Shown: one piece after another, positions 1 to 64,000 of the stretch
Numbering within the stretch: the first letter of the stretch is position 1
Layout of the letters: the number at the start of each line of letters is the position of its first letter
IMG/VR virus record: IMGVR_UViG_3300021387_000075
DNA: 64,000 nt
From: a virus
Lineage: Duplodnaviria > Caudoviricetes
Reading direction: 5' to 3' (one strand)
Notes under the pieces: generated by a model
Database searches by the model: none
The model's input: only the letters and a program-made list of their open reading frames with translations
Told to the model about the DNA's origin: nothing
Program-made: the position numbers and the translations under genes

Positions 1-349
1 TAGAAAGCACGTACTCATTAAGCACATGCCTAGTCCGTTTTATATGATAGAATACCCCGCGGAGCAGGCTCCAAGTGGTACAACGGCTCATACTATCAAA
101 AATACTAGGCACATTAAACTAGACTTTTTAACAGAAAGTTGTTCGTATAAAAGTTTGCTGTTTGCGCCTAATTCGCACTTTACTTCGCTTCTTTCTATAC
201 CGTTTTCCGCTATGCCACATATCACTACTGACCTGCCCGCTTGTTCGCTCAAGCGTACTTATATGCACTGCGGCGGCAGGTTTCGTGCCAGTGGTAGTTT
301 AAGTGCTAAATCCGTGTTAACGGTTTCCACCAACTAACGAGTGGAGATG

Positions 350-423
350 TACCCAATGGGAGATTTGAACTCCGCGTCTGCACCTTGAAAGGGTGCTGTG
401 CTAACCTACTACACCAATCGGGC
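350..423 (-). tRNA. tRNA-Glu(UUC)
   Basis: Cloverleaf on the minus strand; anticodon arm GCACC-CTTTCAA-GGTGC; T-loop TTCAAAT; no encoded CCA. Confidence 0.85.
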
Positions 424-475
424 ATTTGGCGCTTTCGCGCCATACATACTAAGAGGTATGTTGTTATGATCAGAG

Positions 476-547
476 CGACCTTACGCAGAATTGAACTGCG
501 GTTTTAGGTGTGATAAGCCTACGTAATTACCACTATACGATAAGGCC
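476..547 (-). tRNA. tRNA-Asp with unusual AUC anticodon
   Basis: Acceptor GGCCTTA/TAAGGTC, discriminator G; anticodon loop TTATCAC; T-arm CGCAG-TTCAATT-CTGCG. Confidence 0.7.
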
Positions 548-718
548 AGATGGCGTTTTCGCGCCAATAGATATGCTGCAAACAAGGTATGGAAATGGTT
601 CAAAGGGTTAAATGTTTCTATTGCTGGCATATCAATAGGCACGTTTTATAGTGCGGTGCCCAAGCACTGACACTCTTTCACAAAATGCTACAGAAGTGAA
701 AGGAATGTTTATGTAGCG

Positions 719-791
719 CGGCTCCTGTAGGGCTCGAACCTACGACACTTCGGTTAACAGCCGAATGCTCTGCCAACTGAGCTAAGGAGCC
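719..791 (-). tRNA. tRNA-Asn(GUU)
   Basis: Canonical cloverleaf; anticodon arm TTCGG-CTGTTAA-CCGAA; TTCGAG T-loop. Confidence 0.9.
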
Positions 792-870
792 ATATGAAGT
801 GAGTATTACGGCCCTCACTTACGGCTTCTAACACACTTATGATGGCTCAGGTGGAATACCCTAAGCCGAG

Positions 871-943
871 TTGCACAGACAAGAATCGAACTTGCATTTG
901 TTGGGTATGAGCCAACTGTCCTAAGCCTTTAGACGACCGTGCG
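871..943 (-). tRNA. tRNA with CAU anticodon (Met, initiator-like)
   Basis: Anticodon arm GTTGG-CTCATAC-CCAAC; C1:A72 mismatch as in initiator tRNAs, but lacks the full three G-C pairs in the anticodon stem. Confidence 0.8.
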
Positions 944-1041
944 ATATAAAGAGGTCAACTTGTCGCGACCAAGCTGACCGAGGTAATCTCAGCTACAGAA
1001 ACCTTATCATAAGCGCACCTTCTGCCGAGTCACCAATACGC

Positions 1042-1118
1042 GGCGACCCGCTGGACTTGAACCAGTTCTCTATGCATAGGCTGTCCCTCTTCTCAGATCG
1101 ACCCTGAGATACGGCCAC
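1042..1118 (-). ncRNA. tRNA-like element without a recognisable anticodon arm
   Basis: T-arm CTGG-TTCAAGT-CCAG, weak acceptor stem, 6-bp D-like stem TCTCAG/CTGAGA. Confidence 0.35.
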
Positions 1119-1159
1119 AACTTCTTGTAAATACGTGCCAGTTGTCAGCACAATCGCGA

Positions 1160-1231
1160 TGCCCTCAGAGGATTCGAACCTTCATTTCCGCCACTGGCGT
1201 TGTTTTCTCCAACTTAAACTATCTTTGGGCA
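1160..1231 (-). ncRNA. tRNA-like element with a truncated anticodon loop
   Basis: D-arm GTTT..AAAC and GGTTCGAATCC T-arm present; anticodon arm reduced to CGCC-AGT-GGCG. Confidence 0.45.
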
Positions 1232-1239
1232 TATTAGAT

Positions 1240-1740
1240 AGACTATTGCGAACTTGCGGTCTATCAGCGCGGCACCTTTTTTACGTGGGTCGTGTATCCA
1301 CGGAGGTTGCTCGTCGCAACCCGCTTCTATGAGCGGCCTCACATTTATTTATACTCGTAAGCTCTACCGAGTGTTTTGGCCTACACATCGTGACGGGGGT
1401 AGTTGATGAAGCTACTTCCTTTTCAGTTTGGGGAGCGACCCCAAGAGCTGGCCGGGACTACCAATCCTTTTCCCTGCCCTCCCGTTTTTCAGCCAAGTTA
1501 CCAATTCATCGACTGGACTACTAATGTTTATACTCGGTGTCACCGAGTTCCATACGTATGTACCGTTTGCACTGCCTACATCTCGCTGCGTTGCGTAACG
1601 GGTGAAATCTTCCGCGACCTAGCCGGCACCTTTTGATGTTCTCGGACATCAGCGTGTGGGGAGTCTAGATATACCTTCTCACTGAACCGCTCGACTAAAT
1701 ATTTTACTTGTACTAGCGAGAGACAAGTCCCTAACAGGGA
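1240..1740 (-). ncRNA. candidate large structured non-coding RNA
   Basis: About 500 nt with no convincing ORF and at least eight GC-rich hairpins, inside the tRNA cluster; strand inferred from neighbours. Confidence 0.45.
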
Positions 1741-1803
1741 AACTAGGCGCGATGCAATCTTCTGTTAATAAGCATTATAAATAGTGCTGTGTGCGCCTAA
1801 AAG

Positions 1804-1877
1804 TAGGGTATCAGAGGCTCGAACTCTGCATCTTTGGTTTATAAGACCACTGCACTAACCTACTGTGCTAATACCCA
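1804..1877 (-). tRNA. tRNA-Ile(UAU)
   Basis: Anticodon arm TGGT-CTTATAA-ACCA; T-arm CAGAG-TTCGAGC-CTCTG; discriminator A. Confidence 0.8.
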
Positions 1878-2078
1878 TCACTCCTAATCTAATTCTTTTG
1901 GAAAATACTTAGCAAGTCCATCCGTAGAATATCCTACTGCACGTAAGAACATTACAAAGCTATCACAAACATCCTGAAGATGGACTCCATCAGCCTTAGA
2001 AGTACTAATTTCTACATCGGTATCAGCCATTTCCTTATTTTCATCCTCAAAAGTATACCAGAATCTAATTGTTTCCAT
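1878..2078 (-). CDS. hypothetical protein
   Basis: ORF with AGGAG RBS and upstream TTGACA/TATAAT promoter; TAG at 1884 read through to TGA at 1878. Confidence 0.65.
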
Positions 2079-2099
2079 CTCTTACTCCTTTATTATAAC

Positions 2100-2210
2100 T
2101 CAATTTTGTTCTTTTGTCAAATAATCACTTTCCCAATCTTCAAGTGACCATTCTTCATCTTCAAGTTCTTCCCAAGAGAAATTCATAATGAAATCATCTA
2201 ACATTCTCAT
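2100..2210 (-). CDS. small acidic hypothetical protein (36 aa)
   Basis: ATG with purine-rich RBS directly downstream of a consensus promoter. Confidence 0.4.
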   Translation of the reverse strand: MRMLDDFIMNFSWEELEDEEWSLEDWESDYLTKEQN

Positions 2211-2574
2211 CTCTCCCTTCCTTATGTATATATTATAACAAAATTTTGAAAAAAAGTCAAATAAAAAATCCCGTAATTTTAATAAGTCTATTTGCGATAG
2301 CTCCTAAATTACGGGAGGTGCGCCCGCAGGTTCGCAACTCCTCGGGTGCGGACGAAGTGTCGTGTCGTCATACGTCCCATTAACTCGCAGAGAAATAGAG
2401 TGTACTGTTGACGGTGTACAAGTATCCGGCATTATATTCTTATATCGTTGGCCTACTGCCGGCTCGCAATCTGTCATCCTAGGCTGACTTATACGGGGTA
2501 ATGGCTCCCGGGTAGCATACGTGCTTGCCTGCGTCCTTACTTTTATCGCGATTAGGGAAGTAAGAGAACCTAAG

Positions 2575-2645
2575 AGCACCATGCGAGACTTGAACTCGCC
2601 GCATCTGCTTGGAAGGCAGACATATTACCGCTATACGAATGGTGC
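2575..2645 (-). tRNA. tRNA-Gly(UCC)
   Basis: Anticodon arm TCTGC-CTTCCAA-GCAGA; acceptor GCACCAT/ATGGTGC; discriminator U. Confidence 0.9.
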
Positions 2646-2799
2646 AAATACTCGGCACACTGATAATTTCCTGTTATCTAAAATGGTGGAAAATATATTT
2701 GCTGTATGTGTCGATAATTTTATTCCCTAAAGGAATAAAACTGGCTGGATGTTAGGCCATCCTTATCTCGTTTCAGTAGCTAACCGTCCGCTTCCCACG

Positions 2800-2887
2800 C
2801 TGCCCCTCTGGGACTCGAACCCAGATTACCCCTTCAGAGGGTATAACGGTTTTAGAGACCGGCGGTTTACCATTAGCCTAAGGGGCA
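2800..2887 (-). tRNA. amber suppressor tRNA (CUA), probably Gln-accepting, with long variable arm
   Basis: Acceptor TGCCCCT/AGGGGCA plus G73; anticodon arm CGGT-CTCTAAA-ACCG; variable hairpin TACCC..GGGTA; T-arm CTGGG-TTCGAGT-CCCAG. Confidence 0.88.
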
Positions 2888-2926
2888 AAAGAACGGACTG
2901 ATTACGGCTCAGTCCAAGCCGTTCAG

Positions 2927-3265
2927 TCACCAATTAAAAGCATATTTGAATACATCAAATAGAGAAGGAACTTCATCGGCATCTGTCACAGTATAATGAT
3001 AGGTGCCATATTTCTTACAGAAAGCTTCCAGTTCGTTTCTATAAGCTTTCTGCGCTTCTAGATAAGCCTTGCGCGCGGTTTCGACTTTATCAGCCATTAC
3101 CTTGCGCTCGGCCGCGAGAGCTTCTTTCTTTTCCTTTTCTTCTCTCAATGCCTTTTCTTTTTGAATCCTTGCGAGATTCTCCTGTTCTTTAACCTTGAAT
3201 TCAGCCTCCATACACTCTCGCTCTGTGTCGAAAACCTTGTTCAATTTTTCAGAATAGTACTTCAT
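2927..3265 (-). CDS. hypothetical coiled-coil phage protein
   Basis: 112 aa ORF with GGAGG RBS and upstream promoter. Confidence 0.75.
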   Translation of the reverse strand: MKYYSEKLNKVFDTERECMEAEFKVKEQENLARIQKEKALREEKEKKEALAAERKVMADKVETARKAYLEAQKAYRNELEAFCKKYGTYHYTVTDADEVPSLFDVFKYAFNW

Positions 3266-3361
3266 ACTTACTACCTCCCTATGTAGTAAAATTTTTTATT
3301 ACAAAGTAAGTTCCTTTCCTTACTCTGTATACATATATTATAGCAGAATTTTTAGAAAATG

Positions 3362-4651
3362 TCAAATACTTAATTGTAATAATTCATCATATTCTTCATC
3401 TGAAATAATTTGAGTGGCGATATTTCGCGGTAGATAAACTGGCATTCGTTTCTCACGATTATGCGCCCGATAATAGGTATTCCAATAATAGGTATTCGCA
3501 AGCATATTGGCGCGATGCATCCAACATATATTAGTACTGCGTTTATTGTAAGAGCCAGTTTCCTAGTAGTTCCACGCGCTACACCATGCACACCCTGCGG
3601 CGATAGGGCAATCTATACATTCTTGCGTAGATTGAGATTGTCGCGTAACCTTTTGCATATCATCATATATAGCTTTAGTTTCAGGAGTGTTATAAATACC
3701 ATCAGCATTTCCAATAATTATTGGCTCACGATCTGTGCCAAGGGAACTCGGCATATAACGTAAGCACGGATAAGCTTTTCCTTCTGGATCAAATGCTAAC
3801 ATAGCAGATGTGCCACCGCACCAATTCCAAGTATCAGTCGATAATAGAGGACGGCCACGATTCTCAGCAAATAATGAACTTTCTGCGCCTTCAGTTTGTA
3901 AAAGTCGTTCGGCTAAGCGAATTAGAATACAATAATATAATTGTGCTTCTTCAATTGTCCATTTATGCTCGAATACAGGATTGGCATGAATTGTTTTACA
4001 ACCTTTACTAAGAAAAAAATCAAATATGTCTTCCATTAACTCTAAGTTTTCGGGCGAAATAGTTACCTTAGTATCCAAAGGATTGGTTCCAATTGTATGA
4101 TACCAGTGTTCCCACGCAGCCATAGCTTTATCAAAACTACCATTACCATCATAATCTACACGGCATAAGTCATGTACTTTCTTAGGGCCATCAATAGTAA
4201 CATTCATGCTTAATAAATTTTTATACTTCTAAATAAAATGCTATACTTGCGGCTAAAAATAAAGAACACCATTAGTACTAATTGAAATACGAAAGTTTGT
4301 AAGCCAAATATGATCTTTCTCTAAGCATTGTTCAATAAAGTAATCGACAATATAATCCATTACTTCAACATTCATAAAAGGTTCGCCGCCAATGAAATCT
4401 AGAATAACACCGTATGTATGATGATTTATAACAGAGTTTTCTTTATTTTCATCATAAAGTTTAAATAATAAATCAACAATTCGTTTACCGGTTTCCTTAG
4501 ACATCATAGCATGACCTTTATGGCCCTGATAACAGTAAGAACATTTAAGACAGCAGTCATCGGTTACTTGAAAAGTAATATTGCGACATATAGCCTTGGG
4601 ATCTTCTTCTATATATCTATGAATTACTTCATCAGAATAATCTTTACTCAT
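3362..4651 (-). CDS. radical SAM/SPASM peptide maturase, CXXX-repeat target family (TAG recoded, 429 aa)
   Basis: CCLKCSYC (CxxxCxxC), FIGGEP, and SPASM cysteines (CGG..YPC..CIDC..CAWC); ORFs 4253-4651 and 3563-4207 join in frame through TAGs (LYF*PQV*HFI*KY; WNY*ETG). Confidence 0.9.
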
Positions 4652-4931
4652 CTTTTATAAAAACTACTTGTTTCTTTTCAAAATCAAATTCATAACGATC
4701 CCAATCACCCGCTGGCTTATATTTCTTTTCAATATCAGTTTTTGCTTTATCTAGCTTAATCCATAAATCTACTGCCTCGTTCCACTTACGATCATAAATT
4801 TCAGTATTTGAACTTACATTATTATCGGATAGGAATTGTAGCATACTTAAATAAGCATTATGGCTCATAAACAGACGCTCGATGTTTGCGCTTTCTTCAC
4901 TAGTAATAGAAATTTCTTTTCTCATGATCAT
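4644..4931 (-). CDS. small partner protein of the CXXX-repeat modification system (putative)
   Basis: About 95 aa ORF overlapping the rSAM start; size and position match the accessory gene of these systems. Confidence 0.6.
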   Translation of the reverse strand: MIMRKEISITSEESANIERLFMSHNAYLSMLQFLSDNNVSSNTEIYDRKWNEAVDLWIKLDKAKTDIEKKYKPAGDWDRYEFDFEKKQVVFIKDE

Positions 4932-5011
4932 TCTCCATATAAAAAAAGATATAGAATAAAGAATTATTATCCTTTATTCTATATCTATTATATCAGATTT
5001 TTATATAAAAG

Positions 5012-5419
5012 TCAAATATTTATCTTAGTCCATCCAGCTGGATAAACGGAAGGACTCCAAATATTATTATCAATAGCACTTTCATATACTTCGCCTTCAA
5101 ACATAACACGATCACCGCGCATGTAAGGATTGGTACTATCTGGCTGCTCCCATTCAGGTACTACATTTGGATCTGGAATTAAGACTTTTGCCCATAGACT
5201 TGGCGCGGCAACAGGAGTCCAAGCTTCCTGTGCGGCATGTGACTATAAACATTTATATAGGATGCCTTCATACTATACTTTATCGTCAGTTAAATATGCT
5301 GCGTTGGGCCGCCAGTTAGGAAATAACTGGACGGCTTCGAGCGCATCTTCTTCAGAAAGGGACATGGCGGCTTTTTCTATATATGGGCGAAGTTTTCGCG
5401 CGAGTTCTATTAAGGTCAT
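5012..5419 (-). CDS. carbohydrate-binding (CBM5/12-like) domain phage protein (TAG recoded)
   Basis: YKCL*SHAAQEAWTP..SLW and WEQPDSTNPYMRGDRV..WSPSVYPAGW; TAG at the Gln of the YKCLQ.H motif. Confidence 0.8.
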
Positions 5420-5422
5420 GCG

Positions 5423-5674
5423 TTACTCCACCCCCAATAATATTTTCGTAGCTGCGAGTTCTTCTTGTAAAGAAGTTATATCCGCAGATTGTTGTAAGAG
5501 ATATTCATCTTTAGAATATTCCTTATAATTATACTTATAACCTTGTAATGTATAATTATCAAACTATTCAGTATAGGGCTCGATATTAGAAGCAATAAAT
5601 ACAGAGTTAGAAGTGATTTCAATTGGTTGTGGCTCAACTGCACCATAAATTGTACCATAGTCTTTCATCTTCAT
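5423..5674 (-). CDS. small tail-region protein (TAG recoded)
   Basis: 83 aa in code 15; coupled to flanking genes. Confidence 0.65.
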
Positions 5675-7584
5675 CAGCCTCCATAATGTGATTGCCATTT
5701 AGTAATATTATTAGTATAGATAGAATTTTTAGTAGGAATAAACATGATACGAGCATTAGTGCGGTTTAAGGCAGCAGCGATATTTATGTCACAGCTATAA
5801 TCAAATAGTCCAGCACTTTCCGCAGATGTATTACTTCCGCCAATTAATACTACATCTGTATTATTTAAAGAAGAATTAGTCCAGCTACTATCACCAACCG
5901 GCACAGCACTATTTGCTTTATTATTACATTTAATTGGCATATAAATATAATCATATTCATCGGCGCCAATACCCATATTAGAAATCCAGCTGTAAGACAT
6001 ATTTGGTAGAGAGAAACCTATTGAGTCTGTATCTTTATAATATGGTATACCGCCATAGGACTGTCCGTTACCTTTAATGCTAATTTTATCTACTACGCGC
6101 CATAAATCTCCCCATGGGTTCTCCATACCACGATAATTGATTGCAGTGGTGTCTTCTTGTGTTTTTTGAGTTGTAGTATTTCCAGTGATAAAAGTAGTGG
6201 TATCGGCTCGACCGCTATCATTGCCCAAACTAGATGTAGATCCAGTAATCATTATTTCACGGTCTTGAGTATTAACAACTCCCTTTCCTAAACTATATTG
6301 ACCATTTAAAGATCCAAATTCAATCATAAATAACATTTGTAAGGCTGACTCAGAATTAATATCTGTTAATTGCCACCCTTCACCACGATTGGCTGCGAGT
6401 TGTCTTAAATTATTTATAGTTAAATTTTTCCCTGCACAAATTAATGGTTGAGTATTAGCTATAGAGCTTAATTTATCATTGCTAATGTCGATATTAGTAC
6501 TATTATTTAACGCATAAGTAGATTCACTTGTATCATAAATGTTACCTTCATAAACAGGCAATAATACATAATCTAATTCTTCATCATTATTAATAAATAA
6601 AGGATGGAGCTTAAACCCAACTTTTGCCTTGGAAGAAAGCAGCAACTATTCTTTACTAATAACACGACCTTGAGGATCAGCAATTTCAGTAATAATTGTT
6701 CTCTAATAATAGAACTTGGGCTGATAAATCATTACTTGTCCATTAGAGCCATCCTCTGTATAATTTTCGTCTCCATAGAAAGCATTAATAGTACCGTCAT
6801 CTGCTACATTACAGCGCATGCGGCCACCATACATAGGATATTTATTAAAGTTAGAGCCAGCAACTAGATTGGCGGCACCATAGACACGTTCAAAATTTTT
6901 ATTATCATAGTCAATCAGTAAGCCGATACTTTCTTTATTTACAGTTCCACTGCCACCGCCATTAAGAATTGCCTCAGCAATTTCTTCCTCTGTTAGAGTA
7001 CCAGATGTGATATTGCCATTCTCATCTACTATAACTATCTTTCCTGCGGCGTCAATGCCAAGATTACTTACACCAGAACCGCTGCCGCCAGCTACTTTAG
7101 AATCTACATATGCTTTTGTAGCTACATCAGCGGCATTAGCTTTTAAATCTAATGCGGCGGTAATTGCCTTCTAAGTCATGGTCCCGTCTTCATTATTACC
7201 AGGTTGACGATACATCTTATCAATCTCAGATATTGTAGTAGCTAATCCAGATGGATTTGAAACTACCATATCTGTAACAATGGTTGAAGCATTAGTACGT
7301 TTGCTTAAAGAATAAGCAAGCTTATCCATTTCATTATGGATTTGAGTAGTATTGACTTCTTGTAATGATTCGAGAGCAGAGTTGACTTCAGTTAAAGTGG
7401 ATTGTGCATCTTGTAATACTTGCTATGCAGCTGCATTATTTTCATTTGTCTATTCTGTAATGCTTTCAATATTAGCAAGTGCTTCATTCGCGCGAGCAAC
7501 CGCCTGCTGAGACTAGGCCGCATAAGATTCAATCTACCCTTGTGGAGTTAGCGCTCGTGCTAGCATAACATCAACTATATCCAT
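5674..7584 (-). CDS. phage structural/tail-associated protein (TAG recoded, 636 aa)
   Basis: ATG at 7584 in frame with ORF 5674-6645 via TAG read-through; NYRGMENPWG motif. Confidence 0.75.
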
Positions 7585-7790
7585 TAAGCGCCACCTCCTA
7601 TTAAATTAACCCATTCTTTATCAGAAGTAGCCATATATACTTCTAGGCCAGCTGAACCTTTAAGTACAATAGCAACAGACCCCAAGGTCACGTACTTGGG
7701 GTCAATGTTAGCTAAATCTGCGGTTGTATCACAGATGTGTTCATATGTATTTATATTATCGGCTTGGCCGCGTTTGGACATTATTGTCAT
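7584..7790 (-). CDS. hypothetical protein
   Basis: 68 aa ORF with GGAGG RBS, coupled to the next gene. Confidence 0.7.
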   Translation of the reverse strand: MTIMSKRGQADNINTYEHICDTTADLANIDPKYVTLGSVAIVLKGSAGLEVYMATSDKEWVNLIGGGA

Positions 7791-7792
7791 AA

Positions 7793-9298
7793 TTATTCGC
7801 CTCCATAATTATTCCATAGAGTATGTAAATGCTTAATGTCATCTTCAGATAGGGAAGTTTCATTTATTTTTAATACTTTTCCACTAGTAAGTATTAAATC
7901 ACTTTTTTTAAATTGTAAAGTACTGTCTTTATTTCCAATGGAATAAGGTTCTATAATTAAATTTGTAGATGGTGTTGTTTCTTGTACTTGAAATTTAAAT
8001 CCTTTTTGAGTAGAAGAATCATAGGAAAAAATAACCGCACTAGCTAAAAGAGTATCTTTTTCTACTATAAGCCCATAGCTATTAGTTCCACTAGTATACT
8101 AATTAATATGAATACCTGTATTTAAAGTAATAGCATTTACTGTTAAATTATCAATACTAGTTGTACCATGTAATATATTTGCGGTAGTATTAAATGTAGT
8201 AGTACCATATAAAACAGTTGAACCAGTAGCAGGCTGTTCATTTTCTTCATCTGCTGCCTTTCCAACAGTCAAATTACTAATAGTCGTAAAACCATAAATC
8301 TCATTATCTGCAGTAGTAGTAGAATCACCGACTATTAATTGATCTAATTTCCTAATCGTAGTGACGCCATTTAAAGTACTATTGGCTTTGATTGTAACTG
8401 TATGTGTATATATATTATTAGTAGGATCGTCACCTATAATTAAATTTCCTCCGATTTCAGTTGTAGGGCTAGAAATATTAGTAGTGGTATTAGAAATATT
8501 CAATCGTGTCCCAGTTAAATTAATAGTGCTACTATTTTCTTCGGAAATTATTCTTTCTCTCGGCTGATCAGCATTAATCATTTCTCCTTTCATACCTAAA
8601 TCTATTGTTTTATAGTAAGCATAAAAAACACCATTGGGAAACCATTTTGTAGATCCATCGTTTTCCTGAACTTGATTTACTTGATGATAAAAATTACTAT
8701 TTATAAAGCTATTACCATCAACAGTTAAAGAACCACTTAAGCTAGTGAAGTTTTGGCCAGTCACTGTTAATGGCCCAGCTAAAGTAGTAGCTCCATTTAT
8801 ATCGGTATTTCCTGTTATATTTACTTTTCCTGTTAAAGTAGCGGCTTCAAGAACCGCGGGCGAAGAGTTATCATACTTTCCACTAACAATTAATTTTCCT
8901 TTTATAGTAGTATCAACGGCAGTATTATCGGTTCCTACGATTAACGCGCCTTGTAAATTAGTTTCTCCATTTACCGTTAAACCAGTTCCTGTCGTGGCAG
9001 TCGCTGTAAGCGTAGTACCGCTAATTGTAGTACCGCTAATTGTAGTACCACTAATTGTCGCACCGCTAATTGCCTCCGTTGCTATAAGTGTAGTACCCTG
9101 AATCGCGCCGGCACTAATGGTTTTATCTGTACCAAGATTAGTAAAATTAACTTTATACTCCTTTGAGCCCATGGTATAGTTCGAGCCAAATGCGCTTTCA
9201 AGCGCATCTATTGCTGCCGCGACACCATTATCCATATTCTATAGTAATTGAGCAGTTATTGTCTCGCCTTTAGTCCATGTATGTGGTTGATACGTCAT
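7793..9298 (-). CDS. tail fibre-like beta-repeat protein (TAG recoded, 501 aa)
   Basis: Starts MTYQPHTWTKGETITA; ISGTT pentapeptide repeats; extends beyond TAG at both ends of ORF 8099-9235. Confidence 0.75.
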
Positions 9299-9448
9299 AT
9301 CCTTTTACCTCCTCACTACCCATTAGGTAGTTCGTTATTTCTTCAAATTAAATGTCGTAATTCCATATAAAAACTTCATTAGTTGTTATTAAATAAATTA
9401 ATTTTCTGGCACTAAGAAATAGCTGCCATCTCAAAATTATAATCTATA

Positions 9449-11203
9449 TTATCTAATACGTATCCAAACGCGTCCATTTACTTCTACATTTCCACTTCCC
9501 CATCTCTCATAAGTAGGAATCTCAGAGATTGTGCCAATAATACGAGAAGGGTAAGTTTTTTCTTCTTCCGTAGTCATAATAGAAACAGTACCATTTGGAC
9601 CGGAGCATACTGGTGCGCCAATATTGTTTCTAAATTCATCTATTGATTCATAAGGATATGCTAAAACTCGTCCGCTAACCGCAAGTGGCGTAGTGCTGTT
9701 ATTTTCTTTATCTTCACCAATAGAAAAACCATAAGTATCAGTTATAATTTCGGCGCCGGCCTACAAACGACTAGTGGAAAGAGATAATGTGCCGTCACCA
9801 TTCTCTACTACACAGTGCCCTGGAGTCTATTGGGCTTTTTGCTATATATTATCTTTTCTAAATTCAGCATAATCATTCCAAATTGCTCCTGCAACAGATT
9901 GAGCGGAAAAACGACCAGTGTCTACAGTATACCAAGCGCTATAATTGCTAGTATTTTGAAAGGTACGTTCAATGACAATACCACTATAGACATTGGTTCC
10001 TGAAGGAGCATCGCCCATAACGTATAAATGTAAACGGCTATTTCCTTCTTTTGTCCTTGCGTATTCAACAATAGCCATACGATCCGCGCCATTGGCAGAA
10101 CGAAATTCAAATGTACCATATTTATGATCAGCTGGCTTAGTCTATCTTGCAACATCAGCAACATCAAAATGAATGCTTCCTGTCATATGCCCGCCAGTCA
10201 ATGGTAAATAAGGACCAGCCCATTTTACATCTCTTAGATTTTCACTATTTTTAACTAATGCCTAATTCGTTGTACCACCACTTGGCAATTCATATGTTTG
10301 ATCTACAAATTCTGGCGCGCTTGCTCCCCCTTTAGAAACTAATATCTAATTAGCGGTACCCGCTGACGTAGGAGCATAAAATGAAGCATTACTACCGGAA
10401 TTTTGAGCGCCACCATTTAAAGTAAATATGGTCTAATTTCCCTATACTGCAGTATTTGCAGCAGTACCATAGGCAACACTAATAGTATTATTACTATCAC
10501 TAAAACCATTTCCTTTAGTTTTAATGGCCATATTGCCAAATGCGCCTTGATTGCAATAAGCAAGATTAGATTTGTCGGAAGTAGTCTAATAACGTCCATC
10601 CCAATGAGCAATAAGATTGACAGTAGGAATGCCTGTATTAGCAGCCCATGTAGCTAAAGCGGTTAAAGCATTAACACTAGTCCTATCAACAATCGCGCGA
10701 GTAGTTAACGCGGCAGTAGTAGTACTACCAGACATTATTAAACTATTAGCAGCAAATTCAGTTGCACCTGTACCGCCTCTGCCCACTGTCAATGTACCGC
10801 TGGTTTTATCTGTGATACTAAGAGTAGGTATACGTGCTGCATCGAAAGTCCCACTATTAATTTTACTTGCTGCTAAATTAGGTATACGATCAACGCCCAG
10901 TGTGTCTGAAGTAATTTTATTTGCACTTAAATTAGGAATACGTGCAGAATCAAAAGTTCCGCTATTTATTTTACTAGCCGCTAAACCTGGTATCCTATCA
11001 GTGCTTAATGTATCTGAAGTAATTTTATTTGCACTTAAATTAGGAATTTCAGAAGCCGTAAGAGCTCCAGTGACTAAATTCTTATTTGCATCCGTTTTTA
11101 TAATCTACGATGCAGTTCCACTACTTAAATTTAAATTAGTAGTATAAGTTGTATCCGTAACGCGCAAGCTTCCTTGCACGACCGTCGATTTAAGTTGCGC
11201 CAT
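9449..11203 (-). CDS. tail fibre/spike protein with C-terminal intramolecular chaperone (peptidase G2-like) domain (TAG recoded, 584 aa)
   Basis: 17-aa repeats IPxLxAxKIxSxT; C-terminal WNDYAEFR..PLAVSGRVLAYP..GRVWIRIR. Confidence 0.8.
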
Positions 11204-11343
11204 AAGTTTGCGCCTCCTATTATTTAAATTAAACAATAAGGCCCCGCAACAGCAGAAGCCTTATTGGGTTAGTAGAAAATAGGCGCTAGGCTCTGCCTTC
11301 TACTATTTATATTATAACATATTTTGTAATGGGATGTCAAGTG

Positions 11344-13803
11344 TTAGAGTTCGAGAAATTCTGATGAGAGTAATTCAGAATTTTTTCTAATTTTCGCTTT
11401 GTCCATTTGTTCAATTATATCATAAAAATTAGCCTAGCCTTGTTTTGTGAACTAAGCCATATTAGATGTAATATCATATAATCGGAAGTTAGTAAGATAA
11501 AGGTCAGTTCCTAATGCGCCAGTACTAGTGTAGCCCCAGCCAAAAGTTAAATGACGATAACTTAAATAAGTTGTTCCTGCCACATAGGCTGAATATGCAG
11601 TAGTACACGGCTTACTAATAGCGTCTGTTATTTTAAAAATATAGAAACAATCTTTTTCCCCGTTAAAATCCGCGGGAATACCTTCATTTACAATCGTAGT
11701 TGGTGAAGGCTAAACACCGCCACCACCCCAGCCCATATTGTTAGTCCAGCTCCATGTAGTAGCATTAGAACTTTTTCCGCGAGCGTGGAAAGCCGCGATA
11801 TAAGTATGATTTTGCTATAAATGCCACCAATTATCTCGAGCGGTATCATAAGCTGCAACAGTATTTACAGATTGATTAACTAATTGAAGTCCGCCCCACA
11901 TAGTATTACCATTAGCAGATTGAGTAAGATTAGGCGGCCGATAAATATGATAACCATCTTCTACTAAATTAACTTGACAATTCGCTTGTGTATAACGACT
12001 AAGCCCATTAGTAAATTCTAATTTCGTTCGACTTAATTCAGCAGGAAATAGGATATTATCTTGATGCTCTATAAATTCATATGCATGGGTACCACCTTTA
12101 TTATCAATTTTGGCACCAGTATGATAAAGTTCGAGAATATCGTCGGCAGATAGGGCGGTTGCATAGATGCGGAAATCCGACATTAAACCATTATAATATG
12201 TATTATAATATCCAATATAATTAGTAGAAATACTATAAGCTATAGGAGTTACGTTGTTATTTGAGGATTTTAATATACCATTCTAATATAATTTAGAGCC
12301 GTTTACAGTATCAAATGTTGCACAATAGTGAACCCAGCCACTATCAGTTGTAATAGCGGTGCCAGTAATAGTTGGATAATTAGTTCTATAAACAGCAAAA
12401 GTTGGGGTACCATTTGTCGATAATTCACAGGTAATTCCAGACCAAGCCGTATACATGAACTATCTTGTGCCCGTATTTGCATTTCGTTTCATCCAAAAAC
12501 TTATAGTTAATTCACTAGGCGTTAAATTTGGCACCTAAATTTTTGTATTGCTCCCATTAAATACAGTAGAACAAGAATATCTAGCAGTATCTGAAGATAA
12601 GCTAATAATGCCGCTTGCAGTACCATGATGCCCATAACCACTATTATCATATATAATATTGGTTTCTCCTGCCTCACTCGCCGCTGGCGACCAAGCGCTT
12701 GGGGCTGCACCTTTTTCAAGTTTTATACCACAAATATAAAAATTTTTACTACTAACACTATTTTCTAATCGCCATTGTAAATATGTAACATCAGAACCTG
12801 TAATTTGTACTGTACCCCAATATCGTTTCCATTGAGTACCATCTTCAGAGTTATTAACCCATATAAAGCCAGAAGAAAAATTACCGCCTAATATTGTTAA
12901 TCCAGTTGTTACATTACCTAGGTTACTCCTATGAACAGATTGAATATTACCACCAGAATCAACTTTTCCCCAAAAAGATATAGTAAAAATATCTCCTTGA
13001 GTGCAAGAGATATTCTATGCTAAACCGCCCCAAGTTGTACTTTTTTGTTTAACAGTAAAATTCTAATAAGTTTCTGTTGCGGTTGTCCAGGCTGAACTAT
13101 TGATCCATGTACCAGTGAAATTCTATGAGCCTATATATAAATTATTATTTATATTAGCAGGCTAATCCAACTTATAATGCAACACTAGTCCCTACGCAAT
13201 TTCTCGCACTTCGGCCGCGGACAGACAATGATCATATATTCTTAAATCATTTATACAACCGTTAAATCCAAAATATCCGCCCGCATATGTCTCTCTACAA
13301 ATACCAGTCCAATTCGCATCGCTATCAAATGCGGCCTATCCGGACTTTTCTCCTACATAAACTCCATTTTTATAAAGTTTACATACTCCATTTTCAAAAG
13401 TAGAAACTAAGTGCGTCCATTGATTAACTGGTACTGGGCAAGAAATATAATTATTGTATCCGCCGCACAATACGTCTACTTGTGAATTATCTTGACTTAC
13501 GCCAAAAGCCCAACGTTTTTTGTTCCAGTCACCAGAACTTAAAATTGTACCGTTATAATGAGTATGTGTTCCTAGTGGTTTTACCCATACAGCGACGCTA
13601 GCCGCAGTTCTAAGTGTTGATACTAGATTATCTTGAATCTATAATCCATTAGTTATCTAAGAAGATGTATTTGCGCGCTAATAGCATTGTCCTATTTTGC
13701 CAGCCGTAAAAGTAGGGGATGCTTCAAATGCTGTAATTGTATAATCAGTACATCCCTAATTCCTCAAATCCCCATTCAGCGGCAACCATACCTATAAACT
13801 CAT
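11344..13803 (-). CDS. LamG-like jellyroll domain tail protein (TAG recoded, 819 aa)
   Basis: Starts [15 protein letters not shown]; repeated [16 protein letters not shown] and [12 protein letters not shown] motifs. Confidence 0.8.
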
Positions 13804-14051
13804 CTCCTCCCACCTCCAATAGGGGTAATCCTAAAATGGATTACCCCATTTTGCATTGAGTAGGAGGCTCTCATACAATCCATAAATATCTCTTCTAATT
13901 CCTCATCTTTATAAAGGGTGGCGAATGCAAGGTTATCATCTGAAAGTTGCCAGTATATCTAAGAATCATTACTCTAAATCTCGAATGTACTGTAGTTTAA
14001 ACGCTCAAGGCCCTCAAGCTCAGTGCCATCGGCGAGTACGAGTTTATACAT
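13800..14051 (-). CDS. hypothetical protein (TAG recoded)
   Basis: 83 aa in code 15, overlapping the next start. Confidence 0.6.
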
Positions 14052-14070
14052 TATGTATCACCATCCTTAA

Positions 14071-17000
14071 TTAAAATATGAAGTCGAGAGACTAATCAGT
14101 TGTATTATATTGTAATGTTACATGTCCTGCTACATTATATTTAGTAGCATACAAGAAGCCATTTAAATTTAATCTATCTGTCCTTGTTGGGGCAGTAGTT
14201 GAAGTATCGAAACTTAATTTAGCTTGCTATGCTGTATATGGAGCATATGTTATAGCTGTACCGGAATTAGAACCATCTAAGATATTATCTGTAGCAGTGG
14301 CGGTATTATTATCTGCAGGAGTCTTAAAAATAACAGACTTGCCACCAACGGTTAAGGTATAAGCAGTATTTACGGATAAATTGACTGTCGCGGTACCGCC
14401 AGATGCAATTGTCGGGGCGGCAGAAAGATTGGTTGCGGTGGTTGCAGTATCTGCGTTACCCTATAAAGCTCCAATAAATTTATCAGCCTTAGCATTTCCA
14501 TTAACTGTTAATAGTGTGTCTGGCGTGAGCGTTCCAATTCCAACTTTTCCATCAGACGTTATTAACATACGGGTATAAGCGCCATTAGCAAAAGAACCAG
14601 TAGTCGCGAAATGTAATCTTAATCCATATGCACCTGAGGACTACCAGTAAATTCCACCATATGAAGAAGTATCAGTACCAATTGTAATACCACCTGCATT
14701 ACCATCATTAATTCCTGCTCCAGAACCTGATCCAACTGTAAAATGTAAATCTTTAATTGCAGTACCAATTTTATGATTAGTATCAATTCCTAGTGCCGAC
14801 GCCGCAGTTTGTTTTAAAATATTAGACCAAGTATTATCTCCACGATAAAAGACTTTTGTTGTATTGGCGGCATTATCTTTAAATTTAGTTGCTGTGGCTG
14901 CATTACCGGTACATGATTCGGCGCTGCCGCTAATATTCCCTATAATTGTATTAGAAAATGTTTTTATTCCAGCAATCGTCTAATCTTGATATGTGTTTGT
15001 TAAATCTTCTGGAGCAGGAAACCAAGTCTATGATCTATTAGTACCGCGTACAACCACTATGTCGGATAAAGTAACAGTAGCATTATAAGTACCTTCAAAA
15101 TCAACAAATCCATAAGCAGAATTATTATAATAACATGTTCCAGACCAAAAAGTCCAAGATTTATTTGCAGAAATATCAAAGTTGCCTACGCTTGTATCAC
15201 TAATATTAACATTAATAGTAGTACCAGAAGAATAATTTTCAACTTTATACCAAAAACTAATTGAATAGTAACCGGCGGCTTCGGCTTTATAAGGATTATC
15301 TGAATAATTTGAACCGCCTGAAAATACTATTCTATTTAAATTACCAGAAGTTAATTGTTTACCATGGGTCCATCTAAATCCAATAATTGAGGAGCTATAT
15401 ACATTACGTGCAATTAAATTACGCATACCGCAAGTCTAATAATAATTGGCGTCTTGATTATTTAATTTATTCGCGTTAGTTGAATAAGGTACGGTAAATG
15501 CATCGCTTGTTTTTCCACCTGCTGTTACTGTTATATTATTGTCACTTGCTGCGAGTGAAGGTTTAGCAGAAAGGTTAGTTGCAGTAGTTGCTGTTGTGGC
15601 ATTACCAGAAAGATTGCCACTAAATGTTCCACTAGTAGTTCCACTAATGGTTAATCCAGTTGTTGCCGCATTAATGCGAACATCATAATCTGCAGTATTT
15701 CCGTCAGTTGTATGAAAGTCAATATATTTTCCGACTTCTAATACACCATCGCTACCTATAACGGGAACTAATCCCCAAGTATCTTTTGTGCCCGCTGGAG
15801 CAGCATTGTATGTAGCTATAGAACCTAATCCTAAATTAGTTCTAGCATTTGCGGCAGTAGTGGCACCGGTTCCGCCGTGGTCTATTGCAACAGTACCTGT
15901 AACATTTGCAGCAGTGCCACTTACATTCCCCGTAACATTGCCAGTTACATTTCCTGTAACGTTACCAGTCAATGGGCCACTAAAACCGTTTGCAGTTATT
16001 ACTCCAGTAGAAGCAGTAACATATACTCCACTAATATATTTTGGAATACCATCAGCAGCATTAGTAGACGATACCCAAATATTATGTTGTGAAGTATCAG
16101 TTAAAGCTCCTAAATTACCATTAATACGGCTAGCGGTATCTGCATTACCTTTAAATGCTGAGGCATACAAATAGCCATTAGACGTATCATATCTTAAGGC
16201 ATTATCATAACTATTTTCAGTTCTAGTACTAGCCGAACCCATTAAATAAAATGATGTCCCTAGAGTACCAAAACTAAACCAGCGTCCAACTTTTGCAGAT
16301 TCCGCACCAGATGCCCAAGTATTAGTTGCTCGTATCCAAGGATTGTAACTGCCAGTATTTGAATAATCAGCTATATTAAGCGCTCCATTCTAATAACGTT
16401 GTCCATCAATCCATGATGAAGGAGTGAGGACTCCATTAAATTTTGTAGAATAAATAGTTGCCCATCTATTATCAGAAGCTCCTAAGTTTTGTTTATTATT
16501 ATTCGCCGCTTCTGCTTTTTGCGGTATGATACTGCCATTGGTATCAATTGCAAGCCCTATACGATTCGCAGCAGCATCTGCATAGGCATATATATAAACA
16601 TTCGAATCCGCGCTTAAAAATAAATTTTCACCACTAAAAGTTGAACCTTTGGCAGAATAAATTGTAGATGCAGATTCACCTGCACCAATAAATGTATTTC
16701 CACTAGAATTTATAACCATATTAGCATTATAAGTTGTAGTATGATCATTATAAACTGCTATATATGCTGCAGAAGTGGCAATTGATTTATCTGTATCTAT
16801 TACTGTAAAATTAATTCTTGCTGGATAGTTCTAAGCAGTAGTGCCTGAGCGATACAATGTTAATTCATTAGAAAAGCGTCCTATACCATTTACATCTAAT
16901 AAGTAAGCAGGAGAAGTGGTACCAATACCAATTTTTCTATCTGCCGCCATAAATATGGCTGTGGATAATGTTCCACCTGTACTAGAGCTCCAATCTGTAC

Positions 17001-19995
17001 CATTACCTATGTATAATGTACCGTTTGCGGCTTCTAATATAGTAGGTTTATTTGTACCACCACTGTCCTAATTACCCATAAGAATACATTTTTGACCAGA
17101 GGTACTTGTAATTTTTAATGCAGTTCCTTTTACTGTAAGATCATTATTCACAGCAAGAGTACTATTGATTGTAGTAGCTCCATTAATATATGATGTTCCA
17201 TTTACATAGAAATTATAACTTGTATTCTATCCATTAACGCCAAAGCGCGTCAGTGCATATAAACCATTACTATTAATCTCAGCAAACTATGTACGAGACG
17301 ATACTGTATCTGTAGTTCCTGTAGAATAATAGAATAACGTTTTAGAAGTAAACGTTCTTGAACCATAGCCAATATATAAAGAATGATCGGTATGTATTTC
17401 ATTTTTTCCTGCATCTAAATGACGCATAGAAGTTGCAGTTGAATCTAAAATTCCAGTAAAGATCGTCGACCATTTATAACTACTATTACCTAAAGTATAA
17501 GTATTATTAGCCCAAGGAATGATGCTACTCTCGCTTAAAATAGCACCACTTGGGTTACGTAATGACCAATGCCCTGCTGTCCAAGCTTCTGCTGTTGTAA
17601 TTGCAGTATTACATATATAATAATTTTTATCATACCAAACAACATCGCCAACAGCGTATGTTTTAGTTGCATCATATACTGCAATTGGTGAATTACGAAC
17701 ATTTAAGATCAATCCTTTAGACTAAATAGCAAGCCAATCATCATGAAATTCATTAAAAGCTACATAAGGGCCATCACCTATTAATAAGGAAGTAACATAT
17801 GGAGCGGTACCTGCCTAATTATTATCATTATTTGCATTTCTTAAACGTATAGTATTACCCCTAACTTCAAAATTGCCTGTAAATAGAGATGAGCCATTTA
17901 CTTTTAGTGTATGACCAGAATCGGTAAAATTCTAGCCAACAGCCATACGTCTACGTGCAACAAAGTCTGGAGCTGTAACTGCTAAATTCCCTCCAGTATT
18001 ATTGCTGCCATTTTTCCCTACAAAATGAAAAGATGAACCACCGCCAGTTAAAGCGCCATCATGATTTGTAAACAATATAGCGCCAGAATCTGATTCATTA
18101 TTAGTTTCAGAAAATTCAATTCTTGGACCGCCATCTTCAAAACGCATTACTCCAGCAGTATTGCTTGTTAAATCAGATGCGGTATTGCCATATGTAGTTC
18201 CATATAAATGTAACCCATTACATTTTTTTGCAGCATTTTGCACTGTAATATCTGTATCATTATATACTGTTATTTTACTAGCACTATTAATTACTCTACC
18301 TGTATTGCTGTTAAAAAATGCAATGCTATTAGTTGTACTACTCTCCGGCCCAATTACTGCCCCATCTTCATTAGTTTCAACAGCAGTCCAATGTGCAGCA
18401 TTAGCTGCCGTCCCATCAGTAACGCAGATAATTAAAGTACCAACTTCGCAATATCTTCCATTTGAATCAACAATTGGATAAGTTCCTGCGGTACCTACAC
18501 GATAAGTATCGCCAGCATTATGAGTAGCTGGTAACGCATTGGTAGCATTTATTACGCCCTTAAAAGTCATTGCATTCGCGGCGGCGAGAAGTCCATCCAT
18601 TTTAGTATTTAGAGTCTTAATCGCCTTAGGAGTTGCTGCGAGAACTTCAGAATCGCTGTCTGTTGCAGAACTTAATTTTGTAACTCCATAAGCACTGGTG
18701 GAAGCAGTTGCTAATGTAAAAGCTAATGCGTCAGCACTATTAACTGCGGTAGCAGTATATGTTAAATTATTAGTTCCGCCCCATGAGCCAGTTTTATGAT
18801 ATTTATTAGTATCCGTAAATACTGCATTAGCCGGGACAGCGGTTTTTACTGTGAGACCATTAACAGTTGCAGCATCGCCAGCAATAGAAATATCCCATGT
18901 TTTATTTGCTTTACCTACTTCTACTACAATATCTTTAGTTTTCCACTAAAATTCTCCAGTTTTCCAATCTGCACTGCCATTATGATTTCTAATTCTTAAT
19001 AATTCTTGTATGGTATCTGTATTAGAAACACGGCCAACTGCCTATATTATTAAACCACCGTCAACTGCAGTGCTACCAGTTCCTGGATTACTATCAATTA
19101 TAGAAAATATTCTTGCATCAGCATTTGTACCAAAATAATTATTATTTTGTGTAATTTCTAATCCTTCACCTAATCCGGTAAATTTAATTAAATTACTTGG
19201 TATGGTTAAATTATTATTAGAATCAATAGCGATACCTGTCGCACCAATAGTATTCGCTCCAGTAAATTTAGTTATATAATTTGCAGTACCACTACCAGTT
19301 ATATTATTAGTAATAGAAGGAGTTACTGTTACTGTTTGAGCAGTTCCTCCTGAAGGAGTAACAGTAAAACCATTAGTGCCATTAGCAAAAGTATAGGTAG
19401 TATTATTATCCTACTATGTAAAATTAAAAGTACTTCCATTTGAGCGTGTTGCTGTAAATGTAGTACCATTTCTACTAATACTAACTACTGGCGCACTATT
19501 ATCGCCCTATGGCGCAGTAAAATCATTAACTGCGGTATATCCACCTGGTAAAGTGGTGCCATCTGTAAAAGCTGTATATGTGGTTATAGTTGAACTTAAA
19601 ATAGGAATATAAGAACAATGCCAAGTCTACGCGGTACCAGATGCAATTCCCTAAGCCGTATCATATAGTTCAATATAAGCCGTTCCATTTGATGTAACAA
19701 CTCCACGAATACGCACTGCAATGTAATTAGTTGTTCCTAAGGTATTAATAAAACATTTGTTTGAATGAGAGGTAGTAATTAAAAAAGTAGCATTACATAC
19801 TACATTTCCGCGAGTGCATGAAACACTTAAAATACCACTACTACCTTCTATAGCTATAGTAGGAGTAATTAAACAAATACGGCTCCATTTTTGTCCCTAC
19901 GTAACTGCATTCCATTTATATCCTTTCTCACTATCTTTTAATAAATAAACCTTATTATCGGGAGTCTTTATCTAACTAATATATCCATCAGCCAT
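14071..19995 (-). CDS. long tail fibre protein (TAG recoded, 1974 aa)
   Basis: ORFs 15028, 15436, 16390, 17287 and 17932 are all in one frame separated by TAG; GNVT repeats, GGTGAT and GNA.TAT motifs. Confidence 0.8.
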
Positions 19996-20010
19996 TTAGG
20001 CCACCTCCCT

Positions 20011-21114
20011 TTAACTTGGATGCGTTACCGTAATAGTAGTACTATTATTTAATCCGGCGCCGGTAGTTGGAGTACCTAAAGCAGTAATGGCATTCTTAGT
20101 GTCTTTAGAATTCCAAGCCACCCCTACATTAGTTTTTTGACTCGGAGTCGCGCCGGTAGTTACCTATACACGCCCTGTTGCAGTCGCGGAGTTAGCGGCC
20201 AGAGTGATAGCTGGGGCATTGAATGTTGCACCGGAGCCCATCGCGCTTGAAGTACTTGGTGTTCCTAATCCAGTTAGCGCATCCTTAGAAGTTTTTACGC
20301 TTACTGCGGTTACTACTGAACTTCCAGTTCCTGAAGAAGTAATAGACCCAGTTGCTACTGTAGTACTGTCTGAAGCGGCAGTAGGAATTGTTAAAGTAGT
20401 AGAACCAATAGTTAATACTTCTCCAGTTACTGAGGCAGTATTCAATACGCCAGGAGAAGAACTGCCACTTACACCTTTGATTGTAGTTGTTACTAATTTA
20501 TTAGTACTAGTAACATTTAATTCCTATACAAAACTGTCTTTGCTAGGATTCGCATAACCAGTAACCGCGTTAAAAGCTTTATTGTCATCAACAGTAGGTT
20601 TAGCAGAAGTTGCTCCTAAGTATGTCTAAGACAAGTTATTGTATGTCGGCTGGGTTACAGTAAATGTTGAATTCGCACCAATAACATCTGCTTTAGTTAC
20701 ATCATTGTATCCAGTTACAAAATTAGTTGTCTATTTATTTAAAGTAACATCAGTTACAATAGCTGTTAGTTTAATCTAAGTATCGCCAATTTTTTCCCAA
20801 CTATAAGTATAATTAGGATCAGTTCCTGCTCGGACTGTAACATATTCGTCATATATATCTAATAAAGTGGGGTCTTGTTGGGAAGAAGATTTGACTAAAT
20901 AAAATTTCCCTAAGGTGCTTGCACTTGCGGTCAAAGTGCCGGTCACTGTTCCCGCGACTACTCCAGCAGGTACATTGGCTGCGACTGCTGTACCGGTACC
21001 ATTCCAAGCAATTACAAAGACGCCATTTATGGCTGAACGCGCGGTTGCATCTTTTATATTATAAGTATTACCGCCGGGTAAAGTAATTTGAGAAATATCT
21101 CCGACTACTGCCAT
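20011..21114 (-). CDS. Thr/Ser-rich tail-associated protein (TAG recoded)
   Basis: ORFs 20776-21114 and 20164-20445 in frame; ends at TAA 20011. Confidence 0.75.
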
Positions 21115-21130
21115 TGTTTTTCACTTCCTT

Positions 21131-21766
21131 TTATGAGCGATTGAAAATAAGATTTTCATTATTTATCTCGCAGTTAATTTTATTATTCCAAAAAGTGCGC
21201 TCCGCACTTGTAATATGCCGTACTTCATCATGAACATGGTTATCTAAAGTTTTTCTAATATCGTCTCCAACAAATGGAGAATCAGTAATAGCATTTATTC
21301 CATTACTAATTTTAATACCGGGCACTACAATTGTATCATCATTTTCATTAGTATAAGTAGATGCATCAGTATAGATACAAATCGTTCCTTCTGGCGCGAC
21401 ATAACTTGTATGACTTAGCCATTCCGCCGTAGTTCCAATCATTATATTTTTACCGGTAATGTCTCCTACTAACTCCCATCTAGTACCGGTATAAATAAAT
21501 GTATAGATATTACCTTCCGATAACATATTCGCGCCAATTGCTATTCCATTATAATAAATAGCTTTCGCGCCAGTATTATTAACATTTAAAGTTGCATTCG
21601 CGCCAACGGTTCCTACTTTCAAATTGACATATACACCTGCTGCCAATTCAAAATTACTAATTGCGGCGGTAAGTGCTGTGCTTGTACCGCCCGCAGTAGT
21701 AAATAAAATTGGCTCAATTAGGTGCGTGCTATTATCATTTAACTATACAGAATGTATATATCCCAT
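21131..21766 (-). CDS. tail-associated protein (TAG recoded)
   Basis: ATG at 21766 with GAGG RBS, in frame with ORF 21131-21646. Confidence 0.7.
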
Positions 21767-21780
21767 TTACCTCACCGCCA

Positions 21781-22851
21781 TTATGGAGTTGCGCTATTAT
21801 CAGGCACAACTACTGTAGTGGGTGTTACTGTTAGAGAGGGTAATGTTCCTACACTTGTTATATTAGGTACTGACCTAGCTTCATAGGCTAAAGTGGGTAC
21901 TGTGCTATTAGTTAAACGTAATACTCCTTGATTTACAGTAGCATCAGAAGCGGTGCCTGCTTTCCAATCAGTGATATCATCCGCTGTGATTGCGTCTCCT
22001 AGAGTTGGAAGCGTACCTGCATTTAATGTACCGGCACTACCAATAACAGTAGTACTAGACTTTAATGCATAGCTGCCCTCATCACCTAGTAAAATCCATT
22101 GAGAATTTGCGGCATTATTACCCTTAGAATATACATATTCCTTATCTCCTACTAATAATACATCGCCAGCTACATAATTCTCATAACTTGTTTGCGCGTC
22201 AGGCAGAATTGGATGTCCTTCTGCGTCTTGCGCTGGAGTTTCCCCAATAAAGTGCATTGGCGCAGTTAGGTCTGTTAATCCTTGTGCGATGTTATCAACA
22301 TAATTCTTTGTTGCTGCGCCCATTGCAGAAGTAGGATCAGCATCTAATATAACTGGACCCGTAAATGTCCCACCGCTTTTTGGCATTGCTTGATCCGCTT
22401 TCTGTCCCTGTGCGGCAGTAGCAAAAGCACTTGTGTCCTCATATGCGGCTGAACCTAATCCATGTACTGCGACTTCTTCGCCTGCAACTTTAATAGTACC
22501 ATCAGTGGTACCTTCCTATACTAAAATACTATGATTAGCATACCATACTGTGCCGCTGCCAGTTTGAGACAATGTAAATGCTATTACATCATCAGCTGCG
22601 CAAACGCAGTTTCCCACAACTGGGAATGGATTGGTACTGCCAACTTTCAATGTAACTCCTGTAGTAACAGAATTACCATTTTCAAATCTAACTTGTACTG
22701 TAATGCCATGCATAATAGCATCAAAGTCTGGTAGCGTTACTTCCTTTGCGGCCTGGTTTGCCGCGACAGAACAGACGCCATAAAGTGTTGAACCTACTAG
22801 TACCTAATCACCAGTGGCTCCTATCTATACTTTACCAATATAACTTGCCAT
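21781..22851 (-). CDS. tail-associated protein (TAG recoded)
   Basis: ATG at 22851 in frame with ORFs 22516 and 21781; AATKNYVD motif. Confidence 0.75.
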
Positions 22852-22854
22852 TTA

Positions 22855-23394
22855 TTATTCCTCCTTAGTAACGTCTGTTACTACTGTTTTCTTTTCCCAA
22901 AGTAGCTCTGGCAATAAGCCATTACTTACTTTAAACACATTATTCTCCACAGATGCTTTGGTTGTAACCCCTGGAAGCCAGCTAACTACGCTTCCAACAG
23001 TTGTTTGCTTCACATCAAAATTGAAATTAGAAAGCTACGCATATCCACTCGCGGGCGAATAATGATATATTCTTTTTGTCTCTAAATCCACATATAACTT
23101 ATCTTCGGAACCCGGTGACGGAAACGCCGCGAAGTTTTCCTTCTTAACAATTTCAGTCTCATTTCCATTAAGGGTTCCTGCATCTATAAATGGGAGATTT
23201 ACTACATTAGTATTCCCATCTCCAACCTTTAAACGAGAAAAAGGGTGAGTTGCGTCTGCACTATAGACGATCAACTCACCCGCAAGCGGTACGAAACCCG
23301 CAGACCCGTCCCTAGGACCGGCCTTATTCCAATTGGCTTCGGTATCGCTTTTCAACCGAATTCTCGTCTTTATGGTATTATTTGCTGTTGCCAT
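22855..23394 (-). CDS. tail protein with major tropism determinant N-terminal-like domain (TAG recoded)
   Basis: RIRLKSDTEANW..GELIVY..LKVGDG..LPF motif. Confidence 0.7.
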
Positions 23395-23426
23395 ATAAAG
23401 ACCTCCTTGCTATCGTTCCAAGCAAG

Positions 23427-25184
23427 TTAAATAACTTCTGTACTGTTGCCACAGTCTAGAATAACATATGTATCTGCCGTTTGTAATAAGCTACTAATAT
23501 TTCCTGTTACCGCTATATGCGATAACTATAACTTTTTATTAATCTATTCTACTTCCTATTTTCCATTTCCAAGAGGTACTTGCGCGCCTTCGAGAACATT
23601 TAAATTTAAAGCCGCCTAATCTAATACTATTCTTACTTCCTTATTAGCGTTAGGCGCCCATTCAACGTTGTTTAAGAAAATAGCCTCAATTTTATTTTCA
23701 TGCTCAGTATGAGGATCAGAAACAATATTTATTACCTTATTTTCATCAGGAACAAGCTCTTCTCCGTCATACTTAATTTTTTCAATTTTATTAACTTGCG
23801 CTTCTGCTTGAATTCCTTCTAACTTCGCGCGCGAACTATCATCAAATTCTTTTATCTATAAATCTACTGCACGATCTAAATTATTTACTGTAGCAGGAGG
23901 AACTTCATTACCATTCACTAGAATATGTTCAATAGAATTGCGTTGCGCTCCTTCTTCTATTTCATCAAGCTTTTGCTTTAATTCATCAGTAAAATCATTA
24001 GAGGTTAAAGATTTTCCTTCTACTTTATCTACTTTAGTACTAAAAGTAGTATCTAATCCTGCAATTTTGCTCTGCTAAATTTCTGCTTCGGCATCAATAT
24101 CTGCATCACGAATACTACCTTTAATAGCATAGCTGCCTTCGTCGCCTAGTAAGCGCCAATTGCTCCCAGTCCAAACATATTCTTTCTGTTCGGATAAAAT
24201 TACATCTCCTGGCTACGCCTAAGAAAATAAATAACCACCAATACGAGGATCAATACTGCTATTATTAGTAATTACAACACTTGCTTCGCCAATAAAATGC
24301 ATTGCCCCAGTAATTCCAGAAGTTGCATTATCAACATACGCTTTAATTACTGAATTAGGAACTAAATAATTATTAGAAGCAATGCTGTCTGCAATAGGAA
24401 TTAACCTAACCGCATCCGTACCATTACCAACTAAAACGCTATCCTCTGTTAAGGATGAACGCCCTGTTCCACCCTAGCTCACTGCAGCAACGCCAGTTAA
24501 GTCTTCAAATGTTGGGCGAGCACGCTCTACACTAACCTATCCATTCTCCTAGACAACGGCTGTAACAAACTAATGTTCTCGCGCGACATCTGCGTTCTAA
24601 ATTAAACTTAATATATACTGTACTTGTACATATACACGATTTAGTAAGGTAGGATAATCTTCTATATTATTGCGCCCAATCCAATTAACAACAGCAGTTA
24701 AGTCACTTAAATCAATATAATTACTAGTGTCTAAAATCCAAGGTGAATCTTCATTATTTTCTTTATAACGCAGATAATATTTATCTATATTTTCATCAGT
24801 ACCCCGTGTAAGCTAATAAATTCGCGGCGCGATATTAACATCCACATCGCCGCCAACTAAATTTTCTACGAAACTTTGTAGTCCTTCAATTTCCTACGCA
24901 CTATATGATGGCTTATAGGATGCTTTCGCCCAATTATATACATCTGCGGCGATTGCCTACACCCATGGTAATTCACTAAAATAGTGCGTACCATCACCTA
25001 TTTTAATACCAATAGCAGGAGGCGTGTTTTCTGGCCTACCGTTAGAAAGAGTTTCTATAATACGATTGTTGGGGAAAGCGCATATAGCGGCTTCCCCTTG
25101 CATCAGAATAACATCACTATTCATCCACTAGCTATAAGTACCATATCGTAGCTATATTTTAGTTTCTAGTATATGATCCGCCAT
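23427..25184 (-). CDS. tail protein with Mtd N-terminal-like domain (TAG recoded, 585 aa)
   Basis: MADHILETKI*LRYGTYS*W..IKIGDG..LPW; KGLTSNDFTDELKQKL motif; absent from the standard-code ORF track. Confidence 0.75.
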
Positions 25185-25201
25185 TGCGCTTCACCTCCTT
25201 A

Positions 25202-25927
25202 TTATGCAGTACCTCCATAAATAACTAATGTATCTCCAGTAGGTACATATAACTTGGAGGTTGAAACTTGATCAAAAGTCATAAAACCAGTATTCTAAAC
25301 TATTATGTAGTCCTGATCGGTCATTACCTTACCTTCTTGGTCCAAGGGTGCAGATTTAACTCCACCTAAACGGACGTTTGTAGCTACTTCTAAAGTAAAA
25401 GTACCAGAACCATCACCTGTTGCGCCAACCATATCCCAAGCGCCATTAATGACCATATATTCATCGTAGTGCGTACCATCAGAAGCAAGCATCATATATA
25501 ATGTATTTTCATCTGCTTCTGCGGCAGGCGGCAATTCCTCAACTACTGCGCGCCTTAAGTGATTCGCGGCAAGAATCTAATCATCTACATATTGCTTATT
25601 AACAGCATCAGTAGGATTAACTGGTGGATCGGTAATTGTTAAATGTTCAATTGCATCTCCTGCAATTGCAGATATTACTTCTAGATTTTCAGTAAACTCA
25701 TCGCTGAAGGTTAAGGAGCCATCCGCAAGAAGTTTAAAATAGCGAGTGTCTAGTTTATTTAAATAGGGCAAATGGGCCCAATCTCGCACACCATCGCCTA
25801 TTTTTAATAAGAAGGTATCAGACTCAAGGCCATATTCACCCGCAGCAAGGACCGGATTTCTAGTAAGCCAATCCTATGCTTCATCATGCCTAATTTGTAA
25901 AGTAACTTTTACTGTATTGGTTGCCAT
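25202..25927 (-). CDS. tail protein with Mtd N-terminal-like domain (TAG recoded)
   Basis: LQIRHDEA*DW..NPVLAAGEYG..KIGDG..LPY; joins ORFs 25577 and 25295. Confidence 0.75.
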
Positions 25928-26397
25928 CAAGCCTCACCTCCATTTACAATTGTTTCTGCAATTAACATTGCATTTACTGGTATATATTCATTATCCCAAT
26001 AATATAAGATCTTTTCATTAAGATCAAAATATAGCATATCTTGTTTTCCAGTAGCAGGAAATTTATCAAAGGTATCAAATAAAATTTCTTTTCTGTTGGT
26101 TTCAAGATATGAGCCAAAATATTTATAAAATTCTTCGCGGCTGCCTGTATATCCACTTCCTGCGGCGAAAGCAAATAGCCAATCGCCCATAATCGCCAAA
26201 TTCTACATTTCCCAAGGATAGATTTGCGCGATAGCTGATGGATCGGGAAATGGTGGCATTAAGGCGCCACTATCATTATTATTTCCCCAAGGATAAACCA
26301 TTGCAAGCCCTCCGGCGCGAGGGTGCAATGGCATTATAGAGGGCTCGTATTCGAGTAAAAGATCTCTTGTTCTATGCCGTGTGTCTATATATCTCAT
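25927..26397 (-). CDS. hypothetical structural-region protein (TAG recoded)
   Basis: ORFs 26203-26397 and 25927-26199 in frame across one TAG. Confidence 0.7.
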
Positions 26398-26753
26398 GCG
26401 AATTCCCTCACTTCACAGGTTGGAAGAGAGAATGCGGAATAGTAGGAATTTATTGATACTCCATCAATGGGGATTCCATTTTCATCAGATTTAGATGGCT
26501 CATGAAAAATTTTAACATCCCACTAATACCGATCACTTGGTTCAATTTCTATTGTATCCGCGCGCGTGAAATTGAAGTTTAATTCATTTCCCTCAACCGT
26601 CTATGATATTGATTTTAATACTTCCCTTGTTAACGGATCATATATATAAAAGACTGCAACATCCCCTTGCTCTGTCCCGGGAAGTAAAGGAAGAGTAAAT
26701 GTCCCCGTATCGCCGCGTGGTATAATTAGACGTCGCTATATTACTCTAATCAT
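26394..26753 (-). CDS. putative baseplate/upper-tail protein (TAG recoded)
   Basis: MIRVI*RRLIIPRGDTGTF, resembling BppU N-terminal-type proteins. Confidence 0.55.
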
Positions 26754-26765
26754 ATTATCACCGCC

Positions 26766-27302
26766 TTATTTGTATTTCTTATGCAGGTTTTCTGATATTG
26801 TAAGTACACTTCCAATATCATAACCTAATGTTTCTAACTTTATCCATTTCTTTTCGGCCCAAACTAACTCCTCATCTACATCGCAAATGAGGCATTCAAT
26901 TTCTAATGCGGCCGCAACCTCGCCAATGGAACAAAGTTCCTATCTCATAGCCTAATATAAAACCTTAGTTTCTTTTTCCCAATTTACCCATTTAGTCATT
27001 AGTTCTTTTACCGCATTGCGCTTAGTGCCAATATCAACATCAGGTGTCGTATATTTATACCAACTATCTGGTATTATTTGCGGCTAATCTAACTTATTCA
27101 ACTAAATTAATTTATGATAATGTGTTGCATAGTAATGAGAAAGCTTCCTATAATTCTTAGTCTCGCAAATATGATGATAATCATGACATCGTGCGAAACC
27201 GCTTAAGCCTAGGAAATCATATGCTTTAGCCATATCATCATGATACATGATACCTTCTACCATATGCGAAGCGAGCTTATTAAAAATCTCTTCAACTGTC
27301 AT
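26766..27302 (-). CDS. conserved phage protein, possibly ferritin-like helical bundle (TAG recoded)
   Basis: HMVEGIMYH..GF..CHDYH motif; extends to TAA at 26766. Confidence 0.65.
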
Positions 27303-27319
27303 GATATGTCCTCCACTTA

Positions 27320-27733
27320 TTAACGGATTTGGGTTATAACCACATTAATATGGGCGTCTGTTAGAGCAGTATCTCCATTCATAAATGTTAAAGTCGTTGG
27401 AGTAGTAAGATAATTACAATTACAATTATTTTCTAATACGCGGACAAAAGTCTTAAAGCCAAAAGTACGAGTATCGGTTACTGCGGCAGGAACAAATGTA
27501 GTAATAGCCTGTGGTTGCGCTACATTGTTAACTTGTAGCTAAACTGATACCTCAGTCGCAGCGTCTGGCGTAGCAAAGCCATCCATTTCTACTAGATAAA
27601 TTCCACGCTTTTCAAGCGCAATAGTAGATGGGCTGCTTAGACGCTCGCCGCATCCTTTATCTACAACTACGTTGTTAAAGACAAATGGAGCATTAGCTTC
27701 AACAGCTAAGTTACTAGAATATACTTGTAACAT
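27320..27733 (-). CDS. hypothetical protein (TAG recoded)
   Basis: 137 aa in code 15 with GGAGG RBS. Confidence 0.7.
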
Positions 27734-27825
27734 TGGACATTACCTCCGTTAATAAAAAAATAAGGGCGTACTAATAGTACGCCCATTAAATCGTATATTA
27801 TGGTGTACTATATACACTCTTAAAA

Positions 27826-28458
27826 TTACATATTACACCCGCCACAGAAAGGAGAATTTCCGGCGTTATAGGTCCAACCATTGGGATAACGGACTACTCC
27901 TTGTAGCTGATTTTGAAGCTCTAGCTGATTAATACGATTCTGCATAGCTTCCATCTTGTCGTCCTTAATCATGTCTTTTAGACTCTGGATCTAAGCAGTG
28001 AAGTTTGCATTGGTAGCAGCATCGCGCATTGCGGCATCATAGTTATTCTGCATTAGCTGCGCGCGTAAGTTGCAGCAACATTCGTTCTGATTAGCTAATA
28101 AATTAGCCTGTCCAACTTGTAGAGCAGCGATATCACGTTGAAGTTCACCATACTTATCATAGATACCAGCCATAATGTCATGATATACCTGATTAGTAGT
28201 AGCTACGGCCTGAGAAGTGCCATAATTAATGGCGTTCATGATATCACGATTCTGATCCTGAAGATCATTAAAGTTGAAACCATTCTGTACGAAATCTTGA
28301 GTAGCGTATTGAGGACGATAACCGCCGCCAAATCCAAATCCGCCGCCCATCATTGCTAAAATAGCAAAGAGCCAAATCATTCCGCCCCAGCCATTTCCGC
28401 CCATGCCATCGTTATTGAGTAGAGCTACATCAGAAGCTGTTAATCCATTTTCTCCCAT
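27826..28458 (-). CDS. conserved Gly-rich/coiled-coil phage protein (TAG recoded)
   Basis: MGENGLTASDVALL..WLFAIL..ECCC; ends at TAA 27826. Confidence 0.75.
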
Positions 28459-28700
28459 GATACACCATCCTCCTTTTAAATTATTTTTGTAAAATGATGT
28501 TATAAAGGGATTTGATGAGAAACTTCCCATCAAAAATAAAGTGGGAGTATAATGAAAAGTTTTAGATAGTTTCTCTCAGGAGGTAAAAAAAATAAGTGCG
28601 AATTTTATTCGCACTTAAAATTAAGCAGTTCGCTTAAAAGAAAATTTATTACACAATGAATCTAGCATTAATATATGGAGTATCCATATCATAATACCAA

Positions 28701-28985
28701 TTATTGAAAATTGATAGATAATAAAATATCAATATGATCATCTACTAAATTTTCATTAATAGATACAAGATTAGCCTAAATACTCTTTAAATCATAAATT
28801 ACATCTTCATTATGTATAATTTGTATTTCAGTAATACCGCTTAGTCCAATATTCTATAATCCAGTTATATCAGTTGTAACCACCTAACAATTACAAGTAC
28901 CAGTCATTGTGTTTTCACTAAAATTAGTGTACTTATTGAAGCTAATTACTTCACACTGGAAGTCATTTAATTTTAAATAATTCAT
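28701..28985 (-). CDS. hypothetical protein (TAG recoded)
   Basis: 94 aa in code 15 with GGAGG RBS. Confidence 0.6.
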
Positions 28986-28986
28986 A

Positions 28987-29283
28987 TTATCCTCCTTGAA
29001 GCTTATTCATAAGCTCACTTAAATTAATTCCATTATCACGCGCCATTTGCCTAGCAACACCTTCCAGTCCATTCGGATTCATCTTCATCATTGCGGCAAT
29101 TTGCGCGAATTGTGGGTTATTTTGTATCATTTGCTTCAACATAGCTTCCTTATTAGAAGCCATCTATAACTATTGCATCATCATGCGTGCTTGTGCCGTT
29201 GCTTGGTCAAGTTGCGGTGTCCACCCCGACTGTTGCTGGGGCATTGGTGCTCCGTTTCGCATTTGATTTATTAGATTTGGCAT
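28987..29283 (-). CDS. Gln/Met-rich hypothetical protein (TAG recoded)
   Basis: 98 aa in code 15 with GGAGG RBS. Confidence 0.65.
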
Positions 29284-29623
29284 TTATCCATTCCTCCACG
29301 GCCGCGAGACGTGCGGCTAAATCGTTAGTATCTACTGGCTACGGCTTCTAATGTAAGCTAATATCAAAGCCAGTTATTGTTTTATTGCCATGCATATCAG
29401 TCCGAATCCACCATACCATATCTTCTATGGCATCTGGCAACCAAATTTCACTATTTGGGCCCATAGGAAATTGCCATGCGGCATTTTCACCTTGAAGTGG
29501 ATCTGCTTTATAAACGGGCAAACGGCTTGGTTGCCATTGCTATTGATATGGACTAAAATTAATACCGCCCATCTGGTATTGATTCTAATTCTAATTCTAA
29601 TTCTAATTTACAAAACTATTCAT
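29207..29623 (-). CDS. hypothetical protein with N-terminal Asn-Gln repeat (TAG recoded)
   Basis: AAT-TAG x4 followed by AAT-CAA; GENAAWQFPMGPNS motif. Confidence 0.7.
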
Positions 29624-29626
29624 TGT

Positions 29627-29887
29627 TTAATCCTCCAACTTGTCTAGTATTTGTAAAATATCTTTTAACTTATATTTAAGTTCAGATAAATCTGTTTTAG
29701 CCTGTTCAACTAAAAACTTTGACATCATCCATCCAGTCTGCTATCCATTTATTTTAATTTCAGACCATTCCCCATCCTCTTTTAGAACATCTACAATTGT
29801 GCCCTATTTAATAGAATCAATGATGCGCCCGTTAGGATGCTCGCGCAACCTAACGGGACTATTGTTATCAGCCTTCACTATCTTCAT
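29627..29887 (-). CDS. SH3b-domain protein (TAG recoded)
   Basis: VRLREHP..GTIVDVL..GEWSEI..TGWMMSKFL. Confidence 0.75.
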
Positions 29888-30194
29888 TTTTCTTTTCCTT
29901 GTTCATTTCGTATACTTGCTCTTCAATGGTCGCGCTTACAACGTCTTCATCGAAAGTAAGTTTGTACTTGGCAAGTAGCTGTTTAACTAAATCCATAGCA
30001 TAGGTTTTCTTATCCTTACCTGTGGTCAATTCAATAATCTATTCCGCGGCAGAAACTGCAATGCGAGAGAACTGACGCAACATTTGAAGTTGTTCTGGGT
30101 CTAGTTTAGACGCGATCCAAGGACGAATTACGCCCACATAAATACCGCCAAGCATGATTACGAATCCAATTATAATCCAAGTTACATCTGTCAT
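29868..30194 (-). CDS. holin, LL-H family-like (TAG recoded)
   Basis: N-terminal transmembrane helix; AVSAAE*I..GKDKK..IEEQV; next to the endolysin. Confidence 0.75.
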
Positions 30195-30251
30195 ATTCGT
30201 AACCTCCTTTTTTCTTTTATTATATCACATTTTATTGTAATTGTCAAATAT

Positions 30252-31046
30252 TTAAGTTATATCAAGAAACTTCGTCATCATATATCCTGATTTACCCTGA
30301 TAAGTTACACGAGTCCATTCTCCCTCAATAACCTAAACACGTTGTCCTTTATCTACGCGGGTAAGTATCGTAGCAGTAGTTGAAGGTGCAGAACGTAATG
30401 CTACTTTTGTAGCATTTACTAAGGCACTACCAATATTAACGGAGCTTTCTTTCTCTTCTGCGGGCGTTTGTGCGGGAGTATCCTTAGAACTGGCGCTATA
30501 ATTTACACCTTTAAGTTCGCCCCATTCACACCATTTTTTATTTGTAATATCAGAAGTAATTACACCCACCTAAGTACCAGATGCTTCTATTACTTTTCCA
30601 TTTCCAATATAAAGTCCTACATGGGAACGGTCAGATGTGCCTTTTAAAACAAATACGGCTGTACCTGGTTTTAATTCTTTTCCATCTGAGCGTTTTCCGC
30701 CTACTAATTTACCCTAAGCAGTACAATATTTATCCCACATTGTATTACTACCATGATACATAAAACCGCCTAGTTCTTTAAAAGACCAAGTAAATAATCC
30801 GGAACAGTCAGTTACATAATGTCCAACCCACTTAGAGCCATATCGTGCGGCGGAATAATACTTACTTTTCTTCGCAGATTCATTATTCATCCAACCCTCG
30901 CCATAATTAGTCATCATGTACTATACTTTTTGATTTTGTAAAGCAGTAGTCCATTTTGTATGAGTTGCGCCTAAAATATAACCCCATTTATTATCTAGGG
31001 CGTATTGAAACTTTGCAATTAAATCAGCCGTTCTGATCTCCGACAT
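30252..31046 (-). CDS. endolysin, NlpC/P60 peptidase plus SH3b (TAG recoded, 264 aa)
   Basis: DCSGL catalytic Cys, HVGLYIGNGKVIEA His motif, C-terminal SH3b. Confidence 0.85.
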
Positions 31047-31371
31047 CTTCTTCACCTTCCTCTTCCTCTTCTGCGTTTGAGGAAGTTAATTTTGAAATTA
31101 AACTTTTAAATCCACCCTTGTCTAACCATTTTAAGACAAATTTATCACTATAAAGGTACTTTTCTCCAAGTGAATTTACTAGGTAAGTACCCTCATTTAT
31201 CATCATAATTGTGTCTAGACCCGCAATAGTAGAAACAAGCGCTTCTGCGGCAGATGGCACTAGGGCGGCCGCAATGATTACAGAAAAACGGTACAATGCC
31301 CATACCCAACATATAAATTTACTAAGCCGCTTGCTATACTATAATGCTGCGGCCGCAACCTTACCTGCCAT
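31024..31371 (-). CDS. membrane protein in lysis module (TAG recoded)
   Basis: ATG at 31371 with GAGG RBS; hydrophobic segments. Confidence 0.6.
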
Positions 31372-31376
31372 ATAAA

Positions 31377-31799
31377 TCACCTCAATTTATAATGGGGTTT
31401 TTCTTCCCCTAAGAATCTCCAACGAAGCCAATCGTCTAATAGTATACATAATGTAGAAAGTACAAGCCATATTAAGCAGAAAGGTAAGCTACATTGGCCC
31501 CAAAAGAATTCAAACTTTGTATATTGCCATATATTTAAGCGTAACAGAATGTTTAGAATTACGCCTGCAACAGCATCACTAAAAATTGCTACGCCCAGCC
31601 CAATAGTAGCTTGCTAAAAAATTGGCATTTCCCAATGAATTTTTCCATTAATATCTCCAATTAAAAAGCCAATAATTCCGCCAAGCGCGAAAATTGTCCA
31701 ATGCGCTGGCGCACCTTTCCAAATACTTTCTAGTCCATAATAAATTAAACCAAATATGATAAATAAAATTAAGTTTTTAATAAAAATCTTAAGTTTCAT
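31377..31799 (-). CDS. multi-pass membrane protein, putative ABC-permease-like family (TAG recoded)
   Basis: YYGLE..W..HWT..LGG..LNIWQY..GQCSLPF. Confidence 0.7.
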
Positions 31800-32527
31800 T
31801 AGCCAATCACCTTCAATACTTCAGTTTTATATTCGTCAGGAATTGGAGTACCATAAGTAATTGCGGAAATTTCCTCTATTGTTTCAAGGGAATTAATATA
31901 TGCTTTTAATGCATTGTAATATGTGGTATGGTAAATTTTATGATTATTCATTGCGGCAATAATTGTATTGATTTCAGCCGCGGTATAATAAATACATTGT
32001 TCTCCATCGGCATGGTATGGAATAATATCAGAGGTTTGTGCCATTGTACTTAGACTCATTAGATTAAGTTGATCCTAAGTTGTAAATGAGAAATGGCGTT
32101 TTTCTCCTTTGACTTCAATATCAACACCGTTTTCTATGGCTTTGCGGCATTCATAGGACATTTCGGAAAGTTTGGATTGACGTACAAAATCTATAGTCCC
32201 GTCATCCGGAATTAATGGTTCTTCATTATAATTCGGCCATTCAGTATCTTCTTCATCAATAATAACTTCATCATGCTAAATTGCTTGCATGAAAATATTA
32301 TATTCCTCTTCAGTAATTGCTGTTACCTAAACTTGAATATAATTTTCGGGCAGTTTTGTTGGAGACATCCAAGTGTCTCGATATAGTTTATTCTAAAATG
32401 AAATATATTCACCATGTTCTTCAGTCGTATGCAAATAACAATCTACTACAGGAGAATAGTAAATAAAGTCATTAGAACTTGCCGCCCCTACTATTTGTTG
32501 ATCTTTAATTAATTTAAAATATTTCAT
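31799..32527 (-). CDS. DUF4376-like tail-region protein (TAG recoded)
   Basis: HFSFTT*DQLNL..PYHADGEQC..YHTTYYNALK..ITYG. Confidence 0.7.
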
Positions 32528-32575
32528 TTAAATACCTCCAAAAAGGAGGCAACATTGCTGTTGCCTCCTATTATA

Positions 32576-35500
32576 TTAGATTGCGATTGTATACATAATA
32601 TTTAAACCGTTAGCGCTAGCGCCAGCGCCATTAACTGCTGCTGTTTCGACTTCACCATATTCATTAACATAAGCAAAATTTTCAGCATTGCTACCAGCAA
32701 TTGCAGAACGTGTCCAATAGTCTTCTGCGCGAACCCAACCACCGCGTAAACTACTATTACTAAGATTGCTTGTATTAAATTTCGCATAATCTCCAGTAGT
32801 AGGCATAATCTATATACCTAGTGCCTGTATTTCACTATTTAATACATAAATGTAAGCTTGATTAAAAGTATCAATATAAATATCTCCACTTCTAATTTCA
32901 CCAGTACTAGCAATACTACTAGCAATTTGTACGTTTGATGGAATTTGAGTACTATATTCTCTGAAGACACGCATTTTGTTCGATCCGCTCCAAGTTAATG
33001 CTTTAAATGGACTACGAATATTCATATAATAAGAATTATTATCGCTTGAATTCTAAGTCCATCCGCCAGAAGAGGAATAAGTATATGCAACAACATTATT
33101 ATTTAACCATGGGAAGTTTCCATCTTCACGTTGAATATAAGCCGAGACCTTATTTGTTAAATTACCGGCGCTATACTAGAATACATAATCTTTTCCAATT
33201 AATGCAGAAGTATCATTTAATGTATAACTTTGACTACCACTATTTTGATCATATGAATACATTACTTGAGTATAAGAAATATTCGGCTAGCACATAATTG
33301 CTTGAATCTTAGTTGGAAGTCCAGCAAAAATTCGTTTATTACATAAAGTTCTTGCTACTGAATAATCTCTTGCACTAAAGTTAGTAATTCCCTATACTCT
33401 CGCTTGTGCAATTTTAATATGAGAAGAAGCGGTTAAGGCAGATAAATAAATTGAAGGAGATACAGCCGCGGTAGAAGAAACTCGTGTAGTACTGGTGCTA
33501 CTATTCTTTAGTTGAGAAATAGCATATGTAATAGTTTCATGCGGCCAGGCCGCTAAACGTTTACATTCTCCTACACCTAAATCTTCAGGCCAATATTTAG
33601 CCCAGAAAATAGTTCCTTTACCATTAACTACAGTATTGGGAATATCATCAGTACTATCTGTTACCTCACTTGTGAGTCGCCCAAAGTTTAAATAAGCATT
33701 AGAGTTATAATTAGACCACTCTGGCGTTTCGACTACTATATTTTCAGGAGTATTAAGATTTCCATTTAATCCTGAATAGATATAAAGTTGATTACTTCCT
33801 TTGGGGTGACGTAATACGATTATATTGCGCTATCCTAAATTAGTAGTATTTCCTACTATTCTAGATTGATTTGCTTGACTATACATATCTCCCCAGCCAA
33901 CACGTAATCCATATATAGAACTATTCAAACCATAGAATAAACTTAAACCATTACGAATACCTTCAGTAGTAGAGCCATAGTATACACTAGCTAATACCGC
34001 AAAAGATGCATTACTGCTATATGTAGCGTTAGGATTAAAGCAGTAGTCGATGGCTAATGTAAAGGCATCATTACCAGATTTTAATGGTTGAATTAATGGA
34101 CGTCCATTGGTACCATCAAAAGCAAAACTATTATCAGTGGCACTATCGAGGCGTAATGGATTACCACTAACTAAAGTAATTCCTTCTGCTATACTATCAT
34201 GTCCCATTGTATAAGTAACTCTCTTGCCTGCGGCAATTTTTTTATCAATGCCATATGTTGACTTACTGCCAGAATCCAATGCTGATAATACCAATAATTG
34301 TACTGGGGTTAAGTTATCTAAGTTATCAGCATTAAATAGATCATCTATTACTACAGTGCCAGTATCATAGGTCGCATAAATATTATATGTTTCATCTTTG
34401 GCTGATGGCGTAATATTTGTTGGTAATTTTTCCCATCCATTAAATATAGAATAAGTAGCTTGCCCTTCATTGATATTAATTGTACAAGTTGTCTGCCCTG
34501 CATCATGAATTTCAGCTACTGTTGGAGCTTCTAACTCGTATCCTTCTCCATAAGCTACGGGCGCAATGCTAGTTTTTACTGGAGTTGAATCATTTTTATT
34601 CATAAACCATTTTACATAGTATTCTCTAGCTACCGTATTAAAGTGAGTTTCAATTACCGTATTCTAACGGATAACTGGAGTACCCGCTTCATATAGCGAA
34701 GTTGTAGAACCTGCTAATTGCCAACCAGAATATGGAATATATTTATCATTATTAAGAGCATCAGTACTACCAAATTCGTATGAAACTCTAACAGTAGCAT
34801 CACGATGTGGCATCTCAGAGAGTGTTCCATCCTCATAAATATCTGGGGCAGGTGCACCATCATTTACATACAGCTCTTTAATAATATCGCCATTTACAAT
34901 ATTACCATCATTATCTTCATAGGCATCATATTTATATGTAACCTTATGTTTTGTTTGCTTGGTTCCTGCTGATGTATCAAAAGTTAATCGCGGCCAAACA
35001 GTCATATAATTATCTCGTTCAATCTCTGACCAAGCACCAGTGACATGAATTAATCCGGTAAGATTAATACGGCTAACTGTTTCGCCAGCTTCATTCTGCA
35101 TTGTACCTAATTCATCTTTTCGATTAGCAAATGAAGCTAAGCTATTAATATCAATAATACTAGCATGGTTTAAGTTAATTAATTGTAAATTAATTAAATG
35201 AGGTAATGCTGTTGCAGCGATGTCCATCCAATTGATAGTATCTGAATAGTCACTATCATTTAGGATTATACTATTTAAGTTCGCCATACTACTCTAACCA
35301 TTCTTATCAGTAAAAGAAATCTACTTTAAGCGTTTTGCCGCGACCAATACTAAATTAGTAATAGTGGTTGGTAAATATAGATTTTCTATATTGGTGCTAC
35401 TTGGTAGACTAATAGAGGTTAATGCAGTACCTTGAGCTTTAATAGTCTTCAATGCTGTTGCACCGGATAGATTTAATGCACCAGTTAAACCATTACAATT

Positions 35501-38500
35501 CTAAATGTCTAAGACCTCTAGAATAGGACTATCTGAAGAAAGATTTAATGTCGTAAATTGATTATTATTATAAGTAGCATTACTAGAGCCAATAATAAGT
35601 TTACGTAATTTATGCGTATTACTAAAGCTGTTACCTCTAAAGTATAGAGAAGCTAAGCTATTAGCATCAACAATCTTTCCATCTTCATCTTTAATGGGCT
35701 TACCTGCTAACTCTTGAATATAATCAGCACCATAAACGCGAATACGAGATTCATTCATGCTACTAAACGGACATTTAATTTCAATTGGCTTTCCGGCCTT
35801 GGCGCGATATGGTCCACGTGGGGTTTCTGCGTAGTCAACTCTAATATACATATCCTAATATGGAGTAATAGTTAAATCCCAATTTGGCATAACTTCTTGG
35901 TCGCCAATGGTATAACATACCATATCAAATTGATTATTATCAGAAATAATTGGTAAGAAATACTTACTACCAAAATAAGCTGCCTGATTTTTAATCCATT
36001 GCCTGCGTTGGTATTTCTTACGACCCTACATCATATCGCCTAAGAAACGAGTTTCTTTACGAGTTAGGTCAATCTCTTGATATGGATTAGAATCTTTGAT
36101 TCCCTTATCTCCAGTAAAAGGACGAATATACTTACGTTCTACATCTAAACGCCAGATAGCTTCTGGATAGCAACTCTAGAATCTATCGAACTGAACAATA
36201 AGATTATTTGGATTAAAGCATTCAGTAGATACGCCTGTAAAAGCGGCAGTAATATCTGAATTACAATTTTCCCGTAAACGTGACCAGAAAATAGAACCTG
36301 CTCCATTAAATACTGGCCCAGATGTTGGATCATCATCTACACGATAATCTGTATCTTCTTTACCATATGGGAAAATTAATTCGCCATTATTATCAATACC
36401 CGCGGCGGTATCCATATCGTAAGCCCACATATCAAATGCATACTGAGTATAGTAAGTTTTATTGGAATCAATTACAGTATCCTCAGTAGGTTTGAATTGA
36501 CCTTCCCAAACGCCAGGTTCAGTCGTCTTTTCAGTTACTTCACCATCGGCTTCTTCATATATATGAAGTAAGTTAGCAGATGGGCGAGAAACAATTCTAT
36601 GTTTTCCAGTCTGAGCAAAGTGCCAGAATGTATTTTTAGCACGGTTATCTATCATTGTATAATAATGAGTGAAGGCATAGAAGTAAGCAACAGAGGATCT
36701 AACTGCCCATTGATCTAGTTCATTAACAAATTGTTCATTTGTACTAGTAACAAGCCAAGTATAGAACTCTTGCCATACTTTTGTATTAAGTGCTAATTGA
36801 GCTTTCGCTTTTCCGGTAGTATCATTAACAACTTTACCATCACGATAATCACCTTTGCAAGCATAACGCATTTCAAAAGAGTGATTGCCGTCAAAGCCTT
36901 CATTCATTAATGACCAATAACGCATATTCTTTGGGTTACCATTTTCATCTAAGGCTTCCCATTCTGTTTCCTTATTGATAGGATAGAGATAATCTGTAGT
37001 TTCAACGGTAATATCAGCTTCGCTAGAATTAGCAGTAAAGCTGCCTTCTACAATTTTACCATCATCCATATCCTATTCTAATGTATATGCCTCAATAGTA
37101 CGTACACCATTCTTCATATAAACACCAGACTAGAACTAGGAGTTATTGGTATTATTATCAGAAATCTCTAGTGTAAATTCATTCATATCATCTGGATTAT
37201 ATGCACGGGTATAGTCACTCTTTTTAGAATCACCGATATTTCCTAGTGCATAGAAGTGCCATTCTTTATCATTAAATTCTGTATGGTTCGTATAATTTAC
37301 TACAGTATAATCACCCATTGTAGTAGTTGTATGTTCATCATCATTCTCGCGCACGAAAAGAATTGCAGGAACAAATTCCATATCATTCTTAATACGATTA
37401 TCGCGTAAATATGCGGGAGAAAGGTAGGGTAAATAGTCATTATAACGCTTCTAGAACAATGCATTATTAACATTTTCAGAAGAAGCAATATTAACTTTTA
37501 AGTTAAAGAAGTTATTTGGAATTGAAGTTGAAGTTAAAGAAATCTTTCCAGAATCGCCTTTCCAATTAGTGCAATATTCTGGCTCTTCTTGTTCTTCTGT
37601 TCCATAACCTTTAATAACATAAGACTGATATCCTTCAATAAATCCTTTTCCTGGTTTTATCTTATCGGAAGGATTATGCTCACCATCACAGTTGAATAAG
37701 AAGTCAACATTGCGACCGGCATTGCCATACTTATCAGAGGTAGTACCTTGGCCTGCGTGGTATCCATTACCAAAGAACCAGTTATCTTCCTTACCACGGC
37801 TCGGATAAATCGTGCCGCCTTCTGCATGAATACAACGTAGTGTAGAATATGGAATGAAGTCCTTCTTACTAGTTGTAAAATGCGGAGTATCTAGCATTAA
37901 GATTTTAACATCTGGTAATTTCTAAGCTAGACGAACTGGATCAAGTGTAGTATCTGGTCCTTCATATGGAGTATAAACTTCAGCCTAAGTATCATAATAA
38001 ATACAGTTACGATTGTATCTATCTATAGACTCATTTACATCTTTACCATCTGCGATAAAGTTACGTAATACTTCTTCTGTAGTTAAGGAAGAATTATAAA
38101 TACGTATTCTATAAATATACACATCGCAATCATCAGAGCCAATTACAATTGGCTTAGCATCAGTTTGATATAAAGCTTCAATGTTAGAATATGGATAAGC
38201 ACGACTTGGGCACCCATCTTCATAAGACATGCAATAAACGCCGTTAGGTTCAGTTTCTTTATTAATATTAATATCTAATTCAATCTTATCTTCTTCAGAA
38301 TATGGGAAATATAGGTAAGATTTAGTAGAATCACCAGCGGCATCTGTCTTTAACCAACCATTATGTACATTAAGCTGAATACCAACTTCTTTAGCGGAAG
38401 TACTATCACTTGTTTTACCCATGTTGGTAAACCAAACTGCATCTGCTTTGCGTACTGCATCTGTTTTAAAGATGATTTTAAATTCGGTACCATCACGATA

Positions 38501-41500
38501 AACAACACTAGCGTCAGTAGTAGTTGTACCATCATCACTTGACTTGGTATATTTATTAAACATATAGTAGTTAAACATTGCCCTCGTACCGGCTTTTACT
38601 AAGAAGTAATCACCATTAATATCGGAGCCGTAACCGCCATTATACCAGTCAAAGTTATCAGAAACAGTTAAATTATAATTATCGTTGCTCCATAAACGTT
38701 TTGCGGAAGTATTAGTAATACCGGTAGGATTAAAGTCTAGTACTAAATTAGCAGTCACGGGTGCGATATCTACATTTTGTAGTTCTGTAACTACTAATCT
38801 AATGTCGATATAGGATTCTTCACATTTAATTCTTAAAGTATGATTACCTACTACATCGGCTCTATAACTCCATGTGCCAGTATTATTATTTGTTAATGTA
38901 ATTTCATTAATAGAATTTTCAAAATCATCTACATAATAAGATACGTTATAATTTCCATTACCACCTGCGATAGTATAAGGAATATCTATTGTACTATATT
39001 GTGTTAGAGTCTCTTGATTATTACGATAAGGAGAAGCAAGTATAATAGTACTGTCTCCTGCCGCCTACCAAATAATATCTCTAAAAATAGAAGCAGATTT
39101 AACCATACCGCTATTTGCAGTAAGATAAACTTCTAATTTATGAGCACCTGGCTCAGATTGAGCGGGGACAGTATAAGTTTGCGTCGTATTTACTCTTGCC
39201 GCTAGGACAACAGTATCAATTTCCGTGCCATCTAATTTAAAATGTACTGTCTTTTCTACATTACCACTTGGAATGTAATTAAAACTTACTGTATTTCCAG
39301 TATTTACAATTGCATTATTTGTAAAATTAGAAGTAATAGAAAGATTAAATGTATTAATATTCCAAGTTGCCGGGGCAGTAATTGCTGCATTGGAATCTAA
39401 TGCTACTGTAACTGTTGCAGTATGAGTACCAATTGTAGTACAGTATTTAGTAATATCAATAGAATAGAATCCTAATGCCGCAGCCGCTTCAGTAGAAAGT
39501 TCTTCATTATTTTCATCAACTGGCCATGTATATGCTTTATTTACGGGATCGCCACTAGTAATATTAATTGGAGCATCAAATATACTTACTCCATCTATTG
39601 TCAATGTATAACTAGCAGGTTCATTTGCTTCACCACTAGTAAAGAAGAAACGTAAATAAGTAGCTGTATTACTATTAGCAGCCTTATAAACATTACGAGA
39701 AGGCACTTGAATTACTTTTAATGCATTTGTAACCCCACCGCCGCCACCAGTTGCGGGTAATAAAATACGGCGTAGACGTTTATTGACAATATCATTTAAA
39801 TTAGTATTATCATCAATAGTATTATCTTCATCATAGTTAAATTCATAGATACTTAAATAATTGACAGTGCCGTCATCACTTTCTACAGATTCAATATCAA
39901 TATTATATTTTTTAGATTCAGGAACGCCAATTTCAATTTCTGTATCCCCTATCCAACGATAATGATGATAACCATCAGATTCCAATACATAATAATCTGT
40001 ATTTTCATCTTTTTCTTCTAATGCATTATAATCTTCTAATGTTCCTACATAACCAGAAGTATTACCTTCGCCGCTTCCGCCACTAATTAAGTTCCATGAA
40101 TTATTAATCCACTTATAATAAAAATACTTGCCATCTTCATTCGGTCCAACTAAATAATCCTTGGCTTCATCACCAGTTTGCGGCAATTCAGCCACAATTT
40201 CAGTAGCGGACTTTGGTTCGGTTTCTAAATCATAAACGCGAGTTGCTAATGTCTTTGTGTCAGTTAATTTTGCACCGCCATCAATAGCATCCAAACGTTG
40301 ATCTAAAGTTGTAATATCGCCTTCAGCTGTGTCTAAATCAGTTTCTAGTACGCTAATACGTTGCTTTAATCCGTTAGGTACTTCGTCATTTTCGCCCTAG
40401 ACATGGTCGATAGCAGTTTCGATGTCATCAATACGGGTTTCAGCGCCGATCAAACGTCCATTTTCGTCTTGCCCCATTGCGATTTCTGTTGCAAGTGCAA
40501 TTACATCAGATGTTAGATCATCAATCTTAGTATTTGTATCCTTAATATTATGAGTAACATCATCTACCATAGCAAGTTCATTAGCAATGGTATTAATATC
40601 AGTGCGTACTTGTGCCGCAGCTGTTTCAATACTATCAAGTCTATTATCTAATGTACCATAAATTGGATCGCCGCTTTCTTCATCAGTGCCGATTTGAGGA
40701 CGAGCGTCCCCGACTTCGGTTTCAATCGCGGCTAATCTATCATCTAAAGCACTATCTGCAGTCTTGTAAGCGTTGTCCATATCATCAATTAGACCTTTTA
40801 GAACTTTACCTTGACGTGCATCTAATACTTTATTATCAGTAACATCTTGTGCTGGCTCATAAGTTAAACTATTTTCAATATCATCTTTATCAACTTTATG
40901 ATTAATATTAGTTTCATCAGCATTAAAACGGGCATTTAGACTATCATAAGCACCACGACCAGCATTTATTTCAGAAATAACATTTGGTAAAGTACGAGAG
41001 GGAGCTGAACCGCCATCAATTGCATCAAAACGCGCATCTAGCGTACTATCAGGATTTAATCTTGCCTCAGTAATTTCTTGCTATATAGCAGTAATTGTAG
41101 TAGTCTCCAATGTATTAATTGCTGATTCAATCGCGGAAAATCTTGCTGCTAGCGTATCAGGGCTAGCGCCCTCTTCTACTGCTCTATGAGCAGCATCCAC
41201 TTCTTCTTTAAGAGCAACTAATTCTTGAATACGAGTTGACATGGAAATTTTTTGCCCTTCAGCATCCACGCCAGTAGCATTTAAAATTGTATCTAAGCTT
41301 GCACTTATGGTTGTTAATTGCTAATCAATCTAAGTCATATGCTAAGACATATTTGTATTAGCAATACCAGTCACAGGATCTCTGCCTATTGTAGCCGCAG
41401 AAAACACTTGTTCATTCATGCTATTAACAAGGGTACTCATATTAGTTAGAACCTTGGAAACAGTATTCTCATTTGTATAAATATCCTTGTATGTTTTAGT

Positions 41501-41938
41501 TTCCGCATCATAAATTTGCCCAAGTGCCTTTCTTAAATTGTCAATAAGCGTTTCATCTGCTTGAAAACGCGTACTTAAATTTGCGTAAGGCGTAGGATCA
41601 GCTGCTGTAGTTGCGTTGGTAATCTATGTCATAGCATCACGACCAAGAGAACTATCTTGACTAATTCCACTTAATTGCTATGCAATACGATCATCTACCT
41701 ATTCCTAAGTAAGTTTAGAATTGGCATTACTCTAAACAGCAGTAACAGCCTACCAAAGAGCCTAATCCTGAAATCCTGACTCTGGACGAGTACCAATGTT
41801 TGCATCTAATGCCTTAATAGCTTCTCTATTGATTCCAATATGTTCATCAATATGCTCCATCTTCGGCTAAGTAATAGGCTAACCTGGCGCCCAATTAGAT
41901 CCTGTATAGGCTTGTTTTGCTTCATCACTTATTGCCAT
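32576..41938 (-). CDS. giant virion-associated protein with CotH-kinase-like and LRR-like regions (TAG recoded, 3120 aa)
   Basis: Twelve listed ORFs share one frame separated by TAG; IDNRAKN and YDMDT motifs; N-terminal coiled-coil repeats. Confidence 0.8.
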
Positions 41939-42062
41939 TTATTTTACCTCCTTTTTCTCAAATTTAAAAGAGACGCCCATTGGGCGCCTCGGAAACATTT
42001 TTCCTCAAAATAAAGGGGAGACTATCACATTACTATTTGGGTTTTTATTACCCTTCCTAAAA

Positions 42063-42485
42063 TTATTTTAAGTGTTCAATTGCATATCCATCATCCGTTG
42101 TATAACAAATGGTATGAATCCCGTATTCTCTAATCAATGCCATACAACTCGCGCACGGACGAGCCAGCGCGGGTGCGCCATTCTTATATTCGCGCGCGAC
42201 AAATAAAATTACTTTGGAGAAATCAATATCCAAATACTTTATTTTACTAAGGACTGAAATTTCTGAATGAATTTTAGGCGGATAGTAACGAGTACTACGG
42301 TCTTCATCATATCGTAGATAATTATATTTGGCCTGACTGGTGTGCGTCTTATCGGTGTTGCATCCCTTTGCCAGAACAGTACCATGATATACAGCTACGC
42401 ATCCTAATTTTACCTTACTCGGCCCCGTATAAGTAGCCGTTTTCGCGCAGTCATTAGCCAAATCTAAGTAGTGCTGATAGTTCAT
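42063..42485 (-). CDS. zinc-dependent cytidine/adenosine deaminase-fold protein
   Basis: HSE and PCASC motifs; own consensus promoter. Confidence 0.85.
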   Translation of the reverse strand: MNYQHYLDLANDCAKTATYTGPSKVKLGCVAVYHGTVLAKGCNTDKTHTSQAKYNYLRYDEDRSTRYYPPKIHSEISVLSKIKYLDIDFSKVILFVAREYKNGAPALARPCASCMALIREYGIHTICYTTDDGYAIEHLK

Positions 42486-42573
42486 CTTATCCCTCCTATA
42501 AAATTATTATATCATAAATAATTATAAAAGTCAAATGCTAATAATAATACATAATTTCGAGGAGGTGAATTTG

Positions 42574-43182
42574 ATGAAAGTCAAGATTACCACAAAAGAA
42601 AATATGAAGTATTATGGATGCGAAAAGAATACTATTATTGATGTAGATTTAGAAGATTATGTTACTTGCGTTGTAGCGAGCGAAGTAGGTAACGCGAAGT
42701 TAGAAGCTTGTAAAGCATAGGCAGTCGCCGCGCGCACTTTCGCAATTGCGCGAGGAGTGCTTTCTGGAAAAGCGATATCCGACAGTGCCTCAGTAGCACA
42801 AGCCTATCGCGCGAATAGAATTAACTATCCAGTTGCTTAGATGGCATCCGAGCAAACTATGGGATAGATATTAACATATAATGGGAAACCCATATCTGCG
42901 GTATATTGCGGCGCAAATGGCGGCCATACGTATTCTAGTGAGGAAGTATGGGGCACGAAGCATCCATACTTGGTTTCCTAGTAGGACCCATGGGATAAAG
43001 AAACAAAGAAAGGACACGGAGTCGGAATGAGCCAGGCCGGGGCAATCAATGCGGCAAAATGGGGCAAATCTTATAAAGAAATATTAAATTTTTATTACCC
43101 TGGCGCAAAAATAACCCTGAGCCGTCCCGCAATCTTCGACCGAATTAGGTCAATTATAAATAAAATAATGGCGAAACTATAA
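42574..43182 (+). CDS. SpoIID/LytB-domain cell wall lytic transglycosylase (TAG recoded)
   Basis: [22 protein letters not shown] (TAG at the conserved Gln of KAQAVAART), [19 protein letters not shown]. Confidence 0.88.
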
Positions 43183-43200
43183 GCTTCGCCCTTTATTTTT

Positions 43201-43635
43201 TTACTTATCTAAAAGCTCTTCAATTCTATGTTGAAGTCCTTCACGATTGTCCTCAAGTCGAGTACCAAACCGATTAAAGGCATCAACCATATCACCTAGA
43301 TGGTTATCTACTGTCTGAATTAGCCGATTAGCACGCTTGAAGAAACTACGATAGCACTTGTTCTTTGCGCGCGAGAAGGCAATGAGCCGTCCCGCTTCCT
43401 CGTTCCATTCATCATCCTTCGAGCATACTGCCTTACCCATAAAGGAAGACGGCATTGTAACCATATCAATTCCAGAAGGAGCTGTAAGACCCCATGGAAT
43501 ATCAAAGTTAGTAAAGTGGAAATTTTCATAAATAAAATTATATAGCATATCCCTGGTATTAGGAATCACGCATACGACTACACGCTTTTCCTCATCAACA
43601 TAAAACTTACAATCTGACATCTTAATGCCGTTCAT
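43201..43635 (-). CDS. hypothetical phage protein
   Basis: GKAVCSKDDEWNEEAGRLIA motif; AGGAG RBS. Confidence 0.7.
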   Translation of the reverse strand: MNGIKMSDCKFYVDEEKRVVVCVIPNTRDMLYNFIYENFHFTNFDIPWGLTAPSGIDMVTMPSSFMGKAVCSKDDEWNEEAGRLIAFSRAKNKCYRSFFKRANRLIQTVDNHLGDMVDAFNRFGTRLEDNREGLQHRIEELLDK

Positions 43636-43780
43636 TTTCCTTTTTCTCCTTTTTAATTTTTCTATTACAATAAGCACATAGAGTTACTTGTGGCGCATAT
43701 ACGCGCCCGCATTTAGGACAAACCCATCCATAGAGACGGAACCATTGCTGGTTCATATAGGTTACAATATCGTCTGTCAT
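43622..43780 (-). CDS. small zinc-ribbon protein
   Basis: GWVCPKCGRVYAP..CAYC. Confidence 0.6.
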   Translation of the reverse strand: MTDDIVTYMNQQWFRLYGWVCPKCGRVYAPQVTLCAYCNRKIKKEKKENERH

Positions 43781-44016
43781 TATATTCTCCTTATCGTTCT
43801 AACAAATTCTTGCGCCGCTTCGAGACTCTTGTACTAATAAAATCTATCATTAAAATCATCTGGTTCATCAAAGGCAAGCGGGCGCATTAGCTTACCATCC
43901 TATACTTCACATTCTTTTATAGCCCACCACTAATTATTATGGTAGAAGATTTGACGTGCGGCTTTCTTATCGAATGAGTTATATTTATTGTAAGTATCGA
44001 CTATAAAACAAGTCAT
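43780..44016 (-). CDS. hypothetical protein (TAG recoded)
   Basis: 78 aa only in code 15; coupled to both neighbours. Confidence 0.55.
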
Positions 44017-44165
44017 TTAACTTCTTCCCAACTCCATCCTACATGCTCCATAATGGAGTCATATACGATGTCGTCAATTTCATATTCGTTCACATCATCC
44101 GGGACTTCAATAACGTCTTCGACCGCCGTATCATCTACCTGCAAATAAACACGGATTTTCTTCAT
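44013..44165 (-). CDS. small acidic hypothetical protein
   Basis: 50 aa with AGGAG RBS. Confidence 0.55.
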   Translation of the reverse strand: MKKIRVYLQVDDTAVEDVIEVPDDVNEYEIDDIVYDSIMEHVGWSWEEVK

Positions 44166-44178
44166 ACTTATTCTCCTT

Positions 44179-44949
44179 TCATTTATGAAACACTATATCA
44201 TTTATGTAATCTGGATGCTCGTGGAAGATTGGAATATTCTCATGTAGTTCCCATTTCATACGATAAACATTTTCATTAACCAAGGTAGGTTCTTGTTTCG
44301 CGCAAACGCCACGTTTTAGACCCAGTGGATAGTTATTCCAATTAATACCTACCTGCGTGCAAAGCATATTTTGAATATCGTTACAAGATTTATGATCGAG
44401 TTCTTTATGAGAGAAATAAGCTTGGCCCACAGACTGGATAGAATTGCGCGTGCAGTCCTGCTGACGCCATTCAAAGCAATTAAGTACTTCCTCGCGTGGT
44501 ACGATGAAAGCGCGCGAATCAAAGAGAGCAAGGCGCTCATGTTCATATGCATAATTCAGGCCATCAGAAGCATGACCTTCTTGTACCACTTTTGCTACTT
44601 CGTTATTGAAGAAGTTGGTAGCCATTGCGGCGGAAACGCTTACAATTTTTTGCAGATTCTTTCCAAACCAAGCATCGGTTTCAAAGGTATCGTCATCAGT
44701 GATAAGGATAGTGATTTCATCCGACTGCGTATAAGCAAGCTTGGCGCCCATAATATTTTCACACAGGCGCAGCATTGTATTACGCATACAGGTAAGAAAA
44801 CTTATGTCGAATGGGCGATCGAATCCTTTAGTGAAGCTATGAAAATGTACTCCATCCAGTCGAACAATGAGGGGCTCGCGCCGAGTAAGATATCTCCGTT
44901 CGATGTTTTCATAAGCTTTCATGCGGTCGCCCAGCGAGGTTTTATCCAT
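44179..44949 (-). CDS. tRNA(His) guanylyltransferase Thg1-like protein
   Basis: LGDRMKAYE, RLDGVHFHSFT, YTQSDEI, FDSR and WRQQDCTRNS motifs. Confidence 0.92.
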   Translation of the reverse strand: MDKTSLGDRMKAYENIERRYLTRREPLIVRLDGVHFHSFTKGFDRPFDISFLTCMRNTMLRLCENIMGAKLAYTQSDEITILITDDDTFETDAWFGKNLQKIVSVSAAMATNFFNNEVAKVVQEGHASDGLNYAYEHERLALFDSRAFIVPREEVLNCFEWRQQDCTRNSIQSVGQAYFSHKELDHKSCNDIQNMLCTQVGINWNNYPLGLKRGVCAKQEPTLVNENVYRMKWELHENIPIFHEHPDYINDIVFHK

Positions 44950-44961
44950 TTTTATTCTCCT

Positions 44962-45168
44962 TTACATAATAAATACATCGAGATAATCGGGTTCAAGGCC
45001 AAGGTCGCAGCGAAGAATATCTTCTGCCTCGTCCAGACTACCATTCATAAAGGCCAATTCCATTGCGGCGGCCGCATCGCGCACGGCGGTGAGGGCGTCC
45101 TTATAGGTGATACCATCACGCTTAGCAATCATCATAGCAAGTTCCTCAGGTGTTCTCGGCATTTTCAT
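44962..45168 (-). CDS. hypothetical phage protein
   Basis: RDGI..AEDIL..LGLEPDYL. Confidence 0.7.
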   Translation of the reverse strand: MKMPRTPEELAMMIAKRDGITYKDALTAVRDAAAAMELAFMNGSLDEAEDILRCDLGLEPDYLDVFIM

Positions 45169-45415
45169 TCTCCTTCCTCCAAGCAATTTCATAGCAACTA
45201 GAAGTGCGGTCTTTGGAAACTTGGTAGCCATTTGATTTTAGAAAATCAATTACTCGCTGCTCGATTTCATCATCCCCGCTACCGTCCCAATAGCAGTAGT
45301 CTTCGCCATGTTTGGCGCATTCTCTAATCTCATACTCAATATTGCGTAAAATGGTCTTATACTTATGCTCTCGACCGCGTTCAGTTCTAAGCATTACTTG
45401 TTTAGCGCTCCACAT
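45146..45415 (-). CDS. hypothetical protein
   Basis: 89 aa ORF downstream of a consensus promoter. Confidence 0.6.
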   Translation of the reverse strand: MWSAKQVMLRTERGREHKYKTILRNIEYEIRECAKHGEDYCYWDGSGDDEIEQRVIDFLKSNGYQVSKDRTSSCYEIAWRKENENAENT

Positions 45416-45514
45416 CGTCTTACTTCCTTTCCTCTTTTTCTATATTATAGCAGAAATTTGAAAAAAAGTCAAATAAAAAAGTCCCGTATACTTAAAAAGT
45501 ATACGGGATATAAA

Positions 45515-45976
45515 TTAATTTTCTTCTGCGTCTGGTTTAACCCAACTCTCTTGCTTATGCGTGATACCGCTAACGCCAGTAATTTTCGCGGCAACAAAGG
45601 TCATATCTGGGAATTTACTATTTCCATATCCATATTCCATATGAGTATGATAGGAACGATTGGCATCGTCAAAGTTCTGGCATACCTCAATACCTTTGGT
45701 ATAGGTTTCGCCGCTATGACGAATATAATGAACGAAGAAATCAGAACCTTCTTCGTTAGTCCAAGTCTCGTTGTAACGAGAAACGATGTTATCATTCTCA
45801 TCTGTTACCATACAGGAAACAAAAGTCGTATTAGGATATAGTGGGTTATTATACGCCATTTTCATCTGCGCGTGAAAGGACTGGATCGCGGCATCTAGGG
45901 TATCACGAACCTCAATGCCAGCCGTGTAAGTGCCATTATCCTTACGAATACGATGTAAGAAAAATTTATTTTCCAT
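45515..45976 (-). CDS. hypothetical protein with two internal repeats
   Basis: FFLHRIR..TYTAGIEV and FFVHYIR..TYTKGIEV; GGAGG RBS; terminator hairpin downstream. Confidence 0.75.
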   Translation of the reverse strand: MENKFFLHRIRKDNGTYTAGIEVRDTLDAAIQSFHAQMKMAYNNPLYPNTTFVSCMVTDENDNIVSRYNETWTNEEGSDFFVHYIRHSGETYTKGIEVCQNFDDANRSYHTHMEYGYGNSKFPDMTFVAAKITGVSGITHKQESWVKPDAEEN

Positions 45977-45991
45977 ATTTTATTCCTCCTC

Positions 45992-47923
45992 TTAGTTTAA
46001 AAGGGCAAGCAACTATACCAACTATGCTTCGGTTAGGGTTGTATTGCCAATTGTGATTGTATTAGATGTAATTTTATCTAATTTCTATTTATCTTCTGCG
46101 GCTAAAAGGCCATCGTTGGCATCAGTCGCAAGCGTGTAATCTATTACGCGCGAGTCTCCTAGGTTGGAGATAGTAGATGGCGCCGCGTTAAGTGTCTCCA
46201 CATAAATCTACACATCGCGCTCGACCGCAGCTTCAAATTCAGGATTAGGGTTGAAGCTATCTATGGTCCAAATTGAAGTGTCCGGATCGAATAGTATAAA
46301 GACAACTGCGTTATCACGATATGAAGTAATGTAGGTTGTGGTATATGCGATGCTATTATAGCGCGAAATAGTGAAATCTGGATCACAATATAAGTTACTA
46401 TATTGCTTAAAATCACCAAAGTCATATGAAACATTATCTCCATATTCTGTTGTGGTGTTGTCGTTTAAGTAACCAATTCTTGCCTAATGAATATTAGTTC
46501 CAGTACTATTACCTGATGCATCGCGCTCTGTCGTATTAAATGTAATTTTAGTATTTTGCGCCAATGTATTAGGAAATAAGCAGAAGCCATATTTAGGACG
46601 AGAAGTTGCTGAGGTTGACCATCCTAAATAAGTTGCGGCTTCTGAGCTTGCATTACTAGCGGATATTAACCAGTTAACTGGCTTTAACCATTTGTTTGGG
46701 TCAGCCATTAGATTCTATTTTACATTAACATTTATAATTTTAACGAGGTTGCCGCATGTTACTTTCACCTGGCCCCATCCATAATTAGTGTAGGATGTTT
46801 TAGTTAATAGGCCATTACTAGTACTCGTAAATAAATGCGGGCTAAGTGATGAGAACTATACTTGGTCGGTTGCGTTCGAGGGGTTGATGAACGGCATCGG
46901 CAATTGTAAAGTGCGACTATTAAAGTCAAAAGCAAATGTATCGTCCATAATGAGTGTATCGGCGTAAATAGTCGATGGCTCAGAGAGACTCTTTACAATT
47001 ATATGATAATGGTCATCTAATAAGTATGCGCGATGTTCTGCCGTAGACTTATGTGTAGCGTTTCCGTTCTAATCAATCCAAAAATAAAAGTAAGCTGGCT
47101 CTTTTTTAGTAGTAAAAGAGTAGGAGTTGGCGCGATTCCAGTCCCAACTTGTCTTTACTACATCAGTATCAGGCTCAATGTTTCGATATACTAAGGAGTT
47201 AAGATTCGCTTTACCATCTGTGATTTCCATCGAAGCCGTCCCGTAGAACGCGGATAGACGTATTAAACTGGTGCCAGACCAGTTAATAGTAACTGAGGTA
47301 TTCGCGGCCAAAGGTGCAAGATAAGTACCCCAAGCCGTCCTATCTTCGGATGAAGAGAAATAGATAGCTGCTATGTTATCCTCGTCCATTGAAGAGTTCC
47401 AACTTGCGGCAACATTCGATACATTATCCATTAAGTTCTCATTGTCTAAAAAGATATCGGTTTCAACATTTATATTAACATACTTAACCTAATCGCCGCA
47501 TTGTACTTTAACGCGGCCCCATCCATATGCTTCCGGGGTCGCGCGGGTAACGATGCCGCTTTCTGTAATAGAAATGATATTAGGCGTCATTGAAACGTAT
47601 GTAAGCTGGTCCGTTGTATTGGTAGGCGTAATACTAATAGATTGCGCGAGCTCTAATGCGCTTGTAGTGTAAGGCATTTCAATGCGGCTCGGCGCATCAA
47701 TATAGACGCAGGGGATTGATATTTCTAGCTAATCCAACTTCGCCTTATCTGCTGCGCTCATAAGGCCATCAGATGATGTCGTTGCTACACCGAGGGCTCC
47801 TTGCGTGCGGAGTCCGTTGGCGGTATATAATGTCTTTCCTGTTAATACATCTGCGGCAGTAGCAGTTGTATCTGATATATCAATTAGGGTTTCATTTCCA
47901 TATATAACTTTATTAACTGCCAT
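45992..47923 (-). CDS. virion protein with Ig-like (Big2-type) repeats (TAG recoded, 643 aa)
   Basis: ORFs 47729, 47489, 47069 and 46484 in frame; P.N.TDQ..S..P..G.V.V.CG repeats; DGLMSAADKAKLD. Confidence 0.75.
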
Positions 47924-47936
47924 TTACTATCACTCC

Positions 47937-48542
47937 TTATGTTGGCGCAACAGTACCAATAGTTACGGTTACTCCGCCCGCGGCATTGTCGCTTTCTGTG
48001 TAAGCGATTGCCGCAACATTGATTTGCGTAATGCTATTAAAGTCGCCCAGGTCTGCTGGCGTAATAGTCTGCGCAGTAGTATAAGGAGTAACAGACGCGG
48101 CCGTAGCCTTAACGCCTTCACTGCCACTCATAGTACCAGTAACGCCAAGAACGGTAACGCCTTCGCGTATATTGGTTGCGATTATTTTTGCTTGCTCTGT
48201 CGCGGCAATACTTACTTTGCCGCTACCGTCGTGATAACCCTGGGGTACGGTATATTCGCCCGCGACAGTAGTAATAGTGCCTGCGACGGCGCCACGGTTT
48301 GGCATAGTACCTGTTAGTTTTGCGCCATTCTTATAGGCGGTTTTGCCTGTTAAGATTTCCGCGGCGACAGCAGTAGCATCGGATGTGTCTGCGTCGTAGG
48401 TGTTGGTACCAGTTGCGGGGGCGCCAGAAGGTAAGTGAAATTTCTTGCCTGAGGCCACGTCTGCGGCGGTAACGTCATCCTACGTTAGGTCAATAAGGGT
48501 TTCACCGCCGTAGATAACTTTATTTTTATATTGATTTGCCAT
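47937..48542 (-). CDS. tail-associated protein (TAG recoded)
   Basis: NKVIYGGETLIDLT*DDV..ILTGKTAY..GTMPN..YHDGSG..GGVTVTIG. Confidence 0.8.
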
Positions 48543-48555
48543 ATATATTCCTCCT

Positions 48556-48906
48556 TTATCCAATTATAACAGTATAGCCGCCAGCATCATTGCTGGTTTC
48601 GGCGTACGGGATTTTACTAATGGTAATATCATCAAGGAGAAGAGCGTTTGAAGTTCGTAATATCTAATCTAAATGTGCCATAGGCGTTACTTCATACTGG
48701 CCGTTGTAGCGTACTATATTACTCATCTGAGTCATAAAGGTACCAACTGCGGATTTGAAGTCTTCAAAAGAATCAGAATAACCAGTCTTTCGCGCCTATT
48801 CGTATAGTTGTAAGAATGTTAGGTTTAGATATGTTGAATCCCACGGATAAATAGAAGGCTGAATATTAGCTGGCACTGGCTATTGCGGCAACATATAACG
48901 ATTCAT
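48556..48906 (-). CDS. hypothetical structural protein (TAG recoded)
   Basis: C-terminal KIPYAETSNDAGGYTVIIG resembles the neighbouring gene. Confidence 0.65.
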
Positions 48907-48966
48907 TTTTTCATCTCCTTTTGATACATAATTCCCATATAATATGTTATAAGATGACAAAAGAAG

Positions 48967-49227
48967 TTAATTATTTTTTCCGGGTGGATTAAAATAAGTT
49001 GAACTTTCTATTAAATTACCGCATTTATTACAAACATAAATGTAGTGAGTGGAGTAGCGATGACCTACTGTTTCCTTGAATTGGTAAGTTCCGCCGCAAT
49101 AGGGACAGATGCCGTTGTTGTATGCGGTCGAAGAGCTACATCCTTGTATTAGAGATAAGAGGAGGAGAACTCCTACTAAAATAAGAATTGTAATTAAAGA
49201 ACCGGATGAATCTCGATTGTTATACAT
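48967..49227 (-). CDS. membrane-anchored zinc-ribbon protein
   Basis: Transmembrane helix then CPYC..CNKC. Confidence 0.65.
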   Translation of the reverse strand: MYNNRDSSGSLITILILVGVLLLLSLIQGCSSSTAYNNGICPYCGGTYQFKETVGHRYSTHYIYVCNKCGNLIESSTYFNPPGKNN

Positions 49228-49315
49228 TTAATACTCCTTGCGCCGACCCTGAGCGTAGCGAGGGGCCGCGGCGCCTTATTTTGTTTTTTATTATATTGTT
49301 ATTATATGTTATGTG

Positions 49316-49456
49316 TACGGTCAACGATAATTTTTATACGTTCAACGTACACCTTTTTTAATCATTTGGCATACGTTCACCGTACAGGTGTACGTTCAAC
49401 GTATACTTTAAACGCTACAAAAATATGTACGTTCACCGTACTGTACGTTCAACGTA
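49316..49456. repeat. six copies of a quasi-palindromic 13-mer TACGTTCA(A/C)CGTA (iteron-like)
   Basis: Copies at about 49316 (degenerate), 49337, 49372, 49391, 49428 and 49444, next to an AT-rich tract. Confidence 0.8.
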
Positions 49457-49460
49457 CAGG

Positions 49461-49808
49461 TTATTCCATTATTTTTTTATAATTAATTTGAATTTTTTCA
49501 TTTGGAATATATGTAATATATCCTTTTTCATTTAAGGCTTTTCGCGCTTCATTGTAGCGAGCGTGTGGCATTGCACAATACTTGCATATAGTTTCTTCTG
49601 CTGGTCTGAAAGTGCCATTTTGCTGTTGAAAAATTAGATAGAATAATAAAGTACGTTGATTCCCGGCCTTCCCTTCTATCTTTTCGTTAATTTTTTGAAA
49701 TAATTCTGGATATATAATCCATATTTGTTTACCCGTATTATAGGCTTCTTTATCTATATCGCTTGTTAAGGCGAGCGCCTTAGCATTATTTGTTGTCATA
49801 TTTATCAA
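49461..49808 (-). CDS. winged-helix DNA-binding protein, possibly replication initiator-like
   Basis: FRPAEETICKYC..YNEARKALNEKGYI pattern; iteron-like repeats directly downstream. Confidence 0.6.
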   Translation of the reverse strand: MINMTTNNAKALALTSDIDKEAYNTGKQIWIIYPELFQKINEKIEGKAGNQRTLLFYLIFQQQNGTFRPAEETICKYCAMPHARYNEARKALNEKGYITYIPNEKIQINYKKIME

Positions 49809-49838
49809 CTCCGTGTCAATTAGTGTAATAGTGTAAGA

Positions 49839-50003
49839 TTATTTAGTGAGTTCCGCTACGGCTTGTCGTAACTCAGGTGTTTCTTCAAAATAATATACTA
49901 TTAGATGAGTATATTTTTTATTTGGCGCCATTTTAATTACATTAAAACCACGCTTTTCAAGTTCACGAACAACCCGCCGCGAGAAAACAGGATATAGTGT
50001 CAT
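49839..50003 (-). CDS. small hypothetical protein (54 aa)
   Basis: VFSRRVVRELEKRGF..PNKK..VYYFEETPEL; GGAG RBS. Confidence 0.65.
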   Translation of the reverse strand: MTLYPVFSRRVVRELEKRGFNVIKMAPNKKYTHLIVYYFEETPELRQAVAELTK

Positions 50004-50008
50004 TAGAT

Positions 50009-50209
50009 TCACTCCCTAGTAATTGAATTTATTGTATCAGTAAAATGTTTTAATCCATCTTTAATTCCTAATGCCTTTGTACCGTTGGGAAGACTGCGTC
50101 CAATCACATAATTTTGAATACTGGTTGGAGTACAATGGCATTCGCGCGCGAGGACTGTCATCGGAATACCAAACTCAACCAGTTGTTTTAATTTTAGGAT
50201 ATCATCCAT
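50009..50209 (-). CDS. helix-turn-helix protein
   Basis: GIPMTVLARECHCTPTSIQNYV; GGAGG RBS. Confidence 0.65.
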   Translation of the reverse strand: MDDILKLKQLVEFGIPMTVLARECHCTPTSIQNYVIGRSLPNGTKALGIKDGLKHFTDTINSITRE

Positions 50210-50333
50210 TCTCCTCACCTCCAATATAATAGTGTTAATCCTAAAATAAAATTATAATAATTTCTTCTTTCCTTAAATAAAATTATTATAAAATAAAATA
50301 AAAGGATAGACTTCTTCCGTCTATCCCATTATA

Positions 50334-50708
50334 TCATAAATTTATTTCTTTGTCAATTTTTAACTTATATAAACTCGAATCACGCGGGTCGGCGCAGGGA
50401 TGTAAGGACATCTCAAAGGCAATTTGTGGTTCTGGTATAGTAAACATCTTATAATTACCCCAACCGCCATAGACATCAGTATTGTTTTGCTCCATAGTAA
50501 TAGAGTTTAACTCTGGGTTCGCCCACATACTTATCATTGCCTTTTGTCCGCCAGTAATGGATGTGGGCAAATTAAGTAAAAACATAGTTGGTTCTTGCGC
50601 GTCAAAATCAAGCATAGTCAAATCGACTACGCGAGTGCCACAAAATTCACACTTTCCGCCAAACTGAGGCAGGGCCGCGCCACAGTTAGGACAATTTGTT
50701 TTATTCAT
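50334..50708 (-). CDS. zinc-ribbon hypothetical protein
   Basis: CPNCGA..CEFCG. Confidence 0.7.
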   Translation of the reverse strand: MNKTNCPNCGAALPQFGGKCEFCGTRVVDLTMLDFDAQEPTMFLLNLPTSITGGQKAMISMWANPELNSITMEQNNTDVYGGWGNYKMFTIPEPQIAFEMSLHPCADPRDSSLYKLKIDKEINL

Positions 50709-50949
50709 CTATTCTTTCATATGTTTCCTCAAATATATCGCCGCGGCAAGGGTAGTATTCGCCCTTAACACCGCGCACAATAAAGTTCCCGGGGACTGCG
50801 CGCATTTTACCTTCTAACGTATCAATTTCAAGATAGCATGAACGTGGTATGTAATGCGCCTTTCCTTCGCAAAATGCAATTACTTCTTCTGTATTATCTC
50901 CGAGCCATTGAATGGCTTCGATTTCTACTGGCTTCTTTCTATACTTCAT
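50701..50949 (-). CDS. conserved phage protein (YRKKPVEIEAIQW family)
   Basis: TLEG..G..I.GVKGE.YPC..DIFEETYE. Confidence 0.8.
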   Translation of the reverse strand: MKYRKKPVEIEAIQWLGDNTEEVIAFCEGKAHYIPRSCYLEIDTLEGKMRAVPGNFIVRGVKGEYYPCRGDIFEETYERIDE

Positions 50950-51106
50950 TTCCCTTGCATTCTCCATGACCTAATTGCGTTCGAGGCATCATGACCCATA
51001 TCTTTTAGAAAAAGCATAAGCCATAGGCATAGACTAATACTACTAAGACTACCTGCAATTAAGTGTAATACATGAATAGCTTCTTTCATTAGTTCTTCCA
51101 TATTTC

Positions 51107-51532
51107 TTATCTCCATTGAGACTGCGCTCTTAGATGCATTGCTTCCATTACATCATCAACAAACTTATCGTGGACATTATATGCTGACAGCGCATTAGAT
51201 ACAAGACGCTCGGCCATTGACTTAATGATAGCTTCTTCGCCAATACGCCTGGCCTCTGCAACCATTTCGCGCGCACGCTGCTCCAATTTTTCCTTATTCT
51301 CTGGCTCAGCAAGTATCTTTTTAATTTCCTCGTGAAGCTCATTCAGAAACTCTTTCTTAATATATTCTTCAAGGTCACTATCAGTAGTTTTATTCCAACC
51401 ATGATTAGTAGCAGTTAGTTCGCGCCAAACCTTCTGCGCTTTGGCTTCCATTTCTTCCTGCGAAACAGAAGCGGCAAATAATTTCGCCATTTCTTGTCCG
51501 AATACCTTATTGATTTCAGCGTTAAGTTCCAT
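51107..51532 (-). CDS. hypothetical protein
   Basis: 141 aa helical ORF with AGGAG RBS. Confidence 0.7.
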   Translation of the reverse strand: MELNAEINKVFGQEMAKLFAASVSQEEMEAKAQKVWRELTATNHGWNKTTDSDLEEYIKKEFLNELHEEIKKILAEPENKEKLEQRAREMVAEARRIGEEAIIKSMAERLVSNALSAYNVHDKFVDDVMEAMHLRAQSQWR

Positions 51533-51543
51533 ACTTATCTCCT

Positions 51544-51924
51544 TTACTTAATATCCGCAATAGTTTCTACATAGCAATTGTAGTAAATATAGCGCTTGCC
51601 GTTCCAGTCAAATTTAATATAGCCCTGGTCCTGCTCGATATCAATCTTACCTTCGTACTGTTTCAGGATAGTACCATCAGCCGTGTAAATAGTAATTACA
51701 CGGTCCAATCCATTTTGTAATTCCGCTCGTTCATCAGTACGCGCGCGAATACCACTCGCCGTGTTATTGTAATACCAGAATCCAACGCCAAATACAAGCG
51801 TAATTGCTACAATAATTGCGATTATTGACACAGCATACTTTTCTGTCATACAATATAGGAATACACCGCCACCAATAGCCAGCAAACTAATAAAAATACA
51901 TCCAATCCATCCACTAATAGGCAT
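51544..51924 (-). CDS. membrane protein
   Basis: Two transmembrane helices then R.ITIYTADG..YEGKIDI. Confidence 0.7.
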   Translation of the reverse strand: MPISGWIGCIFISLLAIGGGVFLYCMTEKYAVSIIAIIVAITLVFGVGFWYYNNTASGIRARTDERAELQNGLDRVITIYTADGTILKQYEGKIDIEQDQGYIKFDWNGKRYIYYNCYVETIADIK

Positions 51925-51928
51925 TTTC

Positions 51929-52159
51929 TTATTCTCCTTTTACACAATGTATAATAATATGATATTCATCGTCCTTATCCAAAATAGATATGGGGACTTC
52001 CGCAATCTTATACCCTTCTCGTAAGGGTATATGAATAGTATCAAAGCTCCAAGTGTTCTTTATAATATCAACTCTCGGCACTTTACTAAAATCGCCATCG
52101 CATCCTACGAGCACTAGCATTATAATTACAAGTAATCCAATAAGCGCGACCTTATTCAT
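51929..52159 (-). CDS. putative lipoprotein
   Basis: Signal peptide ending LVGC. Confidence 0.55.
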   Translation of the reverse strand: MNKVALIGLLVIIMLVLVGCDGDFSKVPRVDIIKNTWSFDTIHIPLREGYKIAEVPISILDKDDEYHIIIHCVKGE

Positions 52160-52388
52160 CCGCATGATGCTGCCTCCATCGCGCGAGAGCGATATCCCGA
52201 GAGGGACTTTCGTATCCTTCATAGCCGCAATCATCACAGGAAACCCACCAGTCACCGTGTTCCTTATCATTAGGCAGGTAAGAGTGATGAATTGTATAGA
52301 AGGGACTGCCGCAATTCACACAGCACCACTTATGCCGATGGGCCTTTGCACTTTCCAACTCTTCCATCATTGTAATCTTCATATCCAT
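52152..52388 (-). CDS. zinc-finger (Lar-like) protein
   Basis: CVNCG..WVSCDDCG..A..RW. Confidence 0.55.
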   Translation of the reverse strand: MDMKITMMEELESAKAHRHKWCCVNCGSPFYTIHHSYLPNDKEHGDWWVSCDDCGYEGYESPSRDIALARWRQHHADE

Positions 52389-52711
52389 TACCTCGCAATT
52401 AGTTTATAAATATCGCCTTCGTGGGATATGTACTTCCAGTTCTCTACTATATCCTGATACGATACACTATCAGGTACGCGCGCAAGCGTATACGTAATTG
52501 AGCTTTGGCCTATAAAAATAACTCCTGTAATTAAAAGTACAGTTAGTATAAACAATACAATGCCATAAAATAGCATCAGATATTCGTGGTCGGTATAGAA
52601 GTCGATGAAGCAGAAGATAGACCCACCAAAACTTAAAATCATAAATATCCCGCACATAACCAAAATACCGGGGTCATAATCAGGAACCACGTATTCGCAT
52701 AATATCTCCAT
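52388..52711 (-). CDS. membrane protein
   Basis: Two hydrophobic segments; coupled start/stop. Confidence 0.65.
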   Translation of the reverse strand: MEILCEYVVPDYDPGILVMCGIFMILSFGGSIFCFIDFYTDHEYLMLFYGIVLFILTVLLITGVIFIGQSSITYTLARVPDSVSYQDIVENWKYISHEGDIYKLIAR

Positions 52712-52713
52712 CC

Positions 52714-52923
52714 TTAATCCTCCAATCCAGAATGAGATTTAACCTCATCTTCCCATACATCCATATAATACTTATCCATCATACGTTCCCAGTTAGCCCA
52801 GCTGTAACCGCAGAACTCGCAGTACGAACTCTGACTCAAATCCTCTACGCGCATCCTACAATGGCCGCAATATAACTTCCCATTCTTTTCTTTAAGAGTC
52901 GTAACCATTCCAAACATCTCCAT
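52714..52923 (-). CDS. zinc-ribbon hypothetical protein
   Basis: CGHC..CEFCG. Confidence 0.6.
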   Translation of the reverse strand: MEMFGMVTTLKEKNGKLYCGHCRMRVEDLSQSSYCEFCGYSWANWERMMDKYYMDVWEDEVKSHSGLED

Positions 52924-53110
52924 ATCGTTCTTGATAGTTAAAATTATAGCCGCAATTCAGACACTCACATACGTGCGTGGTGATATTGCCGTCTGGATTT
53001 ACATTAACTCCATCTTTCCACATAGGCGGATAATACATAGCGGTTCTCGTACTGTACTTATCAATATACCACGACTCGCCGCATTTAGGACATTCAATCC
53101 TCTTCATCAT
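52892..53110 (-). CDS. zinc-ribbon hypothetical protein
   Basis: CPKCG..CLNCG. Confidence 0.65.
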   Translation of the reverse strand: MMKRIECPKCGESWYIDKYSTRTAMYYPPMWKDGVNVNPDGNITTHVCECLNCGYNFNYQERYGDVWNGYDS

Positions 53111-53417
53111 CCAAATACTCACGCTCCTTTTCGCGCGCAAACTTACAAATCATGTCCATTGCCTTCTCCGATGGATGGGATTCGGGAAAGCGCAATCCAA
53201 CACTCACCAAGTCAAACTCCTTCTCTTCCGGATTCCAAATTAAGTTTGCAACAGAGTAGCAATATTCCGTAATCCACTTCATCTGACCGCCGCGAGTTGT
53301 AACAAGTGTAGGCTCGCACGTATCCCATTTTACGACATCAAAGCGTCGTTCCCGCTTCTTTTCATATCCGGGAAAATAGGTAATGTTTCGTACTTCAAAG
53401 CCATCGGTTCTACTCAT
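53094..53417 (-). CDS. hypothetical protein
   Basis: 107 aa with AGGAG RBS and upstream promoter. Confidence 0.7.
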   Translation of the reverse strand: MSRTDGFEVRNITYFPGYEKKRERRFDVVKWDTCEPTLVTTRGGQMKWITEYCYSVANLIWNPEEKEFDLVSVGLRFPESHPSEKAMDMICKFAREKEREYLDDEED

Positions 53418-53520
53418 ATTTAAGTCTCCTTTCCTTTTCCTACCTATATTATACCCTAGTTTCAGGAAATTGTCAAACCTTTATATCCCTATCCCAATAC
53501 TTCTTAAAATGAAATAAAAT

Positions 53521-54024
53521 TCAATCCCATAGGTCATACCAGTGGCAGGCTAGTATTGGGAATAGGTAGTCCCTTAGTTCCTCGAGAAACTCATATTCAA
53601 ATTGAAATTGAAATTCGGCAATATCCTGCGCTCCACTTACTAAGTCGCGTACTTCATCGTATTTAGAAAGCGGCATTTCCAATATCTTTTTGCGCGCATC
53701 CTTAATTTCCTCATCCATAAAGGAGTCAATTTGAAGTACTTCATATAGGTCCGCGAATACTCGAAGCCATTCTTCCCAACTCTCAGCTGTTGGGAACTCA
53801 TCGCAACCTGGGTATCCCATACTTCTCTTACTAAGTTCGCGCATCATATTAGGAATCAGTTGGTCTAGATACACATCCATATTCCACAAATCAACCCAAG
53901 CCCATCCGTATCTCATACGATGCCAGGCGTTTTTCAGCCCAATATGCAAGTCCTTAAACCATTTCCACGGATGCGTCAAATAATATGTCTTACGATACGA
54001 AAAAAAGTATAACGGAATCTTCAT
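53521..54024 (-). CDS. conserved hypothetical phage protein
   Basis: Trp-rich; D.WN.D.YL and C-terminal LWD. Confidence 0.75.
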   Translation of the reverse strand: MKIPLYFFSYRKTYYLTHPWKWFKDLHIGLKNAWHRMRYGWAWVDLWNMDVYLDQLIPNMMRELSKRSMGYPGCDEFPTAESWEEWLRVFADLYEVLQIDSFMDEEIKDARKKILEMPLSKYDEVRDLVSGAQDIAEFQFQFEYEFLEELRDYLFPILACHWYDLWD

Positions 54025-54239
54025 TTCTTATCCTCCTATACGATACTTAGAATTTCCTGCGCCAATTCGCGCAATCCTCGTTCCATTAGTTGTCGCCGCT
54101 CTTCACTAATCCCACTTCCCTTCTTCATAAACGCATTCAATTGCGGCTAAGTAACACCGCAATAAACTGCTAACGTGCGTTGCGGGATATTCGGCCCATC
54201 ATTATCATTTAGTTCCCTTAATTTTTCCTATAATGTCAT
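54021..54239 (-). CDS. helix-turn-helix regulator (TAG recoded)
   Basis: MTL*EKLREL..IPQRTLAVYCGVT*PQLNAF; GAGG RBS; three in-frame TAG. Confidence 0.6.
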
Positions 54240-54554
54240 ACTATCACCTCGATAATTATGGGATGAATAACTCACTCAGTTTATTGTAATTTATACGCAC
54301 ATCCTACTACGAAATAAAAGAAAGAGAAAAGATGGAAGTAACCTACTCTGGTATAGTACGGGATGGCGTATACGAGAGCTCGACAAGCTCTGGCTAACAT
54401 TTATGTCGGATACGGGCGAATAGGGATGTGTGCCGAAATTCAGTGAAAGTCAAGTATTTTCGGTATTTTCAAAGTTTTTCTCCATCTTTTGTAATAATTA
54501 TACCATAAAATTTTAAAAATGTCAAATATTTGACAACTAGTAAAATTGGTAAGG

Positions 54555-54710
54555 CGTGCCCTTCGGGCACGTAAATTATAAATTAACTTCCGTTCGGGCC
54601 TTCGGCCCTCACTCCAGTTAATTTATAATTTATATATAAATTAAATTATAATAAAAAAAGTGAGTTTTTTTTTTACTACCTTATAGGGGGGGGGGGAGGT
54701 AGTAAAAAAT
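54555..54710. repeat. cluster of long inverted repeats in an AT-rich intergenic region
   Basis: GTGCCC-TTC-GGGCAC; AAATTATAAATTAACT..AGTTAATTTATAATTT; TTTTTTACTACC..GGTAGTAAAAAA around a G-run. Confidence 0.7.
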
Positions 54711-54840
54711 CGTCTCAAAAAATTTACTACAAAAAATTTCTAGTATTTTGGGGAAATTACAACAATTATTTTTTCATAAAATCAAACTCTTGATTTAAAA
54801 TGAAATTCGTGTTATAATAAAGAAAAATGGGGGTATAGTT

Positions 54841-56187
54841 ATGGGCGTACCTAGTATTACTACTGTATCAGACCTATATTCCGAAGGGAAATTGAAATTC
54901 CAGAAGGGTCTGTTTAATATAATAAACTGCGGCGTTCGTACTGGTAAAACATATTGGGCCGCGCATCATTTAGTGGATTACACCAGAGATGGCTTATACA
55001 ATAGAATTTTAATTTTGACAGACACAACCGCGCTGAAAGATTAGATTATTTAGGACTACGAAGAGTGCTGTAATGCAGATATTTTTTGGCGGCCGGGCGC
55101 AACCTGGGGTGAGGCCCCAAACCAAATAGGTATTATGTGCTACCAGAAATTCGTTTATATGCTGCTAGAAGATTCCAGCTTCTTAGACGACTTAGATGTC
55201 ATATGTTGGGACGAATGTGATGCTATATTTAACTTCGCGTCCTCAGCTTTTACGCGCGCCCGCAAGACGGACTTCGCGCGCAAGGATATGTCTAACAGTG
55301 AGGTACTGGCGCACATACAAGCAGCTTCTACCAAGCCAGAGTATATGCCACTGGTCCTGTTAGGACTATGGGAGAAGATTATTCAGCATCAGGACATTTA
55401 CTGTATTGGGCTTTCAGCTACGCCCGAGCGCGCCATTGCTTACTACAATGTGCTTACAGGCGCGAGCTACAAAGGAAAGATTGATGCGGGATACAGGTTT
55501 AAAGATGACATTTATTTCACTAATGTATTGGAGCATATAAAGACATTGGAGCCCGAGCAAGGGCACGGGTACTGGTGTTTCTCTCCATACATAGAACCCA
55601 ACAAGGGCATAGTTGCAGCTGCTGAGCGCCAAGGTTTTAAGGCGATAGAGATTCACTCTCTTAGCAATACAGACAAGCCTATGAATGCCGAGCAGCGGCG
55701 TGTCTATGATAGCATTATCCATACCCATATCATTCCACCGCCTTACGATTTCGTGGTAGTGAATAATGCGTTAAAGACAGGAATTACAATAGAGGATACG
55801 CGCTTCGATCATCTCATTGTTAATTCCTTCCGTCCCGAAGACAAGGAACAAGCAGCTCGTATGACCTTTCCCTATTAGCGGCATCAGCGTGTATGGTTGC
55901 CGCAAATCCCAGAAGAATACAGGGATACGTGGCTTACAGTACAGCAATGTAGGGAGCTTGCGGAGCAGCTTGCTGTGTCCGACCTGGATAGGGCGCATAA
56001 GAATAGCGCGAAAATACTAACGTGGAACAGCTTAAAGGACGTATTGCCGCTGGCGGGCTACACAGTGGAATGCTCGCGCAAACGCCTTAATGGCAAACAG
56101 ATGCAGTGCTATAAAATTAGCGGAGAATGGCACGACATTGATATGGTGGATCAGGAATTTGAGGAGCTTTTAGAAGCACATAAATAA
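54841..56187 (+). CDS. superfamily 2 helicase-like protein (TAG recoded, 448 aa)
   Basis: GVRTGKT Walker A, WDECD Walker B, SAT motif III; three listed ORFs in one frame joined across three TAGs. Confidence 0.85.
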
Positions 56188-56219
56188 AAAGGGCAGCTTA
56201 CGCTGCCCTTTATTTTTTT
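56187..56219. terminator. bidirectional intrinsic terminator
   Basis: AAAAGGGCAGC-TTAC-GCTGCCCTTTT between convergent genes. Confidence 0.75.
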
Positions 56220-56430
56220 AACACTCCACAGTCAAATCATCGTTAATAGTGACGGGGCCACCGAAGACATCTTCCAGGTCAATCAGACGGTACGGCGTGA
56301 TGTCAAAGCATTCGGGCCGCCTCATTCCAGCTCGCGCCAGCGCCGCAGCTTCCCAGCTCGCATACAGCTGACCCTCATATACCAGCTCGCACTCCTCAGA
56401 ATTTACAAAGTCCAGCGCATAATACATCAT
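56218..56430 (-). CDS. hypothetical protein
   Basis: 70 aa with its own promoter at 56466-56494. Confidence 0.65.
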   Translation of the reverse strand: MMYYALDFVNSEECELVYEGQLYASWEAAALARAGMRRPECFDITPYRLIDLEDVFGGPVTINDDLTVEC

Positions 56431-56465
56431 TTCCAGCTTACCCCTTTCTCTCTCTTTCTGTAAAA

Positions 56466-56522
56466 ATTATACCCTAAATTTGAGAAAAAGTCAAATATGT
56501 ATACTGTATACAACGGGCCGGC
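56466..56522 (-). promoter_or_regulatory. SigA-type promoter, TACTGTATACA operator-like box and GCCGGC junction
   Basis: TTGACT (56494-56489), 17 nt, TATAAT (56471-56466); box 56502-56512; GCCGGC 56517-56522. Confidence 0.75.
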
Positions 56523-56568
56523 TTAAAAATAAGAAAGGAGCCCACTTGCGTGGGCTCCTTGTAATTAC

Positions 56569-57057
56569 TTACGCCTTCGTGTAATAGGTTTTCTTGTCGT
56601 TTTCCTTAACGGAGGGAACTAGCACGCCCTTCTCCACTAGACGCTTCGCGGCGGAACCGACCTGCATTACGAGTACGTTATCAGCAACGGACTTGCCTAG
56701 CGCATTGCGAATGTCGGTAGCGGTGTACTCAGCGAAAGCGGGTAGAGCGGCAATCTTAGCATCTAGCTCATCACGGCGAGCCTGAGCTTCGGGATTGGGG
56801 CCCTTAGGAGCCTTTGGACGAGCAGCGCGCTCGGCAGCTTTCAGAGCAGACTCAGCTTCCCAGGCCTTATACTCAGCGACAGCAGCTTCCATATTGAAAG
56901 CAGCGTGGTTCTTGGTGTCCTTGGCTAGTGCGACCTGCACAGAAACCTTAGCGACACCGTCTTCACAGGGGACGACGATAAAGTTAGTCTTGTTGGCGCG
57001 GGCATTCTGAGCGCCTTCGATACCGGTTAGGATGGTTTTCAGTTCATTAATAGTCAT
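56569..57057 (-). CDS. hypothetical protein with possible C-terminal winged helix
   Basis: 162 aa; AGGAG RBS; terminator at about 56535-56560. Confidence 0.75.
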   Translation of the reverse strand: MTINELKTILTGIEGAQNARANKTNFIVVPCEDGVAKVSVQVALAKDTKNHAAFNMEAAVAEYKAWEAESALKAAERAARPKAPKGPNPEAQARRDELDAKIAALPAFAEYTATDIRNALGKSVADNVLVMQVGSAAKRLVEKGVLVPSVKENDKKTYYTKA

Positions 57058-57165
57058 TTTTTACTCCTTTTTACTCTTGGGTTTAGTTACGGCAGACCCA
57101 CCTGCACAAATTTTTTATTTCGTTCTCTTGGAACACTTATATTATATCAGAAATTTGCGGAAAAG

Positions 57166-57336
57166 TCAAATGTTTGGTTCGAGAAAACTTGGAATCCAGT
57201 AGTAAATTTTTCCAGCATTTGCAGCTTCGAGGTCTAGGCACATTTGTTCAGCTTGCGCCAAACTTAAAGTTACACATTCAATTCCAGTTTCTGGGGAATC
57301 TTCCAGCTCCCAGACGATAACATAACATCGTTCCAT
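57166..57336 (-). CDS. small hypothetical protein (56 aa)
   Basis: AGGAG RBS and a consensus promoter at about 57365-57393. Confidence 0.55.
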   Translation of the reverse strand: MERCYVIVWELEDSPETGIECVTLSLAQAEQMCLDLEAANAGKIYYWIPSFLEPNI

Positions 57337-57552
57337 TTTCCAGCTCCTTTCTCTTTACACTATAATTATACACGAAATTTGCGCGAAAGTCAAATACTTG
57401 ATAAATGTTTTTTGGATACAATCCGCAGCTTTCCAAATTTTGCCTCGAATTTTCACGCCGACGGAAATTCAGCTTGCGGCGGGTCCTTATGTTCCAATAT
57501 GTGGGCCGAATATCGCAGCTCGCCGCAGGCCGAAAATCGGTGGAATCGATTT

Positions 57553-57654
57553 TTCCAGCTTCCAGCTCGTATAGAGTTTCCAGCTTCCAGCTGCTCCGTT
57601 GATTTCTCGGGGCAACTTCCAGCTTCCAGCTTCTTCCAGCTTCCAGCTTGCAGC
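57553..57654 (+). repeat. TTCCAGC heptamer repeat cluster
   Basis: Eight exact copies plus one TTGCAGC in about 100 bp, all on the same strand. Confidence 0.85.
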
Positions 57655-57725
57655 TTATTATACTAGGGGCCCACGTAAGTGGCCTGGCGCCTTATGGGAT
57701 AAGGCTCGGGCGCAGACTCGGTGCC

Positions 57726-57786
57726 GTAACACTTGTGTAACAGGGTCGTAACACTTCTGTAACAATTTCGTAACAAAAATTTAACA
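57726..57786 (+). repeat. six (G/T)TAACA hexamers at exact 11-bp spacing
   Basis: Starts at 57726, 57737, 57748, 57759, 57770 and 57781. Confidence 0.9.
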
Positions 57787-57797
57787 ATTGCGAGGGC

Positions 57798-57826
57798 TTG
57801 ACTTGCGCTCGGCGGTGTGATAGAAT
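57798..57826 (+). promoter_or_regulatory. SigA-type promoter with extended -10, facing into the cassette array
   Basis: TTGACT, 17 nt, TG-N-TAGAAT. Confidence 0.7.
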
Positions 57827-57894
57827 ATAATGGGGGAGAAGAGGGGTTGGACGGGCCGGCTAAAAATTGGCCGGCTAGTCGGGCCGGCCCGAGG

Positions 57895-58086
57895 TTAGCT
57901 TGCGCTAACCTCTTCGATAATAACGTTGGTAAGTTTATATACTTTAGTCATATCAAATTTACATCCGCACTTATCACAAGTACAAGTCCACCACTGTTCG
58001 CCACCGAATTGGTCGAAGCTATCGCCATAGTCATTTACCTCATAGTCTTCACACCCGCATTTTGGGCAAGTTTCACTGTACGCCAT
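57895..58086 (-). CDS. small zinc-ribbon protein
   Basis: CPKCG..CDKCG; GGAGG RBS. Confidence 0.65.
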   Translation of the reverse strand: MAYSETCPKCGCEDYEVNDYGDSFDQFGGEQWWTCTCDKCGCKFDMTKVYKLTNVIIEEVSAS

Positions 58087-58423
58087 TTTCTTTTTCCTCC
58101 TTTTCCTTCGCTCTACGTTCCTTATCCTTCCGTGCCTTTTCGGCACGAGCCTTGGCATCGGCTTCCTTCTTCGCCTGCTTAGCGTTGTACTCGTCAATTT
58201 CCTTCTGCATAAGCTCTTCGGCGGTCATGTCCTCACGCTCTTCGGCAACAATAGCGCCGATACGCACGTAGCGCTGGACGCCATTCAAATCGGTCAGGAG
58301 AACGCCATACTGACGATCATTGACTTTGGTATAAGCGTAGTCAGTCGGATATCCGTGGAAAATATCCGCAAAGACTTTATCACGCAGTTCCTGATTGACA
58401 ACAGTAGTAGAAATCTTAGCCAT
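58073..58423 (-). CDS. hypothetical protein with Lys/Glu-rich C-terminal helix
   Basis: 116 aa; own promoter; architecture similar to 63413-63820. Confidence 0.75.
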   Translation of the reverse strand: MAKISTTVVNQELRDKVFADIFHGYPTDYAYTKVNDRQYGVLLTDLNGVQRYVRIGAIVAEEREDMTAEELMQKEIDEYNAKQAKKEADAKARAEKARKDKERRAKEKEEKENGVQ

Positions 58424-58479
58424 CTCAATTCCCTTTCTGGTTTGGGGTGTTTTCCTTCACCTTTCATAAGTATTATATA

Positions 58480-58713
58480 TCATTCGGTTAGGCTTGTCAA
58501 GTCTTTTTTCACATTTTCTAATAATTTATAGAAGAAATTTCGGTTGTGCCATTTAAGTTGAAATTGCTTCGGGTCTATAAAGCTCTGTTCGGCACATTGA
58601 TAATTAGTACACCAGTAAAGTTTTTTAGTCTCCTCATAATATATCCAGTCATAACCATGCGCTTTAACCCAAGCATCGGGGCATCCTACCCCTTTGTATC
58701 CATATGTTATCAT
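58480..58713 (-). CDS. hypothetical protein
   Basis: GAAAGGA RBS; promoter with TGTTAC-N5-TGTTAC upstream. Confidence 0.6.
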   Translation of the reverse strand: MITYGYKGVGCPDAWVKAHGYDWIYYEETKKLYWCTNYQCAEQSFIDPKQFQLKWHNRNFFYKLLENVKKDLTSLTE

Positions 58714-58912
58714 AAGTTTCCTTTCTTTCTCTTCATCTTTCATATATATTATAACCTAAAATTTGTTACAAGTCAATAGTTAATTGTGTTACAATTCTGT
58801 TACAAATTCGCGGGCCGGCGGGCGAAAACTTAACACATTTGTAATAATTTTGCTATTGATTCGTAATTGCTTTTCTGCTATAATAAGAGCGTGGAAAGGA
58901 AGGTGCTAAGAG

Positions 58913-59413
58913 ATGCGTAACACTTACGAAGTTCGGGCTGAGAAGTTCATCCATCAGATTTTTAACTATATCTGGGAGTGCGAAAATGTTGATGACTATG
59001 AGTGGGCGGTAAATCACTTCAATTTCGAACACCACCGCAACGTGAAGGTGGTCCACGGCCTGACTCGGGTGGCGCTGATTACCTCTGACTATGTGGTGAA
59101 GATTGATTGCGGTCGTGCCCACGATCTGGATACGTTCGGCGGTTGTGCCAACGAGTTCGATATCTACGCACAGGCCGAAGAGGATGGCTTCGCCTACCTC
59201 TTCGCTAAGCCCACAGAGGTTGTATATAATGGCCTGACCTTCTGCGTGATGCCCCGTATCCGTGGCATTGAGCGTGAACCTAATGACGCTGATTGGTATA
59301 TGAGCGCCGAAGAGTGCGACTGGGTTTGTGAGCGGGTGTTTGATCTCCATAATGGAAATTATGGTTGGAAAGATGGCCATCCTGTACTGATCGACTATGC
59401 GGCGAATTGCTGA
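58913..59413 (+). CDS. protein kinase-like fold protein
   Basis: G.TR.A..VVKI, NE, VMPRI, DLHNGNYG catalytic loop, LIDYA; promoter TTGATT (58856)-17-TATAAT (58879). Confidence 0.8.
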   Translation: MRNTYEVRAEKFIHQIFNYIWECENVDDYEWAVNHFNFEHHRNVKVVHGLTRVALITSDYVVKIDCGRAHDLDTFGGCANEFDIYAQAEEDGFAYLFAKPTEVVYNGLTFCVMPRIRGIEREPNDADWYMSAEECDWVCERVFDLHNGNYGWKDGHPVLIDYAANC

Positions 59414-59592
59414 TGTTAGCTTCGGCTAACATTGGCCGGCGCGCCGTTGGATACTGTATACAATAGAAGCGCAAAGAAAAATCCCCACGATTGCCTGCGT
59501 GGGGTCAGTCTCCATCTCGTTTATTGTTTGCCCAACGAGAAAGGGCATTCTGGAAAGGGGCTTTAAGGTTCAACCCCTTAGAACCTCGGGCA

Positions 59593-59913
59593 TTAGCCCT
59601 TGAGGGTGTAGGCGTTGACCTTGCCCTCAATCTTCTCGACCTCATTGGCCCAGTAGTTCCGCAGACCGTAGACGATCTTGCCCTTGGCGTAACCAGTCTC
59701 GTCCGCCAGTTCCTGAGCGGTCACGGGAGCGGTAGCGGACTTCAGAGTCTCGATGACCGCATCGTGAATCTCCTCGTAGATTGCCCGATTCGCCTGCGCC
59801 TTAGTCTCACCCTTGGCCAGTTCGGCAACGATCTCGTCATAAACATTCATCAGTTCGGCGATGTTGTGGTCGTTGATGTAGGAAGCGATGGTCTGCATAG
59901 TGGATTTCTTCAT
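59593..59913 (-). CDS. hypothetical protein with C-terminal winged-helix motif
   Basis: PVTAQELADETGY.KGKIVYGL; GAAAGGA RBS. Confidence 0.7.
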   Translation of the reverse strand: MKKSTMQTIASYINDHNIAELMNVYDEIVAELAKGETKAQANRAIYEEIHDAVIETLKSATAPVTAQELADETGYAKGKIVYGLRNYWANEVEKIEGKVNAYTLKG

Positions 59914-60293
59914 TGTATAATTCCTTTCTGGTTTTTTAAGAGTTTTCCTTCTCTTCATCTTTCGTAGTTATTGTATCATAAGTTTGGAAGTTTGTCAAGA
60001 GGTTTCCGAAAATTTTCTCCCTTTTATTTTCGGTCAAGAGAATCATCGGGTCTTGCGTTTCCATGGAGATTTGTTTCCGCTCCCGTTCTCCCTCTCAACA
60101 TCCTTATTATATCAGATTTCGGGGAGTTTGTCAAGGGTTTTTTCAACTTTTTTTCAAAGTTTTTTTCGCCCTCGGGAAGCTCGCTCCCTTCACCTGACAT
60201 ATATAATTATACTCGAAATTCGGAAAAAGTCAAGCACTTTTTTTGAAGAATACTGTATACAATCGCGGGCCGGCCAAAATGGACCGAAGTCCA

Positions 60294-60431
60294 TTATAGC
60301 ACGAATCGAACAATCGGACGATCTTTCTTAGAGTACCGAGCAAACACCATAAACCGCAACCAGAGGGCTTTCATTATGGGAAGATAGCGGACAGTCTGTT
60401 CTCCTTCAAGGTTTTTCAGATACACATTCAT
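60294..60431 (-). CDS. small hypothetical protein
   Basis: 45 aa with GGAGG RBS. Confidence 0.45.
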   Translation of the reverse strand: MNVYLKNLEGEQTVRYLPIMKALWLRFMVFARYSKKDRPIVRFVL

Positions 60432-60591
60432 TTTGATGTTCCTCCTTCAAGAAAAAGCTGAAATCATTCATAATACATTCATAAGCGAAAAAGCAACTTT
60501 CGTCCGCATGGCACAGGGCGCATTTCCTGCACTTGCTTGAATTGGCTACGACTTCCCACAAGTAGGCATTGAGTGTTTCCATAGTTTCCAT
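60406..60591 (-). CDS. small Cys-rich protein
   Basis: CRKCALC..CFFAYEC; AGGAG RBS. Confidence 0.6.
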   Translation of the reverse strand: METMETLNAYLWEVVANSSKCRKCALCHADESCFFAYECIMNDFSFFLKEEHQNECVSEKP

Positions 60592-60684
60592 CTCCTTTCA
60601 ACATAGACATTGTATCATAGAAAAGGAAAACTGTCAACAGGAAAATTATTACAAAAGTATTAAATCGTGCCGGCGCGAAAGGGC

Positions 60685-60918
60685 TTACGCCCTTTCGTCA
60701 TACAAAGTAAAATCATCAACCTCACGCACAAAGCCGCAAGCATTGTCAATGAAGGTAAAGCCATTATCTTTGGCTTTGAGAATCAAATCATTCATATCCT
60801 TGCGAAGGATCGCTTCTTCACGCTTACGGGTGCGGATAGCACGAAGATTGTTAATAATGGTAGTCAGTTCCTCATCACTCATGTTGTCTGTGTCAATCAT
60901 AATCTTGCCAATTCTCAT
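60685..60918 (-). CDS. hypothetical protein
   Basis: 77 aa, sole gene of its cassette, with promoter and RBS. Confidence 0.7.
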   Translation of the reverse strand: MRIGKIMIDTDNMSDEELTTIINNLRAIRTRKREEAILRKDMNDLILKAKDNGFTFIDNACGFVREVDDFTLYDERA

Positions 60919-61018
60919 TCGGGGTACCTTCCTTTCCTTTCGATACTTATATTATACTCACTTTTGCGCCAATGTCAATAGGAAAATTATTACAATTCTG
61001 TTAAATGCGCCGGCGGCC

Positions 61019-61684
61019 TCACTTGGAAGCCTTGGCACGCAAGGCTTCCAAGCATTTAGTAAAAATCTCTTTTTCAATTTCTACATCTTTAAGTCCTGTA
61101 TGTGATTCAACAAAGTCATTGTTCTTACTAATATATCTCCAAAGCACTTCTGCGGTGAAGCGAGGGCGAGGGGTGGCGTGGTTTGTCATGTATCCGTTTT
61201 CCTTACAGAACGCAATATATTGTGGGTCATTACCAAATACTTTCTTAGACAGTTTCAAGCTGTCAATAACTTTCATCCCATAGGGCAAGAAATACCGCTT
61301 TCGGGATTTAGTCTGGTAACGCATAGTGGCGTTAAGGGTTTGGATATCAAATCTGGAATTGTGTGCCACCACCGCCTGAACGTTGTACTTTTCGCACAGT
61401 TCTTTTACCGTATTATACATGCCCCACGTATCCACGATTTTGTGATTACCCATCCGCATGTCTTCAATGTATTTCGGGATTTTTTCGGCATAATATGCAT
61501 CCTGCATCTGTTCGGGCATCCGAAAGAAAACATCCTCATTAATGACGCTGAAACGTGCTTTCTCCTCCCCATACTCATTGATTACCGCACCGCCGAGATC
61601 ATAGACCTGACCGTTTTTTACATCCAGTTGTCCATCTACTACGGGAGTGTTACAAGTTTCGCTATCAAATACCAAGAAGTTCAT
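61019..61684 (-). CDS. DEDDh 3'-5' exonuclease (DnaQ-like)
   Basis: VFDSET, AHNSRFD, DSL, HTGLKDV. Confidence 0.88.
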   Translation of the reverse strand: MNFLVFDSETCNTPVVDGQLDVKNGQVYDLGGAVINEYGEEKARFSVINEDVFFRMPEQMQDAYYAEKIPKYIEDMRMGNHKIVDTWGMYNTVKELCEKYNVQAVVAHNSRFDIQTLNATMRYQTKSRKRYFLPYGMKVIDSLKLSKKVFGNDPQYIAFCKENGYMTNHATPRPRFTAEVLWRYISKNNDFVESHTGLKDVEIEKEIFTKCLEALRAKASK

Positions 61685-61820
61685 TGGAGTTACCTTTCTG
61701 GTTTGCGTTGTTTTCCTTCAACTTTCAAGTATGATTATACCACGGAAAATAGAAATGTCAATAGGTATTTTGTTACAAAAGTATTAAATCTGCGGGCCGG
61801 CCGAGTTAGCGAGTGCTAAC

Positions 61821-62090
61821 TCATTTGAGAAAGCACTCATACCAAGCATAGTCGCCCCACGTGCCATTATTTACTACCTCGGTCTTATAGTCTTCCCACG
61901 CCTGCTCTTCGCCCTCTTCGGTGTTGGGGTAATCTCGATCTTCAACCCAAGAGTTGAAGTCCCGTTCTACAAACCAACCATAACGGCGCTCATCCAACCA
62001 TTTGAAACATTCGTCCATAACTTTATCGAAATCAGTATAGGCAACCTGCGGTTCGCCTTCAAGAGTAATGACATAAATACGAGTAGCCAT
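61821..62090 (-). CDS. hypothetical protein
   Basis: GGAGG RBS; acidic and Trp-rich. Confidence 0.65.
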   Translation of the reverse strand: MATRIYVITLEGEPQVAYTDFDKVMDECFKWLDERRYGWFVERDFNSWVEDRDYPNTEEGEEQAWEDYKTEVVNNGTWGDYAWYECFLK

Positions 62091-62101
62091 ATTATCCCTC
62101 C

Positions 62102-62359
62102 TTAGCAATCATCGGTATACATTCCAAGATAAGGGTCAAAGCCCATATCATAGTCTTCATCATAGTTATCATCGGGAGTATCATCATAGGAAAGCCATTC
62201 GTCCCACGAGTCGAAGAACATTGCGAAGTCCTCGCAATCTTCCATTGGGTCATCAATGTGGCACACGTTGCACTGGTCGCAATAGGGGCAAGCGCCATAA
62301 GCATTGACAGTGCAGTAAGTGGTTTCACCGTTGTAAGTTCCCTGTTTTGCGTCTCTCAT
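62102..62359 (-). CDS. Cys-rich acidic hypothetical protein
   Basis: C..CPYC..CH..C; GFDPYLGMYTDDC terminus. Confidence 0.7.
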   Translation of the reverse strand: MRDAKQGTYNGETTYCTVNAYGACPYCDQCNVCHIDDPMEDCEDFAMFFDSWDEWLSYDDTPDDNYDEDYDMGFDPYLGMYTDDC

Positions 62360-62514
62360 ACTAATACTCCTTTCAATCTGGCTCTGGCCTGTTTCCGTAA
62401 GCGCTTTTTCAGTTTCCGCATAGAGGGTGTGCTCTGGTTAATCCACTTGCGGCATCCTTTATCTAAATCCCAAGCGGCGAGTTCATCAAACTTCTTGTAT
62501 CTCGCTCTCTGCAT
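62356..62514 (-). CDS. small basic hypothetical protein
   Basis: 52 aa with GGAGG RBS; overlaps the next start (ATGA). Confidence 0.55.
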   Translation of the reverse strand: MQRARYKKFDELAAWDLDKGCRKWINQSTPSMRKLKKRLRKQARARLKGVLV

Positions 62515-62609
62515 CTCTCATCCCTCCTGACACTATTTATTATACTCAGATTTGAAAAAAAGTCAATAGGTAAAATTGTTAAGTTTTTGTTACGCGCCGG
62601 CCGCCCGCC

Positions 62610-63299
62610 TCACTCCTCATCGAGTTCGGCAAGGCGTGCCATTTTCTTATGCCTGCGGACGCACTCTGCGAAAATCTGCGCTTCAATTTGTACATCCTCT
62701 AACCCCGTGTGACTTTCTTCAAAGTCATTGTCGTTGGTCAGAAAGCGCCACAGAATTTCGGCAGTCTTACGCACCTGAGGGGTCTTGTGGTTGGTCATAT
62801 ATCCATTCTCTACACAGAACCGCCGATAGTTGGACTGCTTGCAAATGGTATCATTCGCCATAGTCATAGTATCCCAAATCGGGATACCATACGGGAAGAA
62901 AAATCTACGCTTGCTCTTGGTCTGATACCGAAGGGTTGAGTTTAAAACCCTCACATCAAATCTGGCATTGTGGGCAATGAAAGCCTTGATTTCATACTGT
63001 GCCACGAGTTCCCGCACAATCTTATACAGTTGCCAAGTATTGACGATCTGGCGCTTGCCCATCCGAATATCGGTTAAGTACTGGGGAATTTTATCCGCAA
63101 AGTATGCTTCACGCATAGCTTCGGGCAGTCCGAAGAATACATCTTCATTCACAAAGGACATTTCCTTATACACAAAGCCCTCATTGTCTACGATTTGAAG
63201 GCCGAAGTCATAAACCTGACCGCAAGTCGTGTCTAACTGTCCGTCTACCTTCGGGGTGTTACAAGTCTCAGTATCAAATACCATATACAGATTCTTCAT
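62610..63299 (-). CDS. DEDDh 3'-5' exonuclease (DnaQ-like), paralog of 61019-61684
   Basis: VFDTET, AHNARFD, DTM, HTGLEDV. Confidence 0.88.
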   Translation of the reverse strand: MKNLYMVFDTETCNTPKVDGQLDTTCGQVYDFGLQIVDNEGFVYKEMSFVNEDVFFGLPEAMREAYFADKIPQYLTDIRMGKRQIVNTWQLYKIVRELVAQYEIKAFIAHNARFDVRVLNSTLRYQTKSKRRFFFPYGIPIWDTMTMANDTICKQSNYRRFCVENGYMTNHKTPQVRKTAEILWRFLTNDNDFEESHTGLEDVQIEAQIFAECVRRHKKMARLAELDEE

Positions 63300-63412
63300 T
63301 GCGTTTCGCTCCTTTCAACATAGCCATTATATCACTTTATAGGATGCGTGTCAACCCCTTTTTGAAAAAAATTTTCGCGCCGGCCCGTTAGTCACGACTA
63401 ACAAGAAAAGGG

Positions 63413-63820
63413 TCACGCCTGGGGCGTGACCTTAATCTTGCGGAGTTCCTTCAACCCCTTGTTTGCTTCCGCAAGGGCTTTCTTTTCCTCACGGGCTTTC
63501 TGGTCTTTGGCAATCTTGGCCTGCTTCTTCTCTTCGGCCTTGGCTTTCTTCTGCGCCTTTTCTTCAAGGTCAATCTGGTAATCTTCGGCGACAGAATAGC
63601 CATCATAAGGGATGTATCCACCGTTGCCATCACGAGCGCCACGAGGGATAGACACCTTAATCACCGCCCACGTTTCATTGCCATCGGGATCAAGGCAAGG
63701 CACCGCAATCTCGTTGGCGCTCACCGCAAGCGCATCCGTGGCCTTTTCGGTTTCAATCGCCTTAGCAATCAGGGACAGGAAGTCGTTACGAATCGTGGTT
63801 TCCATCTGGGCTTTAGTCAT
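63413..63820 (-). CDS. hypothetical protein with Lys/Ala/Glu-rich C-terminus
   Basis: 135 aa; AGGAG RBS; two tandem promoters upstream. Confidence 0.75.
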   Translation of the reverse strand: MTKAQMETTIRNDFLSLIAKAIETEKATDALAVSANEIAVPCLDPDGNETWAVIKVSIPRGARDGNGGYIPYDGYSVAEDYQIDLEEKAQKKAKAEEKKQAKIAKDQKAREEKKALAEANKGLKELRKIKVTPQA

Positions 63821-64000
63821 CTAACATCGCTCCTTTCGTTCTTACAGGAAGATTGTATCACACTTTGTCGGGGTTGTCAAGGGGTTCTTGAAGATTTTTT
63901 TCGATCTTCTTTCCTCTTGATCTGGATATATTATACTATAAATTTTGAAGTTTGTCAAGAATTTTTTTAAAAGAATACTGTATACAATTTTGGCGGGCCG

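Follow-up and report, generated by a model that had tools for sequence, protein, structure and literature searches.

The modular theory of phage evolution, reportedly put forward by Botstein in 1980, is said to involve 'linker' sequences, and 'boundary sequences' were reportedly described for lambdoid phages by Clark et al. in 2001. Lambdoid boundary sequences are few and debated. In integrons, attC sites are imperfect palindromes of 57-141 nt that act as folded single strands and require the tyrosine recombinase IntI. The SPO1 host-takeover module, the T5 pre-early region and the T7 class I region are first-entering early regions, and we know of no junction palindrome described for any of these modules. 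SPO1 early genes are sigma-A dependent (PMC13401047). For T4-type phages, regulatory cassettes with promoter-early stem-loops (PeSLs) have been described (Arbiol et al. 2010, PMC2839356; Comeau et al. 2014, PMC4122927). PeSL exchange is attributed to homologous recombination, with crossovers placed in the A/T-rich part (PMC2839356, PMC4122927).

Here, we study a stretch of 64,000 nucleotides (the window) from a rumen phage, i.e., a siphovirus resembling phAss-1 in whose late genes TAG encodes an amino acid and whose host probably belongs to the Clostridia. The right end of the window consists of small promoter-gene units, each self-contained and opening at an exact GCCGGC; the self-contained gene cassettes announced by a first-pass annotation are thus real units. 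This part (56.2-64 kb) forms the inner end of a longer early-gene array, which runs on past the window end and measures about 19-25 kb in all. Its genes use the standard genetic code, and the host RNA polymerase probably transcribes them. None of the array's 16 genes in the window contains an in-frame TAG or ends in TAG (0/16), which bears out what had been annotated for the cargo; stop codons are TGA (9) or TAA (6) on the minus strand and TGA for the plus-strand gene. A TAG-containing helicase gene (54841-56187, plus strand) adjoins the inner end of the array, separated from it by a bidirectional terminator (56188-56211).

Organisation of the units and their cargo

The junctions share one order, i.e., a hairpin or stop codon is followed by GCCGGC, an A/T-rich box of about 25-35 nt, near-consensus -35/-10 elements, a ribosome binding site and 1-3 small genes. 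GCCGGC forms the sharp 5' edge of every cassette. On the minus strand, 15 sigma-70-type promoters match 11-12 of 12 consensus positions, and promoter-like sites number 36 vs. 13.4±3.7 in shuffles. The hexamer is located 22-38 nt upstream of the first -35 box of its unit (10-49 nt in the relative G001) without helical phasing, and some copies sit within -35/-10 spacers. A stop codon precedes the next hexamer by 4-28 nt in 8/9 junctions with a mapped gene (exception: 152 nt), where the distance for the junction at 57883 rests on a putative small ORF. The annotated unit grammar (GCCGGC, promoter, ribosome binding site, genes, stop) therefore holds on the minus strand. A hairpin of -8 kcal/mol or lower precedes 83% of the sites, a T-run being present at only about a quarter, and canonical terminators (hairpin plus T-run) are not enriched in the array (9 vs. 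8.4). The promoter modules form repeat families of 45-50 nt with 60-100% identity to the reference copy.

We number the units from the window end inwards; all are encoded on the minus strand except Unit 8. The outermost GCCGGC is cut by the window end (63995-64000) and is whole in the near-identical contig L009 (site 9297). Next to it lies the ATACTGTATACAA box (63975-63987) of Unit 1 (63413-63958), which has tandem promoters (63958-63930, 63880-63852), a 135-aa gene (63413-63820) and a terminator (63431-63411). Beyond the hexamer at 63379-63384, Unit 2 (62610-63354; promoter 63354-63326) encodes a 229-aa DnaQ-like exonuclease paralogue (62610-63299), with the next hexamer (62596-62601) 8 nt past its stop. 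Unit 3 (61821-62566; promoter 62566-62539) carries three small genes of 52, 85 (Cys-rich) and 89 aa. It is followed by the hexamer at 61796-61801 and Unit 4 (61019-61761; promoter 61761-61734), which encodes the second exonuclease paralogue (221 aa, 61019-61684); again, a hexamer (61009-61014) lies 4 nt past the stop. Unit 5 (60685-60978; promoter 60978-60951) contains a 77-aa gene, and Unit 6 (60294-60637; promoter 60637-60609), beyond the hexamer at 60669-60674, contains genes of 58 (Cys-rich) and 45 aa.

Unit 7 (59483-60262) lies inward of the hexamer at 60269-60274 and begins with another ATACTGTATACAA box (60250-60262). A 106-aa winged-helix-like gene (59593-59913) and a terminator (59504-59483) come after three promoters in tandem (60233-60206, 60134-60106, 59998-59970), which have no ORF in between. 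Unit 8 (58856-59430, plus strand) is the only inverted cassette and has a hexamer on each flank. It comprises a promoter (58856-58884), a 166-aa gene (58913-59413) and a GTTAG-N6-CTAAC palindrome (59415-59430). The hexamer at 59435-59440 marks a convergent junction without promoter between this palindromic gene end and the minus-strand terminator, while the single copy at 58814-58819 is common to the divergent promoters of Units 8 and 9 (plus 58856-58884, minus 58776-58748). Unit 9 (57895-58776) has this promoter (58776-58748) for a 77-aa gene (58480-58713) and a second one (58500-58472) for a 116-aa gene (58073-58423), and ends in a palindrome (57894-57909). Three hexamers follow (57855, 57870 and 57883, within 57855-57888), of which the latter two form a hairpin with a 7-bp G+C stem ahead of a T-run (minus strand, 57889-57869). 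Units 10-12 (56218-57393) comprise promoters at 57393-57365, 57169-57141 and 56494-56466, genes of 56 aa (57166-57336), 162 aa (56569-57057) and 70 aa (56218-56430), and a terminator (56560-56535). The last hexamer of the array (56517-56522) is upstream of promoter 56494-56466.

Concerning the cargo, the two exonuclease-like paralogues match phrog_20187; among cultured phages, SPO1-like Enterococcus phages encode the closest relatives of the exonuclease. For the 106-aa protein the analysis supports a winged-helix fold, and the array encodes four paralogous winged-helix proteins. That is, the annotated exonucleases and winged-helix protein were recovered, while the 'kinase-like' assignment was not reproduced.

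Constraint on the hexamer and rearrangements among relatives

The window contains 16 copies of GCCGGC, 12 of which are within 56.5-64 kb at exactly the 12 annotated positions. For the whole window, dinucleotide shuffles yield 7.5±2.6 copies and none of 100 reaches 16; for the array, 1.0 copies are expected from composition. All 12 array copies are outside predicted genes, and their density corresponds to one copy per unit boundary and not one per promoter. The annotated concentration in the right 7.5 kb is thus an enrichment restricted to one genome module. Likewise, a 133-kb relative has its 33 GGCCGGCC sites all inside one 25-kb block.

Within four arrays, we find 12, 25, 33 and 45 exact hexamers vs. 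1.0, 2.1, 2.1 and 7.7 expected. Variants with one mismatch do not exceed expectation in three arrays and come close to it in G001 (146 vs. 132). At 21 orthologous junctions the hexamer is 86-90% conserved, compared to only 52-57% for the flanking positions -2, +7 and +8; the palindrome flanks show neither covariation nor structural covariation. Since decayed copies are not in excess, these sequence comparisons indicate that the exact GCCGGC is under constraint. In a sister lineage (L048, L058, L052, L030), CCCGGG fills the hexamer slot, and the two hexamers are mutually exclusive between lineages.

The shared core CCGG is nearly absent from the rest of the array, with 1 occurrence outside hexamers vs. 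17.4 expected and 1 in coding DNA vs. 9.6±2.5 in synonymous shuffles. CGCG is likewise depleted, and late genes show a far weaker CCGG depletion than the array. No clear deamination signature was observed in this analysis. Depletion and hexamers are separable, since G001 with its 45 hexamers is only weakly depleted (81 vs. 120) and the hexamer-free L002 and L008 also deplete CCGG. Hexamer-free relatives retain the promoter-dense architecture, so the hexamer is not needed for the existence of the array.

We compared the cassettes among seven close metagenomic relatives, where whole units are gained, lost, replaced and reordered. L009 carries an extra cassette for which homology stops exactly on GCCGGC 57883-57888 on both sides, and all rearrangement joints of L013 (5/5) are on hexamers, including those at 61796, 62596 and 63379. 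At 60269-60274, homology to L009 and L012 restarts exactly; here, L012/L014 have an extra unit (F21) inserted, and the slot of Unit 6 is occupied by different cassettes in L009 and L012/L014. Unrelated cassettes in one slot (L009 vs. L012) have only the 35-nt upstream module in common. Block starts are within 10 nt of a hexamer in 48/115 cases (42%), as are 27% of 200 HSP ends vs. 3.4% under a uniform null. Judged by these alignments, the hexamer is the preferred boundary for non-homologous gain, loss, replacement and reordering of cassettes among close relatives.

About half of the block ends are more than 50 nt away from any hexamer. The 77-aa gene of Unit 9 is missing in L009/L010 via a crossover in the -10/5'UTR repeat, and further block ends are found at +31 to +45, i.e., at the -35 box. 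The middle and 3' part of Unit 3 was exchanged as an allele (86% to L011/L009 vs. 98-99% in neighbouring units), with tract edges inside genes and without hexamer involvement. An identity change-point test at hexamers is significant in 1/5 pairs. The annotation had made GCCGGC the crossover core of a system that inserts, deletes and inverts genes. Gene gain, loss and order changes do often break on the hexamer, but many breakpoints lie in -10/5'UTR repeats, the -35 box or genes; unit gain and loss at the hexamer are observed, while no polymorphic inversion was seen among the relatives compared.

Readings of the junction hexamer

With slightly better than even confidence, we favour a PeSL-like cassette exchange by short homology at the common junction module, combined with a hexamer that is kept by a sequence-specific reader. 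Exchange would proceed via homology or microhomology across this module (hexamer plus upstream box). General phage functions, e.g., a Sak4-type annealase, could drive it, or replication slippage between direct hexamer repeats might provide an alternative route, such that no dedicated recombinase would be needed. A homology-driven character is suggested by the crossover in the -10/5'UTR repeat, the block ends at the -35 box, the allelic tract inside genes, the promoter repeats, a gene for a Sak4-type recombinase in G001 (Sak4/AAA_24, E 1.3e-48) and the lack of an integrase or resolvase match there. The palindromic, lineage-specific hexamer (GGCCGGCC here, GCCCGGGC in the sister lineage) would be kept because a putative protein, encoded by phage or host, reads unit boundaries. 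Such a reader is likely to exist, given that the hexamer is constrained, that CCCGGG takes its slot in the sister lineage and that CCGG hardly occurs in the rest of the array. On the other hand, 6 bp is very short for homologous recombination, which weighs against the exchange part, and this reading leaves the near-absence of CCGG unexplained. Furthermore, breakpoints in the spacer between hairpin and promoter box are also expected from selection for intact units, so their position alone is no proof that the hexamer is a crossover substrate.

A purely regulatory or boundary function of the hexamer (as a site for a repressor, activator or insulator protein), with no role in the recombination mechanism, is rather unlikely; breakpoints would then cluster through selection of recombinants with intact terminators and promoters. 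The density of one copy per unit boundary and the allelic exchange inside genes without hexamer are in accordance with it, as are the winged-helix paralogues of the array and the copies within -35/-10 spacers, at which protein binding would cause repression. Other lineage-specific palindromes also occupy the slot (TTAGACGT-N3-ACGTCTAA in L003, TTGTGCAA boxes in L005/L007, besides CCCGGG in L048/L058). However, the distance to the -35 box is variable and unphased, a bacterial operator would normally be longer than a lone 6-8-bp palindrome whose flanks do not covary, and exact hexamer-to-hexamer joints with unrelated DNA beyond recur too often for the shared sequence to be irrelevant. As for why the hexamer is conserved, the transcription-factor site that the annotation had named as a counter-case may be the answer.

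A dedicated site-specific system, as annotated, is very doubtful; the microhomology half of the annotated 'site-specific or microhomology' crossover fits better. Here, a recombinase or nuclease would recognise G-S-CCGG-S-C and excise, insert and invert cassettes in an integron-like or homing-like manner. The exact, palindromic and lineage-specific core without an excess of decayed copies, the precise ends of the L009 insertion, the slot with two different cassettes and the inverted cassette between hexamers would fit such an enzyme. Nevertheless, tyrosine and serine recombinases (PF00589, PF00239) have no match in the 133-kb relative G001, and a C5-methylase was not found there either. The NgoMIV and NaeI families are without match in G001, G004 and G005, where the controls for both were uninformative. 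The only nuclease-like cargo protein, with a T5orf172 domain (GIY-YIG superfamily), was rejected as the motif's enzyme, as it does not track the motif and is absent from G001-G005. No protein family is exclusive to hexamer-bearing lineages among the sequences compared, and no sequence-specific reader protein of the hexamer was found. Finally, many breakpoints fall on other parts of the junction module or within genes, and the relatives compared showed no polymorphic inversion.

NgoMIV cuts G^CCGGC and XmaI cuts C^CCGGG. The hexamers could accordingly be sites of a CCGG-family restriction/modification enzyme of host or phage, serving for cut-and-rejoin with compatible CCGG overhangs, as an epigenetic mark telling injected from replicated DNA, or as the sole positions at which cutting of the first-entering DNA is tolerated. 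While a 6-bp palindrome with CCGG core and lineage-specific outer base pair matches this, as does the array-biased depletion of CCGG and CGCG, we consider it highly improbable: keeping 12-45 cleavable sites would normally be lethal, G001 yielded neither a methylase nor a nuclease from these families, depletion does not follow the hexamers, and a clear deamination signature is missing.

Strong RNA-DNA hybrids oppose intrinsic termination. That the hexamers are functional or leftover halves of G+C-rich terminator stems, with pairs terminating and singles being remnants, is hardly credible despite the folding doublet at 57869-57889, similar doublets (12-39 nt apart) in relatives and a long G+C hairpin with GGCCGG and T-run at the equivalent position in L005/L007, since most copies are single and permit no stable hairpin, flanks do not covary, remnants would decay yet one-mismatch variants are not in excess, and a G+C-rich stretch just past a hairpin would strengthen the hybrid.

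Comparison with known systems

Like integrons, the array has small mobile units that carry diverse cargo and are each bounded by a recombination mark. In contrast, integron cassettes are mostly promoterless while each unit here has its own promoter, the mark is an exact 6-8-bp palindrome without structural covariation instead of an attC site, and IntI is needed there while no integrase was found here (G001 searched). With the early regions of SPO1, T5 and T7, the array shares dense short operons with strong host-type promoters and terminators, and small genes of mostly unknown function that are expressed before phage-specific transcription. Linker and boundary sequences are similar in that a short conserved intermodule sequence allows non-homologous modules to be swapped by homologous recombination; here, however, one exact motif under measurable constraint is present at essentially every unit boundary, i.e., 12-45 times per array.

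Most features are shared with PeSL cassettes: a composite intergenic motif (stem-loop, A/T-rich upstream region and strong sigma-70-type early promoter), its concentration in a plastic region rich in small ORFans, motifs that bound insertions, deletions and replacements between close relatives, an own promoter and terminator per cassette and, presumably, exchange by homologous recombination. The phage groups are unrelated, the one here being a phAss-1-like siphovirus in which TAG is recoded and whose host is probably a member of the Clostridia, and we observe one contiguous array where PeSLs occupy several hyperplastic regions. Moreover, the 5' edge of every cassette here coincides exactly with an invariant 6-8-bp palindrome, a slot filled by another hexamer in the sister lineage, whereas PeSLs have no exact core. 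That is, the array resembles PeSL cassettes but adds a strictly conserved 6-letter boundary.

The phage and the cargo of its early-gene array

Read with translation table 11, the ORFs of the window are broken up except at its right end. Once TAG is translated as Gln, long genes reappear on the minus strand (3120 aa, 1974 aa and others), and a tRNA with a CTA anticodon is found at 2799-2887. Seven tRNA genes, this suppressor included (labelled Pyl by ARAGORN), are clustered at 349-2887. A radical-SAM/SPASM-type enzyme gene at 3362-4651 (Fer4_12 and Radical_SAM matches) is seen only with TAG readthrough. The 3120-aa tape-measure-like ORF, together with tail-fibre and lectin domains in the window, agrees with the phAss-1 group, i.e., TAG-recoded siphovirus-like gut phages with a tape measure of ~3150 aa and Clostridia as predicted hosts (PMC10607447). 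phAss-1 is also a distant match to the array exonuclease.

The array of early-gene cassettes (56.2-64 kb) shows a G+C content of about 0.42-0.47 versus 0.33-0.42 in the rest of the window, and half the TAG density of the latter. None of its 16 genes contains an in-frame TAG and none ends on a TAG stop. A bidirectional terminator at 56188-56211 closes the array, facing a TAG-containing helicase gene. To our knowledge, this TAG-recoded gut/rumen phage group has no cultured member, and its early biology is undescribed.

Most cargo is without Pfam or PHROG match. The two exonucleases described in the first-pass annotation are indeed present as DnaQ-like paralogues (phrog_20187); their nearest cultured relatives are found in ~140-kb Enterococcus phages (34% identity). 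A family of ~108 aa, also without Pfam or PHROG match, is represented at 59593-59913 (minus strand) and has four paralogues per array in the close relatives L009 (5062-5388, 7370-7693, 8897-9226, 13718-14035) and L012 as well as in G001, the 133-kb contig of a more distant relative. Its structural model (pLDDT 88.7) has a long helix and, C-terminal to it, a winged-helix-like domain, which matches winged-helix DNA-binding domains weakly (best E 5e-3) and Zα with an rmsd of 1.6-2.0 Å over 62-73 columns. The winged-helix cargo noticed before is thereby supported; for the 'kinase-like' cargo, family searches gave no such result. Other cargo comprises Cys-rich peptides and, in the extension of L009, a nucleotidase-like protein and a T5orf172 protein.

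Junction anatomy and rearrangement breakpoints

All 12 positions at which the first-pass annotation had placed GCCGGC in the array are exact, which compares with 1.0 copies expected by composition. The supposed enrichment also holds for the whole window (16 copies versus 7.5±2.6 in shuffles). Two of the four non-array copies (1622, 2458) fall between tRNA genes of the 349-2887 cluster. As proposed, junctions read on the minus strand in the order gene stop or hairpin, GCCGGC(S)CG, A/T-rich box, TTGACA-17-TATAAT, SD and gene. A scan of the array yields 15 minus-strand promoters at 11-12 of 12 consensus positions, and 36 promoter-like sites versus 13.4±3.7 in shuffles. The hexamer lies upstream of the first -35 with a spacing of 22-37 nt. 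Since promoters without a hexamer are internal or the second or third of tandem sets, the hexamer marks unit boundaries rather than promoters. The hexamer is palindromic and strictly intergenic, with one copy per boundary; the 58814 hexamer is common to two divergent promoters and that at 59435 is placed at a convergent junction.

A hairpin (<= -8 kcal/mol) is found within 12 nt before 64-83% of the hexamers versus 31-46% of control positions. The close hexamer pair at 57869-57889 self-pairs into a G+C hairpin with a T-run. Such a T-run is present at only about a quarter of the hexamers, and canonical terminators are not enriched in the array; the hairpins are putative terminators.

Further repeated elements adjoin the hexamers. 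A second palindrome, GTTAG-N6-CTAAC, does so at 57894-57909, 59415-59430, 61805-61820 and 63387-63402; it has many copies in L001 (the array locus of G001), where it sometimes encloses the -35 (GTTAGgcTTGACTAAC) in an operator-like manner. ATACTGTATACAA occurs in four exact copies next to hexamers (56501-56513, 59451-59463, 60250-60262, 63975-63987; 0.29 expected), three of them upstream of promoters; the copies at 63975 and 60250 precede tandem-promoter units, and that at 59451 has no promoter. Three tandem near-consensus promoters without an ORF between them (59970-60233, minus strand) lie upstream of the winged-helix gene, a layout also found upstream of its paralogues in L009; they could reflect promoter stacking or short non-coding transcripts. 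At L009 1100-1640, a promoter has GCCGGC embedded between its -35 and -10 boxes; downstream of it there is no ORF but a set of several CTTTAGCAnnCTAAAG palindromes. Hexamers embedded in promoter spacers recur in L012 and at four places in G001. A gene-poor stretch (57553-57656 and 57725-57775) holds TTCCAGC heptamer repeats and 11-bp-phased GTAACA repeats, with six matches to CCAGCTBCCAGC versus 0.44 expected. It may be an origin or iteron-like region; L001 also has AGCTGG-type repeats close to the end of its array (about 15400-15520).

Eight viral contigs were found by a search with the array exonuclease. The closest is L001 (67% aa identity), which follows the same grammar with 27 repeats in 20.7 kb in the form tCGG-GCCGGC-CMG. 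All 33 GGCCGGCC sites of G001 are located inside one 25-kb block (92,969-118,333). Close relatives, i.e., L009 to L014, come from a scan of metagenome contigs. L009 shows colinear blocks at 83-97% nt identity to the window and its array runs 9.3 kb past the window end; L012 and L014 are about 80% identical. Distant relatives free of the hexamer keep the promoter-dense layout (L002 and L008, 26-31 promoters per 20 kb; phAss-1, 24), and other junction palindromes are found in L003 (TTAGACGT-N3-ACGTCTAA) and in L005/L007 (TTGTGCAA boxes). Neither blastn of the array region against GenBank phages nor an exact 35-mer scan across viral contigs gave matches. No recent cassette transfer is seen between the clades of the window and of G001, where similarity is restricted to coding cores (64-78%); an apparent link via the unit family F02 is a clustering artefact of paralogue families.

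To obtain unit maps, each locus was cut at GCCGGC and the resulting units were clustered. The maps show a conserved backbone in which entire units are gained, lost, replaced or reordered. L009 carries one full extra cassette (promoter, gene, terminator and one hexamer), and the window homology on both of its sides stops exactly on 57883-57888. The L012 cassette in this slot is unrelated to that of L009; the two share nothing but the 35-nt module downstream of the hexamer. The slot between unit families F04 and F05 has three alternative contents, with homology resuming exactly at 60274, and all five rearrangement joints of L013 are on hexamers. Among 200 distinct HSP ends from seven loci, 27% fall at most 10 nt from the centre of a hexamer versus 3.4% for a uniform null. 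In the direction of transcription, 48/115 block starts fall no more than 10 nt to either side of a hexamer. Block ends scatter more widely: 17/97 fall in this ±10-nt interval and 9 at the -35 box (+31 to +45), and many lie inside genes.

Breaks without a hexamer are observed as well. The window gene 58480-58713 is missing from L009 and L010 via a crossover in repeated -10/5'UTR sequence. Per-unit identity to L011 is mosaic (99.8, 98.5, 86.0 and 99.0%), and the divergent tract begins 250-350 nt past one hexamer and stops about 100 nt short of the next. A test for identity change points at hexamers is not significant in 4/5 pairs. The expectation that relatives differ by breaks exactly at GCCGGC holds in part: whole-unit changes are often joined there, and many other breaks lie in -10/5'UTR repeats, the -35 box and genes.

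Enzyme families were searched in G001, which is 76% complete. The search beyond the window for a tyrosine (PF00589) or serine recombinase, as the first-pass annotation had suggested, gave no match in this contig; PF00589 is also absent from the annotated array genes of the window and L009. RecT and RecA are without match in G001, which encodes a Sak4-type AAA_24 protein (E 1.3e-48; in-frame TAG). The idea of GCCGGC as crossover core of a site-specific or microhomology system is thus retained in part: a dedicated site-specific system lacks support and is improbable, given that no enzyme is found in G001 and that breaks also occur elsewhere; homology at the shared junction module fits better. 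Ordinary homologous recombination would then operate wherever homology is present. In non-homologous cassette exchange, the junction module (hexamer and box) is the sole shared sequence, and the hexamer is its sharp 5' edge.

Constraint on the hexamer and candidate readers

In four arrays, exact hexamers amount to 6-16 times the expected number. Variants with one mismatch do not exceed the expected number in three of these arrays and come near it in G001 (146 versus 132). Conservation at 21 orthologous junctions, taken from pairs of about 80% identity, is 86-90% for the hexamer versus 52-57% for positions -2, +7 and +8. In a lineage that shares the exonuclease, CCCGGG is in excess (L048: 20 versus 1.0; L058: 17 versus 0.3; L052: 13 versus 0.4; L030: 13 versus 0.7) and occupies the same slot, i.e., hairpin, 1-5 nt, hexamer, box and promoter, mostly as GCCCGGGC; a hairpin precedes 67-85% of the copies. 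The two types are mutually exclusive per locus (0-2 copies of the other type), and both minority GCCGGC copies of L030 are in junction slots. With their flanks, they are one symmetric base-pair swap apart (G-S-CCGG-S-C). Many units of the CCCGGG lineage use a different promoter-like box (TTTTGTACAATTTACCATCTTG...).

CCGG is rare outside the hexamers, with 1 copy versus 17.4 expected in the array and 52 versus 85 in the late region. Within the coding DNA of the array (5,280 nt; 16 genes), there is 1 CCGG versus 9.6±2.5 and 4 CGCG versus 20.4±3.7 in synonymous-codon shuffles, none of 1000 shuffles being as low for either; GCGC is normal. Deamination as cause of the CCGG loss left no clear signature. 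L009, L012 and L058 are depleted like the array of the window. G001, L048 and L030 are not depleted, and CCGG is reduced about 3-fold in L002 and L008, which lack the hexamer, so the depletion is not strictly tied to hexamers. The pattern resembles restriction avoidance concentrated in the first-entering DNA, which makes the one G-CCGG-C kept per boundary more striking.

The conserved hexamer is most likely explained by a sequence-specific reader. The exact-sequence constraint, the CCCGGG in the sister slot and the near-absence of CCGG elsewhere in the array together suggest a protein that recognises this sequence in the first-entering DNA. A role as booster of intrinsic termination was rejected on grounds of hybrid stability, by reasoning only. 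A Chi-like recombination hotspot, which would be an asymmetric and orientation-dependent site scattered over coding as well as non-coding DNA, was rejected on placement, the motif being palindromic, strictly intergenic and present once per boundary. A longer 12-bp palindrome or hairpin in the window's clade is contradicted by flank pairs without covariation; in G001, only the (-1,+6) pair covaries. Class-I activator geometry is ruled out by the variable spacing.

With regard to the identity of such a reader, no protein family was found to track hexamer presence among the compared loci. C5-methylase (PF00145) has no match in G001, and NgoMIV/NaeI-type nucleases (PF09015, PF09126) have none in G001, G004 and G005; the control genomes are silent for these two nuclease families too. 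In L009 (5690-6340), a 216-aa cargo protein matches the T5orf172 domain of the GIY-YIG superfamily at E 1.7e-5, which is above the Pfam cut-off; this protein is missing from five related contigs, G001 included. A ~150-aa family downstream of a spacer-embedded hexamer was dismissed because its hexamer holds an ordinary position in L009. Finally, a 52-61-aa family occurs only in G001-type and CCCGGG-type loci and is missing from the window's clade.

A narrower version of the reader hypothesis, which we regard as improbable, is that G-S-CCGG-S-C is recognised by a dedicated reader, restriction-enzyme-like or otherwise, that is specific to the lineage and standardises cassette boundaries in first-entering DNA. 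If so, GGCCGGCC and GCCCGGGC would be separate compatibility groups, and cassettes could be cut out and rejoined via compatible CCGG ends, or marked, only at hexamers. This confinement to hexamers would explain the purge of CCGG elsewhere in the array.

Comparison with PeSL cassettes and integrons

We know of few clean examples of short conserved linkers that let phages swap unrelated genes. Here, practically all boundaries in an early-gene array of 20 kb carry one and the same exact hexamer. Since close genomes differ by whole cassettes joined at the hexamer, individual exchange events can be measured. Discovery of the reader would show by what means host-takeover genes are organised, insulated or diversified in these phages.

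The promoter-early stem-loop (PeSL) cassettes of T4-type phages are similar in several respects. In both, the motifs pair a strong sigma-70-like early promoter with an upstream A/T-rich region, a stem-loop belongs to the motif (here the hairpins, i.e., putative terminators), the motifs are gathered in a plastic region beside ORFans (here a single block of G001), and indels or replacements between close relatives are bounded by motifs. On the other hand, PeSLs are found in T4-type myoviruses, whereas the array belongs to a phAss-1-like siphovirus with the 3120-aa tape-measure-like ORF, and the exact lineage-specific boundary hexamer has no counterpart in PeSLs (PMC2839356, PMC4122927). PeSLs are further characterised by excised minicircles that carry one chimeric motif. 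The array thus functions in the manner of PeSLs and is not one of them by descent.

Integrons differ in their parts. They use an IntI-type tyrosine recombinase adjacent to the array, whereas PF00589 is without match in G001 and among the array genes annotated in the window and L009; their attC sites are long imperfect palindromes, in contrast to an exact palindrome of 6-8 bp without flank covariation in the window's clade; and their promoterless cassettes run from a common Pc, whereas each unit of the array has its own near-consensus promoter. If the dedicated-reader hypothesis were true, the array would represent a natural 'standard-junction' gene-shuffling system, distinct from both integrons and PeSLs.

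Follow-up and report, generated by a model that had tools for sequence, protein, structure and literature searches.

What a strong promoter does in front of no gene, aimed against the genes that surround it and preceded by a long row of phased boxes, is the question raised by positions 57,655 to 57,894 of a 64,000-nucleotide stretch of phage DNA (IMG/VR record IMGVR_UViG_3300021387_000075; Duplodnaviria, Caudoviricetes), the whole of which we refer to as the window. What is known of stop-codon-recoded phages of the gut and rumen comes almost entirely from metagenomes, their control circuits being obscure. With moderate confidence, we consider the locus to be a standard early promoter unit of such a phage, made up of a junction GCCGGC, phased boxes, and a -35/-10 core, that is turned backward, has no gene, and acts as the regulated boundary promoter of a control island, its boxes serving an activator of the OmpR/PhoB type. 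What has been found is a regulatory module, described in detail, and not a new kind of genetic element. Box, GCCGGC, and promoter are all element types that occur elsewhere in the same DNA; what is special about the locus is their arrangement.

The window is part of a large TAG-recoded rumen or gut phage with Firmicute-like signals. Reading TAG as a sense codon fuses dozens of ORF fragments between 2 and 54 kb into long late or structural genes, with frames of 3120 and 1974 codons as examples, and the window also encodes one tRNA of interest here:

2799-2887: tRNA, anticodon CTA

The sequencing runs that contain the window sequence are labelled gut, sheep gut, and bovine gut metagenomes. The relatives compared below are IMG/VR contigs, some of them 130-190 kb long, three of these being classed with direct terminal repeats; taken as a guide, they indicate the genome size of the window's phage. 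A DNA similarity search of deposited phage records with the window gave no match. A 162-aa protein encoded near the locus was also sought in 185,579 bacterial species genomes, where no relative was found and hence no hint of a host.

Recoding is not needed from 54 to 64 kb. In this part of the window, small genes follow one another on the minus strand, and every one of them has a near-consensus TTGAC(A/T)-17-TATAAT promoter and a trailing GC-rich hairpin; about 20 near-consensus promoters with upstream hairpins are found there. Between 56.5 and 63.4 kb, most early junctions run, in gene sense, from a terminator hairpin through GCCGGC(C/G)CG and operator-like boxes to the -35. GCCGGC is present at nearly every early-gene junction of the window, and the longer GCCGGC(C/G)CG stands between terminator and promoter at about 10 of them. 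The early region is built, in other words, of standard promoter/terminator units with interchangeable operator motifs. The original prediction for this locus had missed that boxes and GCCGGC alike are found at many junctions besides this one.

Amid this run of minus-strand promoters there is a sole strong match on the plus strand, antisense to most cassettes, as had been predicted. It is accompanied by the following elements:

57690..57704, no strand: small palindrome CCTTATGGGATAAGG (CCTTAT-GGG-ATAAGG), at the same place in relatives
57725..57786, plus strand: six (C/T)(G/T)TAACA boxes with an 11-bp period, in the promoter's orientation
57798..57826, plus strand: orphan antisense promoter of sigma-70 type, TTGACT-17-(TGa)TAGAAT, with a GC-rich spacer
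57833..57852, plus strand: predicted start of the orphan transcript, placed from the position of the -10; a G-rich sequence (GGGGAGAAGAGGGG) that lacks a start codon and a conserved ORF

The original prediction of six (G/T)TAACA boxes at an exact 11-bp period, followed by a strong promoter of the form TTGACT-17-TGnTAGAAT, was borne out in every detail. GTAACA starts at 57726, 57737, 57748, 57759, and 57770 and TTAACA at 57781, the row extending over 57726-57786; a four-box pattern gave three overlapping matches at the array and none in 100 dinucleotide-preserving shuffles of the window. The promoter consists of TTGACT at 57798-57803, a 17-nt spacer ending in TGA, and TAGAAT at 57821-57826, with a TG two bases 5' of the -10 (an extended -10), and the proximal box of the array starts 17 nt 5' of the -35. 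Several short hairpins had also been proposed at 57666-57726. This claim fared less well, as the region folds like shuffled sequence (z -1.5 and -0.5), and what stands of it is the palindrome at 57690-57704, which recurs in relatives.

Are the boxes a property of this promoter or of something else that happens to lie beside it? Each of five minus-strand promoters of the window (58776, 60637, 60978, 61761, and 62566) has two (G/T)TAA(C/T)A boxes, 11 bp apart and just 5' of the -35, and the pair at 62566, CGTAACAAAAACTTAACAATT, is nearly equal to the two proximal boxes of the six-box array, CGTAACAAAAATTTAACAATT. Across the window and 16 relative loci, a box pair in the same orientation accompanies 18 of 248 sigma-70-like promoters, which belong to the window phage and four relatives; in all 18, the start of the proximal box lies 14-17 nt 5' of the -35, and 30 of the 35 box pairs in these loci are phased upstream of a promoter. 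Because box pairs elsewhere share the promoter's orientation and a fixed position, the six boxes belong to the plus-strand promoter and are an enlarged form of a normal element. The enlargement is a feature of this promoter in relatives too. Ordinary box-bearing promoters of the window and of loci L003, L004, L012, and L014 have two boxes, and the counterpart arrays at the antisense promoter have six in the window, four in L003, five in L004, four in L012, and five in L014, six being the longest array found in the window and the relatives' loci that were read. When IMG/VR was searched for a pattern of three GTAACA at 11-bp spacing, more than 108 matches came back, nearly all of them unrelated tandem repeats; among these matches, only L064 (the contig of L003) and L107 fit the promoter-box system described here. 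A high-affinity binding platform, which had been offered as a fallback explanation, would fit both the length of the array and its typical upstream activator position.

On the downstream side of the backward promoter, the next features are these:

57853..57861, no strand: standard junction GCCGGC copy (57855), context TTTTTAGCCGGCCCGT
57862..57889, minus strand: predicted intrinsic terminator GGCCGGC-CCGACTA-GCCGGCC followed by AATTTTT, from a terminator scan
57893..57914, no strand: hairpin GAGGTTAGC-N4-GCTAACCTC, right after the stop codon of the 63-aa gene
57895..58086, minus strand: 63-aa early gene for a zinc-ribbon protein (CxxC...CxxC), called from its ORF and RBS

Three GCCGGC sites had been reported here, and three are present, at 57855, 57870, and 57883. 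Their proposed meaning, scars of empty cassette sites, is not supported on a closer reading. The copies at 57870 and 57883 build a GC-rich hairpin, GGCCGGCCCGACTAGCCGGCC on the minus strand, with the T-run AATTTTT directly after it, which is the layout of a Rho-independent terminator, and the region folds at -36.6 kcal/mol (z -4.3 versus shuffled sequence). This predicted terminator would end the minus-strand transcript of the 63-aa zinc-ribbon gene, whose product has weak Zn-ribbon/Lar-like Pfam matches below the cut-off. The third copy, at 57855, stands in the context 'TTTTTA(A)GCCGGCCCGT', as at the ordinary junction at 56517, and the hairpin behind the stop codon is the recurrent junction palindrome GTTAGC-N4-GCTAAC, which is found, for example, at 61796. 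The three-copy layout of the window is seen again in L014 and L163, and two or three copies are at the same position in L004, L157, L003, and L012; since the layout recurs in relatives, the stack is a conserved terminator plus junction motif and not a pile of scars. That the stack forms a minus-strand intrinsic terminator is another point that the original prediction had missed.

The predicted transcript of the backward promoter encodes nothing credible, in agreement with what had been claimed. Only one ORF follows the promoter on the plus strand (57817-58182, 121 aa); its start lies within the promoter itself, it is antisense to the zinc-ribbon gene, and none of the relatives has a counterpart to it. 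The sequence CTGGGGGAG(A/T)AG after the -10 is kept in L014, L012, and L163, with variants in L157, L003, L004, and L016. This conserved G-rich initial transcribed sequence is without a role in the boundary-promoter model. Evidence on RNA came from Logan contigs of four metatranscriptome runs, which are blind to strand, ends, and short RNA; no RNA contig of these four runs lies over 57404-58105, which is a weak hint.

On the upstream side, the box array is followed by a non-coding island and then by the next early promoter and its genes:

57394..57689, minus strand: non-coding island with 12 AGCTG repeats (mostly AAGCTGGAA), all on the minus strand
57365..57393, minus strand: forward early promoter TTGACT-17-TATAAT, which closes the island
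57166..57336, minus strand: 56-aa early gene, variable among relatives
56569..57057, minus strand: 162-aa conserved early protein with a predicted C-terminal winged-helix DNA-binding domain

The island, which is apparently untranscribed, also holds an imperfect long inverted repeat and an A/T-rich tract beside the forward promoter. Folded to a consensus, the islands yield a weak stem of 8 pairs at -4.9 kcal/mol, too little to call an RNA, in which there are some compensatory changes, mostly from one sequence. AGCTGG was also counted genome-wide: outside the module, its numbers are similar on the two strands, and a strand bias such as that of a polar motif of the Chi or KOPS kind was rejected. 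The AGCTGG-rich stretches that the relative G009 has at 112-117 kb look by eye like coding sequence and not like a second module. The forward promoter drives the 56-aa gene and probably the 162-aa gene as well, the latter having its own promoter at 57169 besides. RNA contigs from two studies span 56584-57341 and end 17-32 nt short of the predicted start of the forward promoter, again a weak hint, and in the run from the source sample no part of the stretch reaches a higher word depth than the RNA contig over the 162-aa gene. The predicted fold of the 162-aa protein has a confident C-terminal winged helix, and among known structures it comes closest to DNA-binding domains of PerR, Fur, and PadR-type regulators, which match consistently although with weak E-values.

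The same arrangement is conserved in other phages. With the 162-aa gene as a query, 27 relative loci were retrieved, and the window shares with at least 15 of these 27 a common order upstream of that gene, running from the antisense promoter through operator-like palindromes or boxes, the island, and the A/T-rich tract to the forward early promoter. The islands are 220-530 bp long, non-coding, and carry 8-13 AGCTG repeats each (mostly AAGCTGG) in sense orientation, with 97 repeats forward versus 3 reverse in ten modules. In the eight loci from the first search that have an island upstream of the 162-aa gene, the antisense promoter adjoins the island, and in loci with no island beside the 162-aa gene a strong antisense promoter was not found there. 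Further instances of the module are in L157, L162, L163, and L170, and the island is also present in L158, L161, and L171. L012 has the complete module at a distance of 2 kb, on the downstream side of the 162-aa gene, with its internal order unchanged, and G001 has a reduced module about 10 kb away, likewise with its internal order kept and with a nearly pure A/T tract of about 80 nt downstream of the forward promoter.

The antisense unit comes in two types. Type A, which is ORF-less, is found in the window, L003, L004, L012, L014, L016, L157, and L163 and has TAACA boxes (except in L016), an initial sequence close to CTGGGGGAG, and GCCGGC hairpins. Its GC-rich spacer is seen in the window, L014, L157, and L163, and the antisense promoters of the last three are homologous to that of the window, with a similar spacer. 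Type B, found in L001, L002, L005, L006, and L162 and probably in L161, L170, and others, has palindromic operators, for example TTAGATGT-N3-ACATCTAA and AATGTTCG-N8-CGAACATT, and drives one to four genes. The first type B gene of L001 is a 134-aa ORF (L001:4721-5125) with an N-terminus that is GNAT-like by eye only. The two types are unrelated in sequence, yet they occupy one position. L002 and L003 agree fully (100% identity) over at least 2.6 kb on the downstream side of the forward promoter; identity falls to 81-88% within the island, and beyond it, on the upstream side, the two phages are unrelated. The antisense units have therefore been exchanged as modules with the layout kept. The presence of two unrelated promoter types in one slot argues that an outward promoter is needed rather than a particular product, and the lack of a conserved product in the orphan type, together with the two fillers of the slot, argues that it is outward transcription or site occupancy that matters.

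Which protein might bind the boxes is suggested by their geometry. They are direct hexamer-N5-hexamer repeats, one helical turn apart, at about -50 to -105, and they look like an activator array of the OmpR/PhoB type, resembling that of WalR. OmpR occupies six half-sites (F1-F2-F3) at ompF, and the sites of Bacillus subtilis PhoP are TT(A/T/C)ACA repeats. Arrays of 11-nt direct-repeat units are bound by Streptomyces PhoP, a member of the OmpR/PhoB family (PMC2275107), and the WalR consensus has been quoted as TGTWAH-N5-TGTWAH (bioRxiv 10.1101/2022.04.01.486798). The promoter at 58776 has TGTAAC-AGAAT-TGTAAC, an exact match to that consensus. In the six-box array, TGTAAC alternates with CGTAAC and the last box is TTTAAC, so that every second box, CGTAAC, departs from TGTWAH. 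The likeness to sites of the family thus extends to direct hexamer half-sites one turn apart, in arrays of two to six on one DNA face; the difference is that the sites described here are predicted ones on a phage and lie at many early promoters, one of which is gene-less.

A Trans_reg_C domain was sought in the records of five relatives (four of them fragments) and was not found. The 162-aa winged-helix protein was rejected as a binder of the boxes, since L002, which has no boxes, and L003, which has them, encode the identical protein. L002 and L003 do share the AGCTG island, and the same protein is therefore a reasonable candidate for binding the AGCTG repeats. Close relatives that lack boxes altogether are odd for a conserved host factor unless the hosts differ. 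We regard it as conceivable, yet unlikely, that a subset of early promoters is wired to a host response regulator, for example WalR reporting active cell-wall growth, most strongly at the promoter studied here, and that the module is a host-state switch for early transcription or for replication from the island. If a host response regulator does bind the boxes, the phage would read host physiology through its early promoters.

The boundary-promoter explanation would work as follows. The terminator stack on the outer side of the backward unit would end the transcript of the upstream zinc-ribbon gene. With the backward promoter at one edge of the island and the forward promoter at the other, two outward-firing promoters bracket it. 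The boxes would be half-sites for a winged-helix regulator of the OmpR/PhoB type, similar to WalR. This regulator would probably be one of the host's response regulators, the other candidate being a phage protein that has escaped recognition; it would bind one face of the DNA cooperatively and activate from about -50 to -105. Since it has six boxes against two, and a poorer, GC-rich core, the backward promoter would be the most regulator-dependent of the set and its highest-occupancy site. Outward firing and the terminator stack together would shield the island from upstream early transcription; the backward promoter would also send antisense transcription into the upstream genes, and outward transcription may perhaps hold the island negatively supercoiled. 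The island itself would most likely serve as an array of operators to which a DNA-binding protein of the phage binds, the obvious candidate being the adjacent 162-aa winged-helix protein, which would then control the forward promoter and possibly have a role in replication. Its function could be that of an operator array for the forward promoter, of an origin, or of both. The anatomy, the recurrence of every element, and the conserved arrangement are observed; the binder, the direction of regulation, and the boundary function are inferred, the last of these from the arrangement of the elements.

A layout of this kind has a counterpart in the Bacillus phage phi29, whose divergent early/late control region has promoters A2c/A2b on one side, A3 on the other, and p4 and p6 sites. 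Both are short non-coding regions between opposed promoters, packed with repeated sites, which in phi29 are sites for small phage DNA-binding proteins that set the transcription programme. The two regions have no sequence or protein similarity, and they differ in that the present one has a gene-less promoter and at least four motif classes.

Should the island prove to be an origin or a switch, one would have a handle on how the programme starts in these uncultured phages. An origin is indeed the alternative to the boundary promoter that holds up best, and we consider it a possible but improbable one. The whole module would be a replication origin, with the AGCTG repeats as iterons for a phage initiator, perhaps the 162-aa protein, the A/T tract as the unwinding element, and the outward promoters as a source of negative supercoiling or of a G-rich primer RNA or R-loop. 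Much of the anatomy is compatible with this, namely the 8-13 repeats per island in one orientation, the A/T-rich tract beside the forward promoter and the one downstream of it in G001, the conserved long inverted repeat with some compensatory changes, the winged-helix gene downstream of the island, an ORF-less promoter with a conserved G-run at the transcript start, and, weakly, the absence of RNA contigs over the island. Iteron-type replicons include plasmids with RepA, RepE, or pi and the origins served by lambda O and SPP1 G38P, and the module resembles them in having direct repeats beside an A/T tract and a promoter, upstream of a gene for a winged-helix protein. The repeats here are, however, much shorter and irregular, at 5-9 bp with irregular spacing against the 17-22 bp of classical iterons, and the 162-aa protein has a single winged helix. 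GC skew gives no signal either; in the complete relative G009, its cumulative curve turns at about 72 and 110 kb, with no turn at the module (about 130 kb). In addition, the orphan promoter aims at the GC-rich hairpins, away from the island, and not into the unwinding element.

A small regulatory RNA of about 50-90 nt, made from the orphan promoter and composed of a G-rich 5' end and the GCCGGC hairpins, could act in trans or as an antisense RNA to the 3' end of the upstream early message, and we hold this to be somewhat less probable still. The promoter, the CTGGGGGAG start, and the GCCGGC hairpin are kept together in eight orphan-type modules, the hairpin of L004 is followed by a U-run in the orphan orientation, and the plus-strand RNA from the promoter of the window folds strongly, at -46.7 kcal/mol (z -4.7 versus shuffled sequence). 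However, consensus folding of the orphan transcripts of six phages found the invariant GCCGGC hairpin as the sole shared feature and no covariation, and that hairpin has a use on the opposite strand as well. Conservation does not extend to the 3' ends: the strand of the T-run beside the hairpin differs between phages, and it is the other strand in the window, L014, and L163. The upstream gene that would be the target is different in every relative, and relatives of type B have no such RNA at this position. A search of 57300-58100 against the covariance models of Rfam 15 gave no match at E <= 1. Elsewhere in the window, at 56090-56227, Rfam gave weak sub-threshold matches only.

A somewhat more doubtful idea is that the unit is a relic of evolution: recombination at the palindromic GCCGGC junctions would have flipped a cassette, which then lost its gene and left a promoter that is now useless. 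The corresponding promoter does drive genes in L001, L002, L005, and L006, the orphan unit of L003 has GCCGGC on both flanks, and the G-rich transcript start resembles a leftover ribosome-binding site. Against this, the orphan state persists in at least eight diverged phages, among which the neighbouring protein is only 59-76% identical, and with it persist a near-consensus -35/-10, an extended -10, and four to six boxes. The gene-bearing type is, moreover, non-homologous, with another spacer and other operators, and hence is not simply the ancestral state.

We consider it very unlikely that the module is where the genome physically ends, a pac site, or an injection-stop region, its repeats serving terminase or an end-binding protein as binding sites. 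Dense, oriented short repeats and palindromes within an early region would suit such a site, and the cluster resembles the pac hexamers of P1, the short repeats by the left end of T7, and the injection-stop region of T5. Against this, the contig ends of the relatives do not coincide with the module, which is internal to contigs classed complete by IMG/VR; its position relative to neighbour genes differs in L012 and G001; and early genes of the same orientation flank it on both sides. Nor did anything observed speak for the first-injected end, which the original prediction had named as another possibility.

Scarcely credible, finally, is the proposal with which the original prediction had led, that this is an integron-like entry site for cassettes with the GCCGGC stack as scars of empty sites: GCCGGC does punctuate the cassette junctions, cassette content is highly mosaic, and the breakpoints of the L002/L003 exchange fall at the island borders, but the stack is a working-looking terminator plus an ordinary junction copy that recurs in relatives, the promoter is antisense to the cassettes, every one of which has its own promoter, the genes to a distance of about 6 kb gave no integrase or recombinase family in Pfam and PHROG scans, which left the small ORFans unassigned, and the expected polarity, with the most variable cassettes nearest the site, is absent, the presence and absence of window genes in 16 relatives being mosaic on both sides of the site with no gradient. 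Exchange appears to take place at any junction, as with the PeSL (promoter-early stem-loop) cassettes of T4-type phages (PMC2839356).

The PeSL cassettes (Arbiol et al. 2010, PMC2839356; PMC4122927) are among the known systems closest to the early region as a whole, and in T4-type phages they mediate modular shuffling (PMC2839356). A PeSL is a strong sigma-70-like early promoter plus a stem-loop, intergenic and repeated through the variable region (PMC2839356), and units of promoter and terminator stem-loop are likewise repeated between small variable early genes in the window. Differences in gene content between relatives map to junctions here too, as seen in L002 versus L003 and in the mosaic of gene presence and absence, and the PeSL system also has mini-circles that arise from recombination between junctions. 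The present phage is an unrelated, TAG-recoded one, however, with a fixed GCCGGC palindrome and phased TAACA boxes at its junctions, and the unit examined here differs further from a PeSL in being inverted, ORF-less, and tied to a repeat island.

Between the backward promoter, which has no ORF (57798-57826, plus strand), and the forward early promoter (57365-57393, minus strand) lies a non-coding island that recurs in related loci from IMG/VR contigs (L001 to L006, L012, L014, L016, L157, L158, L161 to L163, L170, and L171).

57394-57689, minus strand: non-coding island of AGCTG repeats, conserved in relatives

Each island carries 8 to 13 AGCTG repeats, mostly as AAGCTGG, in a single orientation (97 forward versus 3 reverse across ten modules), and an A/T tract is a further component. 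The island also contains an imperfect long inverted repeat, the sequence of which varies from phage to phage, as the arms show.

Window: GCGGCG/CGCCGC
L161: CCTATTGCGG/CCGCAATAGG
L170 and L014: GGCTTGCG/CGCAAGCC

In L001, L005, L012, L158, L161, L162, and L018 (genome record G001), the AGCTG arrays are bordered by a 16-bp palindrome, TGTCAAGTA(C/T)TTGACA, in which TTGACA is present in both orientations within the 16 bp; this palindrome is absent from the window. The L018 locus (G001:C1, approximately 42.0 to 42.2 kb) is a reduced module, in which the forward promoter is followed by approximately 80 nucleotides that are almost exclusively A/T and by a terminator hairpin, without a gene.

Boxes upstream of promoters fall into more than one class. 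The TAACA type also occurs in the related contig L107, where approximately 250 bp (positions 170 to 420) preceding a gene-bearing TTGACA-17-TATAAT promoter are occupied by approximately 20 boxes (TAACA/TAATA), oriented both ways and mostly spaced at 11 bp. The second class is a near-palindrome, TTGTATACAGTATAC(A), found in the window at the promoters at 56494, 60233, and 63958 and near 59435, and among relatives in L003, L012, L014, L157, L158, and L161 to L163. It replaces the TAACA boxes at some junctions, the promoter/terminator units between small early genes, and is found within the islands of relatives as well.

Downstream of the forward promoter is the gene for a conserved early protein.

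56569-57057, minus strand: gene for a 162-aa early protein, conserved at 59 to 80% identity in 27 relative loci

Relatives of this protein were found in viruses only, and its C terminus is confidently predicted to form a winged-helix domain resembling the DNA-binding domains of PerR, Fur, and PadR. The highest RNA-contig word depth of the stretch examined was over this gene.

The early region (56 to 64 kb) does not need recoding. In the late and structural genes (2 to 54 kb) TAG is read through, and frames of up to 3,120 codons are open solely with TAG as a sense codon.

2799-2887: tRNA gene with anticodon CTA, one of seven clustered tRNA genes

The recoded helicase-like gene has, at its 3' end, a weak, subthreshold Rfam match to PrrB/RsmZ (56090-56216, plus strand; 27 bits against a cutoff of 44; E value of 0.002), which overlaps a bidirectional terminator hairpin (56188-56211) and is probably due to chance.

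In the related locus L017 (G005:C1, approximately 91.4 kb), a small hydrophobic ORF has AAGCTGGAAGCTGGAAGCTGGAA immediately 5' of its ribosome-binding site, and in the window, the genes at 57336 and 56430 have AGCTGGAA between the ribosome-binding site and the start codon. The motif can therefore belong to mRNA leaders too.

Follow-up and report, generated by a model that had tools for sequence, protein, structure and literature searches.

A kinase-like gene on the opposite strand of a phage early region: probable shuffling of promoter-gene-hairpin units rather than an active invertible element

The whole stretch of viral DNA analyzed here (64,000 nucleotides, hereafter the window) contains a promoter-gene-hairpin unit at 58814-59440 on the + strand that reads rightward among leftward units, and the initial annotation described it as a cassette, encoding a kinase-like protein, that had been precisely inverted between two GCCGGC sites. 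The locus raises the question of whether such a unit is an active invertible element, a block that was moved and flipped in the course of evolution, or a gene that has always occupied this strand. The comparisons below indicate that the unit is probably a product of shuffling of promoter-gene-hairpin units, similar to that of the PeSL cassettes of T4-type phages, and not an active invertible element.

The phage is TAG-recoded; ORFs of 3121 and 1975 amino acids open up in the window when TAG is read as sense, and a tRNA with the anticodon CTA is located at 2799-2887. It belongs to an uncultured phage family of the gut or rumen type, and its relatives are known from viral contigs, among them contigs of 130 kb to the maximum of 193 kb. 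Searches of GenBank phages with a 7.8 kb nucleotide query and with the kinase ORF protein gave zero matches, and no cultured relative was found. The comparison set consisted of 52 related kinase loci, with gene maps drawn from homology-supported gene calls instead of strand assignment by ORF length alone, which was too noisy; the maps follow a homology heuristic and retain some spurious or missed gene calls.

The annotation had claimed a complete mirrored unit on the + strand, and every element of it was found in place. A back-to-back divergent promoter region (58747-58885, both strands) combines the leftward promoter of an 87-amino-acid gene (58776, - strand) with the rightward kinase promoter, and forms one large imperfect palindrome with GCCGGC at its center (inverted repeats I1, 33 nt, 73%, and I2, 28 nt, 71%, no gap). 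The left junction GCCGGC (58814-58819) is common to both divergent units, and is followed by a class A upstream promoter box, TTAACA-N5-GTAATAATTTT (58830-58851, + strand), which contains TTAACAcatttGTAATA at 58830-58846 and is also found at four leftward promoters. This 22-nt box pattern has 0 mismatches at the kinase unit, is conserved in the alignment of relatives, and at up to 3 mismatches matches the window 5 times versus 1.2 expected. The reverse complement of 58830-58859, which had been called nearly identical to 60975-61004, agrees with it at 27 of 30 positions (counted by hand). The sigma-70-type promoter, TTGATT-17-TATAAT (58856-58884, + strand), has 10 of 12 consensus positions and a TG ahead of the -10 hexamer; its unusual -35 hexamer and the stretch from the -10 hexamer to the ribosome-binding site are specific to the kinase unit, and this kinase-specific sequence is common to L001 and L003 (antiparallel to their neighbors), L028 (co-directional) and L027 (orientation not scored).

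Downstream of the promoter are a ribosome-binding site, GGAAAGGAAGG (58893-58903, + strand), conserved in the alignment of relatives, and the 166-amino-acid minimal protein-kinase-like ORF, KIN (58913-59413, + strand), which ends in TGA and has no in-frame TAG. A 12-bp hairpin with a UUCG loop (59409-59436, + strand, -16.7 kcal/mol) overlaps the stop codon, with its core, GTTAGC-TTCG-GCTAAC, at 59415-59430; there is no U tract 3' of the stem, and the terminator scan gave no call. The right junction GCCGGC (59435-59440) is a convergent boundary with a 106-amino-acid gene. At its two ends the unit carries an inverted repeat of 10 nt (9/10) centered on GCCGGC, the hexamer found at most junctions; these ends include the short inverted GC-rich sequences GCGGGCCGGC and GCCGGCGCGC. 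With its host-type promoter, family upstream box, strong ribosome site, ORF and tetraloop hairpin, this would be an ordinary self-sufficient early transcription unit. The mirrored grammar is to be expected of any opposite-strand gene with the same promoter and hairpin classes.

The annotation held that all other cassettes are transcribed leftward. This is true of the protein-coding GCCGGC-bounded units at 56.2-64 kb, but not beyond them: a second rightward promoter, without an ORF, is located at 57798-57826, and the helicase gene directly left of the GCCGGC-unit array (54841-56187) is also rightward. An Rfam search of 53-64 kb (E ≤ 0.1) yielded only two sub-threshold sRNA matches, both at the helicase terminator. 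A helicase-like gene on the other strand in L001 was considered as a second inversion and rejected; it has no similarity to the window helicase at E 1e-4, and is therefore a different ResIII gene. There are 17 near-consensus leftward promoters at 53.4-64 kb in addition to the kinase promoter, and a promoter scan of 58.4-60.3 kb found 11 versus 2.8 expected. Of the ten early ORFs searched, most could be given no function from Pfam or PHROG, and the GC3 contrast between adjacent genes is large (0.32 to 0.76). To the right of the kinase unit, the convergent 106-amino-acid gene (59593-59913, - strand) has an intrinsic terminator consisting of a hairpin and U tract (59483-59504, - strand). Between this terminator and the junction is an orphan ATTGTATACAGTAT box (59450-59464, - strand) with no promoter behind it; elsewhere, the box is found between GCCGGC and the -35 hexamer (promoters at 56494, 60233 and 63958, all on the - strand). 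This orphan copy, which L003 lacks and L001 has in degenerate form, is possibly what an earlier rearrangement left behind. As a LexA-type operator, the box is, by eye, a poor fit to CTGT-N8-ACAG spacing.

Of the 52 loci, 26 have a kinase unit co-directional with its neighbors, 17 have it antiparallel and 9 have it at a strand switch, and both the array position and the neighbors of the unit vary. Well-supported tree branches require at least three changes of the antiparallel state. In the clade of the window (support 100/97), all nine loci are antiparallel, down to ~57% protein identity; in the sister locus L007 and most other clades, the unit is co-directional with its upstream neighbors and occupies other array positions. 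The notion that the unit can adopt either orientation is borne out in other clades, where the opposite orientation occurs relative to the same neighbor families. The precise in-place inversion is not demonstrated: no relative has the opposite orientation between the same two flanks, as neither a unit flipped between identical flanks nor an empty site was encountered in the 52 kinase loci and in 9 loci reached via the 116-amino-acid neighbor, and four loci without a kinase within 5 kb are not close relatives.

That the unit behaves as a block, also proposed from the window, is upheld by the homology between the window and L003, which runs exactly from 58813 to 59440, GCCGGC to GCCGGC, between unrelated flanks. 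Local alignments naturally run through any shared hexamer, and the true breakpoints are therefore resolved only to within the junction. In the co-directional loci L007, L011, L018 and L028, the block begins 3-11 nt inside the left GCCGGC. The kinase-specific promoter moves together with the ORF in both orientation states. L012 and L013 have gene bodies that are 73-97% identical, in a different order and with junctions that are not shared. The variation in orientation and position, together with the L003 block, therefore indicates that the unit moved and flipped as a block in evolution. Its placement on the opposite strand in the window would result from an old rearrangement, now fixed in the phage's clade, and the whole early region of this phage family is probably a mosaic of promoter-gene-hairpin units that have been reordered, replaced and sometimes flipped.

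GCCGGC is present in 16 copies in the window versus 7.5 expected, of which 12 are at 56.5-63.4 kb, all intergenic; given this excess and intergenic clustering, its occurrence is not due to chance. The GTTAG-loop-CTAAC hairpin has 4 copies in 52-64 kb versus 0.035 expected, all within 20 nt of a GCCGGC, which is on the right only in the kinase copy, and 109 of 160 GTTAG-N4-CTAAC hairpins in the relatives are within 30 nt of GCCGGC. Across loci, 330 of 338 copies of GCCGGC are intergenic, with means of 0.91 per tandem junction, 0.91 per convergent junction and 0.78 per divergent junction. In 16 loci that have 0 or 1 GCCGGC, it is replaced at the junctions by a 17-bp palindrome, TAGRTGTnTAACAYCTA. 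The GCCGGC type accounts for about half of the lineages, the two types never co-occur, and the type differs between sister phages over an entire 12-kb array. Judging from these sequences, most junctions appear to be marked, usually once each, by GCCGGC or the 17-bp sequence, two palindromes that exclude each other and are specific to lineages. In three of the nine loci in the window's clade, GCCGGC is nearly absent and the 17-bp palindrome is found at the junctions instead; the clade keeps the flipped state even in these members, and GCCGGC is therefore unnecessary for maintaining the arrangement. GCCGGC probably binds a protein, either as a boundary or as a regulatory element, and is less likely to be a site devoted to crossover, a role that is unproven.

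The alternative that fares best is that GCCGGC and the 17-bp palindrome are the true crossover or joining points of a dedicated mechanism, either a site-specific recombinase or an endonuclease that leaves symmetric ends for subsequent ligation, by which the unit could be cut out and put back either way round over evolutionary time. There is usually one palindrome per junction, be it tandem, convergent or divergent, which rules against a purely promoter-linked or terminator-linked element, and this regularity, like the exact GCCGGC edges of the L003 block, also fits a mechanism acting at the palindrome itself. Several further block ends lie 0-5 nt from a GCCGGC, the inverted repeat at the unit ends is consistent with such a mechanism, and the mutual exclusion of the two palindrome types suggests a lineage-specific recognizing protein, for which the numerous winged-helix-like paralogues of 106 amino acids would be candidates. 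However, the ORFs scanned at 42-64 kb yielded no recombinase or endonuclease family, and the blocks exchanged between phages of the GCCGGC type and those of the palindrome type begin within the promoter and end with the ORF, leaving out the junction palindrome. Upstream promoter modules have been swapped within the window's clade with no change of orientation, and any model would predict alignments that end at a shared hexamer. A dedicated mechanism is therefore considered unlikely. Equally doubtful is a reading in which a lineage-specific phage protein recognizes the palindromes, delimits the early-gene cassettes and joins them; the array would then be a system dedicated to exchanging cassettes or setting their boundaries, with the kinase unit as one cassette captured in its flipped orientation.

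Somewhat less likely again is that the gene was always on the other strand and that nothing moved, its mirrored appearance reflecting only shared promoter and hairpin types. Any opposite-strand gene with the same regulatory classes would look mirrored, and the orientation is stable in the window's clade, but the co-directional units of L007 and most other clades, at other array positions, speak against it, as do the differing neighbors of close relatives: the 87-amino-acid gene is unique to the window, with no homologue in any relative, and the flanks in L003 are others.

Hin, Gin, Cin and the shufflons are site-specific invertible segments, and resemble this locus in having a DNA block in two orientations with short inverted bounding sequences. 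An active segment of the Hin/Gin or shufflon type, flipping within the phage population and switching the kinase or its neighbors, would be in keeping with the inverted GC-rich ends GCGGGCCGGC and GCCGGCGCGC and with a promoter on the unit whose flipping would alter transcription across the junctions, but is very improbable: all nine clade members share one orientation down to ~57% protein identity and close relatives are not polymorphic, an invertase was not found beside the unit and no resolvase, invertase or integrase family is among the ORFs scanned at 42-64 kb, the internal promoter drives the ORF either way so that a flip would not switch the gene, and the same palindrome bounds most junctions of the array, not the kinase unit alone.

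Shuffling of promoter-gene-hairpin units remains the preferred explanation, and would most likely be caused by recombination inside the repeated sequences of junctions and promoters, as with the promoter-early stem-loop (PeSL) regulatory cassettes of T4-type phages, for which mini-circles and recombination have been shown experimentally (Arbiol et al. 2010, PMC2839356; Comeau et al. 2014, PMC4122927). In both systems, composite motifs that combine a strong early promoter of the sigma-70-like kind with a stable stem-loop are repeated, chiefly within a variable region whose small genes have no known function. Genes at these motifs have been inserted, replaced and reordered between relatives, which in the present phages is read from sequence comparison. 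The edges of gene replacements fall in repeated motifs, both for the block shared with L003 and for L012 and L013, whose edges are in the promoter and at the ORF end. Unlike PeSL cassettes, the units described here have the stem-loop upstream of the promoter with GCCGGC or the 17-bp dyad between them, have the palindrome also at convergent junctions without a promoter, and also occur flipped, in a phage of a TAG-recoded uncultured type. Against this explanation, homologous recombination between direct repeats alone cannot invert a unit; the palindromic GTTAG hairpin and GCCGGC would permit pairing in either orientation.

The morons of lambdoid phages, which are independent promoter-gene-terminator units found as isolated insertions in the late operons of temperate phages, are similar in that one gene, equipped with a promoter and a 3' hairpin of its own and deviating in base composition, is placed among other genes; here, in contrast, the whole early region is made up of such units with a shared junction grammar. 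The locus is a clean comparative example of promoter-gene-hairpin shuffling outside the T4-type phages, with a change of orientation included, and its junction palindromes bear on how phages keep many single-gene units insulated yet exchangeable.

The description of the ORF as kinase-like is corroborated by its predicted fold and invariant catalytic residues. K63, E81, D144, H146 and D161 are invariant and N149 is present in at least 90% of 32 homologues (41-88% identity). The Foldseek matches listed for the AF2 model (pLDDT 95) are kinase-fold proteins, including Lpg2603, Rio2, APH(2''), AceK and the 171-amino-acid OspG, with probabilities of 0.93-1.00 across ranks 1-50, and VIA-align gave Z values of 7-8.5, middling by the tool's own note, against AceK, PRPK, APH, HopBF1 and Rio1. 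The positions of the catalytic residues, on a strand (60-65), a helix (78-91) and the loops after a helix (132-139), are consistent with this model, in which an N-lobe, a catalytic loop and a metal-binding Asp are apparently present. The activation segment and the substrate-binding helices of the C-lobe are absent, the protein stopping at residue 166, only 5 residues past D161, the DFG-equivalent Asp; the ORF is, on the predicted structure, a truncated variant of the protein-kinase-like fold.

By sequence similarity, the ORF evidently belongs to a large unannotated phage family, with 166 cluster representatives at E ≤ 1e-30, of which most of the 150 listed are ~160-190 amino acids long. A search of PHROGs matched only phrog_4301, of unknown function (E 8e-4), and a Pfam search returned only chlorite dismutase (E 0.075), which was taken as noise. 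The family profile found nothing among PDB sequences at E ≤ 10; the fold was recognized through structure alone.

The annotation had also suggested that the product might phosphorylate host proteins, as T7 gp0.7 does, but kinship with gp0.7 is undetectable beyond the catalytic loop. The two align at F-D-[LM]-H-x-G-N, followed 17-18 residues on by the metal-binding Asp, and hhalign, which aligned no more than 17-21 columns, gave non-significant E values of 0.075 for T7 gp0.7 and 0.11 for a set of 13 T7-like sequences. PHROG 2828 gave zero matches at E ≤ 0.01, and none of 61 homologues carries the PF27024 label (precomputed Pfam, empty), which relatives of T7 have in the same table. An Atlas lead to the T7 kinase (score 0.93) had 162 shared features, under the guide value of 170. 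Gp0.7 (T7K; PF27024, PHROG 2828) and, by prediction, the phage ORF are both early genes with a host-type promoter and a protein-kinase-like catalytic core, but gp0.7 has 359 amino acids versus 166 here, where the shut-off domain is missing. T7K has a DPV motif instead of DFG (PMC13645617), versus D-Y-A here, the family reading I-D-Y-A/G at that position.

The predicted kinase is probably made early in infection, and would most likely phosphorylate host or phage proteins, with a small-molecule substrate as the remaining alternative; genes of its family sit amid genes with early-type promoters. Since it is conserved across the phage family and the early phage kinase T7K was recently found to disarm bacterial defenses (PMC13645617), it is a reasonable candidate for a role in host take-over or counter-defense.

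Very small kinase folds with a reduced C-lobe are also found in OspG of Shigella (4bvu, 4q5h), HopBF1 (6pwg), Bud32/PRPK and Rio, which are 11-19% identical in sequence to the phage protein, and the latter is smaller than minimal kinases of the OspG/HopBF1 type. The stand-alone kinase-fold family of ~166 amino acids defined here, previously unannotated, is among the smallest complete catalytic cores of the fold, and is useful for structural work on the least that a kinase needs. The model of the ORF carries a two-helix N-terminal extension, and its DLHxGN loop presumably resembles the motifs of the aminoglycoside/YihE branch.

The kinase unit (58814-59440, + strand) is a self-contained block bounded by junction marks, and its ORF has a kinase fold with an intact catalytic set. 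Every element listed in the initial annotation was confirmed in the window sequence: GCCGGC at the left (58814) and right (59435) junctions, the upstream box TTAACA-N5-GTAATA (58830-58846, +), the promoter TTGATT-17-TATAAT (58856-58884, +; 10 of 12 consensus positions, with TG ahead of the -10), the 166-aa ORF (called at 58913-59413, +) and a hairpin of the same strand with core GTTAGC-TTCG-GCTAAC (12-bp stem, UUCG loop, -16.7 kcal/mol), which spans the kinase stop codon and has no U tract after it. A strong ribosome site lies at 58893-58903 (+). The reverse complement of the upstream segment, described as nearly identical to 60975-61004, matches it at 27 of 30 positions, and a 139-bp imperfect palindrome, formed by two promoters back to back, is centred on the left GCCGGC. 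The statement that all other cassettes read leftward holds with two exceptions, an ORF-less rightward promoter at 57798 and the ResIII helicase gene (54841-56187, +). Upstream promoter elements include a second class, the ATTGTATACAGTAT(T/A)C box, whose core TGTATACA is palindromic; it occurs between GCCGGC and the -35 hexamer (56498-56513, 60250-60265 and about 63985), and a further copy at 59450-59464 has no promoter behind it.

The ORF has 61 close homologues, mostly of about 166 aa, and at E<=1e-30 a profile search returned 166 cluster representatives, of which 150 were listed, most of them 160-190 aa long; a Pfam search found no family. The 32 members aligned (41-88% identity) all have K63, E81, D144, H146 and D161, and at least 90% have N149; these residues correspond to the Lys, Glu, D-x-x-x-x-N and Asp set of the protein-kinase-like fold. 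AlphaFold gives a confident model (pLDDT 95, pTM 0.89) with two N-terminal helices, three strands with K63, a helix with E81, two strands, two short helices, the catalytic loop and a hairpin to D161; it has neither an activation segment nor a C-lobe helical bundle, and the protein ends five residues past D161. The matches listed by Foldseek are proteins of the kinase fold: Lpg2603, Rio2, APH(2''), AceK, YihE and the 171-aa OspG. A second structural aligner gave Z scores of 7-8.5 against AceK, PRPK, APH, HopBF1 and Rio1, and because this range is middling, the assignment depends on the fold in combination with the invariant residues. The description of the ORF as kinase-like is thus supported, and the protein adds a new and very small member to the protein-kinase-like superfamily. 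It would phosphorylate host or phage targets, and a small-molecule substrate is also possible, because its DLHxGN loop is of the type seen in aminoglycoside and YihE-like kinases.

The parallel drawn earlier with the T7 gp0.7 kinase survives as analogy only, the protein having no detectable membership of the gp0.7 family. Profile comparison with T7 gp0.7 aligns only the catalytic loop and the metal-binding Asp (F-D-[LM]-H-x-G-N ... [IT]-D; E 0.075 and 0.11). T7 gp0.7 belongs to PHROG 2828 (PMC13645617), which was not matched in a PHROG search of the ORF. None of the 61 homologues bears the PF27024 label that T7 relatives bear in the same precomputed table, and a language-model lead from the ORF to a PF27024 cluster fell under the tool's guide value.

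Orientation was compared in related viral loci, nine obtained through identical-protein look-ups and 50 from viral contigs, with genes called by cross-locus homology, length-based calls being too noisy. Orientation could be scored at 52 loci: 26 have the kinase gene co-directional with both neighbours, 17 have it antiparallel and 9 have it at a strand-switch point. It is antiparallel in all nine loci of the window's clade on the kinase tree (support 100/97; the window, L001, L003/L010, L005 and L012-L015), within which this orientation is old and stable. In L007, the next branch, the gene runs in the direction of its upstream neighbours and converges directly with the helicase, and the remaining half of the tree is mostly co-directional; the well-supported branches require the antiparallel state to have changed at least three times. 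Position also differs: the unit lies between the 116/87-aa genes and the 106-aa gene in the window, in L011 (61% identity) at the place that the exonuclease paralogue exoB has in the window, and next to the helicase in L007, and in many loci a 106-aa paralogue is directly downstream. From these differences, the unit is not fixed in all relatives, since both orientation and position vary between clades. An active invertible switch is not supported, as the orientation is fixed in the window's clade, no invertase was found among the ORFs scanned at 42-64 kb, and a flip would leave the expression of the gene unswitched because its promoter is internal to the unit.

The edges of the block are sharpest between the window and L003 (68% protein identity), where colinear DNA matches at 58813-59440, exactly GCCGGC to GCCGGC, with different genes on both sides. 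Matches to the co-directional loci L007, L011, L018 and L028 begin 3-11 nt inside the left GCCGGC; they end near the stop codon for the first three, because the hairpins differ, and inside the ORF for L028. Lineages bearing GCCGGC often have it about 88-102 nt before the kinase ATG and about 14-31 nt past the stop, in either orientation, and a kinase-specific promoter (the unusual TTGATT -35 and a nearly unchanged -10-to-ribosome-site segment) accompanies the ORF whichever its orientation state. Window 58856-58912 and L028:5947-6000 are almost identical over this -10-to-ribosome-site part though the proteins are only 47% identical, which suggests either a strongly constrained leader or a recent exchange of the promoter module. 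The proposal that units move as blocks at GCCGGC is therefore upheld as regards the block, by the L003 edges and the co-travelling promoter; these edges do not prove GCCGGC to be the crossover point, because local alignments run on through whatever hexamer is shared and halt where neighbours differ.

The window contains 16 copies of GCCGGC where 7.5 are expected, with 12 of them at 56.5-63.4 kb, each of these intergenic. Across 25 GCCGGC-rich loci, 330 of 338 copies are intergenic, usually one per junction (mean 0.91 tandem, 0.91 convergent, 0.78 divergent; exactly one at 16 of 22 convergent junctions); a promoter-only element would be absent from convergent junctions and a terminator-only element from divergent ones. 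GCCGGC is absent or present once in about half of the loci. Sixteen of these loci (L009, L013-L015, L021-L023, L026, L029-L031, L035, L037, L038, L041 and L059) have instead 8-23 copies each of a 17-bp palindrome, TAGRTGTnTAACAYCTA, which is almost never within genes, flanks the kinase unit on both sides, and does not co-occur with the GCCGGC grammar. It precedes -35 hexamers by 5-8 nt and is found at convergent junctions too. CCCGGG is abundant instead in L039, L040 and L043, and GCGCGC in L030 and L044.

The sisters L012 (GCCGGC type) and L013-L015 (palindrome type) have very similar kinases and share gene bodies (73-97% identity) in different order; the kinase block runs from 33 nt before the ATG to near the ORF end, and thus the junction mark is outside the shared DNA. 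The kinase promoter has also had its upstream half replaced by another class within the window's clade, with orientation unchanged. These comparisons point away from crossover confined to GCCGGC, and towards exchange within conserved promoter and junction sequences plus homogenisation of junction modules within genomes. A dedicated cassette system that recognises the palindromes seems improbable.

The unit would be transcribed early by the host polymerase, and the array, whose neighbouring genes are mosaic in composition (GC3 0.32 to 0.76), is probably shuffled by recombination between repeated promoter/junction modules, as are the promoter-early stem-loop (PeSL) cassettes of T4-type phages, for which recombination between modules was demonstrated by experiment (PMC2839356). 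Inversion would be possible because parts of the junction (a 16-22-bp GTTAG hairpin and GCCGGC) are palindromic and could pair in either direction. The array works like PeSL cassettes and the morons of lambdoid phages (independent promoter-gene-terminator units), but unlike them it has a separate short palindrome at most boundaries, of two mutually exclusive types, and units found in both orientations.

Frames of 3121 and 1975 residues are open in the left 42 kb when TAG is a sense codon, and together with a tRNA of anticodon CTA (2799-2887, -) they identify the window as coming from a TAG-recoded phage, a type covered by the survey in bioRxiv 10.1101/2021.08.26.457843. At 56-64 kb the early genes stop only at TAA and TGA, and none of the 17 small genes there uses TAG as sense or stop; the helicase gene has three in-frame TAG codons. 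The apparent stop of the L005 kinase ORF is TAG. No relative was found among the GenBank phages searched; the relatives come from metagenomes, as viral contigs that reach 193 kb.

Other features were identified near the early array. Ahead of the promoter at 57798 (TTGACT-17-TAGAAT; region 57715-57915) are five or six GTAACA/TTAACA boxes at exact 11-bp spacing; the promoter is followed by GCCGGC at 57855, 57870 and 57883, a triplet also present in L001, L003 and L005, and by a GTTAGC hairpin. A run of AGCTGGAAG-like repeats (57540-57650, - strand reading) lies behind TATAAT (57658-57663), and L007 has a similar block just downstream of its kinase gene. Tandem near-consensus promoters (60233, 60134 and 59998; region 59970-60240, -) precede the 106-aa gene (59593-59913, -) with no ORF in between, and another tandem pair is at 63958 and 63880. 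The 106-aa family has paralogues in all loci (2-5 diverged copies each) and weak helix-turn-helix matches (IclR HTH, HTH_11, DUF6958); its product is a candidate reader of junction or promoter boxes. An AT-rich inverted repeat (54540-54720; arms of about 17 nt around two GC hairpins, then T10 and G10 tracts), conserved in L003, lies at the point of divergence between leftward and rightward transcription and is a possible origin or boundary element. Two diverged paralogues of the DnaQ-like exonuclease family (61019-61684 and 62610-63299, both -; about 53% identity; phrog_20187, with weaker matches to a polymerase exonuclease subunit) are each a promoter-hairpin unit of their own. Just left of the early array are genes for a dCMP/cytidine deaminase-like protein (42063-42485, -) and a Thg1-like tRNA-His guanylyltransferase (44179-44949, -).
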